Assembly (NCBI RefSeq): GCF_041146345.1
Contig: NW_027191406.1
Span: 1,426,001 to 1,490,000, forward strand
Reading direction: 5' to 3'
DNA length: 64,000 nt
Origin: Neodothiora populina
Lineage: Eukaryota
In this document: positions 1-64,000 of the stretch, piece after piece
Numbering within the stretch: the stretch's first letter is position 1
Layout of the letters: every line of letters starts with the position of its first letter
Translations under genes and position numbers: made by a program
Notes under the pieces: generated by a model
Told to the model about the DNA's origin: nothing
The model's database searches: none
What the model saw: the letters and a program-made list of their open reading frames with translations, nothing else

Positions 1-388
1 GACGGAATTGCTGGTTGGCTGGATGATTCTGTTTATGTTTCAAAGACACACGAACGGGCGCGCGTCAACAACAAGCGATAAGGTACAGTAGGTAGACCCT
101 TGGTTTTTATAATTGACAAAAGAGCTCTACACTAGTCGGGTCCAAGGATTGCGGAGAGATATGCAGAAACACGGACAGACGAGAGGAACATCAGATAAGA
201 TGATCAATGACCAAGGGTCCACCGAGGACATCGAGCAACTCCATGATGTCAAGAACGACAGTGATCCAAATGCAAAGAGGCGATATCTGATATCTGTATA
301 TCTTACATAGCAGCACTCCCTAATCACCATCCATACTCTACATATCACCGGAAGCAAAGACTATCTCACCAACAACCTCAAGAACAAT

Positions 389-829
389 ATGACAAAAATG
401 TCCTCGGCGACGAAAGCAGTAAAGCCGCTCGAGAGATTCACACAAGCCATGGGCAAATGCGGTCTAGAAGTCAGTTTTGCCTGCCCTTGTCTCCTCTTCC
501 CCGCCCTCGTCTCCTGAGACAACCCAAGCTCCTCCTCGAGGCTACATGTATATACAAGGAAATCAAGACTAAAGCAGAAGTGAACAAAACAGGGCGCAGC
601 GTACGGCAAATGCATAGCGGCCGACTATCAGAACGTGCGAAAGGACATGTGCAAGAACGAGTTCATGAAGTTGAAGAATTGCTATCTCGTATGTTTCGTC
701 TATCTGCCTTTTTGTCCTTTTTGCTTCTTCGTTTATTCATCTGCCTGACTTTTGACCGGTTGTGATTTATTTTCTATTGCTTTTGCTGATCTTGGCGGTT
801 TACAGGCTGCTGCTGGGCGGCAACGATGA
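389..829 (+). CDS. Small twin-CX9C mitochondrial protein, NDUFAF8-like (complex I assembly factor), 66 aa, 3 exons
   Basis: Exons 389-469, 593-688, 806-829. Introns GTCAGT..CAG (470-592) and GTATGT..GCTGAT..CAG (689-805). Spliced product MTKMSSATKAVKPLERFTQAMGKCGLEGAAYGKCIAADYQNVRKDMCKNEFMKLKNCYLAAAGRQR has two exact C-X9-C motifs and the AAYGKC...KDMC..EF..L..C pattern. Absent from the ORF track. Confidence 0.85.
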
Positions 830-1197
830 TTGCATTCACTCTTTCTGCCTCTTTATTTTTGTCTCTATGACTAGCTGAAATAGTGAGAGGGAGGAAAGGA
901 ATGGAGAAAGACGGAGAAAGATTCTATAACAAGTCATCGAGTCTTCATGTCGTGTCGTGTCGACCTCGAAGGCCTTTGTTGCGACGATCAATGTGCAGAC
1001 ATACGATGCACAGGATATATAGATTGTGTGGGATTCTGACGACAACAAAAACACTTTTCATCATTTCATCTTTATTCTCTCTTTTTGTCTTGTTTGATCC
1101 CGTGTATATAGGTCGTTGCACCTTCTATGCAAGATATCTCGTCTCTAGAGAAGCTAGAAAATAAGGAAACAAGAGAAAGAAGTCGCAGAAAAGACAT

Positions 1198-4100
1198 CTA
1201 GAGCTTGACGAGTTTCAGCAACACGGTCAAATCCCTGACCTCGGCCTCTTCCTCGGCCGTCACGTCACCAGCAGAACCATCCTCCTTGACCACCTCCTTG
1301 GCAGCCTTGTCGAACATGGCCTTTTGATCGGCAAACATCTTCTCTACCTCGTCCGCGTTGCCCTTGGTGACGCTGTAAGTGACCCTGACATCATCCGTGG
1401 GGATCAGACCGGCCTTCTTGCGCAGTCGCTGCACGCGGTTCAGGAATTCTCTGGCGAGTCCCTCCTGGGCGAGTTCCGGATATGCGAAACTGTCGAGAAT
1501 GACAAGGCAGTTGTCGTCGACCGCGACCTCGTAGTTCTTGGTCTCGGGCGTCTGCTTGATGCCGCGTTGTACGCGGAGGTCCTCGGCCGACAGCTGGCAG
1601 CCTTCGACGGTGATGCTGCCCGTCTCGAGGAAAGCCTTGATCTCCGACGCCGGCAGGTTGGGAAGTGCCTTTTTGACCTTGGCGGCGTCCTTCTTGAACT
1701 TCATACCCAAGTTCTTGACGTCTGCGAGAACAGAGTACTCGACTCCGTATTTCTGCTCGTCGGAACTCAGGACAAGATCGCGAATGTTGAGCTCTTCCTT
1801 GACGTATCCTTCTAGCGACTTGACGTCGGCGAGGTATTCGGGGTCCGAGTGGATGACGATCACCTCCTTGAGTGGTGTCTTGAGGGAGATGGTACGTCTG
1901 TCACGGCAGAGACGGCCCTGCTCGATGACGGTCTGCATGCGCTTGACGCGTCTCTCGACCACCTCGTCGAAAAGCTCCTCTCGCACTTCTGGGTAGGACA
2001 AAAAGTGCACGGAACGCATATCCTCGCTGTGCATGGCCGCAGGAATGTGCTTGACGATGCGCTGGAAGATGTTGTCGGTGATGAACGGCACGAAAGGTGC
2101 GAGTCCTCTGACAGTGGTGTACAGGACCTCGAACAATGTGTTAAGTGCGTGCACGGCCTCGTCCTTGCCAGACTCTCCCTTGAGACGTCGTCGGTTGAAA
2201 CGAATGTACCAGTTGGTGGTGTTGTCAATGAGCTCTAGAAGACGCGGCACGACCGTGTACAGTCTGTAGACGTCCATCTCCTGGTTCACAAACTTCAAGA
2301 GCGACTGGCAAGAAGCAAGGATCCAGCGGTCCATGACGTTGGTGTTGGTCTTCTCGAGCGCGGGGTCGTACATGAAATCAAGGCCCTCGGTCTTCTTGAT
2401 CAGAGCAACCTGCTGCTCAAAGAAGTTGTAGCTGTTCCACAGCGGTAGAATGACGCTGGAAACAATCTGCTTGACACCTTGCTCGGCGAAGCGCAGAGGC
2501 TCGGCGCGCACGACGGGAGAGTTGATCATGTAGAGACGCAGTGGGTCGGAGCCGTACTTGTCCATGACCAGATTGGGATCCGGGTAGTTCTTCAACGACT
2601 TGGACATCTTCTTGCCGTCCTCGGCGAGCACGATGCCGTTGACGACACAGTTCTTGAAGGGAAGAGTGTTGAAAAGATGAGTTCCGAGAACAGACAGGGT
2701 GTAGAACCATCCGCGAGTCTGGTCGAGACCTTCTGCAATAAAGTTGGCGGGGAACTTGTCGTGGAAGGTGTCGGCGTTCTCGAAGGGGTAATGCGACTGG
2801 GCATAAGGCATGCTGCCAGACTCGAACCAACAGTCGAAAACCTCTTCGATGCGACGCAAGTCGCCCTTGCCCTGCTTGCTGGGGATGGTGATGCCATCAA
2901 CCTTGTCTCGGTGAAGATCATTGATCTCACCCTCGAAGCCGCTGAGCTCCTTCAGCTCGGCGATACTGCCGACGCAGACAATCTCCTTGAGATCGCTGCT
3001 GGCCCACAGAGGAATAGGGGTTCCCCAGAATCGGTTTCTCGAAACGTTCCAATCTCTCGCAGACGCTAGCCAGTTGTGGAAACGACCCTCCTTTACCATT
3101 GCAGGCACCCAGTGAGTCTTTTCCAGGTTCTCCAACAGCTGCGGCACGATGGTCTCGACCTTGATGAACCACGAGGGGACGGCGCGCTGGATGAGAGGAG
3201 TCTTCGAACGAGGGCAATGAGGATATCTATGGGTAATCTGGCTCGCCTTGACCAGTCTCCCGGTGCCTTTGAGGTAGTTGATGATGTTCTTGTCGGCCGC
3301 CTTGACGTGCTGACCCAAAAAGTCATGGACGGGCTCGATGAAGCAACCGGCGGCATCCAGAGGGTTCGGCGGAGATCTCTTCTCGTTGATGACGCCTGCC
3401 TTCCATGCAATCTGGTAATCGTCCTCACCGAAAGCCGGCGACTGGTGGACGATACCGACGCCCTCGTCATTCTTGACGTATGTGTCGTTCAACAGACGGA
3501 AACCGCAGTCCTTGAAGTCGTCGTAGAAGTAGGTGAACAGCGGCTCGTACTTCCAGCCCAGCATCTCGCTGCCCTTGTATTTCGCCAGCACCTTGTACTT
3601 GGCCTTCTTGGGGTCCTTGTAGAGCATCTTGAGGCCGACCTCGAGCAGGATGTAGTTCTTTCCCGACTCTTCATCGTGGATCTTGAGGTACTCGAAATCA
3701 GGGTGGGCGCAGAGGGCGGTGTGAGAGGGAAGGGTCCAGGGAGTCGTCGTCCATGCGAGGAGGTTCGTCTGGGCATCTTGGAGAAGAGGAAAGGAAACAA
3801 TGACGGCGGGATCCTGCACGTCTCTGTAGTCTTCTTGTGCCTCACTCTTGCTCAGCGGCGTGTTGAGAGCTGTCGAGTAGGGAAGCACCTTGGCGCCGTG
3901 ATAGACAAGATCCTTGTCGAACAGCTGCTTGAACACCCACCAGCACGACTCCATGAAGCGCGGATCCATGGTCTTGTAATCGTTGTCGAAGTCGATCCAT
4001 CGCCCGATTCTGCCCACCGTCTTCCTCCACTCGCCGGCATAAGTCAGCACCACCTCCCGACACATGCGGTTGTATTCTGCAATTCCAATCTTCTCGACTG

Positions 4101-4413
4101 CTGCCTTGCCCCGTACACCGTGCTCTGCCTGCAGTTTGTTGTCGATGATCTGCTCAATGGGCACACCGTGCGTGTCCCATCCGAATCGTCTCTCGACATG
4201 GTGGCCCTTCATGGACCAGTAGCGGGGGATGATGTCTTTGATGGTCGAAGCGAGGAGATGGCCGTAGTGGGGAGTGCCTGTGGCGAATGGCGGACCGTCG
4301 TAAAAGGTGTATGGCTGCTTGCCCTTGGTCAATTCGAGCTGGCGCTGGAAGGCGTTGATTTCCGTCCACTGCGCCAGGATGCGCTCCTCCTCTTGCGGGA
4401 AGTTGACCGCCAT
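1198..4413 (-). CDS. ILS1: Cytosolic isoleucyl-tRNA synthetase (class I), 1071 aa, intronless
   Basis: DGPPFATGTPHYGH (HIGH-equivalent), WTTTPWTLP, DWNVSRNRFWGTPIP, EGLDQTRGWFY and KMSKS motifs. Confidence 0.98.
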   Translation of the reverse strand: MAVNFPQEEERILAQWTEINAFQRQLELTKGKQPYTFYDGPPFATGTPHYGHLLASTIKDIIPRYWSMKGHHVERRFGWDTHGVPIEQIIDNKLQAEHGVRGKAAVEKIGIAEYNRMCREVVLTYAGEWRKTVGRIGRWIDFDNDYKTMDPRFMESCWWVFKQLFDKDLVYHGAKVLPYSTALNTPLSKSEAQEDYRDVQDPAVIVSFPLLQDAQTNLLAWTTTPWTLPSHTALCAHPDFEYLKIHDEESGKNYILLEVGLKMLYKDPKKAKYKVLAKYKGSEMLGWKYEPLFTYFYDDFKDCGFRLLNDTYVKNDEGVGIVHQSPAFGEDDYQIAWKAGVINEKRSPPNPLDAAGCFIEPVHDFLGQHVKAADKNIINYLKGTGRLVKASQITHRYPHCPRSKTPLIQRAVPSWFIKVETIVPQLLENLEKTHWVPAMVKEGRFHNWLASARDWNVSRNRFWGTPIPLWASSDLKEIVCVGSIAELKELSGFEGEINDLHRDKVDGITIPSKQGKGDLRRIEEVFDCWFESGSMPYAQSHYPFENADTFHDKFPANFIAEGLDQTRGWFYTLSVLGTHLFNTLPFKNCVVNGIVLAEDGKKMSKSLKNYPDPNLVMDKYGSDPLRLYMINSPVVRAEPLRFAEQGVKQIVSSVILPLWNSYNFFEQQVALIKKTEGLDFMYDPALEKTNTNVMDRWILASCQSLLKFVNQEMDVYRLYTVVPRLLELIDNTTNWYIRFNRRRLKGESGKDEAVHALNTLFEVLYTTVRGLAPFVPFITDNIFQRIVKHIPAAMHSEDMRSVHFLSYPEVREELFDEVVERRVKRMQTVIEQGRLCRDRRTISLKTPLKEVIVIHSDPEYLADVKSLEGYVKEELNIRDLVLSSDEQKYGVEYSVLADVKNLGMKFKKDAAKVKKALPNLPASEIKAFLETGSITVEGCQLSAEDLRVQRGIKQTPETKNYEVAVDDNCLVILDSFAYPELAQEGLAREFLNRVQRLRKKAGLIPTDDVRVTYSVTKGNADEVEKMFADQKAMFDKAAKEVVKEDGSAGDVTAEEEAEVRDLTVLLKLVKL

Positions 4414-4881
4414 GATTGCTGTCTTTTGTGTTCTTCCGACAACCAGGAAGACAAAGCAAGGAGCTGTGACGGGGGGTTGAGATGAGCGGATGGCAGGTCC
4501 AAGGTGAGATAAATTGCTGGTGACTCAGAATTTGTGGCAGCCAACATTCGATGCCAAGACTTTTGATATGGAGGGAGGAAGGAGGGGAGGGGCAATAATT
4601 ATTTTGGACGGGAAGGTGCACCGAATGCGGGCGCTAACTCCACCACCACCACCCAATCTCTAAGATTGGTCATACTAGCGGCTATCCGGCCTCTGGGAAA
4701 CAGAGCCATGGGCTGTTAGATACAGTTTCCCGCTCTAGCCACAATCTGCTCCAGCGCTACCGCAGGAAGTGAGGGGGGCGACTTGTCTTGCAATAGAATA
4801 GCAGTGCACCATCTCATCCGTCCTCTTATTCAAAATCACAGCGATAGATATAATCCCAGCAGACAGAAAGATAGTATCACA

Positions 4882-5522
4882 ATGCATCATCCTACAGACC
4901 ACTCACCTTCCCTGCCTCCCCCTACCGCCTCCAGTCCCCAGATCCAAACCTTCATCTCCAAAGTCCTGCTGCACACCCTTGTAATCACCCGGGAAGAAGC
5001 AACCAGCATATCCACCGCCTGGCCTCGCGACGCTCCCAGCACCGATCTATGGGACTTTGACCTTCGGCGATATCATCAAGTCTTCGGGATGGCCCACGGA
5101 ACGGTGCTGTGGAAGTATATCCATGGGGTGACAAACGACGATAGACTGTTGTTGGACCACGTGCAGAAGAGATTGTCGTGGGCTGCGACTTGTATGTCTT
5201 TCTCCATCTACCAGAGCATCAAGTTTCTACGTTTCTCTAGGAACCCCCTCCGATAGCTTGATCTTTACTTTCCTGCTCACATGCTGCAGATGTCATACTG
5301 GTCCTTCTGGGTGCCCTTGCACTCGCCACGGCAATCCTGGCTGTAGCTCAGCTTCCCAAACTCGGATGGGCGGCGGGCACGAGTGGATGGTTCGTTGCCT
5401 TTGCGGTTTGGCTTTATTGGGAGCAGACGCAGGTTCGGGGGGTGCAGGATCGTCCCGAGGGAAATCTCGCTAAAAGATCCGTTGGTGGTTTGGAGGGGTC
5501 ATGGGAACGTTTGTGTCTTTGA
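4882..5522 (+). CDS. Hypothetical ~180 aa protein with two predicted C-terminal TM helices, 2 exons
   Basis: Exons 4882-5191 and 5290-5522. Intron GTATGT..GCTCAC..CAG (5192-5289). Splicing joins to a hydrophobic frame YVILVLLGALALATAILAVAQL..GWFVAFAVWLYW, which ends at TGA 5520-5522. Confidence 0.7.
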
Positions 5523-5699
5523 GTGGAAGATGTGTGGAAGTTGGGGTTTACGTTGGATATCACTCTACCGCGACGAAGAAATCAGGGCGCCAGAGCATTG
5601 TATCGATACTTTTGCAGGGACCATTCGAGTCCTGTTGTACTTTTTACATACACGCATGAATGACTTTTGAACGAGGCAAAAAGAAGTAAGAGTACGTCC

Positions 5700-8600
5700 T
5701 CAATCAACGTCCTCGTTGTCCTCGTCGTCCTCGTCGTCTTCATCTTCATCCCCGTCTTCGTCATCGTCATCGTCCTCGTCGTCGCTCACCTCCTCACCCA
5801 ACTTCTTGAGCCGCTCGCGGTACGTCTCCTGCTTGCCCTCGAGATCCGCCAGCACCATCAGGAGATCTTCCAGCTCTGAACGAGCCTTCTTCGTCTCTTC
5901 CTTTTCTTTGTCCATTTCTGCCTTGGCGGCGGCAAGGTCCTTTTCCAGTTGAGCTGTCTTTTTTGAATCGTCTGCTTTGCCGCCTGAGCCGCCCTTGCTG
6001 TTGTTCTTGGTTGACTGTTGTTGCTGTTGTTGCTGTTGTGCCTTTTTGAGATGGGCCTCGAGTTTGCTCTGTGTATTTTTGGCCTTCTTGAGGTCAGCTT
6101 CGGCGGATGCCTGACTGACCTTTGCTTGCTTAATCTCGGCTTCCAGCTTGGCGAGTTTGTCCGTCGCCTCTTTCAGCTCGGCCTTGGGCTTGTCAGAGCC
6201 AAGCTTGGCTTTTTCTAGTTCTGCTTCGAGCTCGCCGTAGCCTTTACGCTCGGCTTCGAGTTCAGTCTTGAGGGCTTCAGCGTCCTTTTCGAGGTCGCTG
6301 ATCTTCGATTCAAGAGTCTCCTTTTCTGCTTGATACTGGTCCTTGTCTTCGGTAAGACTCTTGATTCGACTCTCTCGCTGCTTGCCCTCTTCTTCCAAAG
6401 CCTTGACCCGCGCCATTGCCTTTGTGTTGACCTCTTGCAGACCGTCCTGGAGTTTCTTCGATTGCTGGACCTCTTTCTCTAGCTTCTCCATCATCTTCTT
6501 CGCCTCATCGTACTCGCTCTGCAGCTTGTCGAAGGCCGTTCTCGTGGTTTGATGGTCCTGCTTGAGACCCTTGGTGGCCTTTTCGTGGTCTTGCAGTGCG
6601 TCCTCTCGTTGCCTGATGGTTGCCTCGTGCTGTTGTAGCTTGGCTTCGAGCTCAGCGATCGCTTTGGTGCTCTCTTCCTTGCTCTGTTCCATAGCGAGAC
6701 GATGTTCCTCCGTGGCCTTTGCCAACGCCTCTCGCTGTTCACTTGCTGCCTTTTCGACAGCAAGACTGAGTTCACGAGCAGCCTGTTCGGCGGCCTTGCG
6801 AGCCTTGTCTTCCCACAATGATCTTTCGCTGGCGAGAGAAGCGCCCTGTGCACCCTTCAGCCTTTCAAGTTCCCGTGCATGGTTTTGCTGCATCGTCTCA
6901 TTCTGCGTGCGCGCCTCGAGACGGGTTTGAGCGATTTGACTTCGGAGCTCGCCCTGGACACGCTGCATCTCAGCCTCGTGATCACGTTGCAAGGCCTCAT
7001 TCACGCGCTTGATACGCTCTAGCTCTCCTTCTAAACCTCGCTGTGATGATTGTAAGCTCTGGACCTCTCGTCTTTGTTCTGCTGCAGTTGAATCTGCTCT
7101 TCGACGTGCGCTTAGAGTGGCATTCTCCATTTCCTGCAGCTTTTCATCCTTTGTCTTGATCTGTTCTCGGAGATCATCGAGAATGTCGCGGTCGACCTCG
7201 ACTTCTGATTTTCTGATCACTTCTATTCCGGGGTCGCGGTCGATGGCGCGCTTGAGCCGTCCGTACTCGTCCTTGAACCATTCAACAAAAGCGGCATCAA
7301 GCAATACTGAGATCAGCTCGGCCTCAGGCGCTCCTGACTGGGTGATAAGCTCGAAGTCTCTGATATCTGGATGTGATCGGAATTGTGTCAGAGCCTCGAA
7401 GTATTTTGGTCGACCGAGCTTGGAGAGCAAAAGAGGATGGAGTGTTCGGCGAGAGATGGGACTGTCCTTTGTGCTGAACTCGTAGATTGTTCCTAGAAGC
7501 ATAGCGCATAGTCCAGGCAGGAGAGACCTGAGTGGGTCTGCAGACACCTGCGAGTCGCCGCACAAGAGAGTAGTGGTAATGAGCACACCAACCAAGGATG
7601 ATCCTTCTGCGAGGCAATCATTTATAGCTTGAGGGTCGTCGAAGAGAAAGGTGATGAGCAACACGAGGTAAGCAATGGATACCTGTGGATCAAAGTCGTT
7701 CTGCAGACATGCCAAAAGATGGCCAGAAAGCATTTGTGTGGCGGTCACGACATCCTCGCCCTTCTCGGCGTCACCTTCCTGCACGCTCATAAGCATGGCT
7801 TTGGCTTCAGCTTCATCGTAAAGCAGCTGTGATGCTATATCACTAGCGAGGGCAAACCTCAAGGGATCGGTAGCGGCTGGACCCTGGGGTCCCGTCATAA
7901 GAGTACTCAGAATGTTAGTATTCTCATCCTCGCCTTCCGTGTAGCCGGCGATGGCTCTCTGCAAAAAGTGTAGCTTTATTCTCTGGTGGCCAGCAAAGTA
8001 AGCTTTGATCAGTGCGCATGCCGACGCGCGCAGCTCAAGCGGTCGCATAGGAAACGACACCAGCACCAGGTCGAGTAATGCTTCGATGACATACGCCGCT
8101 CTAGTCATGTTGCCTTTCAGTGTTCCATTGGTAGCTGGTTGTGGCTCCACTGGTAAGGGCACCTGCAGCGCGGCGAAACTCTCCTGTAACGGAGTATTGT
8201 TGATGATCATGTCCGCGCACGTTTTGAGAGCATTCGTCCGAATCATCGGAGGAGCATCGATGTCGAATGCGAGTCTAAGTACCATTTGTACAAGTCCAGC
8301 CCGCCAAAAGACATCCTGATTCTGTTTTGTGCCAACCTCACCCTTCTCGAGGAACAATCGAAGAACAGCGAGTAGACCCCAGGAGTTCTTCTCCCTGTTC
8401 GCACGACTAAACTCGTTCTCATCAACAGGCACAGTGACACTCTGCTGGACCGCTTCAACGAGACGGGGGATGCAGCCAGTTTCTCTGAACAATGACTGGT
8501 TCGAGGCACTGTGTTTGATCAAGTTGGCGAGAAAAGCCAGGCAGTCCTGAACAACAATGCCACCTTCGGCGAGTCCACCTTCGGCCTGAATGAGGTTCAA

Positions 8601-9299
8601 GGTGCGCTGAAATGCATCTTCAAAGGCGATGAGTTTCTGTAGCTCAGTCTGCGAGACAGTAGTCAGGTCGACCAGAAGGACGAGCGCCGCGTTGCGCACA
8701 GCATCCCTCGTGTCATCAAGCACGCCAACCAGTCGTGCTGTGCCGAGAGGCGCCTGCAGAATACATTCCTGCGTTCTCTCCGGTCGCGAAGAGGAGATGG
8801 CGGTGAGCAATTGGATCGAGTATATGCGTGAATAGTAGTCGGGCTGGTCTAGCAGATCGAGAAGGATGGTTATGTTATCTTGACGCTACGCCTTAGCTCA
8901 GTCTCAACAACACCACAAGCAAAAGAATCGAACAGCAGCAGGACTTGGACTACGTACCTGACTGAACTCATCGGCCAACCACAAAGCGATATCCTCGCTT
9001 GCCTCGGGGCTGTTCTGGTCGGGGTTGAAGAGCATGAGGAGGGTCTCAAGGACCAGCCTGACTGTGTCAACGTCTCCTCCCTCTCCATCTTCTCTTCCCA
9101 GTCCGAGTCCGTCTGTTCTGAGACAACCGATAAGATCTCTCAGAGAACCACTGGCTACAGAGGCCGGATACTGTTTGGCAAAGGACCGTAGACCCAAGAT
9201 GGAAGCACGACGGTCTTCCAGTAATGTCGCCGACGCCAGGCGAGAGGATAACGTCGAGATAGTATCCCCAGCGGTCTGCCTGACAGGCGCTTTGAGCAT
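5700..9299 (-). CDS. USO1: Uso1/p115 ER-Golgi vesicle tethering protein, 2 exons
   Basis: Exon 9299-8958 (TISTLSSRLASATLLEDRRASILGLRSF...WLADEFSQ), intron 8957-8886 (GTACGT..TAG), exon 8885-5700 (RQDNITILLDLL, armadillo head, long coiled coil, ELEDLLMVLADLE, acidic tail). Confidence 0.95.
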
Positions 9300-10003
9300 C
9301 GTTGAGGTTGCTACTCGAGGCTCTTGGATGATCAAAAGGTGTCGTTATCAGTGAGTATCCATCTCCAAATCGACTGCCGAGGTGATTCCCGAGGATGAAT
9401 GATCGTTGTAGGATCTATGGGCTTCTCGCGACAGGCCCTCAATTCGATCTAAATCAAAGCAAGGTGTGTCGTGGTGAGTTGATGGTCAAGGTCAGGGTGC
9501 ATCTTTGGGACATGTGTTTGTTCCATTCCACAAAAATACTGAACAGTATTGAAACCTATATTCTTGCCGTTCTGGGACTAGCGCTGATCTGCTGCAGTTT
9601 CATCCACAGGGCAGCTGCGGCATTCGTCCGTGCGCGTCTTGGCGTTGTCGCAACTTCTCTGATCCTGCATCTTGTTGCGTTCCTTCTCGCAAAGACTGTG
9701 CCTTGTCCAGCACCGTACCGTACGTTCTTCTGGCCCTTGACATTGCAACTGTCGGGGAGCCATTGTGTGACCAAAGAAGTTCCTGATTCTTTCGGTCGTG
9801 TTCTGGTCGAAAAAGACTTGTTCGGACAAGTCGTAGCTCATTCTCCCAGGTCAAGACATCAGCATCATCACCGTCAACCCCGTTCAGCACTCGCCACTTC
9901 CGTTGCCTGTGCCTGTGCTACAAGATTTGCTTCCCTTGCATCTCCACCCGTCTGTCTTTCAAGTCCAAAAAGACTATACTAGTGTTCTTCCCTCTAGCTT
10001 GCC

Positions 10004-13000
10004 ATGGGTGTTCCAGCCCTTTTCCGCTGGCTTTCGCAAAAGTACCCCAAAATCATCTCTCCCGTGATTGAGGAACATGCTCAAGATGTCGATGGTGAAA
10101 AGATTCCCATCGATGCTCGTAAGGCCAACCCAAATGGCGAAGAGTTTGACAATCTGTATTTGGACATGAATGGTATCGTTCATCCTTGCTCCCATCCAGA
10201 AGATCGTCCTCCTCCTGCCAACGAGGAGGAGATGATGGTTGCTGTATTTGAGTATACCGAAAGAGTAGTCAACATGGTCCGCCCCAGGAAATTGTTGATG
10301 ATTGCTGTTGGTATGTCGAGCCTGTGTGCTTTCCTGCGATGATCGCAGCGTCTTTGTTTCCTATGTCTTCGTCGTCGTTGCTGCTGTTCGGATTCTCCTC
10401 TTCGGAGAATCTGAATCCCCTCAATCCTCCCAGTCCATCAACTCAAGGCATTGCTAACAGATCAGATGGTGTCGCACCTCGTGCCAAAATGAACCAGCAA
10501 CGATCGCGCCGCTTTAGATCCGCCCAAGAGGCTGCCCAGAAAGATGCAGACAAGGCCGAACTCTACAAAATGTTGAAGGCGCAAGGTCAAGAGCCCGAAG
10601 AGGGCGATGGCCCCAAGAAGACTTGGGACAGCAACGCCATCACCCCTGGAACCCCGTTCATGGATATCCTCGCTGCCAGTCTGCGCTACTGGATCGCATA
10701 CAAGCTCAACACCGATCCAGCCTGGGAGAAGCTCAAGATCATCATCTCCGATGCCACCGTACCCGGAGAGGGCGAACACAAGATCATGCAATTCGTCAGA
10801 TCCCAGCGCAACTCGCCCAGCCACGACCCCAACACTCGCCACGTCATCTATGGTCTCGATGCCGATTTGATCATGTTGGGTCTCGCCACCCATGAACCCC
10901 ATTTCCGCGTCTTACGTGAGGATGTCTTCGCCAACGACACGAAACCTGGCATGTGCCGTCTATGTAATCAGCCTGGACATATCGCTGCCGAGTGTCGTGG
11001 AGCTCCTGCCAAGAAGGACGAGGACAAGCAAGGTGTGGCGCCGTTGAAGCCCTTCATTTGGCTCCACGTTGGCGTGCTGAGAGAATACCTGGCGGTAGAG
11101 ATGAGTGTTCCCAATCAGCCCTTCAAATTCGACTTGGAAAGAGCTCTGGATGACTGGGTCTTCATGTGTTTCTTCGTCGGAAACGATTTCTTGCCGCATC
11201 TACCTTCACTGGACATCCGTGAGCAAGGCATCGACACCCTCATCGCTATCTGGAGAGACAATATCCCTGTCATGGGCGGTTATGTCACAAAGGACGGACA
11301 TGTCGACCTTGCAAGGGCACAGCTGATCCTGTCTGGACTTGCGAAACAAGAGGATGCCATTTTCAAGCGAAGAAAGGAAGTCGAAGATCGTAAAGAGGCT
11401 GCCGCGGCCAAGAGACGGCGACTCAACGACAAGAGAAACGAACGCCAGTCAGGTGGCAAGGACTCGTTCCAGGGTGGAGCTGCCTCAGATCCGGCAATTC
11501 GCTTCCCAGGCAGTAAGAAGCGCGGTGAAGCAATTCCCGACATCAATGCGCTCCCGACCTTTGCGCCTGGCGCTGCTCAAACCGCTGCCGATCCGCGGTA
11601 CATGACACACGATATGGTTGTGAACAAGGCCAACGTCGCTAACAAGAGTGCCGCTGCTGTGCTCAAGGAGAAGCTGTTGGCACAGAAGAATGCTACGGCA
11701 AAAGAATCTCAGAAGAATGCTGTCGAGGAGCTCATGAGCAGTGTTGCAGCACCCGCAGAAGCAGAGACAGAATCGTCCCCATCAGTGTTAGGCAAGCGCA
11801 AGGCTGACGCAGTCGAGGACACCACCGAGACCGCAGAGAGTGGTACCCCGGGGAGGAATTCGCCCGACCCAAAAGCCAACGGACCCCCCAAGGCTGATCC
11901 CAATGAGATGCCTGCAGACAGCGTCCGTCTCTGGGAGGACGGTTATGCTGACAGATACTACGAGCAAAAGTTCAAGGTCGACAAGGACAACATCGATTTC
12001 CGCCACCAGGTCGGCAGAGATTATGTTGAAGGTCTTGCGTGGGTCTTGCTTTACTATTTCCAGGGCTGCCCTAGTTGGACATGGTACTACCCTCACCATT
12101 ATGCCCCGTTTGCCGCGGATTTCGTCAATCTCCAAGATATGACCATTAATTTCTCGAAGGGAAAGCCTTTCAGGCCGTACGAGCAGCTCATGGGTGTCAT
12201 GCCCGCTGCCAGTAACCACACTATCCCCCCCGCTTTCCATCCGCTCATGACGGATGATGACAGCGACATCAAGCATTTCTACCCAGAGGACTTTGAGGTC
12301 GACCTGAATGGCAAGAAGTTTGCATGGCAGGGCGTTGCTCTTCTTCCCTTTATTGATGAGAAGAAGTTGCTCGCGGCAATGGCAACGAAGTACCCTCTTC
12401 TGACAGCCGACGAGAAGTCACGAAACGAGTTTGGTAAAGAAGCTCTGCTGTTCTCTGCCAAGCATCCGCTTTACGACGAGGTGGTCATGAGTTTCTACTC
12501 GAAAAAGGCAGGCTCGGACAAGCTCACGCTCAATGCCCGTGTTTCCGAGGGTCTCAACGGCAAAGTCGAGAAGAACGATAACTACCTTCCCTCCTCGGCA
12601 CTTACCTTTCCCCTCGAAGGTGCCACGCCGTTCGAGGAAATCGACGATGACCAATCCATTGCGGTCCATTACATCATGCCGACCAGCAACCATATCCACA
12701 AGAGTATGCTATTGCCTGGACTAATACCCCCACGTCCTGTTCTCGACTATGGCGATATCGAAGGTACCCGCGCTAGATCACAGAAGAGTGGACGAGGCTA
12801 CCAAGGCGTTCAGTTCGATAGTAATCGAGGTGGCAGAGGTGGAGGAAGAGGCGGTTTCAACTATGGCAATGACAGAAATGGTGGTGGTTACAATGACCGC
12901 AATGGTCATGGAGGTAACAGATACGGTAATGACAGATATGGCGGACAGAACGGATATGACAGACGAGGACCACCACCTCCTCCCGGTCAATACGGCGGCG

Positions 13001-13266
13001 CTCCGCCCCCATTTAACCTACCACCTCACCTCGCTGCACAAGCGGCCCAACATGGCTTTGCTCCCGGTCCAGGCACTGGTCTTCCTCCACCACCACCAGT
13101 ACCAGGCTGGATGCCTGGGATGCCCCCAGGTCCCCCGCCTCCTGGTCCTCCTAATGGAGGTCACAACGGAGGTTATGGCAACGGTGGCTACGACCGAGGG
13201 TATGGAGGAAGAGACAATTACAACTCCAACGGTAGAGGAAACGGTGGTGGCTACAGGCGATACTAG
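10004..13266 (+). CDS. RAT1: Nuclear 5'-3' exoribonuclease 2 (Rat1/Xrn2/Dhp1), 2 exons
   Basis: [24 protein letters not shown]; intron 10311-10465 (GTATGT..GCTAAC..CAG) restores [19 protein letters not shown]; also [20 protein letters not shown] knuckle [14 protein letters not shown] and an RGG/Pro-rich tail. Confidence 0.97.
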
Positions 13267-13678
13267 GTCTTAGTCATGTATGTATTGATATGAGATGGAT
13301 GCAGTGGTCTACGTAAATTCATATATTACTTGTTCAACACGCCTCGTGCTCGCTTCGTCATTTATCTACCCAACGAACGTCTCTGCGCTGCAGGCTTGTT
13401 GTAATGCCGAGATCGGATATAAGAATAGATCGCCCAGGAAGTAAAATTCGAACCCGAAGTTTAGCCATGTTATCTTTTGATCTGATTGATTCCGATCTCT
13501 ACCGCCTAGTGTTAGGTGAGTCTCTGGATCCCTTGGGCAGGTATCTGCAGTCCTATCTGGTAAATGCAAAGTACATCCGGGCATTCATAGATAGATCAGA
13601 AGTTTAGTTTTCTATTTTGTTGCCGGGATCGTGTTTGACGAGCACGTCAAGTTACCTGTATTCCACCGTGGCCTGAAG

Positions 13679-16448
13679 ATGCGGAGCGCGGCAGCTCGGA
13701 ACAAACCAAGACATCCTAGGACCGGAAATGATCCTGAGCAACAACACGAGCCTCAGACAACCCACCACGACACACTGCGATCATCACCTCACAGTGGTAA
13801 AGCATCAGATCGCTCGTCACCGGTAACTTCCTTGACTGGACATGTATCCTCTGAAGAAACACCATTATTAGATTCGAGATCAGAAAGTTCTTCTAGACTT
13901 GACTCTACTGGCGCATATGCCACACAATCCCGAGGCCAGTCAAGCGTCGCGAGCGACACCGATCAAACTCAGTGCAGACCTGGTATGCCTGGTAGGTCAA
14001 TGATCTTCAGTTATGGAGCACTTGTCCTTCTCAGCACATTGGCCACATTAGCTGCACCTTTCCTTACCCGTTTGTTATGGACCGGCCTAGCAGACGATCA
14101 ATACTGTGTACAGGCCATATACTTTGGCTATAATTCCTTGCCTTTTGCTGAGTCGAATGGTTCGTCATATTGGGAATCGGTGTGTCGGGGGCCCATGAAG
14201 GTAGCCTCCATGTATGCCGCTGCGAAGACTTATTGCGAGCCTGGAGACATGATGCCTGGCTTTGCTTCCATCCAGAAGGACTGCAAATCAGGTGGCGTTG
14301 ACTTGTTGGATCTTGGCCCAATCGCCTCTAATATGACCGACACTTACATCCAGAGTTTACGTGTCGTAGCATTTGATGAGATTGCGACAATCGGTAGCAT
14401 TACCGAGCCGGTGCTTATTGCTCCAGGGTACTTTAAGAGAGTGCATAGGACCATCACGACCTGGGCTTATGAAGTCAAGTCTCACCAAAGATATGGCGAT
14501 GCTTTGTACATCTTCTGGGCTGGAATTATCTTGATTGGCGTAGCTTCGAATGCCTGGTCGACTTTTGTGAATATTCAAGCAATCTCTTTCAAATCCAGGA
14601 TCGAGGACAACTCACTTGTAAAGAGCAGACGGAGAAAAGCTCTAGCTATCTTTCAGCGGCTGATCAATTGGTCACGAACTCACATCACCACTCCAGCTAC
14701 TTTCGGGACATATCATCAACGACTGTACTATTGGTGTACCATACCGGCCCGCTTCGACTTCATCGTCGTGACTTCCTTTTGGATTTTCAGCACTTTTCTC
14801 AGCTGTATTGATTACTGGCCTTTTGCAGAAAACTTTTTCTGGCCTGATATGCAATACCAGCTGGTGAGATACATTTCTGACAGGACTGGAGTTATGGCTT
14901 ATGCATCTCTAACGTTGATGTGGATATTTGCTGCACGCAACGACGGCTTTCTTTGGGCTACGGGCTGGTCCTACCGGACTTTTAGCATCTACCATCGTCA
15001 TGTGGCGAGAGTGGGAACAGTACTCGGCATTGTGCACTCTATTGGGTATTCATATCTCTACGTTGCTTACTCGGGCTGGTCTGGTTTCTGGGCAGAGATA
15101 AGTGAGGCGTGGTTGCTGTTAGGCTTAGTCGTAAGTGATTGTCCTGATTTCTAGCATACACTTCCTAACGTACTTCCAGGCAACCATCACGATGACTGCG
15201 TTATTGGTCTTCTCACATGCTTGGCTCCGAGTCAAATTCTACGAGTCTTTTCTCTTTTTACACATCACGCTCTCGATCGTGACTCTAATCGGTCTCTTCA
15301 CACACACTTCCAAGTTTGAGAACTACTCGCACTACTTATGGCCAGTGGTGTTTATATGGTGCGGCGACCGATTTCTGCGTCTTCTACGGGTCGTACATCA
15401 CAACTATCGCGCCAGGTTCGGTCGCGACATTGTTCGCAGCACACGTACAACGGCCACATACAGCAAAGACTCCGATGTCATCCGCCTCGAGGTTTGGCCA
15501 ACATCGTCTGGATTAGCGCCCGCTCCTGGTCACTTTTACTACTTGTATCAGCCAACTTCCTGGACTGGATTTGAGAATCATCCTTTCACTCTTGGCGCCT
15601 GGAGATCTGACGCCCTTGATTTTACTAAACAAGAAGTGGATGTGGACGAAGTGAATGAAGAAGAAGACGAAGAAGGAAGAGAATCGTGGGATGATGCTCC
15701 TAGACGCTCTTCGGTTGAAGGTACAGATGCCAGTGCGGAAGCAGAGCAATCGCTCCTGCAGCGTAATAACAGCGCAGCAGCATGCAAAGATGTATCACTG
15801 ATATTCTGGGTTCGACCCTACGACGGATGGACAAGGCGACTGCGAGATGAATGTCTCAGGTCAGCGGATGGATTCATACACCCAACACTACTGGTTGAAG
15901 GCCCGTACGGACACGAGACGCTCTTGGAGTCCTACGAAACCATATTACTGATCGCAGGCGGCACCGGCATTGCTTCAGCTGCGCCTCACATCCTACAATA
16001 CCTAAGACGACTGAACTATGACCACGAGAGCACTCGCACCACAGACCTACGACTCATCTGGACAGCGAGGCAGAAAGCCTTCGTGAAAGAGATGTGCCGC
16101 GCAGAATTAGCCCCCGCGCTGACACAACCCTCGTTCCATCCTTCCTTTTTCGCGACGCGGCGTGCTTCCGAGATGGAAGTCCGAGACACAAACGACGATG
16201 CTAACTCTCCCGAGAGCAAAGCATCACTCCAAGGCCTTCCGCCTATAGACGTCAAGTACGGACGACCCAACATTAAAGCTATAATCATGGACATCGCAGA
16301 GGAGAAACAGTGTTCGGAGCGGAGTAGAACGGCGGTACTGGTTTGTGGGCCGGCGGGCATGGCTGACGAAGCTCGCGCGGCTGTGCATGAGACGCTTAAA
16401 AGGGGGCATCAGCATATAGATTACTTTGAGGAAGCCTTTTGCTGGTAA
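13679..16448 (+). CDS. Ferric/cupric-chelate reductase (FRE family), 2 exons
   Basis: Heme His pairs YHRHVAR..IVHS and FLHI..LFTH, FAD motif HPFT, GPYG, IAGGTGI, VCGPAGM, C-terminal EEAFCW; intron 15131-15179 (GTAAGT..CCTAAC..CAG). Start uncertain (ATG 13679, 13985 or 14000). Confidence 0.9.
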
Positions 16449-17803
16449 ATATAGGCAGGGCCAATATACAACACCATGAAATGTTTCTTTGAATCATTTT
16501 AGAGCTGCGGAGAGTACTACCTTGGTTGAACGTCTTTTAGCATTACAAGTGAGCCCATATTGTTGACATGGCAGCCGCAACTGTCGAGTACACTTTGAAA
16601 TCATGCTCATGCTTCGCGAAACTGCATTGATACACCACAGCTGACATTCGGCATCGCAATCACGCGTGAGGGAAGAAACCCAAGCTGATCAGAGCTATAT
16701 CCATTGGCTCGGTCATTTCAGGCGGCTCATTACCTACGACCAAATTTGCGAGGCTTGAAGCTACGCTTTCACGTTTGCAAGGCACCTACTTTGTGGAGGA
16801 GTGAGAAGTACCTTTACAACAGTAGGACGCCCTTTGTTTCCAAGAAGGAAGGGACTATAGATCCAGACAGCCAGATTTCGCCACAAGGTGCGTAGGTAGT
16901 TCCATATCAATTTCCGGCCTATATCAAAACCTTCGCCCAAAGCACGTCATTGGGCAGATCTTGCCAGCTCACAAATATGGTCGGTGGTGTGCAGTTTTCC
17001 TTTCTTGATTAAGAACGCCTCAAATGACAGAGAGAATCTAGCGATCATGCGGAAACAAGAAGTGCAGCCACCTGAGATGATAGATCTTCCAGATCGTCGC
17101 TAGACAGCCAGCTCTATCTGAGCGCTCGACGGGCTCCTGTACATACGCGGTCGAGGCTACGGCAGGCAACGTTCGAGTATGTCTATTTTTCTGTTGTTAC
17201 GGCAGAGGCGAGGCGCAATGAGCGGATCCAACGGAGCACTTCGAAAAGCCACCATTTTTTTCTTTCCAATTATCGGTCTCACAGGAAACCCTTGCGTTTT
17301 CGCTACTTCTCACGAAAGTTCCATTGTCAGAATAAGAATGGAGATAATTCGGAGTCTGGACGTTGTTTCACTCTCTTCCCTCCACGACTTCCCGAGTAGC
17401 TGACGTCATCCAATTTATTTTCTCACCCCTTCGCATGGGGTAGATCTTGGTTATTGAGATATTTCTGCCGCGAACGTACGGGTTGCACTACTCGTTGTAC
17501 CACTAACCATGACTGGAGGTGTTGATAAGGTTGAGATATACGATGTAGGGGCGATGGTAAGTGCCGCCAGAAATAGTAAGCAAGATCGATAAAAAGTGAT
17601 GGTATGCGTCGGGGTAGATTCTGGCATATCTCGGTCTTGTTCCAATATTCTACGGGTACGTGTATTCTGGGGTTGTAGTGACATCACGGTTTTTGTGTGG
17701 ATCTAGTAATTGATAAGGTCTGGGTTTCTGCATATATACTCAAAGAACGAAGGTGTCTTTCCATCTTGATCAAAGAACATCGCTGTGCATATTTTCAATC
17801 ACA

Positions 17804-19060
17804 ATGAGCAAACCAACAGTAGCAATCATCGGGTCCGGCTGGGCTGGCTTCACCCTGTCCCAGAAGCTGTCGTTGACCAAGTACAATGTCCAAGTCATCT
17901 CACCGATCCGGACTATCCAGTACACGCCATTGTTAGCAAGTGCAGCATGCGGACTGTTCAACTTCAGACTCGCAGAAGAACCAGTGAGGAGAAGAAGCCG
18001 TACGGAAGTGCAATACCACAAAGCCATAGCAGAAAAAATCGACCTCGAGAAACGCATCATCTACTGCAAACCGAGTGTCGAAGATCTAAGCCGAACAGGC
18101 GACTTCGAAGTGACTTATGACAAGATCATCATCGCACCTGGATGCGACATCCAGACTTTCGGCACTCCGGGCGCCAAAGAATATGCTCTTTTCCTCAAGA
18201 CGACAAATGATGCTCGAATGATTCAGCAGCGTCTTCTTCAAATGCTAGACGCAGCATCTCTACCGGGACTCACAGAGCAACAGCAGCGCGACCTCCTCTC
18301 AATCCGGATCGTGGGAGGCGGCGCAATCGGCATAGAGGCGTGCGCAGAACTTCACGATCTCTGGCACGAAGACATGAGACATCTGTACCCGCACCTCGAC
18401 GGCAAGCTATCAATAACGATCCACGACGTAGCGCCGACAATCCTGTCTACTTTCGAGAGCTCCCTAGGCGACTACGCCCTGAAGTCGCTAGAGCAGAAGA
18501 AAGTCAACATCAAGACGAGTTCGCACATTGAGAAAGTCGAGGAATCAGCAATCTTCACCAAGGAGGACGGCCGTCTGCCCTACGGCATGTTACTCTGGGC
18601 GACCGGAAACAGCGTCAACCCATTGGTGGAGAGTCTCGACGTCAAGAAACCCGAAAAGGGCCTCCCTCGTATCTTGACGGATCGATACATGCAAATTCTA
18701 CGACCAGATGGCACCCCGATAGAGAACGCCTACGCCCTGGGTGATGCCGCAGACATCGAAGGCTACACGCTGCCCACACTCGCCGAAGTCGCGCTCCAAA
18801 AGGGTGAGTGGCTCAGCAACGAGCTCAACCAGCACGACAGGCCCTCGCAGCCCTTCGACTATAAATCCAAAGCCTTGATTGCTTATCTAGGTCAGCACGA
18901 TGGTATAGTCGGTGGACAAACGGAATGGACCGGTCAGAATGCTTGGTTGGCTTGGAGGTCTGGGTCGTTGGGCTGGACGAGGAGTTGGAGACGAAGGGCC
19001 ATGATTGCGATAAGTTGGTTGTTTGTCTGGATTGGTGGCAGGGACATTTCGAGGAAGTGA
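17804..19060 (+). CDS. Type II (alternative) NADH:quinone oxidoreductase-like flavoprotein
   Basis: IIGSGWAG Rossmann motif, YTPLLAS, TFGTPG, IVGGGAIGIE, YALGDAA, PTLAEVALQKG, AYLG and C-terminal WIGGRDISR. No obvious N-terminal presequence. Confidence 0.9.
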   Translation: MSKPTVAIIGSGWAGFTLSQKLSLTKYNVQVISPIRTIQYTPLLASAACGLFNFRLAEEPVRRRSRTEVQYHKAIAEKIDLEKRIIYCKPSVEDLSRTGDFEVTYDKIIIAPGCDIQTFGTPGAKEYALFLKTTNDARMIQQRLLQMLDAASLPGLTEQQQRDLLSIRIVGGGAIGIEACAELHDLWHEDMRHLYPHLDGKLSITIHDVAPTILSTFESSLGDYALKSLEQKKVNIKTSSHIEKVEESAIFTKEDGRLPYGMLLWATGNSVNPLVESLDVKKPEKGLPRILTDRYMQILRPDGTPIENAYALGDAADIEGYTLPTLAEVALQKGEWLSNELNQHDRPSQPFDYKSKALIAYLGQHDGIVGGQTEWTGQNAWLAWRSGSLGWTRSWRRRAMIAISWLFVWIGGRDISRK

Positions 19061-20395
19061 AGGAGTTGTTGGTGGCGAGTTTGTAGGCCTGCGCTGAGTT
19101 AAGAGATTACCTAGATGTTACTAGAGATATTGCGACAGTCATGCCACGAAAATAATGTTATTCTGACGATGCTGTCACTTTCTATCGCGAGCTTCATCAT
19201 TTTGTCCCTCTTCGTTGCAGTTAGTCTCACCATCGACGACTGTATCCCTGCAACTAACATACTGCTGTTTCCATCATCAACCTTCGTGCATCATACTTCG
19301 CAACTGTCAGCGTTACTCTAGTCACACCTCACATATCACATTAGCATCCCCTGTGTGTTGACATATCAACAGGAAATGGACAGGGTCGCCTCCTCGAAAT
19401 CGAGCGACCGATCATCGGACAGAGCCATTTTTAGAAACCGCCGTAAGGATGCTCACACACGGAAACAGCGACGGCATCGATTAGCGCGACTGGATCGAAT
19501 CGCTTGTTGATGTCATATGAACCGATAGATCGGGGCCACAAAGGAAAAAGGAATGCTAGGGCATGCTCATATGTCCGTCTTCGGTCGGGATTCCAGGTCT
19601 TGGAATGCGGGAGACTTCGGACGTTCGCAGACAGATAGTCTAACTTATATTCTCTTCGCGTACTAACGGTTGTAGACCAGACTATCATTATGATATAGAA
19701 TTTTACGTATGTGGTCCATTTTGTTACTGGAGAAGTAAATAAGTGATCGGACATGGCTGGGAACAGACGTGTATTGATCAAGTACACTTGGATATCCTGA
19801 TGCTGATACTGGTGGTGATAAGGATGAACCCTATGTTCTTCTATTTGGTGGAAGTATTTCAAGGAAACATTTTTGCAGGAAGTCTGCGAAGGAAGAGGAA
19901 TTGTTACATGGCCTGCTTTGTCGTCTATACCTGCGCACATCAGGTTGGATGGCAACCACCCAGTATAGAAGTGCGACTGCGCTTCGTACAGGCTAAGACA
20001 GAGGACAATGATAGTGGTCATGGCTTGGTCCTGTTGGCAATGGTCGACTTGGGGGTGGATCTGTTTCCGGCGTCTGTGAACTCCGTCCCAGACAGTCCAG
20101 TCGAGAAGAAAACTCGAGCTCTTTGTTCCGTGCCAGCTTAATAAGGCTGGTTTCGAAGCAGGCCACATTTGATTCAATCTCTTTCCTCTCCCTGTGTACG
20201 AATCGGATCAGGTCCTCTAGGCGGTCTTATAGCTTAGCAAAAATTTCGAATAGGAGAGTCAACTTCGACCTTGGGGTTCCCTCGGCAGATGAACTCTCGG
20301 CGTCGTCCACCAGTACAGCAACAACCAGACACATAGAAAGGTCCGGAGCACCATCGCCAGAAGTGTTTCCGGCGAGCGGACAGATTCCAGGCATC

Positions 20396-21417
20396 ATGGC
20401 CACCGGACAGCCTCAGCACTTAGTCCCAGCTTCGCCTGCGCCTACTTACCTTATACCACAAACACCAGCACCCGACACACCCCTGCCACCATATAAAAGG
20501 AGCAGCGTTCCTCCTTACAATGGCACGGGTGGGTCAAACGGCTCCAGTCCTCTTTCCAGCGTCCCTTCCGAGGATACATCTTACGATGAGGAAATGGACG
20601 ACATCGATGATACCGACTGCTTGCATGCCACTTTCTATGGTCCTCACGGCTTGTGTGATCCCAATCCGCCAAACTGTGCCGATGCTCATCCTAATGGAGG
20701 CGACCTTACACTACAGCTCGGACACCCATTCTCAGTGTGCAATCGTTGCCGAATCACCGAGATCTTGCAAGTGAATGGAATAGAGGCCGAGGCAAGACGA
20801 GTCACCGAAGGACTGGTATATCAAATGAGACCAAATGGATGGATCCTGATGAGAGGCGACCATGATATTCTCAGAGTCACCCAAGCGTTTCTGCGCACAC
20901 TGCGAGAACGATGAGATCTCCCATTTCCATAGGAAGGCACTGGACCAGAACTACCTGACCGCCAATGCCCCTCCAGCGAATGCTAGGAGCGTGTGCAACG
21001 AATGTGTGTGCTACAACAACGTCGTCTCCACCCATTATTTGCCTTGATTGTAGCACATACGCGATCAAAGACATCAAGGCCAAAGCAAGTCAGAACGCGG
21101 AGTGGTTACATCGGACTGGCCGTAGCAATGCCGGAAGACGTGTAGCGGCAAGCAACACTCTACGTGTTCGTAGGCAGCGGAACAACATCTACATTGCTTG
21201 CAGATGTGGGCGTGATGCTTCTGCACCAACTGCGCGGCCGAGGGCATCATTCTGCTTGTGCTGCGAGGGCGTGAATATACTTCATCCAGGGCCTGTTTCC
21301 AATCAAGTCTTGAGGATCGGCGAAACTCTGGATGACTTGAGGGTCAACTTCCCCTTAGGGACAAGCGGTGGACAGCGTAATCGAGGTCAAACCCACAATC
21401 CTAGTAATGGACCATGA
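20396..21417 (+). pseudogene. Cys-rich (putative Zn-binding) orphan split over three reading frames: pseudogene, assembly error or recoded gene
   Basis: Frame A (20396-20914) has CNRC, frame B (20862-21047) has CAHC and CNECVC, frame C (20965-21417) has CLDC, CRCG and CLCCEG. Two +1 shifts give one ~339 aa ORF. Confidence 0.6.
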
Positions 21418-22124
21418 TAGGCGAAGGACATTGGCTTCTATCATTCATTTTATATTCTTAAGGGAAGAACATCGCGGCTGTGTCAGTGTAGTCCACAGGC
21501 TTCATTTATATGATATAGACAAGGAGAAAGACGTGTTTTCGAGGAATCAAGGAGTTGCTAGGATATGAAGCTATTGTTGGGTACCGATGAGTTCTTTTTA
21601 AATGGATTGAAGGTGTAACTGAACAATGGTCATGGAAGGCTGAATGAAAGTCTCCATTCATCTTGATGCGCTGGTCACTTAAATGAATCGAAGATTGTTT
21701 GATGCACGATGCGAACCATCCGATGATCTCCTAAGTGTTATAAAGTGAGATGATCAAGTTTCTGACACGATGATCGCAGGTATTAGTCGATATACAGTAA
21801 GATAAACGTGCTCAGGAAGGGAAGTCTAGCGATCTGAGAACATGACGGTAGTCTTGGCATGCTAGTGCACGTGCGCTCGCGAATCGGGAAAGAGCGAATC
21901 GAAACCAAAACAACTCCATGTTTGAATCAACAAACGCGACAACATCGACGACATACAGTATTTCACGACCAACTCACACCACATTCTATACTTATCTTAC
22001 AGCTGAAATCCTTGGATAGACTGGACATGACCGCCTCTGTACTATAGATTTACCTCGAACGAGCGCTCTCGGCGCAAGCATTTGCTCTTCAAAATCCATC
22101 AACACAGCAAACAATCACCTCACA

Positions 22125-25100
22125 ATGGCGTCTCGCTCTAAGATAGCTGCGCCTCCAGGTTCTTCACAATGGATTCAAAATGAGCGCGATCAAGCACAGC
22201 AGTTCCACGACATGGAAGTGGAGGAGTTCAGCTTTGCGGTCACAAATGAATTGGAATGGCTTAATGAGCACATGGCTGAAATATTCAGCAAGGATGTTAA
22301 GCGGTCCGTAGTCAATGAGCCTTGAAGATTATGTAAAGAAACTTTAGCTGATACATTATGCTCAGAAACTTTGCCGATGTTTTCAAGACTCCAGGCAAAC
22401 TTCGAGGCAAGACACCCATGACAGCACGAAAGAGAGATGCCTTGGCTGCTCGCGCGGTAAGTTCGACGCAGTGTTTATATCATCCCTGAACCAAAAGGGC
22501 AAGCAAGCTGATCATGATTCTAGCCGCTGGGAGATCTGTTTGCACCAAACTCACAATTAGCATTAAGTTCAGCACCGAATAATTCCTTTTACAACAAAGT
22601 AGCCCAGTTCAAAATTGCAGAAGATAGCACAGAGCGCAGTCCACAGAAGGGCAGCAGCCGCAGAAGCCCACATCGACCCGGCGAGGGGAACACTGACTCA
22701 GGATATCACGGTATAACAGAGGATGAGATGGAGATGGATTCTCGCAATCCCAGCGGCACCCAAAGTACATTCGGTCAGCCCAGTTTCGTACAAACAGTCG
22801 TCGCGGAACCACAGCTAGAGACCTTGGAAGAGACTGTCCAGCCGAGTATACAGCCGACTACTGCAGATATTGCCAAGCCGCAATGTGCAGATGACGACGT
22901 TGAAGACGCAGGACCAGACACGCAGGAACCAGATGATGCGACGGTGCCCGATGATGACCCGGAGATGGAACAGGAAAGAAATGCTGCCAACTCCCGCGAC
23001 AATCGATCTTCTTCACCGCAACAGGATGCGCCCGAGGACGAAAGGGCTTCTGGTAACTGGACAATTGAAAACGAAAACGATGAGCCACATCCAGATGTTA
23101 TGGATGAGGACGATGACGAGAATGCGAGATCGCCATCGGAAATGTCTAGCCCGGAAAACAAGCTTGTTAGGAAGAGTAGCTTGAATTTCGCCGCTCTGCC
23201 AGCAAGAGAACCTCTGAAACGTAGCATTGGAGCAAGGAACAGCCACATCGATGCCCTTGGTCGTAACAGTGTGCCTGGAAGGCAGACCCACGGCAGGAGT
23301 TTGGGCGCGAGTCAACCGCAAGCCGAGAAGGACGAAGACGAGGAAGACATGGAGAATGCAGAGGTCGAAAATGCCATAGAGGATGACGAAGATGAACAGA
23401 AGTCAGATGAAGACGTCCGTGATGAGGCTGAAGTCCACAACAAAACGTCCACCCAGCGATTGCACGACAGAATTAATGCTTTGGGTCAGTCCAAAGAGCC
23501 ACGTGCTTCCAAGTCGATCCCGTTCGCTGTACCTGCCGTCGACTATCCAGTTTTGCCCAAGGAAGATGATGCATCTGATGAGGTGCAGGCTCAGGACGAT
23601 GACGACGACGATGATTGGATAACTCCGATACGCTCTCGGTCTGGACAGGTGGCTGGAGCACATCCAGTGCTCACTCGTCAAGACACTGTAGATTCTCGTC
23701 CATCGACTGCTGCAAGCATGGAGGAACTTCCGGTCCCGGCCATGCGCCAAACTCCTCACAAACATTTCTTAGGACACCAGAAGTCATTTTCAACTTTGTC
23801 ACTCGCTTCTCCTGGTAAACTGGAGCCTTCGAGTCTACATAAGAAGACCGGATGCGTATCGAATCCCGATTTGGCTCATGCTGCAGGTGTGGTAAACAGC
23901 ACAACGCCAACATCGACCCACTCGAGGAGGTTCGCAGATGCCCCGCTGAGTGCATCGAAAGCCAAACTCTATTCCGTTCTCAAATCGGCCAAAGGCATTT
24001 TCGCCAGTAGTGCCAGTGCTAGTGCTCAGGCCAAGATGGACTCTTTGACTTCTCCTTCACGACAACAAATCGCATCATCGCAAGGCGTCGAGTCACATAC
24101 CTCGAGAATGCCTGGCGGATTCGACGCCGAATTCTCTTTCCCTCCCAAGCCCATCGAAAGACTGGCCGAAGGCAGGAAAACAAGAAGCTCTACAGAAAGT
24201 GACAGGAGAAAGGAAAAGGAGTCAAAAGTTGATGATCTTGAGAAGGCGAGAGAGAAAGAACGACAGAAGGCGGCAGGCCAGAAGGCCGAGCGTGAGAAAG
24301 CTGCACGAGTGGAGAAGGAGAGACCTGCCACTGCCGGAAGGCTCGAATCGCCAACGAAGGCTGCTGAGGAGGATGTCAGTGATGTCGACGATGTGCCTCC
24401 ACCTCCGCCACCAAAGACTCTGGCTACTGCTGGTAAACTGAGAGCGCCCGGTCGTCTAGTCAGACCCGCAAGACCCGCGACCGCACCCGGCCACAGACCG
24501 GCACCAGTCAGCATCAAGATTGCGTCACAGTCTCAAAGAGTGAGTACAGCTCATTTCCGAAGCCATTATGTCTTACTGACCTTGATATCTAGCTTGGCTC
24601 CGCGCAACCACAAGACCGCTCACTGGAACCTACGCCACCACCGACTGCACCGAAGACTGCAAATCGTGGTAGGGCTGGAAGTGCACAGCCCACTGGTCCC
24701 AAGGCAAATCCTGCTTCTACTGCTCGGGTGCGCGCTCTTGAAGCTGCAGCTCGTAAGAAGGAACAGGTAAGGACATGCATCTGTATTGAAAACGTGAAAA
24801 GAATTTAGACTAACTCGACTAAAGGATGAAAAGGCTGCTCTCCGCAAAGTCGAGCAGAAGCGTGAGCTTGAAAGAAAGCGAGCCGCAAAAGCCGAAGAAG
24901 AACGGAAAGCAGAAGAAGAGCGCAAAGCTGCCGAGCAGAAGCGCATACGCGAAGAACGACTTGCAGAACAGCGCCGCATACAGGAAGCTCGCGCTGCAGC
25001 TCAGAGACAAGCCGACCAGAGAAAGCTTGAAGAACAGCGTGTGCAAGCGGCGCAAGAAAAGGCCAGGGCAGAGCAGCTTGTGGCAGCCTTGGAGCAAGAG

Positions 25101-26192
25101 AAACAGGACAAGGCGCGGGCTCAGTCGAATTATCCCCGAGGCGATGTCCAAGGCACACTGAGACAACTTGCTCAGAAAGAAGTTGCCCGTCCAGCCATTC
25201 CAGGTAAATCCTCCAAGCGAGCATTAGATGGGGAGGATGAGCCGCAACAGAGACCTGGGATGCAGCGCGGTCCCGCCACCTATCACGCCCAGGAGAATAA
25301 ACGAAGGAAGACTTTGGAAGAAGAAGAGGTCGCGCTGGAGCGTCATTCGGTCATGGCTCCTCCAAAGCGACCATCATACATGCGCAAGGTATGTTATCAA
25401 CATCACGGCAAGGATGAACCATCATTCATTGACACTCAGCAGAACACGCAGGAGACCTTCAACAAATTCCCCAATGGCTACAGTCATGCACCTCCTCCTG
25501 CTCCGCACCACCCTCAGGGCATGAATATGTACAAAGCGACAGTCAACGCCCAACATCAGCTACAACATGCAAAGCCGCCGATGCATCCTAATGACATGCT
25601 GAAGCTGTCCACTGCACGCATTCCCTTTGCAGACAGTGCCAACCAGGCAGGTAGCAGCCATCATGCACAAGACTCGGCAGCGTCAAGTAAGCCACCGCCA
25701 TCAGCCTTCAAGACGCCGGGCCGCCCTGCTAGTGCAATGCCAAAGTCGACGGCAAAGTCAGCTATCAAGTCCTCACCTCTCTACGTCAACGGCGAGAACA
25801 TTGCGCTACCGGAGATCCAAACAGATAGCGAAGACGAGTCTGACTCCGACGACGGTTCTCCGGACGGGAATCCAGGCGCCGGCGCACGCAATGGCAATGG
25901 CGGCTTCCGCGCTCCTAGTTGGGTTGCGTCACCCGCGCTTCGCGATTTGCTCACGCAACAGCAGCTGGTGGACCCAGAGAGTGTGTTTGGTCCCATAGCG
26001 CCGTTGCAGATGGACGAGGTGTTCAAGGGCACGAAGGCCGATCGCATGAAGAGGTTTAGGGACCGTGGATCTTCTGCTCAGTGGCTTGAGAGTGGTGACG
26101 CTGTGACTCAAGAGGAGAAGAAACGAGACCAGGAGATGAGAGGCAAGTTGTTCAAGGACGGAGGCTGGAACTACAAGCAACAGATGCATTAG
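22125..26192 (+). CDS. Inner centromere protein (INCENP/Sli15/Pic1), chromosomal passenger complex
   Basis: N-terminal ELEWLNEHMAEIF..NFADVFKTPGKLRGKTP; introns 22304-22365, 22457-22523, 24540-24592, 24767-24823 and probably 25389-25451; charged SAH/coiled coil; C-terminal IN-box LPEIQTDSED..PSW..DPESVFGPIAPLQMDEVF..RGSSAQW. Confidence 0.9.
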
Positions 26193-27255
26193 TATTCCTT
26201 TTTGTCGGACGGGTTCTCTGATAATGCTCTCTGTTTCTGAAGTGCAAGGGCAAGGGTTGCCAAGGCTCATGGTTGCTGCCTCTTCGCATCTTCTTGAATT
26301 TCGTATTTCTTTTCCTGCTTCTCGAAATCATCATCACTGGGAAGGGTCAGGCCGGGAACAGGGTCATTTGATGACAGGAGTTTTTGGAACGGGCAACGGC
26401 ACACGGGGGGTGGTACAACAAGGGTCAGCTTCTGTTGACTGGAATTCATGCATGACTACAAATAGGGTGGTTGGCATCACAGTGATCACCATACAGTGCA
26501 GGTAGCGAAAAGAAACGACAAGTACTTGTGGTCAAGTTTTTTGTTATTTCTCGATCGAGCTATCATTACCATCACTACTGCTCTAAATGCTCTACTTTCC
26601 ATACGGTCTGTTCATTCGCTTCTCCGTTGCTCGTCTTCCCCATCACCGATACTACGCAAGGTAAGGTATGATTGCTCCCAAAGGTAAGCTAGGTACTGTA
26701 ACTTTACCTGATCTCGGCATTCTCTGCTGCTTCTGCCTACCTTCGCCTTCCTATTGTGTTGGCATGGTAGGAAATTGACATCGGAGCCTTTGATCGACGA
26801 AGACAAATGCGTCCAGATGCGGACGCCGCATCTAGCTACTGTCAGGAAGGAGGGCGAGAGATAGAAGAAGATAGGGGGTCTGGAGTCCACGGAATGGGAT
26901 AGTTCGTGTTCTCATATAATTTCTTTGCGTTGCTGTTGCTGTACAGTATTGTCTGGTACTCGGGCCCGGCTATTCGCGCTTCTTTGCCTTGCTTGAGGTG
27001 GGTAGGGAGGTACTTTGCATAGCTAATTACACATTACACATGAAACGTATACTGCTCGTGTCGTGTTGATTTGAGAAAGGGTTTGCTTTTGGGGTATGTC
27101 AAAGTCTATAATACATTCATGCATGCGGCTCTCCTTTTTATTTCTTACAAGACAACAACAAAATAATACATGGCTGCGCTCATTGACTGATATAGCTGCC
27201 GGATATAAGAGGGGAGAAAAGGGGGGGGGGGACAGAGAGAGAAACGAAAAGACAT

Positions 27256-29514
27256 CTAGTAGCGGTCACGTCTCTCGCCGCCGCCGAAGCTCAGTCGTCG
27301 CTCGGAGAAGCCGCCCTCGTCGCCGTTGTCTCTTCCTCCGCGACCGCGTCCCTCGCCTCCTCTGCCGCCTCTGTCACCGAATCTTGATCCGGATGACCCG
27401 CCTCCGCGACGGTCGCCAAAGTCACTTCCTCCTCGTCGGTTGTCTCTGCCGCCGACGTGGTCGTCTCTGCCGCCGCCGCCGCCGCCGCCGCGGCGACGTT
27501 CGCCAAAGTGCTCTCTGCCTCCGCGACCACTACTGCTGTTGTAGCCTCCTCGGCCACCGCGGTCGGAAAAGGGGTCGCGGTCGGACGAGTCACGGTCGTC
27601 ACGGCTGCCTCTGCGGAAGTCTCCGCCGCCGGAGCGTGAGTTGATGCCCGCGATGCGACCGAGACCGAGCTTTTGAACCAGGCCTGGACCAATCCTCGGG
27701 GGATCGGGCATCCCAAAGCCAAAGCGCGAGAGGTCGTTCATTGCAGCGATGAGATTTTGCTTGCGAGGGAACCATTGGTATACTCCTAACATGGCTGTGT
27801 AGACTTTCTCCTTGTCCTCGAAGGCGACGAGCTTGACGGCCTCGGCGACCTGGCGCAAAATGGTGGCAGCCGAGGCGGGAATCTGGGCTTCGCGGGTCAT
27901 GTCGATGTCTGCCGTGGTCAAGACGCCAGGCTCGAGCGGTTTGAGAGGAAGGTCAGGTAGGCGACGACCGAGCTCGCCGCTCTCGAAGTTCGCGGTGAGA
28001 AGCCATCCTTCACCCTCCTTGCCGGCACGTGCGGTACGGCCGATGCGGTGGATATACGTCTCCTTGCTGCCGGGTATACCGATTTGGATGACATGAGTAA
28101 CGTTGGGGAAATCCATTCCTCTGGCTGTGACGTCGGAGGAAAAGAGGATACCGGAGTTGCACAATCTGAAGTTCTCGGCGGCACGAGTGCGCTGGCTCTG
28201 GCTGAGTTTGGCGTGGATCTCGAAGATCCTGGTGCTGCCGAAGGGGTGTCTGCTTCTTCCACCGAACCTGCGGTTGGAGAAGCTGTCTACTGCTTCAGTG
28301 GGGGCAGCGGCGGCTTTGTCGAGAGATTCGACGGTAGGGAGGTTTCGTAGAATCGAGGTCATGCAGGTGACTTCGGCTGTCGAGTTGAAGTAGACGATGG
28401 CCTTGAAGGGACGCACACTGGGGTCGTCCTTGGTCTTCTGGATTTCTTTTGTGATGATCTCGGTGAGGGCAGGAGCATAGTTCTCGAGGCCGTTGACTCT
28501 GACCAACTTCTGGGGCACTCGAGTGTGGGTGGGCTCCTCGTCGTCGCGCACGGTCTTGACAAACTGGAAGTCGGGCTTGAGAGCAGTCTTGACCAGATTG
28601 ACGACATCACGAGGCACGGTGGCGCTGAACATCAGCGTCTGTCTGTCCTTTTGCTCGGGGCCTGGGAGAAGCTCGAGAATCTCCTCAATCTCCGGCCAGA
28701 AACCCTGGTCGAGAAGTCTGTCGGCCTCGTCGAAGACCAGAGCATCGAGTCCGGGTGCGCTGACGCCCGAGTATTTGTCGCTGAAGATGTCCTTGATCCT
28801 GCCGGGGGTGCCGACGAGAATGTGGCTTCCTTCTCTCTGCATCGCCCTCAGTGCCGAGCTCTTCTGTGTTCCTCCGACCGCCGTCTGCACAATGACGTTG
28901 GTGCCATCGACGAGTCTTCGGGCCTCGACGGCGATCTGCTCGGCGAGTTCGCGGGTGGGTGAGATGATGATTGCGCGGATGTCGTCAGCCGTCGTTCTCG
29001 GTTGCCTCCTCACGTTGCTTCTGCTGGCGAGAGAGGGGTCTTGCGAGATCATGTTCTGTAGTACTGGAATCAAGAAGCCGAGCGTCTTTCCTGTGCCGGT
29101 CTTTGCCTGGGCAATGAGATCGCTGCCTTGCAGAGCCTGGCTGATGGTGGCAGACTGCACTTCGGTCATCGTGTCCAGGCCCATTCTCTTGAGAGATCGG
29201 ACGACATTGGGATGAACCAATTCTCTCTGGCCCAGCTCCGCGAAAGTGGTCAAGGGCACATCCTTGGCAGGTAAGACGCCATCATCGTTTGCTGCTACTG
29301 CTGCTGCACCGGCATCTCTGAAGAAGGAAGACTGAGAAAAGCTGCGGGCGCCGATGACCGACGGCGTCGACAGGCGCTGTTGGAGAAGCGTCGTCGACCT
29401 CGACTTGGTGCAATTCACTGCGGCATTGCGACCGACGGTGATAGTCCTGGGGTGGACGGCAGATGCGGCTGTCCTGGGAAGAGTCGCTGTGCTCCTTCGG
29501 AAGGCCGAAAGCAT
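27256..29514 (-). CDS. MSS116: Mitochondrial DEAD-box RNA helicase (Mss116/CYT-19 type)
   Basis: Arg/Ser-rich presequence from ATG 29514, AKTGTGKT, PTRELA, DEAD, SAT, ARGMDFP, HRIGRTARAG and an RGG-rich basic tail. Confidence 0.92.
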   Translation of the reverse strand: MLSAFRRSTATLPRTAASAVHPRTITVGRNAAVNCTKSRSTTLLQQRLSTPSVIGARSFSQSSFFRDAGAAAVAANDDGVLPAKDVPLTTFAELGQRELVHPNVVRSLKRMGLDTMTEVQSATISQALQGSDLIAQAKTGTGKTLGFLIPVLQNMISQDPSLASRSNVRRQPRTTADDIRAIIISPTRELAEQIAVEARRLVDGTNVIVQTAVGGTQKSSALRAMQREGSHILVGTPGRIKDIFSDKYSGVSAPGLDALVFDEADRLLDQGFWPEIEEILELLPGPEQKDRQTLMFSATVPRDVVNLVKTALKPDFQFVKTVRDDEEPTHTRVPQKLVRVNGLENYAPALTEIITKEIQKTKDDPSVRPFKAIVYFNSTAEVTCMTSILRNLPTVESLDKAAAAPTEAVDSFSNRRFGGRSRHPFGSTRIFEIHAKLSQSQRTRAAENFRLCNSGILFSSDVTARGMDFPNVTHVIQIGIPGSKETYIHRIGRTARAGKEGEGWLLTANFESGELGRRLPDLPLKPLEPGVLTTADIDMTREAQIPASAATILRQVAEAVKLVAFEDKEKVYTAMLGVYQWFPRKQNLIAAMNDLSRFGFGMPDPPRIGPGLVQKLGLGRIAGINSRSGGGDFRRGSRDDRDSSDRDPFSDRGGRGGYNSSSGRGGREHFGERRRGGGGGGGRDDHVGGRDNRRGGSDFGDRRGGGSSGSRFGDRGGRGGEGRGRGGRDNGDEGGFSERRLSFGGGERRDRY

Positions 29515-29878
29515 CACTGAGATGGATGGATTTGCCTCGACAAGAAAGATAGAGATGGAGAGAAACAGAGAAATTCGATGAAACCGGGATTTGCAGAATG
29601 GGGGTATCTTGAACGCAGCTCTTTCCTCGTGTATCAAGAAATAAAAGAAGGTGATGATATTTTCTGATGTCTGGTTAATTATTGTCTTCGAAGGCGAACC
29701 GAAACGAAATGGAAACATTCGCTGGAGATTTTCCATTTTCCAACAATCCAACGTCGATCGTTCTTTCTTCTTTCGTTCTAGCGCCGACCCTGGACGCGGT
29801 CATCCGCCAAGAATCTCCGTTTCTTCTCCGCTGCCTCCGCCCTTCCACTCCATCTTAACTCCGTCTGGTCCCCGTCCT

Positions 29879-31460
29879 CTAATAGCTGCGCGGCAATCCG
29901 AGCACCTTTTCGCCCACGAAATTCATTATCATCTCCTGCAATTGAGCGTGTCAGCCATCATTCTGCTTCGTCCGCGATGAAGTGTCTGGTAGATGCTTAC
30001 CCGACTTACGGGTGCGATCCGCGGCACAAAGCACTCCCTCAGATACCGCTCAACATGATATTCTGCGGCGTATCCCATTCCGCCCATACTTAACACGCTC
30101 CTCTCGCATGCCGTGAGAGCTGCTTCCGCCGCCAGATACTTGGCGCTGTTGCATGCCACTCCTACCGCACGCGTAGATACCGTCTCATCATGTGCAGACT
30201 GGTCATACAAACGTGCCGCATGGTAAGTCACAAGCTTTGCTGCCTCGAGATGCATGTATGCCGATGCTAGTGGATGCTGGATCCCTTGGTTTTGACCGAT
30301 AGGACGGCCAAAGACGACGCGCTCACGGGCATACATCGATGCTCTTTGACTAAGATCAGCCGTCGGAATCGTCACAGGAGACTGTGAGATGCACTTACCT
30401 CTTCAGCGCCGCATAGCCCAGCCCCAATGCCTCGCCAGCCAGAAGACATCTCTCAGCATTCATACCATGCAGCACGATCTTGAAACCTTGTCCTTCTTCT
30501 CCAATCAAGTTGTCAGCAGGAATGTGATAGTCGTCCAAAAACACCTCGTTCGCATCGACTGCCCCGCCGCCCATCTTCTTGATTCGTCTCAGTTGCAAGC
30601 CTGGCTTAGTCTTGTCAAAATCGATGAAGAACAATGATAGTCCTTCTGACGCTTTCTTGACTTGTTCCAGGGGCGTGGTGCGCGCCAGTAGGATCATCTT
30701 GTTAGCCACCTGCGCAGACGATATCCAGATCTTCTGTCCACTGACGCGGTATCCTCCCGTTTCCCCTTCTACTTTCCTGGCGGTTGTCTTCAGTTTCAAC
30801 GTCTCAAGTCCAATATTTGGCTCCGTGACTCCGAAACAGACCCTATCAGTCCCTTCGATCAACCCCGGCAAGAACCTCGCCACTTGCTCCTCTGTGCCGA
30901 ACTTGGCCACCGGCTGTGTGGCATACACATTGGCGTGCACACACTGCGCCCCTGCCATGCCCGCACCTGATTCAGATATTGTCTGAAGCATCATCGTCGC
31001 CTCTAGTATGCCCAGTCCGCTGCCACCCAGGCTGGGTGGGAGTGCAATGCCTATGTAGCCCGATTTGGCAAGAGCGGAATGCAATTCGTGGGGATACTCC
31101 GAGGCTTGGTCTTTGGCTAGCCAGTAGTCCTGTGTCTTTTATCAGACTATCACAGTCGCAATCATAGTCTATGAGACCAGAACATACATCGTCAAATCTA
31201 GAGCATATCTTCTCGATGGTCGCTCGTACATCCAGTTGATCGTCTGTGAAGCCCGACATCTCCATCAATCTGTGTTTTCGCGAGGTCGAGAACTGCCTCG
31301 TATCAAATCTTCTATTCTCTATCGGTGGTACATCTCTCAAGCAGATCGTCGTGGTGGTCGTTGCAAACCTCTGTAGTGCATTTGCAGTCATGTACGAGCA
31401 GCGGGGTACTCTCACCACCACTCTCGGACATCGGAGCGATGGTATAGCACACTTGATCAT
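29879..31460 (-). CDS. Mitochondrial acyl-CoA dehydrogenase, 4 exons
   Basis: Introns 31187-31130, 30398-30344, 30000-29936. Motifs CFGVTEPNIG, SGQKIWIS, ERVVFGRPIGQNQGIQH, MGGMGYAAEYHVERYLR, end EMIMNFVGEKVLGLPRSY. Confidence 0.92.
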
Positions 31461-31954
31461 TTTTGTTCCTTATTCCTATCCTCACTTTGAAATTCCTCTC
31501 GATTGCAACCAGGTGTATGAAGGACTTATCCCTTTCGTGTTCTATGATAAAATGAATAAGCATGGGCTTATTACCGAGGTGGTCTACCATGCTCAGGCAC
31601 TTTACTTTACCCCACATTGAGAGGGGCGATACTGTATGCCATTCTGCTCTTAAGGTTCTTGGATCTCTTTTACTTCCGAGGACTTGACTCAGGCTTGCCT
31701 TTGGATTTGCCTGAGTTTACTTCTCTTTGGCTTTTCCTGTTCATGAACGGTTGTTCACTTATCTGCACTTGATCTTCCTTTATGGATGTGTTGTCGCGCG
31801 TGCAGGATTGGCACAATGTCTGAGATATGAATTGAGTTTCGTCAAGTTGTTTCATATAGCATTGATACATAGACAAGTCAAATCCTTCGTTTGATACCCC
31901 CCCGTCCCGCCTATTTAGTGGATGTCTGGTCTGTCGAAGGGACGGAAGAAAGAT

Positions 31955-32342
31955 CTAGAGATGCTTATTGACCTCGTAATCAACAGCCGAGTCCACGATC
32001 CCATCAGCGGCTGAGGGAACCCCTTCTTTGTTCATTACATCGTTGACGCCTGTTTTGTAGTGTCAGCATCTATCCTTTAACCCTCACCATCATCATATTT
32101 CATCTATCTTGGTAGCCTTGGGCTCGATGAACATGAAACATACCTTCGTTGACCAACGTGTCCCCACCTGATCTCTCAATCGTCGAGCCAAGTCCTCCTT
32201 GTTCTCCGCCGGAAGACGAGGGCTCCTGTCGTGATTCTGACGAAGAAGAGTAGTTCTCTGAGGGGCGTTGCTCGAAGTTGTCGTTGTTGCCGCCGCCGAA
32301 GCCCGAATCGTTGTCGTTGTTGTTGTTGTTGTAGTCCGACAT
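31955..32342 (-). CDS. Small hydrophilic Gly/Ser/Asn-rich protein (~97 aa; hydrophilin/stress-protein-like), 2 exons
   Basis: Exon 32342-32144 (MSDYNNNNNDNDSGFGGG...DTLVNE), intron GTATGT..GCTGAC..CAG 32143-32050, exon 32049-31955 (GVNDVMNKEGVPSAADGIVDSAVDYEVNKHL). Confidence 0.75.
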
Positions 32343-32882
32343 GTTTGATTGCTTTTTTTGTGGATTGTGGAGTCGATCTGGAAGTCGTGTACAGATATTT
32401 GATGGTCGTGAGATATTTGTGGAAGCTTTTGAGAAGATGGCACAACTAGAACGTGACGGTAGGATAACTGCTTTCTTATACTGTTGGTGACAGGACCTTG
32501 TCTTGTCTGAAGCATCTGCTTCTATGAGCTCATTGGTCACTCATAGTATATATCTGCTACGCCTACGACTCGTCGATTTACCCTTTCGCCTTGTTTACCT
32601 TGCGCAAAGTCATGCAGCATGTGGACAATGCAGAGTGACTGTGACGTCGGCAATATATATTCGAGTCAGATCTATAAGCGTAATCATAAGGTACACAGTA
32701 ATTGGACGACGTTTTCGTCATCGAGACAACTACGATCTACGTGGCATGCGTATACATGTTTGTTTACTGTAAGGCTCATGAAAAGCCAAGTTTCTAGAGC
32801 GTCCAGTTTCATGCTAGAATCAAGCAACTTATATACAGGTCGATCAATGACGCCAAGTCCTGTTTCGCATGTGGGGACTTGG

Positions 32883-33557
32883 TTATAGAACAGAACACCA
32901 GTCATCCTCAGCATATTCGCCGACCTTGGTGGCCTCAGTCCACCATGTACTTTCAAAGGGCTTGTATCTCTCAAATGCCTCGATAGCCTCCTTCAGCTCC
33001 TGCGGATCACAGAACTTCTCCCTAATGGTGTTTCCAGATTCACTTACCCAGACAATCTTATCCATGATGCAGAAGACGCCTGAGACCCAAAGACTCTGAT
33101 CACGCGGCGACGACCGACGGCATTCTTCGACATCGTCTGGGTCATCGAATGCCGTCATCGAGTACGCAAGCTCTGGCAGCACGTCGAACGGGCTGCCATC
33201 GTATTCACACACATATAACAGATCATCATCCAGTTCGACGCGACGCCTCAAATCCGACCACTTCATCGGATTGGCACGGTTTGTCACCACGACGCGGCTT
33301 AGATCGTGGCCGATTGTGTCGGCAATGCTTCGTGCTCGCCAAAATCGACACTGCACTATCTCCTTTTCTTCGGCGGTAAAGTCTCCAAAGTCGTATTTCG
33401 CGGCCAGCGCGTGCCACCGCCACCGCTCTCGCATGCCGAGCTTGACGAACTCTTGGAATATCTCGTTGCGGCGCTGTGTAGGTGGCCCGCTGTGCTCGTT
33501 CCATTTGTGAATCAGATAGAGCTCCGAGGCAAGAGCTCTAGGTCCATTGAACTCCAT
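32883..33557 (-). CDS. Hypothetical protein, 224 aa, single exon
   Basis: ATG-initiated ORF with globular-type composition (Trp/Glu/Asp-rich); no recognised motif. Confidence 0.6.
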   Translation of the reverse strand: MEFNGPRALASELYLIHKWNEHSGPPTQRRNEIFQEFVKLGMRERWRWHALAAKYDFGDFTAEEKEIVQCRFWRARSIADTIGHDLSRVVVTNRANPMKWSDLRRRVELDDDLLYVCEYDGSPFDVLPELAYSMTAFDDPDDVEECRRSSPRDQSLWVSGVFCIMDKIVWVSESGNTIREKFCDPQELKEAIEAFERYKPFESTWWTEATKVGEYAEDDWCSVL

Positions 33558-33950
33558 GTTATGAACTAGGGGGCAGCGTTTTTGGGCAGAGAGCTTGCCT
33601 GAAGTGAAGATTCATGATGAGAAAGTGATGGTGTTGGATATGGCTTATTTATTGTGACTCATAGCTCCATGTATCATAGGTGGGCCAGATCATTTTGTCT
33701 CTTCTGACCGTGCAAGTGCTCCTTCATCTGTTCATCACTCTATTTATGATTAGATAGTCCTTTCTGTATACCTTGGCGACTCGCAGTATGAATTCGGGAT
33801 TTACTTAATCGAGTCTTGGCGCGGCGTTCACCCCGCATGACATCGTTCTCAAAGGTTGTCGTTTCCGCCCATCTAGGAATTCTACATCAATCATTTCCTC
33901 AAACACACTGATCTGCGACGAATCAACACCGCTTCGAAAACATCCTAGTC

Positions 33951-34589
33951 ATGAGCGGCAACGCAGGCGCCTACGGTGCGCCAGCCAGCGACACAGACTT
34001 CCGCAAAACATGGGATCGAGAAGAATACGCGCAAAAAGCCAAAGACCGCGAAGCCCGCATCAAAGAAGAAGGCAAAGCGAAATACGAAGCGGCGCTGGCA
34101 GGCAAAAAATACATACGACGAGCATCGACACCCCCAGATGCAAAAGACACAGAAGCGCGGAAAGCCCGCCTCGATGTCTCGGCTCAGATTGGAAGGACGA
34201 TGCTCGTGCCTGCCGGGTCGGCGGTGGGCAAGCGGGGAAAGGGCGCGGGTTTCTACTGCGATGCTTGCGATCTCACGTTCAAGGACAATCTGCAGTTTGT
34301 CGAGCATCTGAACAGTAAACAGCATCTCATTGCGACGGGACAGACTGGCGAGGTCAAGCGAGCGACTCTGCAGGACGTCATCGACAGGCTGGAGTGGCTG
34401 AAAAGGAAAAGAGATGAGGAGAAAGAGAGGGAGACAATTGATCTCACTACCAGGCTGGACGTTGCAAAGGAGCAGGACGAAAGGGAGAGGGCTGAGAAGA
34501 GGCGGAAACGGAATGAGAAGCGAAGAAAGACAAAAGACGGGATGGGTGTCAAGGAGGAGGAGGTTGAGAATGATGGCATTATCTGTTGA
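33951..34589 (+). CDS. SNU23: U4/U6.U5 snRNP component Snu23/ZMAT2 (matrin-type zinc finger)
   Basis: DFRKTWDREEY, GFYCDACDLTFKDNLQFVEHLNSKQH, then a charged coiled coil. Confidence 0.92.
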   Translation: MSGNAGAYGAPASDTDFRKTWDREEYAQKAKDREARIKEEGKAKYEAALAGKKYIRRASTPPDAKDTEARKARLDVSAQIGRTMLVPAGSAVGKRGKGAGFYCDACDLTFKDNLQFVEHLNSKQHLIATGQTGEVKRATLQDVIDRLEWLKRKRDEEKERETIDLTTRLDVAKEQDERERAEKRRKRNEKRRKTKDGMGVKEEEVENDGIIC

Positions 34590-34936
34590 TATGGGAGATG
34601 GAACAAAGGTTTTCACTGGGAGTGAATGAGCCCAAGGAGCATGGCAAAAGCCGAAGCAAATTCACGAAGCATACACGGCGTTTGGAGGGTAACATGCAGT
34701 ATGGAAAGCATGAGGGAGTCTCAAGGCGTCAGGGAACATCATGATCATCACTCATGAAGGATGGTTTCGGGGTGTTCATCGAATTGTATCAGCAGAACAC
34801 TAACGTGCATACATCAAGCATTGCATTACTCTTCTCGAGACGTTGTTTCGAGCATTCAGTTTACCTTCCGAGTGCTTTCACACCTCATGCTTATGCGGCC
34901 GTTGAGATCACAACGCTACCTACCTTAGTCATTTAC

Positions 34937-35027
34937 ACGCGCTTTCGCGTCACAAGTCGAGTCACGCGTAACGCCAAGGACATGTGCATTCATCAAGGGA
35001 ATTATCCACGGATTTAATGTAAACAAA
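34937..35027. promoter_or_regulatory. MCB-like (ACGCG x3) plus forkhead (GTAAACAAA) cluster upstream of TOP2
   Basis: ACGCGC 34937-42, TCGCGT 34945-50, ACGCGT 34964-69 and GTAAACAAA 35019-27, 200-300 bp upstream of the ATG. Confidence 0.6.
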
Positions 35028-35230
35028 CATATCTCTCACTCTCTTTCTCTATCTCTTTCACTTCATTAAAACTTGAAAACACGCCCAGCGACACCAAATA
35101 ACAAACAATCTAATGCCATAGGACAGGGATTATTCACTGCATAACTCGCTACTGCCATTCCTTTGCATGGGGTCGACTTCCAACTAAATCCGTTCCTTTA
35201 TCGACCCATTCGGCCAGATTCTCTATCATC

Positions 35231-38200
35231 ATGGACGACTCGATGGCGGAATCTGTCTTTTCAGACGAAGCAACCAGCGACTTTGAGCCCGAAGTCATCA
35301 AGCCTGTGAGTTCTGCTACATGAGGTGCGTCTCGTAAGTTGCAATCGTTGATGGGAGCCATTGAACAGAAAGCCAAGGCTGCTCCGAGGAAGGCAGCTGC
35401 GGCGCCAAAGGCGAAACCTGCGCCAAAGAAACAGACAACTCTGAAAGTCACAAAGAAGGTTGCACCAAAGAAGCGCGTCGTCGACTCCGAAGATGAGGAC
35501 TCGGATGTAGACATGGCTTCTGAACAGGACGATGACGATGACGGCCTACTAAACGACACACCTCCACAGAGAAAGCCGAAAAAGGCATCGGCGCCAAAGA
35601 AGACGGCCGGACATCCATTGGAAGAGATCGAGAACGAGAGTCTCGCCATCGACGCCGAAATGGACGATTCGGCAGACTCAAAACCGAAGAAGGGAGGAAA
35701 CACGGACAAGTACCAGAAACTCACCCAACTTGAGCACATCATCAAGCGTCCAGACACATATATCGGATCCACAGAACGGACTGAGAAGAACATGTGGGTC
35801 TTCAACTCCGAGACAGACCAGATCGAAGCGCGCGATATCAGCTATGTTCCTGGTCTCTACAAGATCTTCGATGAAATTCTCGTGAACGCCGCCGACAACA
35901 AAACAAGAGATCCGACCATGAATGAGATCAAAGTCTGGATCGACCGCGAAAAGGGCGAGGTCTCGATCCAAAATAACGGCAAGGGTATCCCCATCGAGAT
36001 TCACGAAAAAGAGAAGATATATATCCCCGAGATGATTTTCGGACACCTTCTCACTGGTTCCAACTACGACGACGACGAGCAGAAAGTCACCGGTGGCAGA
36101 AACGGGTACGGCGCAAAGCTCTGTAACGTCTTCAGTACAAAGTTCATTCTCGAGACTGTCGATACCTCGCGCAAGAAGAAGTACGTTCAGACCTGGCGAA
36201 ACAACATGAGCGTCATGGAAAAAGCCAAGATTACTGCATCATCACGAGGCGGCGACTACACCAAAGTTACATTCTACCCAGACTTCAAAAGATTCAACAT
36301 GGACGGCATGGATGATGATTTCGAGGCTCTGGCCAAGCGCAGGGTTTATGACATGGCTGGATCGTTAGCCGGCGTCAAAGTCTCCCTGAACGACACCAGA
36401 GTCAAAGTTACCAAATTCAAGCAGTACATGGAGATGTACTCCAAAGCCATCAAGAGAGAAAGCCTGATCGATGGCGGTGCTGCAACTGAGAAGGAGGTCA
36501 TCATCACCGACAATCCCCATGAGCGATGGGAGATTGGCTTCGCCGTATCAGACGGCTCTTTCCAGCAAGTTTCCTTCGTCAACTCGATCGCTACAACTTC
36601 CGGCGGTACTCATGTCAACTACATCGCTGATCAGATTGTCGGCAAGCTCATGGACGCCGTACTCAAGAAGAACAAAAAGGGCTTCCAATTGAAACCAGCT
36701 CAGATCCGAAACCACATTTTCTTATTCGTGAATTGTCAGATCGTGAACCCGGCTTTCAATTCACAAACCAAGGAGCAACTTACCACTAAGCCAAGTCAAT
36801 TTGGTAGCAAATGCACACTGAGTGACAAGTTTCTCAAGGCTATCGAAAAAACCGAAGCCGTCGCCAATATCATCCACTTCGCCCAGCAGAAGGCCGATAA
36901 AGCTATGCAGAAGACCGACGGTAATCGTCGCACACGTATGAGCAATTCCAAACTCACCGACGCAAACAAGGCTGGAACCAAGGACGGATACAAGTGTACT
37001 CTGATCCTGACTGAAGGTGACTCGGCTAGTCTGCTAGCACTTGCCGGCAGAGCGGTCGTGAACCCTGATCTGTTCGGTGTTTTCCCTCTGCGTGGTAAGA
37101 TGCTCAACGTGCGCGATGCTTCCCACGACGCTATCATGAAGAACTCGGAGATCACCAACATCAAGAAATTCGTCGGCCTACAACACAAAAAGGACTACAC
37201 AGACACCAAGGGTCTACGTTATGGTCATATCATGATCATGACAGATCAAGACCACGATGGTTCTCACATCAAGGGTCTCCTGATCAATTTCCTACAGGTT
37301 CAATTCCCCAGTCTCCTCAGGATTCCAGGCTTCTTACTCGAATTCATCACTCCTATCGTAAAGGTCTGGAAAGGTGATCCGAAAGCTCCTCGTACCAAGC
37401 GCGATTTCTTCACCATGCCCGAGTATGAGGCGTGGCGACAACAGTCGGGAAACCAGAAAGGCTGGGACCACAAGTACTACAAGGGATTGGGTACTTCCGA
37501 TACACGGGACGCGGAAATTTACTTTGCTGATCTTGACAAACATCTAAAAGAGTTCCACACCATGCAAGAGCACGAAGCACAATTGATTGATCTTGCCTTC
37601 AGCAAGAAGAAGGCTGATGACAGAAAGATGTGGCTCCAGAACTACCAGCCCGGCACCTACCTTGACATGTCTGGCAAGGAGAAGATTTCCTATGATGACT
37701 TCATCAACAAAGAGCTGATTCTGTTCTCCATGGCTGATAACTACCGTTCCATTCCTTCCCTCGTCGATGGCTTCAAGCCGACGCAGCGCAAGGTCCTGTA
37801 CACAGCTTTCCGCAGAAACCTGAAGAAAGATGTCAAGGTGGTGGAGCTGGCAGGTTCTGTTTCGGGTCTGACTGCTTACTCTTACGGTGAAGCCTCGATG
37901 CAGCAGACCATCGTAGGCCTTGCCCAGAACTTCGTCGGTTCGAACAACATCAATTGTCTCGAACCTAGCGGCAACTTCGGTTCTCGTCTTCAGGGTGGTA
38001 GCGATGCTGCAAGCGCTCGTTATATTTATACTCGTCTTTCGCCCTTTGCTCGACGAATTTTCCACACAACGGACGAGGCCCTCCTGACTTACAACACAGA
38101 CGACGGCAAGACGATTGAACCCGAGACGTACATTCCTATCCTTCCTATGATATTGGTCAACGGCGCCGATGGTATTGGTACTGGCTGGAGTACTAGCATC

Positions 38201-40628
38201 CCGAACTATAATCCTGAAGAAATTGTCGACAACCTAAAACGCAGAATGCATGGATCTAAGGAAGATATGCAACCTATGAAGCCTTGGTTCCGTGGTTGGA
38301 CGGGAGAGGTTGAAGATATTGGTCAAGGTCGTTTCAAATTCGGCGGCAAGATCTACCAGACCGATGACAACGAAGTCGAAGTCACTGAGCTTCCCGTACG
38401 CATGTGGACACAGGACTTCAAGGATAAACTCGAGGAAATCATCAAAGCCGAAAAAATTCCCTCGTTCATCAAGGACTACACGGAGTACAACACCCCCGAG
38501 AAGGTCCACTTCATCATCAAGCTTGAGGACAAGTGCATGAAAGCCGCACTTGAGAAGGGTCTCGAGGAGCAGTTCAAGCTGAGCAAAAGCATGGCCACGA
38601 CTAACCTTGTCTGCTTTGATGGCCAAGGACGCATTCACAAGTACGAAACACCCCTCGACATCATGGAGGAGTTTTACCACATCCGTCTCGCCTTTTACGA
38701 AAAGAGAAAGCAATATATGCTCAACGAGATGCAGAAGGAGCTCGACAAGCTGAGCAATCAGTCGAGATTCGTCAAGATGATTATTGATGGCAAGCTCGTT
38801 GTTTCGAAGAAGAAGAAGGCTGTCCTTGTGTCCGAGCTGGCAAAGCTGAACTTCAAGCCCATTCCGAAGGTCATTGAAGCCAAGAAGCAGGGTGAGTTCG
38901 AAGACGCCATGCAAGATGACGAGGATGAGGAGGGTGAAGTAGGCGCCAATGACTACGATTACCTTCTCGGTATGGCTATTTGGTCTTTGACATCCGAAAG
39001 AGTGGAGAAGCTCTTGAGACAGATCGGCGACAAAGAAGTTGAGATTGACGTCTTGATCAAGAAGTCACCTAAGGATCTCTGGGAGACCGATCTCGACGAG
39101 CTACTCGAGGAGTGGAGGACTCAGTTACAGCAAGAAGTCACACGTGCCAAAAAGATCAAGGACAAGGGTCGCCGTGCCTCTGCCAAACTCGGAATCGGTG
39201 GTGGCAAAGGCAAGGGCAAGGGCAAGCGAGTCCGCGGTAGTGATGATGAGAGTGATGAGGATTTTGCCGTCTCGAAAAAGGCGAAGGCAGCAGTCAAGAA
39301 ACCCTCCAAAGGCGCGTCTACACTCATGGATAACTTCCTCGCCACCAGCAAACCTGCCGAAAACTATCCTGTAGTCAAGGGGATCGAACAGAACCCAGTC
39401 GACCCTCCCCCGGCGGAAAAACAAGGCCTCATACCACCTACATCGAAGGCATCAAAGGCTTCCGCAGCTGCGACTGCGGCCGCCGCGAAGCCAGTGGCTA
39501 AGAAGAAGAAGCTGGTTGTCTCTGACGACTCGGATTCTGATGATCTCGCTGCTATCAAACCATCCAGAGCTACTTCGTCAAAGCCGTCACTGCTGGATGA
39601 TTCAGACGACGAGGTTTTGAAGCCGAAGAAGACCGCCAAGAAACCCTCGCCACTCGTCGACTCCGACGAGGATATGGAGCTCGACGACTTTGTTACGAAG
39701 AAACCGGCCAAGTCGATTCCCGCCAAAGCTGCTCCAGCAAAGTCTGCTCCTGCGAAGAAGAAGCCTACCAAGATCGAATCTGAAGACGAGGACATGTTCG
39801 ACGCCGTGGAGGAGATTGCTGCTTCCAAACCTGCCCCAGCTGCAGCTCGTGGAGGCCGTGCAGCTGCGAAGAAGGTCACTAATTACAACCTGATGTCTGA
39901 CGATGATTCTATGAGTGACGACTTGGGAGACCTTTCTAAATTTGTCAAGCCTCTCCCTAGCTCTATCCCAGCCAAGCCTCTGATCACTGAATCTTCAGGC
40001 CGCCCATCCAGTTCTCACAGCGTTACCAAGAAGCAGCCCACTAGGAAAGTCAGTGTCGATCCTGTAGGGGATGACACTGATTGGGCAGAGTTGGCCCGTG
40101 GAACTCCTGCTAAAGGCTTGAACAACCGCGACGGTGTCACCCTCAATGGCTCATTCGAAGATGACATGGACGATGACAGCATTCTTCTTTCGACTCGTAA
40201 ACCCGTGCTGAAATCTATTCAAACCAAGACGAGTGGCACATCCAAGGCCACGAAGCCTACAGCTACGAAGAAGGCGCCTGCGGTCGCTCCGTCCAAGATC
40301 CTCTCACCAGCGGCCAAGGCATACGCCGCCAAAAAGCAAGCCAAGGAGGGCCCTCCAAAACCTGCTGCGAAGGCAGCACCCAAGAAAAAAGGGCAGAGCT
40401 ATCTCAGATGACGAGATTGACGAGGATGACAGCTTGGCGAACGATATCTTGAGCGACGACGATGAGGGCGCCGTCTCTCCACCACCTAAAGCCGCTGCAG
40501 CCAGACAGCCAAGAAGAGCTGCTGCAGCAAAGCCGGCGGCGAAGAGCAAGTACGTGCTCGACGATAGCGAGGAGGATGATGAATCAGAAGAAGCTTCGGC
40601 GACATTCGAAGAGGACGATAGCGAGTAG
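35231..40628 (+). CDS. TOP2: DNA topoisomerase II, 2 exons, with an apparent +1 frameshift in the C-terminal tail
   Basis: Intron 35306-35368. Motifs EILVNAADN, GGRNGYGAK, TEGDSA, PLRGK, DQDHDGSHI, YKGLGTS and catalytic ASARYI. Main frame stops at 40411; the +1 frame continues as an acidic tail to 40628. Confidence 0.97.
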
Positions 40629-43105
40629 CTTGGTGTCCTGGAAGGTGGTTCTAGCATTGATATTGGTGGCGCAACGGTGGATGGGTGGTATCGTTTTTGA
40701 TGTTCCCTGGTCCGGGGAGCTGCATCTTCACATGTTTTCCTTTTGGTTTTCGAGGATGATGATACCCGGTGTTAGTTGATCCGGATGAGCCCTTTAATGG
40801 GGCTTCGATAGCTTCATCGATCTCTCTATATTGGTGTCTTGTGAGCCGCTTTCCTTTCATGTGACTCTCGACTTTTGAGTTGAGTGCACGCAAGTAGAGA
40901 TGAAAATAGAGAAGTATAGTATACACATGTAAGAGTGATTACAGGCACGTTCATAATTCCAGAATTCTGAACGTGGTCAATCAGTCTTGGCGCGAGTCGG
41001 GGTAGATTGTGTGACCTGAACTCGATAGCAAAATCAAGCTTGACACCAACTCGTTGCAAAGTATGCCAACATATATCGAACTCAAGTCTTCTCTGATACT
41101 ATGTGAAATACATCGCATACTTGCTCATACCGTACAACAGAATGATGTATGTGACCTTCGGACTGAACGACTCATGAATCACAGCGACAGCCTTGGAGTT
41201 GTTTATCATTCATCATGCATTTTGGCTACTCTGACATCTATATTCCTGTCTGTCGGCCATCATAGCAACAAACATGGCAACTCGGGTGATAGGTCTGTAA
41301 CCCAATAATCAGTGATAGACAAGAACTAGAGGTTCGACAAGGAGAATAGCGGCTATATCTACAGTATAGGTAAACACTTCTAGGCCAGCCATCTTGTGGT
41401 ACGAAATGATTGCCTCAGGTGGGTTGGGCTCGTTTTATCTGGAGGGATACGTTTGATACAGCGGTGAGTTCTGTCCTGTGTGTGAACGTACGTCTGAGAC
41501 AACGGACTAGGTGTGTGGGTGTGTTCATGAGTGAACGGATGGGCATTTCCGCGTATGTTGCTTCACTACCGAGACAGATCGGCCGCGTGAGAGGCATGAT
41601 AACAGTGATATCATATGGTTGGGCTTCGCGTTTGAGCCCATGACCACCGCTTTCTGCGTCTCAAACACGCCTGCTGATGACGACGAGTATCTGTGCTTAC
41701 AATTGTCGCAGAGTCCCACGAAGTAAACATGCTTTCTCGAATCACTTATTTCCGTGTCGACGTCTACGAGTCCACAGGGCCCGTGACAGCTCGTCGCAGC
41801 CTCTTGAGATTGTTCTGTCGCAGCAGGAGAGACTCCCAGATACTCTTCCCGGAAGGACTGTCTGATTGGCGATGTTTTAGGCTACTGCAGTGGCTTCCCG
41901 TGCCTTCCCGTCGGCTGGGTGCCGCTGCTTGTGCCATCCGTGGCGGTGGGCCGACTTCATACGCAGGGCAGCCGATTGTAGGTGGTCCTCCACGAGTCTG
42001 GTAGGCATTCACAACTGAGCAACCGGGAAGACTATGCGCGTACGTTCGATGTGTGTTCGTGCCGCTAAGTCTTGTCGAATTGATCGACTCGCTCATACCT
42101 GGAAGAGGACTTGCGCATTAGTCCTCCAACGAGAACCGACTTCGAGCCTCTGCCATGGGAAGTCTTCATATAACAAGATACGCTCACGGCTGCCTGCATT
42201 TCTACCATGGGGTAAACGCTTTTGGATATTAGAGACGATGAGGTCGTTCTATCTCGGCATCTCGGCATGCCGAGGAAAAAGGGCGAATAGAGTATCCTCT
42301 CGAACGTCAGTTCCTTCTCTTCACACCGAAACGCATAGCGGATTGATGAGTTCCCGCTACATAGAGCAATCATCTTACATGGTCTTTGTAGAGAGGAACG
42401 GCGGTCCGTTTCCGTCCCATTGGACATTCCTCCATTGGCCATATGGCCTGGCATTGTTTCGAAGTTCAACATTGATGGTAAATGATGGCGATGTATCACT
42501 GGTGCGTCGGTGCTCTTTTCTGTCCTGCAAGAAGAAACGAAATTCGCGGTGAGGGGAGCATTGACGTGCAAACGCAGCGACATTGCAGATTCCTGCAAGA
42601 GTCATGCCCATGCTGAACGGTGGTGGTTGAGTTAGATCTTTGGGCTTTGAGACATGCCTGACGCTTGCGATGCACCTTACCGAGGCTCGACAGAAAGACA
42701 CTTCAAAATCCAGGGCTGGCATCTCAAAGAAGTCCTACATGAAAGACGACAAGTTTGCGGTCCTGCGCTTGGCAGCCTTCCTCACATTGGCCAGAAACAC
42801 ATGCTTGTTGGATCAAGCGATATCTTTTTCAAGTCTCGGAGACCTTCGTCAGAAGACTACAGAGAATTGTCTTCTGTAAGCTGCAACTTTCCTAGGACTT
42901 GACTATAAGTCACTGACACCGCGCGAGATACACCGCTTTTCGAAGGAAACCAGTCCTTGGAGTTCAAGTCGAAGGTAGCCAATATCATCTGGACCCCTCC
43001 CCTCCTCCACCGTTCTTGCTTCTGTCCGATTCCACGCCTACACCCCAACCACTTGATTACCGAACGAGTCCACTCACTATCTTCCCTTTCTTCTCTTCGA
43101 GTACG

Positions 43106-45256
43106 ATGAACATACAGTCCCTCCTCAACGCTCCATCGTCTCCCAATATTCTCCCTCCGTTTTCATCTTTGAGTCCAAGCATAGCACCTCCCACTTCGTA
43201 CAACTCGCGTGAGGCAGCTACAATGGCTTGCGCCTCATCATCTTGTGCGCCCGCGTCCAGTACCACTTCGTTTAGCCCACGTCCAAAGGCCGCCAAAGAT
43301 GCCGCAGTCTTCCAGAGAGGTCCGGTCAAAGGCGCTGTCAATTATCCTCCCTATGAATGCAACGAGAATGATGGTGTCTTGACCAAGCCTGAACGCGACG
43401 AGCTTCTCATGCAGCACAAACGCTTCAAGATCTACCCATCCGGCGGCGACGAGGGCCTGATCCACGATTATGTCCGCTCGGTTCCCTACAGCAGCAACAA
43501 GAAAACCTTCTCTGGTAGAACCGGTAGAGAAGGATTCGAATGTAAGTGGAACGCGATTTGTTGTTTCGTCAGTTCACGCGTTTAATGCCATCTAGTGTTT
43601 CAATACGTCTTCCAAAAGCCCGATGAGCCTGGCAAGGAGTACGTCGTCATGTGGGATTATCAGAATGGACTTGTCCGTATCACGCCATTCTTCAAGTCGC
43701 TCAATTATCCAAAGGTATGTCGTTTATCATGATTCATCCTTTGAACCCCCGAAGCACATCTAACATGAAGTTTCAAGACCGCCCCAAACAAAGTGCTTGG
43801 CTACAATAACGGCCTTCGTGAACTCTCTCACAGCATCACCGGTGGCAGCATCGCAGCTCAGGGTTACTGGATGCCATATGGATGTGCTCGTGCCGTCTGC
43901 ACGACCTTCTGCTGGGACATCCGCTGGGCGCTGACACCCATCTTTGGTCCTTCGTTCATCAAGGATTGTCTTCATCCAACTCACCATGGCTACGCGCGCT
44001 TTCGTATCGATCCTGAGGTCATACGCTCTTGCCAGCGCCAGGGTGAAGGCTGGAATAACGACGGATTTGTCCCAACGTCTATGACAGGTCTCAATGGTGC
44101 GCAAGTTACTCCAGGCATAGCTTTTCGTCGTCACGATCCTGAATCTGGCTTTGCCGCACCTTCTAGACCCCAGCGTCAAACTTCACCTAAGACCTTACGC
44201 CCTCGCAAGGCCAAAGCTCAGACCGTCGTGGATTACTCTTCCGACGTTGACTCTTTCAGTGAGTACGAGGACGACAACGTCGGCCACTACACACGTTATC
44301 AGGATTCTCCTTGCGTCAGTCCAAGAACCAGAGTTAGCAACGCTGCGTCGGCCTGGACAAGCATCAACCTTGGTCCCGTACGTCCAGGTGCCGAGACCCA
44401 GATCCAGCAGGCCAACCATAATCAACACTTTTCCCCACGATTCACAACTCTGGAAAACAAGAAAATTCCTCAATCTTCTTCTGCATTATCCAGCGCAAGC
44501 TCCAAGAAAGACAAAAATGAGCATCTGTCTGTCATGAAGACCTCTAGTCGCCACGAACACTTCATAGAGTCGTCGATGCGCGAATCGTCTGCTTTCATGT
44601 CCGAAGATCTTCGCTCGCACAAGAAAAGGATGCAGCCCCCCATGAACAAAGCTCTGCAACACCAGCAGGAGTCCTATGAGCCTCGCGACGAAAGTTCTTT
44701 TGCCATGAGCCCAACTCCACTTAGCAAGGGACTTTCGAAGAAGGCGATTAGTAAACACCCCAACCGCGATTTCCATGACGGCACCATTGAAGGGCCTCCT
44801 GAGCTCTCTCGCTCCCCAGTGTCAAACGTGTCGATGCCAACCAACAAGCGTGCCATCAACGATGGTAATGCTCAATTCGAACAGCCAACTTGCCAGCCTA
44901 AGCGAAGCCACGCCGAAGCTTTCAATGACACAACTGGCACCAGTCGCAGCAGTTCCCCATACCAAGGTCGCCTCACCCCAGCCGAGAGAACCAAGAGGTC
45001 CAAGAGTAACGGTAGCGGATCAACCTTCTTCACTGCTGAAGATTACCGTGCGGCATTGATCTTGCTAGAACTGTCTCAGGTCGATGTTGTCTTTGGTCAG
45101 CAACTTCGTCTCCAGCAAACCCAGCAGGGTCAAGCAGATGGACTTCAGCGGCCCCAGCACAACACAGCAGGTGTCCAACACGAAGACGCGTTGAGCGAGA
45201 CTACTGTCGATGGTTCCGACGAGGAACTTCTCGTCGACGAATCTGACGCGGCTTAA
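43106..45256 (+). CDS. APSES/KilA-N transcription factor, Xbp1-like, 3 exons
   Basis: Introns 43542-43595 and 43715-43777 join [34 protein letters not shown] and [32 protein letters not shown]-terminal AALILLEL motif. Confidence 0.88.
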
Positions 45257-46882
45257 ATGATGAGCGGTACGGACCATTGGTACCTTCTGTTTTGAGCGGC
45301 CTGATTGAGCGCCCACCACTTTTATCCTCTGCTCTTCGACCTCACTCAGGATACCTTGGATCGTAGTCGACACCATAGACTTGCAGCGACTCACACCGCA
45401 CTGTCGCATGTCATCGACGCTTCTTCGCTGTTATTATGGCACTGTCACTGGACATGAAGACCAAATTTTCTCTTTCAACACCGTTACAAGGCATCTTTTC
45501 ACCACGAACAACACTTGATCAACACAACGATTGGCTGGCAAGAATACAAGGGCTTCAATACGGCTCACCCTTCTGACTTTTATGAATCATCGTCACCACT
45601 GAAAAGGAGGATTGGAAGAGATTTCCTGGTTGGAGGCGCACTTGCACGCTTCCATTCTTCTGCACATTCAATTTCCGTGCCCTTCACATTGTTTTTGTTT
45701 TCTGAATTGCTTTTCTATTCTCAGTCATCTTGCTTTCCCATACCATGCCCCAGATTCCCCTTGTTCTTTTTTTCTTTATACCCATGAACTCAATGACTGA
45801 TGTCTTACCCATGCCCTTCACTTCAACCGATACCCCTAATTTTGTTCTTTTTCATTTCCTAATCACTGCACACTTCTGTCTTTTGTTTTTTGTTTATTGC
45901 TTTCTTCTTTCTTTTTCATGCAGTCAGTACTAAGAGCAGGATGGAGGAAAAGGCAAAGAAGCAGATCTTCATTAGATCAGCAGTTTTTTCCTCCTTTTCT
46001 TCCTCGTGTCTTATGGCACTGGACTACTGGCTTTTATTCTGCATTCTATCTCCTCAGCAAGGCGTTTACATCTCAGGCAAGGCCAGGCGAGGCGAGGCCC
46101 TTTACATTTGCATCTGTCTTGATCCTTAGACTATCTTGGTCAAGGATCCGGCAGATGTAGATTGCGGCAACTCAGTCTGAGTCTCAAGTCTAAGTCTGGT
46201 CTGCTGTTTCTTTTCTACCCTTACATTGCTTTGTTGCCCTTTATATTATGCGCGGAGAGAGAAGTCTAGATAAATTCCCCTGATACTGACGAAAAAACAA
46301 TTGAAAACCCACTCGGAGAATGAATTGCGACGTGATATGAACTGTTGTGTTATGACTTATGTGGTTCTCATGGCGTGTCAAGTGCTGTGTGCTGTCTACT
46401 TTGTCTAGATGTGAGTCCTTTCTGTGGTTCTAAGTAGGTACTGTGAACATGAGGAAAGAAGATTATGTGCAGATCCCTACTCCAGTGTCTAGACACGTCG
46501 AGATCGTTTCATGAATACATGAGCTAATCATGCCGGCACGATTGCTCTACTACTGTTCCTTGATCCTGCTTGGTGCTTTACAGCCCGGCCGGGCTAGATA
46601 TTTGGCCTTAGGAGTTGTGCTTGATGCACTGAGAACTTCGATCCAATCACATCTTTCTTTTGCTGTGTTCATGTTCATATAATATCTTGCTTACTCAAGA
46701 TGCGACACACCCCCTTTTCCCTGTTTTTGACATACCGCATATGCTCTACGCCAGACTCGCTTCCGTTACGTCCCTTCTGGAGCCTGAAGCCTCGATTGCG
46801 TTGGACTTTACTCAAACCCAAGTACGCTCAGCTCAACTCCACCTAGATCGACTCGGTTCTATCCTACTCAACTTCGCTACGG

Positions 46883-48466
46883 TCATATATCCTCCCCATA
46901 AGAATCCCGATTCCTAACAGCAGGATATCGATCCATCTCGGATCCATACGTGCTGTTCAATACCACTCTGCCGCTTTCCGATCCGTCTTCTAGTCTGATC
47001 CACGTTTCTAGTTTGGGCAGGGATATAGTCTTCTTGGCGGACGAGGAGGAAGATAGAGGGGATAGAGAGGAGGAGGACGGGGAGAAGTCGAGGTGGATTT
47101 GTCTGCTTCCTCGTATCCAGGAGCCGTAGCCGCCGTAGCTGCATTTTTGTCATCGTCAGTGTGTCGACTTACGGGTCGGTTGATGATTAAGGTAGAGAGT
47201 TCTTTCCGTTCACAAAAGGAAGGCATGGGAAAGTTTGTTTCTCACCCGCTGTGTTGACCAAAACAGAGGTTCAATCGGCCGTTGCCTGTGACGTTCGTCC
47301 CTGGTATGGTCGTGTTCCATTTCTGACACCATGTGTCGCCGTGATCATGACTGTTGCATTTGGACTTGGTCAGTATCAGTCGGTGGAGGGACGTCTGAAC
47401 AACCAAAAATATACATAACAAGTATTCGAAGGGCTACATAAGGTGGTAAAGGCACTCACCCGGAAAACACACCCATCAGTCCTTCCGTACCAACCAGCGC
47501 CTCCATGAACGGATGGTCTTGACCCGCATAAGCGAACCCTTCAGTCGCCGTCCCCTGATCGTCAGTATAGCCCTGCGCGTCGAGCGGCACATCATCATTG
47601 ACGCCCGGTGTCCTATTAGCATCGACTTTCCTCTCGTCCTGGAAAGCAAGCATCGCAGTTATGGGAATGTGTACAAACGCGATGCTGGGCACCACTCTGC
47701 CCCTTTCGCTGGTCATTGAATCACGGGTGGTAGTGAACCAGTCTACAACGCTCTGATCAACCCAGTTTGGCAGAGATATAGAATGACCCTGGGAGTCAGT
47801 CTGCTGGTAGTGGTTCCCGCGCCTGCTGTCGAAGAACCACAACAGTAGCGCTGGAGGATCGACAGGCGAAGTGCTCGTTGCACCGTTCTCTGCGTAAACT
47901 GGGATGTAGTAGTTACTGATGCCTGCCGAGTCTCCATCGACCATGCACTGTGTCAGAGAACCCGAGTAAATCTTCTCCCTCGCAAAGATAGCGTTACGAG
48001 ACAGATTGAAATCAGAGTCGTGATTGCCATACGTGGATGCCCAGACCAGCCGGCGCTGCACCATTGGCTGCACAACCTCATCCAGATAGAGTGACGAGTT
48101 TTTCAGGTGCGTGTTCTCGCCTGTAATTAAGTCTCCGTTCAATACCACCAGCTGCTGGACCTCTGTGTCGAGGACTGCATTCATCACACGAGTGCTGTTG
48201 ATGTCTTGCTGGGGTCCCCATAGCGCGTCTTCGGCTTCACCGTAGTGTAGATCCTCGAAGACACTTATCTGGAAAGTCTGATCATTCTCCAGCCGAAGAT
48301 GATGGATCGGTGGGCAAGTATTCTCCAGCGCTGGGACAGAAAAGGTACTCGTCGCTGTCACGACGGTATACAACGAACGAAGAAACATGGTCGAGGACAG
48401 GAGTAAACACAACAAAATGGCAAAGAAGGCGATATGCCTTGAATATAAGATGCTGGCCGCCATCAT
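46883..48466 (-). CDS. Secreted calcineurin-like metallophosphoesterase (DCR2/PAP-like), 3 exons
   Basis: DLHYGE, LNGDLITGE, YGNHD, FVHIP; introns 47459-47351 and 47245-47139 restore SGHDHG and HSGYGGYG; C-terminal ETWIRLEDG..LNSTYG; hydrophobic N-terminus. Exact start uncertain. Confidence 0.88.
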
Positions 48467-49228
48467 GAATGTCACATCAGGCACAAGAAAGGAAGGTGGT
48501 TACGACTGAACGAGCACTGCACCGAGAGCCACTCATTCACAACACGTGCTAGAGAAGGAGCCGACTCAATGAACGTGCATCTTGCATTATCCTCAAGACC
48601 TTGGTCAAAGATCCCTGGTCGAGAGAGACAGTGATACGAGTAAGACGAATGGCACAGCTCGTAATAATGAAAATGCGGATATATATTGAGCCTTCGCAAG
48701 TACGGATACCAGCCTCTGGGACAAGAGGTCGTTCCGCCAAGACAGAGCTGAGCTTCGGGATGTGTTCATTCGCAGATGTCAGAACTACGTGAAGCCATAT
48801 AAGTCTAAGGCATATCTCCAGCGCACCGCAAACGGCTCAGCGTGATCGACACTCTACAAGGCACATCGTGAAAGTTGACAAGTTAGGTTGAAATAATGAA
48901 ACATACACAATTGCAATTAAGAACAAGCCCTATCATGGGCTCTCTCGACGCTATCGTACTGGCTAGGAAAAGAACATGACAAGAGTAAAACAAAAGGGGG
49001 TGCTGCATTTGCTCTGCCAACGAGGGCGGAGTAGCAGCAACAGATGCTGAGTATATTCGCAGTGTTGTCCGTGACAACCCGCTGCTTGCTGAAAGATGCA
49101 CGTTTTGATGCAAAAAAGGCATACCACTTCTTTTCATCGTCTCCTTCATCAACCGTTGCCCATAAAACCCACCATTATCCTTTTCTCCAAGCAATTAATG
49201 CTCATTTACAGAGTCAGCTCTGCCAAAT

Positions 49229-50881
49229 TTAGGAAGCGAGGACGTCGGCCTTAACTCCGTCCACCTCCTCGGCGCGCAAGATCTCGGGGTCAGGGTTCTC
49301 GGGGATGGTCGCGGCGGTATCGGGGATAGGAGTGGTCTCTTGGACAACCTCGTGAGGGTAGGAGTGAGTGGGAGCACTGGGGAAGGGCTCGGTGCTGGGT
49401 GCAGCAGGAAAATCCTCCTTCTTGACGGAAGGAGCAGTGGCAGAAGTGGTAGAAGTGGTGGGAGTGGTGGTAGCTGGGGCAGAGCCGGTGGTTCTGGCCT
49501 TGGTCTGTCCGATCAGATCCTGGGCTTTGGCGGTGTACTCGCTGGCGGTGCTCTTGGCGATTTCGGTGGCGCGCGAAGTGTGCTGGGCAGCGAGATCACG
49601 GAATTGAGTGGTCTGCTGGTTGATAACCGTGCTGGCCTCGGAGAGCTTCTCATCAATGAGCTTCTGGTTCTTGATGTAGATCAGAGGGCCGAGGTAGACG
49701 ATCGAGGTAGCGATGAGAGCAAGTCCCCAGGTGGGAACGAACTTGACAAGCAAGTAGGCGAAGAGAGCGGAAGTGAAAGCAGCAATGGTGGCATAGATGT
49801 TCTCAACGAAGACGACTCTCTGGAACTCGATGACGAAAAAGTTGATGATCTGCTCGACATCATCGAGGCAAGCATCAAGGCTCTCGCGGCCAATGGTGTA
49901 GTACTTGCGGGGACGCATGCGGGAGGCAAGTCCGTTACCGAGGACAACCTTGCCGGCAACCTCAGCGGCAGCGGTGACTGTGATGGGTCAGATTCAAGTT
50001 GCTCAGACAAAACACAAGACATTCAGGCTACTCACTACCAAGGACAATGTAGAGAGCCTTGAAGACATATCTCAGGACAGGCACGTAGCGGAGGAAGAAG
50101 ATGGAGGTGACGATTGTGGCATATGAGATGCTCGTCACACGGGGGTTCTGCCAGCTCAAGATGTTGTAGAACATCGAGTGGTAGTGGGTCAGAGGCTGGC
50201 CAGTGGCCGTAGTGTGATCGGGCACTTTGCGAGAGTCCATGACGTTTCTGAACTCGTTGGCAGTCTTGTCCTTCTGTTGTGATTTGTCAGTGTCTGCGTT
50301 TGATAGCAGCGAAGGATTACAGTCGCTCGTTGGCAGAAACGAAGAAAGCGCCTGACTGACCTCGTCGTACACAGCCTGTGCGGCGGGACCGGAAGTAATG
50401 TTTTGTGTCATTGGGTGATTTGCGATCGAGTTGTATGCACCGGCAGCGTCTGCGCAAAGCGTGAGATTCTAGATTAATTGCAAAGGTGAGGAGAGGGCGA
50501 TGCGGTGTGACTGGTGATGGCAAATATATGTCAGTAAAACTTGGACCAGGAGGAAAGAGACAAACGTCGACAGATAAGAAGGCAGGAGCCAAGTTGTGCA
50601 GCTGTGCAGGCAGGCAGGGCAGGTGTGCAGCTAACTGTGCAGCCTCAGAGTGCCACATTGCACTATGGCAAGGCTGAAACCACCGTTTCAATTCCAAGCT
50701 CTCTATTCACTCTTGTCTTTCGCACTTGGTTGAAAAATACAGCTTTTGCGAGGCTTTGTTCTCTAACATCTATCTGATCTGTACACGACGCACTGGATTT
50801 CAAGCTCACCTTACTGTTGACAGCTGCGTCCTTGACGTTTGCCGCCTTCTGGCCCAAGTCTGGGTATGCTCCCTCAGACAT
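49229..50881 (-). CDS. RTN1: Reticulon-like ER-shaping protein, 4 exons; first intervening sequence is a nested stwintron
   Basis: Exons 50881-50815, 50449-50361, 50273-50036, 49977-49229. Motifs YHSMFYNILSWQNPRVT, AAEVAGK..MRPRKYY, INFFVIEFQR and two long hydrophobic hairpins. Confidence 0.9.
50450..50814 (-). other. [D5,6] spliceosomal twin intron (stwintron)
   Basis: External donor GTAAG|T is split by an internal intron GTGAGC..ACTGAC..CAG (50809-50511). Its excision rebuilds GTAAGT of a 66-nt external intron ending in GCAG at 50450. Confidence 0.8.
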
Positions 50882-53800
50882 TATTGCTGGCTTTGCTGAT
50901 AAGCTAGTCCGTCGATCGTTTTCAATAGAGATCTATAATGATCAAGAGCTTTTGGAATACTGCAGCTGAATGAACACTTGCTGTAGGTTTCAGGGATTCG
51001 TGAAGAGCGAAGAAAGATTCTTTTCGTGTTATAAGAAGAAGTTATTGTGTAGAGGCCAGAGAGCACGCGAGCAGGGAGAAAACAGTGCAAGAAAGCTATT
51101 GATGGAAACTGCGGCTCGTGCCCTGATTGTGACGCTGACGCTGTCAGCTCCAGCCTATGACGACACATTGGGAAACCGGACCTGTGTTTGTGTTTGCCAT
51201 TTCTCAACCTGAAATTCACACGAGCCAAGTAAATCGAGGTTACGAGTACTGTAGCAAGGTAAGGTGATCGCTGTGACTTGTTTGACGTGCTTGTAGCCGC
51301 ATGCCATATTCACTGTGTTGATCTGGTACCAGAAAGCGCGTGAGATTGGCATGATATTTGAGCACATGGACACTCTTGAAAATCTCTGTCACATGCAAAT
51401 TGGCTACTTGCTGAAATTGTACATTTTGAAGCTCAGCGCTTGCGACTGGGTTCATAAACACTGGTCACTCTATAGACTCAATCCCGCTCTCCATCACTGG
51501 TTCAATCATTGGCCATCACAAGGTTCATGATCTCCCGCGGCTCGCAGATCTGTGAATGATTTCACAGCTGTTCATGACTGTGGAGTTGATCAAAACACAC
51601 GAGCGCGTACACCAACCGTTTTTGTTGAATCATTCCCAAGTCATTGCTCGATTAGTCCAACGCTCAGACCGCCGGCAAGGCGAGACGAAGCAACCTTATT
51701 TCACTGCCCTCCGCGTTCCCCGTAGTGATGCATCTATTTATGATATTGTGAGGACAGGGTCCGTCCCCATGTTCACGACTTGAAAGCAGTCCCGCGACGG
51801 TGTGCAATGGACTGGACGGGTGTCCGCGATTGTATTCTGCCTTTGTATACTAGGTAGAGACTTGAGTCGGGAAGTTTTGGCCCTGAATGGCTGATGTGAG
51901 AGGTACCTTAGAGAGCCCACAGTATACGCGTGCACAACATTGTCCTGATTTATGCTCACCCTGACATATATCTCTTGCCGCATCGGATACCGTATGGACA
52001 CCTTCCATTCAGCGCACTATTGATTAATGCTCCCGCAAAGCAGGCAAGGTGGACTGGTACTGCTTGTGACACGGAAACTACCCAGGTCAGTCAGGTCGAC
52101 ATAGATATATTGATCTGTATCAATGTCTATACTCGACCAGGGTAGCCGTTTTGTGCTTCATGGAATCATTCGGCCAACTCTACCGAACAGCACGTCCATA
52201 CCTTAATTGAATAATCGTTATTGCACGGTGAGATAGATAACGACACGGAGATCAGTGCAGCAGATAGGCGAAGGCACATTCAATATCATCGAAAGTCGTT
52301 TTGTTCTTCAGTACTGACCCTGACTTGCCTTGTTTCACTGCTGGTTGTTGATAGATAAAATACTCTGAGCGATCTTGTCAAGATCGCCTGTTCTATATCC
52401 AGCCCGCGCAGCTACCTACTCGGTGATTGAGAGAGCCTGTACGAATTGTGAATGAATAGTGAACTTGCAATGACGCTTGAAATGGCACAATTATTGGAAA
52501 CGCAGGAAACCTTAGAACGTTCATTTCAAAAGGATCACTTCGCTTGGAGATATGCAGACACTGACTAACTTTTCAATGGCTGTCTACGAAAGGGCGTCAG
52601 TAGTCAATGTTTTATGCAAGCACGGCGAGGATTGGCGAGATGTGGAACACAGCGTCCTAATCGAGCCGTCTCACGTCGTTGCTCTGCTAGAGACTATCAG
52701 ACTTGACAGCCGCCCAAAGGGCGATGGTAGCAAGCAAGGCAATCGCTGTCTGCAAGATACGTGGAAAAGTATGACTGACAGGTGAGCCATGGAAATATGA
52801 CACCCGTGTAAATCGATGTTCAGATCGGTCGCCTGATCCTTCCACAAGGGCAAACGCTGATTGGTCGTATCAAACCTCACTCGGGGCTTCTTGAGTCTCC
52901 ATCGCTTCACCTCTCTGATTGAAATGACAAAATGTCGATGAATATTACATTTCAATTCTTCAGTTCCACATCGATCGTGATTTTTGGCTTTCATGTCAGC
53001 CGATGGTCATTAGATTGAGTGCATGATATGTTTCTCCCAGCTTTGACCCTCGGCGAAGGTCTGTATACCAAAAGCAATTTAATGGAAAGAAGAGAGAATA
53101 TTGAGATGCAACATGATAGCCCGGGCGACACTTGTGAACCGCAGGATCATGCCAAGCTACTGTGGCGAGAATCAGGGATTGGCCATAGTAGTAGACATTG
53201 AGAGGCATACCTTTACCCTTTGGGACACCGTGGTTGGTTTGCGGCAATGCTGCTCACCCATGTTCAGGCTGCAGTAGGCAACAACATAACATGTGCTATA
53301 AGAAATCTCGTACCCACTCTAGCATACTTAGCATATTCTTTTCCCTCATTATATCATTCATAAGCCAGACACTTGTGTTGGACAGTCCATGAGTACAGGT
53401 GCGTCTTGTATGCTATGTTGAGACATTGCGTAGCTCCGTCATTGACTTGTGATGGCGGTCGTTATCTTGTGTATATGCATCCTGAGATCATATATTAAAA
53501 TCACATGCAATTGCTCGACAGTGGTTCGGACAATCAAGGCTACATGCGGCACAGGCTGGCGGTAGAATGGTATCTGTGAAGGCTCCAGATACGCGGATAC
53601 GCGCGATCGTCAAGGAAAAAGAAACCTCTACACAGAAAATGACACACAGATTAAGTAGCTGGCGCGCGCTGGCTGTCTCGGAGACCTCGGCGGCTGCCGG
53701 CCAACCGAGGGCTCCTTCCTAACATGGAAGACTAGTCCACCATCGTCACAGATACGCGGGCCTTGAGGACATCGCTGCAAATCACCCCACAAGTGGCGGA

Positions 53801-54634
53801 GGAAGATTATTCCTTCGAGGCGACAGATCTTGAGTAACAACAGGAATCTGTACGGCGGAAGATCAGACATGGGTTGTCGAGATCAATCGAGTCCTACGAC
53901 AGGTTCCTGTCGACGCTTATCAATGCCACCCCCACGAGCGATAGACTGATATTAGCTCCTTTGTTCTGGAATTATGCAATTGAGCAGCACTACGACAACG
54001 AAGCCCTGCTTGCCGACATGTGGAACGCCACTGAATCTTTCGCGAATCTCCACCGAAGGCACACCAAACCATATACTCTCAGGGCGGAAGTGTTCATAGG
54101 TACGTTCGTAGAGGGATATTTTTATCGCGAGATTTAGTAGAGTTGAAACAGATACGAGCAACGCACGTGCCGTACTCGTCTACGACCCAGCGGTCGATAC
54201 CAAGGGAGGCGTTTGCTTAAGGGATAAGAGAAGCAGGCGGGGAAGAAGCTTGACAGGTCTTCGCAAGCGGCATGAAGGCTCGGCCACGGCGTCCAAGCAA
54301 CCATCCGAGCCATGGCAGGGTCAAATCAAAGCTTGTTCGTGGAGTCGAACCAAAGCCTTCGACTAACCTTGCATTCACCAAACCTTTGCAGCTATCGAGC
54401 CCACTATCGAAGGAATCTAGACAGTATCCGCCAACCTCAGGTGATCCAGTCGAGGTTCTTCCGACCGGACTCGCTTGCCATTGATCGTCTGCTATACAGC
54501 AATAAGGCACGCCCTCTGTTACACCAAGCTGCATGCTTTAGTGATTAAGCACGGATCCCCGGCACGCAAGTGCTGGGTCGCGCAGGATGGATAGGGATGG
54601 TGCCTCCCATACACCTGAGATTATTGGCGGCCGC

Positions 54635-54949
54635 TGATAGCTCATCGTAACCACAGCCAATGAAGCAGCTATCTGAGAGAGTGAAATTCCCGATAGTAAA
54701 GTTCCAGACCTCTCTAACGCAGATTGACTGATGCTTTCCTAGTCAGCTTCATGTCCCTCCCAGGAAGGTGGGTCGATAAGTTACATGGCGTAGTCGCAAA
54801 TTGCCACTCGATATTCCTGGCTAAATTGACGAGCCCTATGTCTTATCTCGACCTTTGCGTTCAGACCAATGGAAACTCACCATACTACTGCGTTGTTATC
54901 TAGAGAGTCCAAAAGCACCTGCCATTAACATCAAGATGGCGATAGATAG
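54635..54949. promoter_or_regulatory. Cluster of 8 HGATAR (GATA factor, AreA-type) sites upstream of the OPT gene
   Basis: Sites at about 54635, 54669, 54691, 54774, 54843, 54896, 54940 and 54944; roughly one expected by chance in 315 bp at uniform base composition. Confidence 0.6.
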
Positions 54950-55104
54950 CACGCCAGGCGAATATACTGGCTTAAATGGTAAAGTTCACAGTCGAGAGCG
55001 ACATAAGAGGCATCATCCCTGCTGTTCTTCAGGCTTGAATCACTCATCGTACTCACTTGGCCCCAATTCTATCTGTTTCCTGGCTATTTGAGTCTGTCGC
55101 AGAT

Positions 55105-57731
55105 ATGCCTTCCAAGTGGGGCTTCGGCAGCAAGCCGCAACCAGACCCAGTTTCAATCATCGGCGAAGATCCGACACATCCACATGGCAATGCTGAAATT
55201 GTCTCGTCTGGCTCTGGCTTCGAGCTCAGACCTGGATCTGGGTCCGGGTCGATGAAGAAGGTCAGCGTTGACATACCACAGAAAGGTTTCCAAAACTCTT
55301 CCGCCGAGGAGCTCGCGGAAGAGGAAGCAGCACGCCGTCTGAAGGCCTTCAAGAGAAGTGCTGCATGGGATCCTAACATTGAAGACGGCGACCTGGAAGC
55401 CGTGGATAACGCTGTGGAGAACCATGATACCAAAGGCGAGAACATCTTGGTGGGAGAACTCGTCGAAAACTCCCCTTACCCTGAGGTATGTTTCAGAGTA
55501 TGAACATGAAAATTCACGTACTGACAGTACAAGGTTCGTGCTGCGGTACGCAACTACGACGTTGACTTGCCTTGCAACACCATTCGCGCATGGACAATCG
55601 GCATGATCATGACTACCATTGGCTCAGGCATGAACATGCTTTTCTCTATGCGTTCGCCCTCGATCACAATCACATCCGTTGTTGCTCAATTGGTTTCGTA
55701 CCCTGTGGGCGTCGGCTGGTCATACATCTTCCCCGATCATGAATTCCAGATTGGCCGTGTCAAGTTCAACTTCAATCCAGGTCCTTTCAACTACAAGGAA
55801 CACGCGCTGATAGTCATCATGGCCAATGCATCCTACGGTGGTGGCGCGGGCTACTTTACCGATATCCTCCAGGCACAAGTAGGATTTTACGGTTTCGACT
55901 GGGGCTGGGGATTTGCCATTCTTTTGTCATTCACGACGCAATGTGTTGGTTTTGGCCTTGCTGGTCTGTTCCGCCGATGGCTCGTGGAGCCTGCTCAGAT
56001 GATCTGGCCCCAGAACCTTGTGTCTACCACGTTCATGTATACCCTGCACGATCACTCCAAGACTGATCCCGAGAAGTGCAATGGATGGAGCATCAGTCGT
56101 TACAGATACTTCTTCTACGTCTTCGTTGGTGCATTCGTATGGTACTGGTTCCCTGGTTGGATCGCTCAGTTTTTGAGCGTCTTCGCTTGGATAACCTGGA
56201 TCGCGCCCAACAACGTCACCGTCAACAAGATCTTTGGAGGTGTCAGCGGCATGTCTCTGCTTCCTATGACATTCGACTGGACCCAAGTGACTGGATACGT
56301 TTTCTCGCCTCTCATCGCTCCTTGGCACGCCATCATGAACACACTGATCGGTATGGTGATTTTTTACTGGATCACTGCAGCTGGTATTCATTTCTCAGGA
56401 ACCTGGTACGCCGAGTACCTGCCCTTCAGTGACTCTAGCTCCTATGACAACACGGCCAACACCTACAATGTCTCCCGCATTCTGACTCCAGAATATACTC
56501 TCGACATGGCCAAGTACAAGGAGTACTCGCCTTTGTATCTCTCGACCACATTCGCCCTCTGCTACGGTCTCTCTTTCGCCGCTATTTCTTCGGTCGTGGT
56601 TCACGTTGCTCTGTTCCATGGACGCGACGTCTGGGATAGACTGCACGACACCAACGGCACTCTCGATGATATCCATGCAAAGATGATGCGCAAGTACAAC
56701 CCCATCCCATGGTGGTGGTTCATGGGCATCCTCGTCCCCTGCATCGGCGGGTCTTTTGCAGTCATCTATGGCTGGCCGACCGGCATGTCGTGGTGGTCAC
56801 TCATCATCGCCTTCCTCATCTCGACCGCGTGGATGATTCCTATCGGCATGGTTCAAGCCATCACCAACGTCCAGCTCGGACTCAACGTCTTCACGGAGTT
56901 CCTGATCGGTTATATGCAACCTGGCAAGCCCAACGCAATGATGTTGTTCAAGACGTATGGTTACATTACGATGACTCAGGGTCTCTATTTTGCAGAGGAC
57001 ATGAAGCTAGGTCACTACCTGAAGCTGCCCCCAAGAACCATGTTCTTCGGACAATTGATCGCCACGCTCTGGAGTTGTGTCGTGCAAATTGCCGTCTTCT
57101 ACTGGGCAATGGGGGCATTCGAGGGCATTTGCACTCCTCACCAGTCCAATCACTTCACCTGCCCTGGTGGTAGAGTGTTCTTCAATGCCTCGGTCATCTG
57201 GGGTCTCATTGGTCCACAGCGTATCTTCTCCGGCGGCGCGCTGTATCAGAACCTGCAGTGGTTCTGGCTCGCAGGTGCCATCCTCCCCGTCCTCATCTAC
57301 TTCGGAGCCCGCAAGTGGCCCAAGTCTGGCCTCCGTATGCTCAGTGCTCCCCTCATCTTCGGTGGTACTGGACAGATTCCTCCAGCCACCCCGCTCAACT
57401 ACTTGTCCTGGGGCATTGTCGGCATGTTCTTCAACTACTTCATCCGTAACCGCTGGAGAGGATGGTGGATGCGCTTCAACTACATCACCTCAGCTGGACT
57501 GGATGCCGGCCTTGCCATCTCGACCATTCTCATTGTGTTGACACTGAGTCTGACACAAACCTCCCCTCCTCAGTGGTGGGGCAACAATGGTAAGTCGATG
57601 ACGAGAATAAGAGGATCATATTGCACGTTGCTAACTTCACTTTAGGTGCTCTCGAGACCATGGACTACCAAGACACGGCGATCAGCCACGTCCTGGGCGA
57701 GGGCGAGACGTTTGGCCTTACTTCGTGGTAG
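55105..57731 (+). CDS. OPT-family oligopeptide transporter (Isp4/Opt-like), 3 exons
   Basis: ENSPYPEVRAAV across intron 55486-55533, NPGPFNYKEH, MIWPQNL, DMKLGHYLKLPPR, ASVIWGLIGP; intron 57590-57645; ends FGLTSW. Confidence 0.95.
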
Positions 57732-58327
57732 TGCGACGGGCTTACGAAAATGGAGGGAAGCATCCAGACTAGGAGGTTGAACGTTTGATAATCTGTCATT
57801 CGCTGCGACCATACACGAGGTAGACGAGTTTAATGTCCCCTTGACGATCTATATAGTACACGTCTTTCACTATCTTAGAGGCGTCTCGAGTTTACCATGA
57901 TTTGCACTCCCCGTGGCGCCCTTGATGTGCTCGTTGCTAGAATGCACGCGTTGTGCAGAGTCGGCACACAGAACTGCCAGTGCCGGTGTGGCGTGACGAG
58001 ACGGCGCGGGGAAGCGCTGATAGATAAGATGCGGCAGCTACCGATAGCTGAGTGTGTCTGCGCCTGCCAGGGCAAGATCATCCAATGAAACGGCATATTC
58101 TATATCTGACCGTACATGATTCGACATGGCCCAATATGATACTTTTTAATATGATATGGTAGGATGACACCTTACCTTAGCTTTTGATACAATAGCCGAA
58201 CCCCAGAAGAAGCAGGTGGGGAAAAGAGATGACGCCATCTTTTGGTTGTCAAGTCCGTCACTTCCCCGACACCATCTTTATTCCTCTCCAAGGTGATCAC
58301 ATAAGCCTGTGTATACCTTTGTAATAC

Positions 58328-58334
58328 TTAGTAA
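58328..58334. promoter_or_regulatory. Yap1/AP-1 response element-like TTAGTAA upstream of the GST
   Basis: Exact TTA(C/G)TAA about 140 bp upstream of ATG 58474. Confidence 0.45.
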
Positions 58335-58473
58335 ACATTCACGGACTTGATCTATTGGTCTCACCGCTCCTGCTCTTCGGTCTTCGTTTGGGTCCCGTCA
58401 TCCTCCGTGTCGTGGCTATATTATAGACTTCCAATAGTCCACTGCAGAGGTATTCAAGACCATCACATTCACA

Positions 58474-59316
58474 ATGGCTTCCTACACCAACAACACGACC
58501 AACGGCGAGAACAAGGGCGTCCAGCCCAAGATCACTCTCTACACCAACCATGGCTGTCCCTTTGCCCACCGCGCTCACATTGCCCTCAAGGAGCTGGGCT
58601 TCGAGTACGAGGAAGTCATCATTGATCTGGACACCCCGCGCGAGCCATGGTACGCTGCCGCCCTTGTATCCTGCCGTGAAAAGAGGCATTGCTGACATCA
58701 ACACTGCAGGTACCTCGAGATCAACCCTCGCGGTCTTGTGCCCTCGATAAAGTACTCGGTGCCTGGACTGTACGAAGACGAGATCATCACCGAGTCAGCC
58801 ATTGTCGCCCAGTTCCTCGCCGACGCCCGACCTTCTCATCTTCTGCCTTCGTCATTGCACGATCCTTTCGCCCCTCTCTTCCGCGCCAGAATCAACTTCT
58901 TTGTCGACACGTGGAACACCAAGGTCCAGCCTTCCTTCTACCCGATCCTCACCGCCTCGGACGACGAGAAGGAGGCAAAAGCCCAAGACATAGTCAAGGC
59001 CATCGAGAAGGAGATTGAACCTCTGCTGGCCAATGCCAATCCCTTCTTCAATGGCAGCGAGAAGATGACGCTCGCTGAAGCCATTGTTGCACCTTTCCTG
59101 CTGCGATTCTATGCTTTGAGCAACGGAGACTTGTTGCCCAAGAGCGTCAAGGAGGGCATCCAGAAGCTGCCCAACACGGGCAAGTGGGCGGAGAAGGTGC
59201 TTGCTCAGGAGAGCGTGCTCTACATCTGGAACGAAAAGAACGTCGTTGAGAGGACCGGCATGAGAATCGCCAAGATGAAGGAACAGAAGGCTGCCGCCGC
59301 CAACAAGTTGCCATAA
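58474..59316 (+). CDS. Glutathione S-transferase (omega-like, CPF active site), 2 exons
   Basis: LYTNHGCPFAHRA; intron 58650-58709 restores PWYLEINPRGLVP; ITESAIVAQFL; C-terminal helical domain with TLAE. Confidence 0.92.
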
Positions 59317-59843
59317 TTACAATGATGATGACTGTGACGATGTAGCAGATGATCGATATATCTATGAATATGAACCTGAATATCACCGATGGAGAAGCCG
59401 CACGTGGCATAAACAGTTTCATAATAATGCATTGCACATGTCCGACGCACGGACACCGAAACGCGTTGCACAAGGGTATCATTCCCCAGCTTTTGATCTT
59501 CTAGCGCGACAGATTCACGTCTTCCAAGAACTAGCGACCGCCGGAAGAATAAATATATTTTCTTTGGAACACTAGCATGCTCCTGTACAGTTATCCTGCC
59601 GGCAATTCTATAGGATGTCTTCGACAGCCTCGCGACAGATCCGGCGTGTGTGACATTGCATGTCATGACCAGCTTCAACTGTCTTTTTGCTTGCAAGTGA
59701 ATTAGCTTGATTTCGGGCGTCGTTCAAATAAGGTCTCGCTTGTGGTTTATATGTCTGAGTAGACCAATTGGATTACCTGTATTGTGAGAGCGGAAGGATA
59801 CGAGTCTCTCCTCTCACTGTATGCCTATACAAGCATACACACC

Positions 59844-60818
59844 ATGGCCTTGTTCACAAAATACGTGAAGCCAAGTTCTCTGAACCTGATGCCAAGATTC
59901 AGTCCTCACGGACGGCTCGATTGCTCAAACAGGCTCTTTTCTGCCTCTGGCCATGCCCGCTCATCGAGGCCGACGAAATCCCCCGATGGCTCGGCATCTT
60001 TGGCCATCACAAAGGACGTCCCAGGACAAAACGGCATCAAACCAAAACTATACCAGGGACTACTCCAAAGATGCCAAGGAGGCACCTTTCCTCTGAACGA
60101 AAGAAGGTTACCGAACGGAATCATCTACTACCGCGTCGTAATGGGCCAGTGCAAATTCAACGTGCCCTACGAGATGATCCAGTCCTGGCAGATCGAGCGC
60201 CTGCCCAAAGATCAACGCACCTTGCGCATGACCCTCGACGTCCGCGACGACGGCATGCACGAGCGTGCATACGCGAAACTGGCCATCCTGGGCGACGACG
60301 CCGCGAGACTGGGCATCCGCGTGTCCATGGACGGGTTCGAGCCCATATGGCTGTCCAGCGACAAGCCTTCGTCCGTGGCCGTCGCGAATGGCCTGGTGGA
60401 CTTCATGACTGGCAAGGTCACGAGGCCGTTGAGCCATAATTGGGGCGCGAGCCGGTTTCCTGTCTTCAGCTCGTTGGGGTCGATGGTCTCGTCGCGGTCG
60501 TGGGATCAGTGCTTCAAGAACCCGAGTGCTCGACAACAGGCCTTGATCGCTGGCGTCACAGACGACAGACTGGTCCCTAGATGGACGCTGGCTCCTCGGG
60601 GAGAGCGCTTATTGTCGGGTCTCAGAGCTAGCACGGTGAACAAAGAGGAGCTGAAAGTGCTCGATTTCGCTAATGATTACTGGCGAGCGTTTGGCTTTAT
60701 CCCTGGCGGGATTTTTTGTTTTGATAAGGCTACGCAGGAGCTTGAACTTTGGGCTGATGCTGTAGACCGCATGAACGCCATCAACGCGATGAATGAGGAC
60801 AACAGTATCGTGGATTGA
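59844..60818 (+). CDS. Hypothetical protein (~324 aa), possible mitochondrial presequence
   Basis: ATG in good ACCATGG context, long ORF rich in C/G-ending codons, Arg/Ser-rich N-terminus poor in acidic residues; no recognised domain. Confidence 0.6.
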   Translation: MALFTKYVKPSSLNLMPRFSPHGRLDCSNRLFSASGHARSSRPTKSPDGSASLAITKDVPGQNGIKPKLYQGLLQRCQGGTFPLNERRLPNGIIYYRVVMGQCKFNVPYEMIQSWQIERLPKDQRTLRMTLDVRDDGMHERAYAKLAILGDDAARLGIRVSMDGFEPIWLSSDKPSSVAVANGLVDFMTGKVTRPLSHNWGASRFPVFSSLGSMVSSRSWDQCFKNPSARQQALIAGVTDDRLVPRWTLAPRGERLLSGLRASTVNKEELKVLDFANDYWRAFGFIPGGIFCFDKATQELELWADAVDRMNAINAMNEDNSIVD

Positions 60819-61826
60819 TTGGGGATGACGACGAGTCGATTGAGCATAGCTGTTCCACGAACATGCGCATGTCATGTTCGAGCCAGTCAAAGGTACCCAC
60901 GGAAGCCCGTGTCTACTGAGATTAGATCGAGACTGACGGCCCCTGTTCCCTCGATTGTGCAGGACAGCGAAGTAACTGTCGATTGCTTGCCCGTCCTGGT
61001 CAACGAACCAGAGCTGCTCGAAACCCACAAGCACAACCAGCCCGAGACAACAAGCAGATCCTCACTTGTCACTTTCTCTCGAGCAGACTCCAAAGCAACG
61101 GGATGCGAGATCCTATACCGACAGCATCTACTCCATCTCCTCGATCCAAGCATACCAGGAGAGAGGGTGCGTGTGAATGGACGGAACAACACGCCATGGG
61201 AGGGAGCCACTGTTCACCCCCAGCGCAGCAGCTCCACACAATACACATCACCGCGACAACTCATCCGTAGAAAAATGGACGTAGGAACGTTACCCTCCCC
61301 CGATAGGTGGAGAGAACGCATGGATGTGGATCCCGGGGAGCTGACATGTCGCGTATCACATACTGTGAAAAGCAGGCTTTCACAGTGCGAGGGTATGAAG
61401 AAATAGATGAAGAGAGATTAGGGCGATTGGAGACTGCAGGTCCTGTTTCCTTTCTTGCTGTTCGGTCATGGCGGATGAGCTGTGGGACTCGGCATGGAAC
61501 GCCAACGCGGCTGTGAGGACGAAAGATGCATTCTTGCAACTACATTGCGTGGTCTCCATCTGCATGTGCCCGTATATATATACAAGGGCATATCTCCAAT
61601 CAGTCAATCGATGACGATATAAACAATGAAACTAGCAAAAATGAACATCATCATTCGGCGAGGTCTACTACAATGTACAAACAACGCACACACTTCACAA
61701 AGCACAAAGCAAACAAGGAACCAGAGATCTAACAGAGCGAAGAGGCTTTTTTTTTCTTCACTATAGACTCTCCGCGCAACGCCTCTCCACCCTACCACTA
61801 CCCCTCATCCTCACTTCATCATGCCC

Positions 61827-62965
61827 TTAAGAAGAAGCAGGCACACATTGCGAATAATAAGGGTTCTGCACCTTACACGAGAAGCCGTCCTCGCACGTCG
61901 TGGGCCCACTGTGGCCCATACCGCCGCACTTTCCGAATCGCTGCACAGTGCCCGAAGAGCCGCTGCTGCTGCCGCCCGTGCCAGAGGGGTAGTAAGGGCG
62001 AGTGGCGGTCAGGAAACCAGTGGGGCCGGCGGCGGACACGGCGAGGAAGCCGGGAGTTCCGGCTGTGCTTGTGGCGGTGGGGTAGAGGGGCGCGGCGGAG
62101 GAGACGGCTGTGTCGAGGGGTGCGGAGGGCGCGGTGCCCACGGGTGCGACGGCAGAGGAGGCCGCGGCGGCGGGGACGGTGGAGTTCGAGGCGGTGCCGT
62201 TACCAGGCCAGACGGCGGGGCCAGGCATGGTGTAGTTGGTTGGAATAGGGTAGTAGATGTTGATTTCGATGCCGGGCTCGTGGCCGGTGTAGACGCCTGG
62301 GATCTTGACTTCGTCCGAGGCCGGGGGTGCCGAGGTGCTGTCCGAGGTGATGTCGAGTTGGGCGCAGGAGATGTAGAATTGGGCTCCCTCGAAGGTCTGG
62401 GCGCCGTGCAGGGCGATGGCTTCGACGCGCATGAGGTATTGGCCTGTAGGGATCTCCTTGGACAGGGGGAAGGTGAAGTTTTGGATCTCGTTGGTGGCCC
62501 ATTGCAGACCGGACGAGTTGATAGTCTGGAGGCCTAGTTCGTAGATCTTGAACCCTGGAAAGACAAAGTCAGAATTGGAAAGACGGGTTTCGGAATCCAC
62601 AGATACTTACAGTCACCAGATCCGTCATAGGTGGCGGCAGTATCGCCTGCGTTGACCTTGGAAAGGTAAACCTGGACAGGACCAGGGTGACCGATGCCAG
62701 TGTCGAGACCGAATCCGACCTCAGAACCAGCGGCAACCTTGTAGGTTGAAGTCACGTTGCCGGTCAACAGGCCACCGGCGTTACATCTGAGATCGGTCGA
62801 GGCAAGGTCGGTCACGGGAGAGTTGGAGTTGTTGTTCTTGCGAACATACTCGTACTCGCCGGTGTAGTTGCCGTTGACGATGAGCTTGTTGAAGCAGAAA
62901 TGGGCCATGCTTGAGGGAATCATGCTGGCTGCTGCCAACATGAAAGCGGTAGACGAGGCACGCAT
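61827..62965 (-). CDS. AA9 lytic polysaccharide monooxygenase with C-terminal CBM1, 2 exons
   Basis: Signal peptide then His1 (SSMA|HFCF), DLRCN, GHPGP; intron 62610-62555 restores GDWFKI; IALH..GAQFYISCAQ; Ser/Thr/Pro linker; CBM1 CGGMGHSGPTTC..C..QNPYYSQC. Confidence 0.96.
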
Positions 62966-63768
62966 CTTGACTCTTTTTTTTTTTTTTGGTACAGCTGATG
63001 TGAAAAAAGTCGATATTATTCTCTTGGGGAATAGTGACGGGAAGAAGGAATGGAAGAGCAACGAAAGATAGTGAATGGAACGTCGAACCAGCGACTATAG
63101 AAAAGAGTGAATGCACAACGAAGAGAGCGTTGAGAGAAGATGCTGTACAGAAAGAAAAAGAGACAAAAGGAGGACGACTACTTGACCTATATATCTTGTC
63201 TAAGAAAACCCTTCTGGTCATGGTGGTCAAACATGACAGGCTCCATTGTCTCACGAAGGTCTTCGGTTAGCAATAAGCGATGGCAGATGGTGGATCCGAG
63301 ATGTTTCGAGATCATTGGGAGGGCTCGTCGGGACCATGGCAATCATGAGCACGCTTGTCTACACCAGGGCATGATAGACGCCGATTGCAACAAGCGAAAG
63401 TGTCAAGCAATACTATGCCGTGTCAAGGGAATGCCATGACCGAAGGACAGAAAGAGGTCCACGGAAAAAAGGGAGGTCGGATTTGGATGCTGAAACGTCT
63501 TGGCAGCGCTTCGCGGGCCGTGCTGCAATCTACTTGTCACACCTTCACGGCTGCTGCTCTTTGGGACATTGTATGCTGGAGGATTGACAGACATGTCTCG
63601 GTATATGAAAGCAAATGAATATTGTTTGAAAACATAGCTGTAGCTGTCGCCGGATATAGGTATGGACATGCAAAGAAAGGATCGTCGTCAGTGCAAACAT
63701 GCAGGAGATGATACACTGCGGTATAGTGTACAGTCTATGGTTCGATGGCATCAATGAGGGCAGTCGAA

Positions 63769-64000
63769 TCAGATCAACCGATTCCTGACCCGGCGCATAG
63801 CAGCACCGCCAATGCCGTTCTCTGGATTGACAGGAGGGCCATTGCCGTTCGTTGTGCCTGCCTCGCTTCCGGCGAAACTCGTAGCCCTGCTCATTGGTTC
63901 TCCTCCCGCGAGAGCAGCAGCCAGATTGTCGTTGACTATAGGCAGAGAAGGGGCACCGACGGCGGCGGTGGAGCTTGGCACGCCGCCGTTGGGCATGTGG
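63769..64000 (-). CDS. 3' end of an unidentified gene running off the window edge
   Basis: Open frame from the window end to TGA at 63769-71, low-complexity tail ending MRRVRNRLI. Confidence 0.55.
   Translation of the reverse strand, partial: HMPNGGVPSSTAAVGAPSLPIVNDNLAAALAGGEPMSRATSFAGSEAGTTNGNGPPVNPENGIGGAAMRRVRNRLI

Follow-up and report, generated by a model that had tools for sequence, protein, structure and literature searches.

The closest described system is the spliceosomal twin intron (stwintron) of the reticulon-like gene rtnA (AN5404), described by Kavalecz et al. 2019 (PMC6616335) as a [D5,6] stwintron that forms the first intervening sequence of the gene, in phase 1. The survey mined it in 754 orthologues and gives it for almost all Pezizomycotina, with less than 3% lacking the internal intron; a second stwintron is described in rtnA of many Dothideomycetes, and the main text of the survey names Aureobasidium. 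The rtnA stwintron was verified by RT-PCR in several species. Splicing intermediates, cloned or found, are on record for seven species (A. nidulans, A. niger, B. cinerea, T. reesei, N. crassa, H. solani, and T. melanosporum), which include a Dothideomycete (PMC6616335). The consensus elements of the survey are GURWGY or GURWGH for the donor, with no G at +6, DYURAY for the branch motif, and HAG for the acceptor. Intron definition is argued to hold in Pezizomycotina, and a role in exon skipping is described for A. niger and N. crassa (PMC6616335).

Two further systems are comparable in part. In the [D1,2] stwintrons, e.g., those of Hypoxylaceae (PMC9024468, PMC8469720), an inner U2 intron likewise interrupts the donor of an outer one, and the two are removed "inside out" in two reactions. 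The split falls between bases 1 and 2 of their donor, compared to bases 5 and 6 at the locus reported here, and many of them are repeated "sister" elements, whereas no further copy of the present one was found in the analyzed DNA. Recursive splicing and the nested introns of long metazoan introns also involve successive standard reactions with regeneration of a splice site, but recursive splicing removes abutting segments and regenerates a donor at the exon junction, whereas here a whole intron lies inside the donor (PMC6616335).

The locus under study is on the minus strand of a 64-kb stretch of Neodothiora populina DNA, referred to as the window. Its 365-nt first intervening sequence is very probably, at roughly 85%, the orthologue of the known rtnA [D5,6] stwintron. 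The host gene has a spliced four-exon coding sequence of 1143 nt with three intervening sequences in total (Table 1), and its 380-amino-acid product is identical over the whole length to the public protein AAFC00_004378 (P0001), the record of which is titled "hypothetical protein AAFC00_004378 [Neodothiora populina]". The species is classified in Dothideales, Dothideomycetes (NCBI taxonomy). Exon 4 matched the Pfam Reticulon family PF02453 with an E value of 8.4e-20 (71.7 bits, cut-off 31.8), and exon 3 matched profile positions 2-45 with 26.9 bits, a score that is below the cut-off of 31.8 when taken alone. The nearest protein relatives were fungal entries named "Reticulon-like protein", and judged by these matches the host gene is reticulon-like and the putative orthologue of rtnA.

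Table 1. Gene structure, splice signals, and further tandem-donor motifs in the 64-kb window of N. populina (positions in window numbering).
Feature	Position	Strand	Basis or details
Start codon ATG	50881-50879	-	Sequence reading
Exon 1	50881-50815	-	67 nt; ends ..GCT GTC AAC A, phase 1; CDS identical to P0001
First intervening sequence	50814-50450	-	365 nt
Outer donor, first five bases GTAAG	50814-50810	-	Sequence reading; half-donor conserved in relatives
Inner U2 intron	50809-50511	-	299 nt; GTGAGC .. ACTGAC .. CAG
Inner donor GTGAGC	50809-50804	-	No spacer after GTAAG
Inner branch motif ACTGAC	50535-50530	-	A at 50531, 20 nt before inner 3' end
Inner acceptor CAG	50513-50511	-	Next base T50510
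Outer intron, 3' remainder	50510-50450	-	61 nt; T50510 first; acceptor CAG 50452-50450
Outer branch candidate TCTCAC	A at 50462	-	12 nt from 3' end
Outer branch candidate ATTAAT	A at 50474	-	24 nt from 3' end; fits DYURAY
Exon 2	50449-50361	-	89 nt; begins AC GCT; ..NAAGAYNSIANHPMTQNITSGPAAQAVYDE; sequence reading, match to P0001
Intron 2	50360-50274	-	87 nt; GTCAGT .. ACTGAC .. CAG; phase 0; sequence reading
Exon 3	50273-50036	-	238 nt; reticulon domain begins; PF02453 match
Intron 3	50035-49978	-	58 nt; GTGAGT .. CTGAC .. CAG; phase 1; sequence reading
Exon 4, including stop codon	49977-49229	-	Remaining reticulon domain and C-terminal tail; PF02453 match
Further tandem-donor motif	19322-19332	-	Window motif scan
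Further tandem-donor motif	26661-26671	+	Surrounding sequence not coding-like
Further tandem-donor motif	54875-54885	-	Window motif scan

Exon 1 has 67 nt, so the first intervening sequence interrupts the frame in phase 1; it lies in the N-terminal part, upstream of where the reticulon domain is encoded. Bases 5 and 6 of the outer donor are separated, GTAAG/GTGAGC (50814-50804; slashes mark boundaries), and the inner signals GTGAGC, ACTGAC, and CAG all conform to the GURWGH, DYURAY, and HAG consensus. When 50809-50511 is removed, T50510 joins GTAAG to form a GTAAGT donor, leaving a 66-nt outer intron that is canonical at both ends with its GTAAGT donor and CAG acceptor. The conserved outer branch motif, (T/A)CTCAC, is off the DYURAY consensus at the R position; CTCAC placed 12-13 nt before the outer acceptor is common to the window and the related loci L027, L006, L007, L009, and L010, which were identified as described below.

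Removal of both introns joined exons 1 and 2 in frame (..AAVN/NAAGAYNSIANHPMTQ..), and this was the single nested parse that yielded a homology-supported protein under the applied rule set. Pairing the inner donor with the outer acceptor adds 5 nt, and pairing the outer donor with the inner acceptor leaves in 61 nt, both causing a frameshift, and an alternative upstream acceptor TAG at 50471-50469 is out of frame. Productive skipping of exon 2 of the A. niger and N. crassa type was rejected, because an 89-nt exon between a phase-1 and a phase-0 intron cannot be skipped without a shift of frame. The original prediction, made from the sequence, had placed a [D5,6] stwintron in a reticulon gene here. 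Its coordinates and signals were correct to the base on the minus-strand reading and its [D5,6] anatomy, GTAAG/GTGAGC and then T50510, was exact; the claimed in-frame join was confirmed by the identity of the 380-residue product to P0001 and the claimed gene by the PF02453 match of exon 4.

In comparison to the rtnA stwintron as published, the element belongs to a gene of the same PF02453 family and shares the first position, phase 1, the N-terminal region, and the GUAAG/U split, with canonical U2 signals in each of the two nested introns. The outer intron is similar in size to that of A. nidulans rtnA (66 nt here, 76 nt there), whereas the inner intron has 299 nt compared to 75 nt (PMC6616335). 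Three intervening sequences are present here, against six intron positions given for A. nidulans. The second intron, in phase 0, also differs from the described gene, its position being seen elsewhere only in L027 (after ..AVYDE) and being empty in the Aureobasidium-like loci L006, L007, L009, and L010. Intron 2 is in frame and free of stop codons, and its retention would therefore add 29 residues; it appears to be a lineage-specific, minor local feature.

Related loci were collected by running a profile from 35 RtnA proteins over metagenome contigs, which gave 517 pattern matches and 282 confirmed relatives. The best 80 of the 282 (L001-L080) were divided into 23 loci classed as genomic, because introns were present, and 57 transcript-like contigs. 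Alignment of orthologous loci, a check proposed in the original prediction, returned the same arrangement, the donor being split at an identical codon position in phase 1, in 21 of the 23 genomic loci among the best 80 of 282 relatives, in the context ..[KR]xx[VI]x[NE]/[NT]A..NHP. The half-donor following exon 1 was GTAAG, GTGAG, or GTCAG. Seventeen of these 21 loci were recovered with the regular expression GTRNG/GTRNGN and four variants by eye, namely, GTAAG/GTTGGT in L060 and GTCAG/GT.. in L065, L066, and L074. As for the other two genomic loci, L075 has a plain GTAAGT intron without an inner intron at the stwintron position (~3900-3970), which is consistent with the sporadic losses in print (PMC6616335), and L080 is uninformative, since its upstream part is cut off and it begins inside the intron. 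After merging of the near-identical pairs L006/L007, L039/L040, L065/L066, and L078/L079 (97.5-99.0% identity), 17 lineages with the split donor and one without it remained among the best 80 of 282 relatives, a ratio that agrees with the survey's "almost all" and its figure of <3% in which the internal intron is missing (PMC6616335).

The signals following the split donor were retained as well. An inner branch motif was present 10-20 nt before the inner acceptor in the window and in all 21 loci from the best 80 of 282, and the base after the inner acceptor was T in 20 of these loci and A in one (L060). All tabulated loci and the window have an outer intron of 54-84 nt with a branch motif 11-17 nt before the acceptor, and the junction peptides were similar throughout, e.g., VKDAAVN/NAAGAYNSIANHP in the window and AKDSVVN/NASNAYDRVANHP in L027. 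With L027, which is closest to it among the genomic loci in the best 80 of 282, the window shared only the exon ends and splice signals; the intron interiors did not align, while the signals were conserved.

Nine regular-expression matches lay off the orthologous position (L026, L027, L038, L041, L043, L061, L065, L066, and L078) and were taken as chance. Separately, four Pleosporales-like loci had another intervening sequence of the tandem-donor ([D5,6]-like) type one exon downstream of the first, at 3547 in L063, 3896 in L076, 3904 in L078, and 867 in L079. Removal of the one in L063 was confirmed by transcript L016; the window gene has no second stwintron.

At the RNA level, complete removal of a first intervening sequence was seen in the same transcript. 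In contig L016, which has 100% identity to its genomic counterpart L063, positions 3338-3474 of L063 are absent, a gap of 137 nt that equals the 66-nt inner and 71-nt outer introns of the L063 parse. Contig L003, the best protein match of which is Aureobasidium RtnA (83% identity), aligned in segments with genomic L007 at 94-98% identity. Relative to L007 (region 3735-3983), the 194-nt inner intron was gone from L003, as was a downstream 57-nt intron (L007 4284-4340), and the 55-nt outer intron (98-152) was kept, now beginning with GTAAGT and bringing in a premature in-frame TAA. Its origin from RNA is suggested by the missing downstream intron, the mRNA-like ends, and the lack of introns in another contig of the same data-set series. 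L003 is likely a [D5,6] splicing intermediate of an Aureobasidium-like fungus. It matched no genomic locus at full identity among the best 80 of 282 relatives, and it could alternatively come from a species that lacks the inner intron, as a case of plain intron retention. The 57 transcript-like contigs from the best 80 of 282 were reduced to 55 by leaving out two cut at the 5' end, and L003 was the only one of the 55 with a frame broken upstream of the match. For N. populina itself, one sequencing run matched the locus (14% of sampled words) and gave two contigs over 49744-50088; they pass through intron 3 and are thus DNA, uninformative on splicing.

A minor local feature of the window copy is the length of its inner intron. 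Its 299 nt compare with 288 nt in L027, 181-213 nt in L006-L011, and 54-71 nt in the 13 other loci. By these lengths, the inner intron has apparently grown four- to five-fold in a Dothideomycetidae-like group, and the outer intron has kept its size (54-84 nt). No Rfam match was found inside the inner intron; a sub-threshold DnaX match (17.7 bits against 35) lay outside it, at 51070-51128. The minimum free energy of the inner intron was -73.9 kcal/mol, compared to a shuffle mean of -82.1 (z +1.72), with 195 of 200 shuffles folding equally well or better. BLAST within the window returned no other copy, only the sequence itself and chance matches of at most 24 nt. With no Rfam match, ordinary folding, and no copy in the window, the readings of the inner intron as a snoRNA, a structured RNA, or a repeat (introner-like) element were rejected within the scope of the one 64-kb window. 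The inner-intron sequence showed no conservation with L027. A lineage-specific function of the long inner intron, either regulatory or in timing or quality control of rtnA via unproductive pairings, is highly improbable.

The arrangement was compared with chance expectation. When the intron interior was shuffled 200,000 times, a second donor directly after GTAAG appeared 927 times (0.46%) and the complete nested parse, including T behind the inner acceptor, 234 times (0.12%). The tandem-donor motif was not enriched in the 64-kb window, with 4 occurrences against 1.84 expected and at least 4 in 11 of 100 shuffles. On its own the motif is little proof; its placement at the exon 1 boundary and its conservation in relatives, unlike the bare motif, go beyond chance. 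The three further tandem-donor motifs of the window (Table 1) were dropped, showing neither an excess over chance nor a convincing coding context. A crude and noisy intron scan of the window gave 25 candidates, in which donor position 6 was T in 10, A in 8, C in 6, and G in 1. The candidate with G, 54 nt long and starting GTAAGG, lies at 44145-44198 on the minus strand; if it is real, G at +6 would be tolerated in the N. populina genome.

The same mRNA would also result if the 365 nt were one long intron, removed in a single step from the GTAAGG donor at 50814 with the distal branch and the acceptor at 50450, the nested signals being a relic or in minority use. An ordinary U2 intron that used GTAAGG as a weak donor would have these same outer boundaries, and the window scan, noisy as it is, offers one candidate intron of that kind. 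Moreover, with the tandem donor in place, chance supplied the remaining parts of the nested parse in 5,574 of 20,000 shuffles (28%). An ordinary GTAAGG intron, however, has no need of, and would not be under selection for, a donor at +6, an inner branch motif, and an acceptor with T behind it. Nor would removal in one step maintain them by selection, yet the second donor, inner branch, and acceptor with the following T (A once) were kept in 21 of 21 tandem-donor loci among the best 80 of 282 relatives, the interiors of which had diverged. G at +6 falls outside the published fungal donor consensus GURWGY or GURWGH, fungal intron definition favors the nearest branch motif and acceptor, and intermediates are documented in seven species (PMC6616335), with a likely further one in the Aureobasidium-like L003. 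Removal in one step is therefore improbable.

An error in the gene model would undermine the nested structure in another way, if another start codon or exon were used and the pattern lay in sequence that is untranslated or not spliced. RtnA proteins are weakly conserved in their N-terminal region and the public protein is possibly an automatic prediction, both of which leave some room for such an error. Against it, the peptide VKDAAVN/NAAGAYNSIANHP aligned with the junction peptides of relatives, spliced transcript contigs included, and all other pairings of the sites break the frame. A wrong model is barely credible on these grounds, and the stwintron remains the preferred reading.

For the stwintron, the order of splicing in N. 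populina proposed here is inferred from the relatives and from published experiments. U1 would bind the better of the two overlapping donors, AAG/GTGAGC; because they overlap, just one can be engaged at any time. AAG/GTGAGC is closer to the donor consensus than ACA/GTAAGG and presumably forms more base pairs with U1. The inner donor would then pair by intron definition with the nearest branch motif (A 50531) and the acceptor CAG at 50511, and the 299-nt inner intron would be released as a lariat. Ligation would set T50510 behind GTAAG, turning the poor GTAAGG into a perfect GTAAGT, and the intermediate junction 50810/50510 would read ..AACAGTAAG/TCACACC... An ordinary U2 reaction would next excise the 66-nt outer intron, using a branch point near 50462 and the acceptor CAG at 50450, and AAC A would be joined in frame to AC GCT at the mature junction 50815/50449. 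One point against this order is that an inner intron of 299 nt is far above the size usual for fungal intron definition.

The original prediction had referred to literature on this class in Pezizomycotina, including the Aspergillus reticulon-like gene, which indeed exists and concerns the same gene (PMC6616335). Its suggestion that the instance may be unannotated holds for the nested nature, which is unrecorded, but not for the mature junction 50815/50449, which is annotated by way of the identical public protein. The name N. populina appears in a species-description paper of December 2020, later than the 2019 survey, and among the papers listed in a literature search none with "Neodothiora" also contained "stwintron"; the N. 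populina instance itself is probably not in print. It is nevertheless already known, being orthologous to a described element that is explicitly called near-universal: the element is real, ordinary, and already described.

The finding has little importance beyond annotation, where genes of this kind could be modelled wrongly by predictors that do not accept GTAAGG donors, although the public model is correct here. Among the related contigs, L003 seems to be environmental RNA in which such an intermediate, from an Aureobasidium-like fungus, was caught during splicing. For the family, the N. populina locus adds one data point, 299 nt, to the sizes of the inner intron. The oldest known stwintron is recognisable here from raw sequence, and it is retained in a Dothideales species whose description postdates the 2019 survey.
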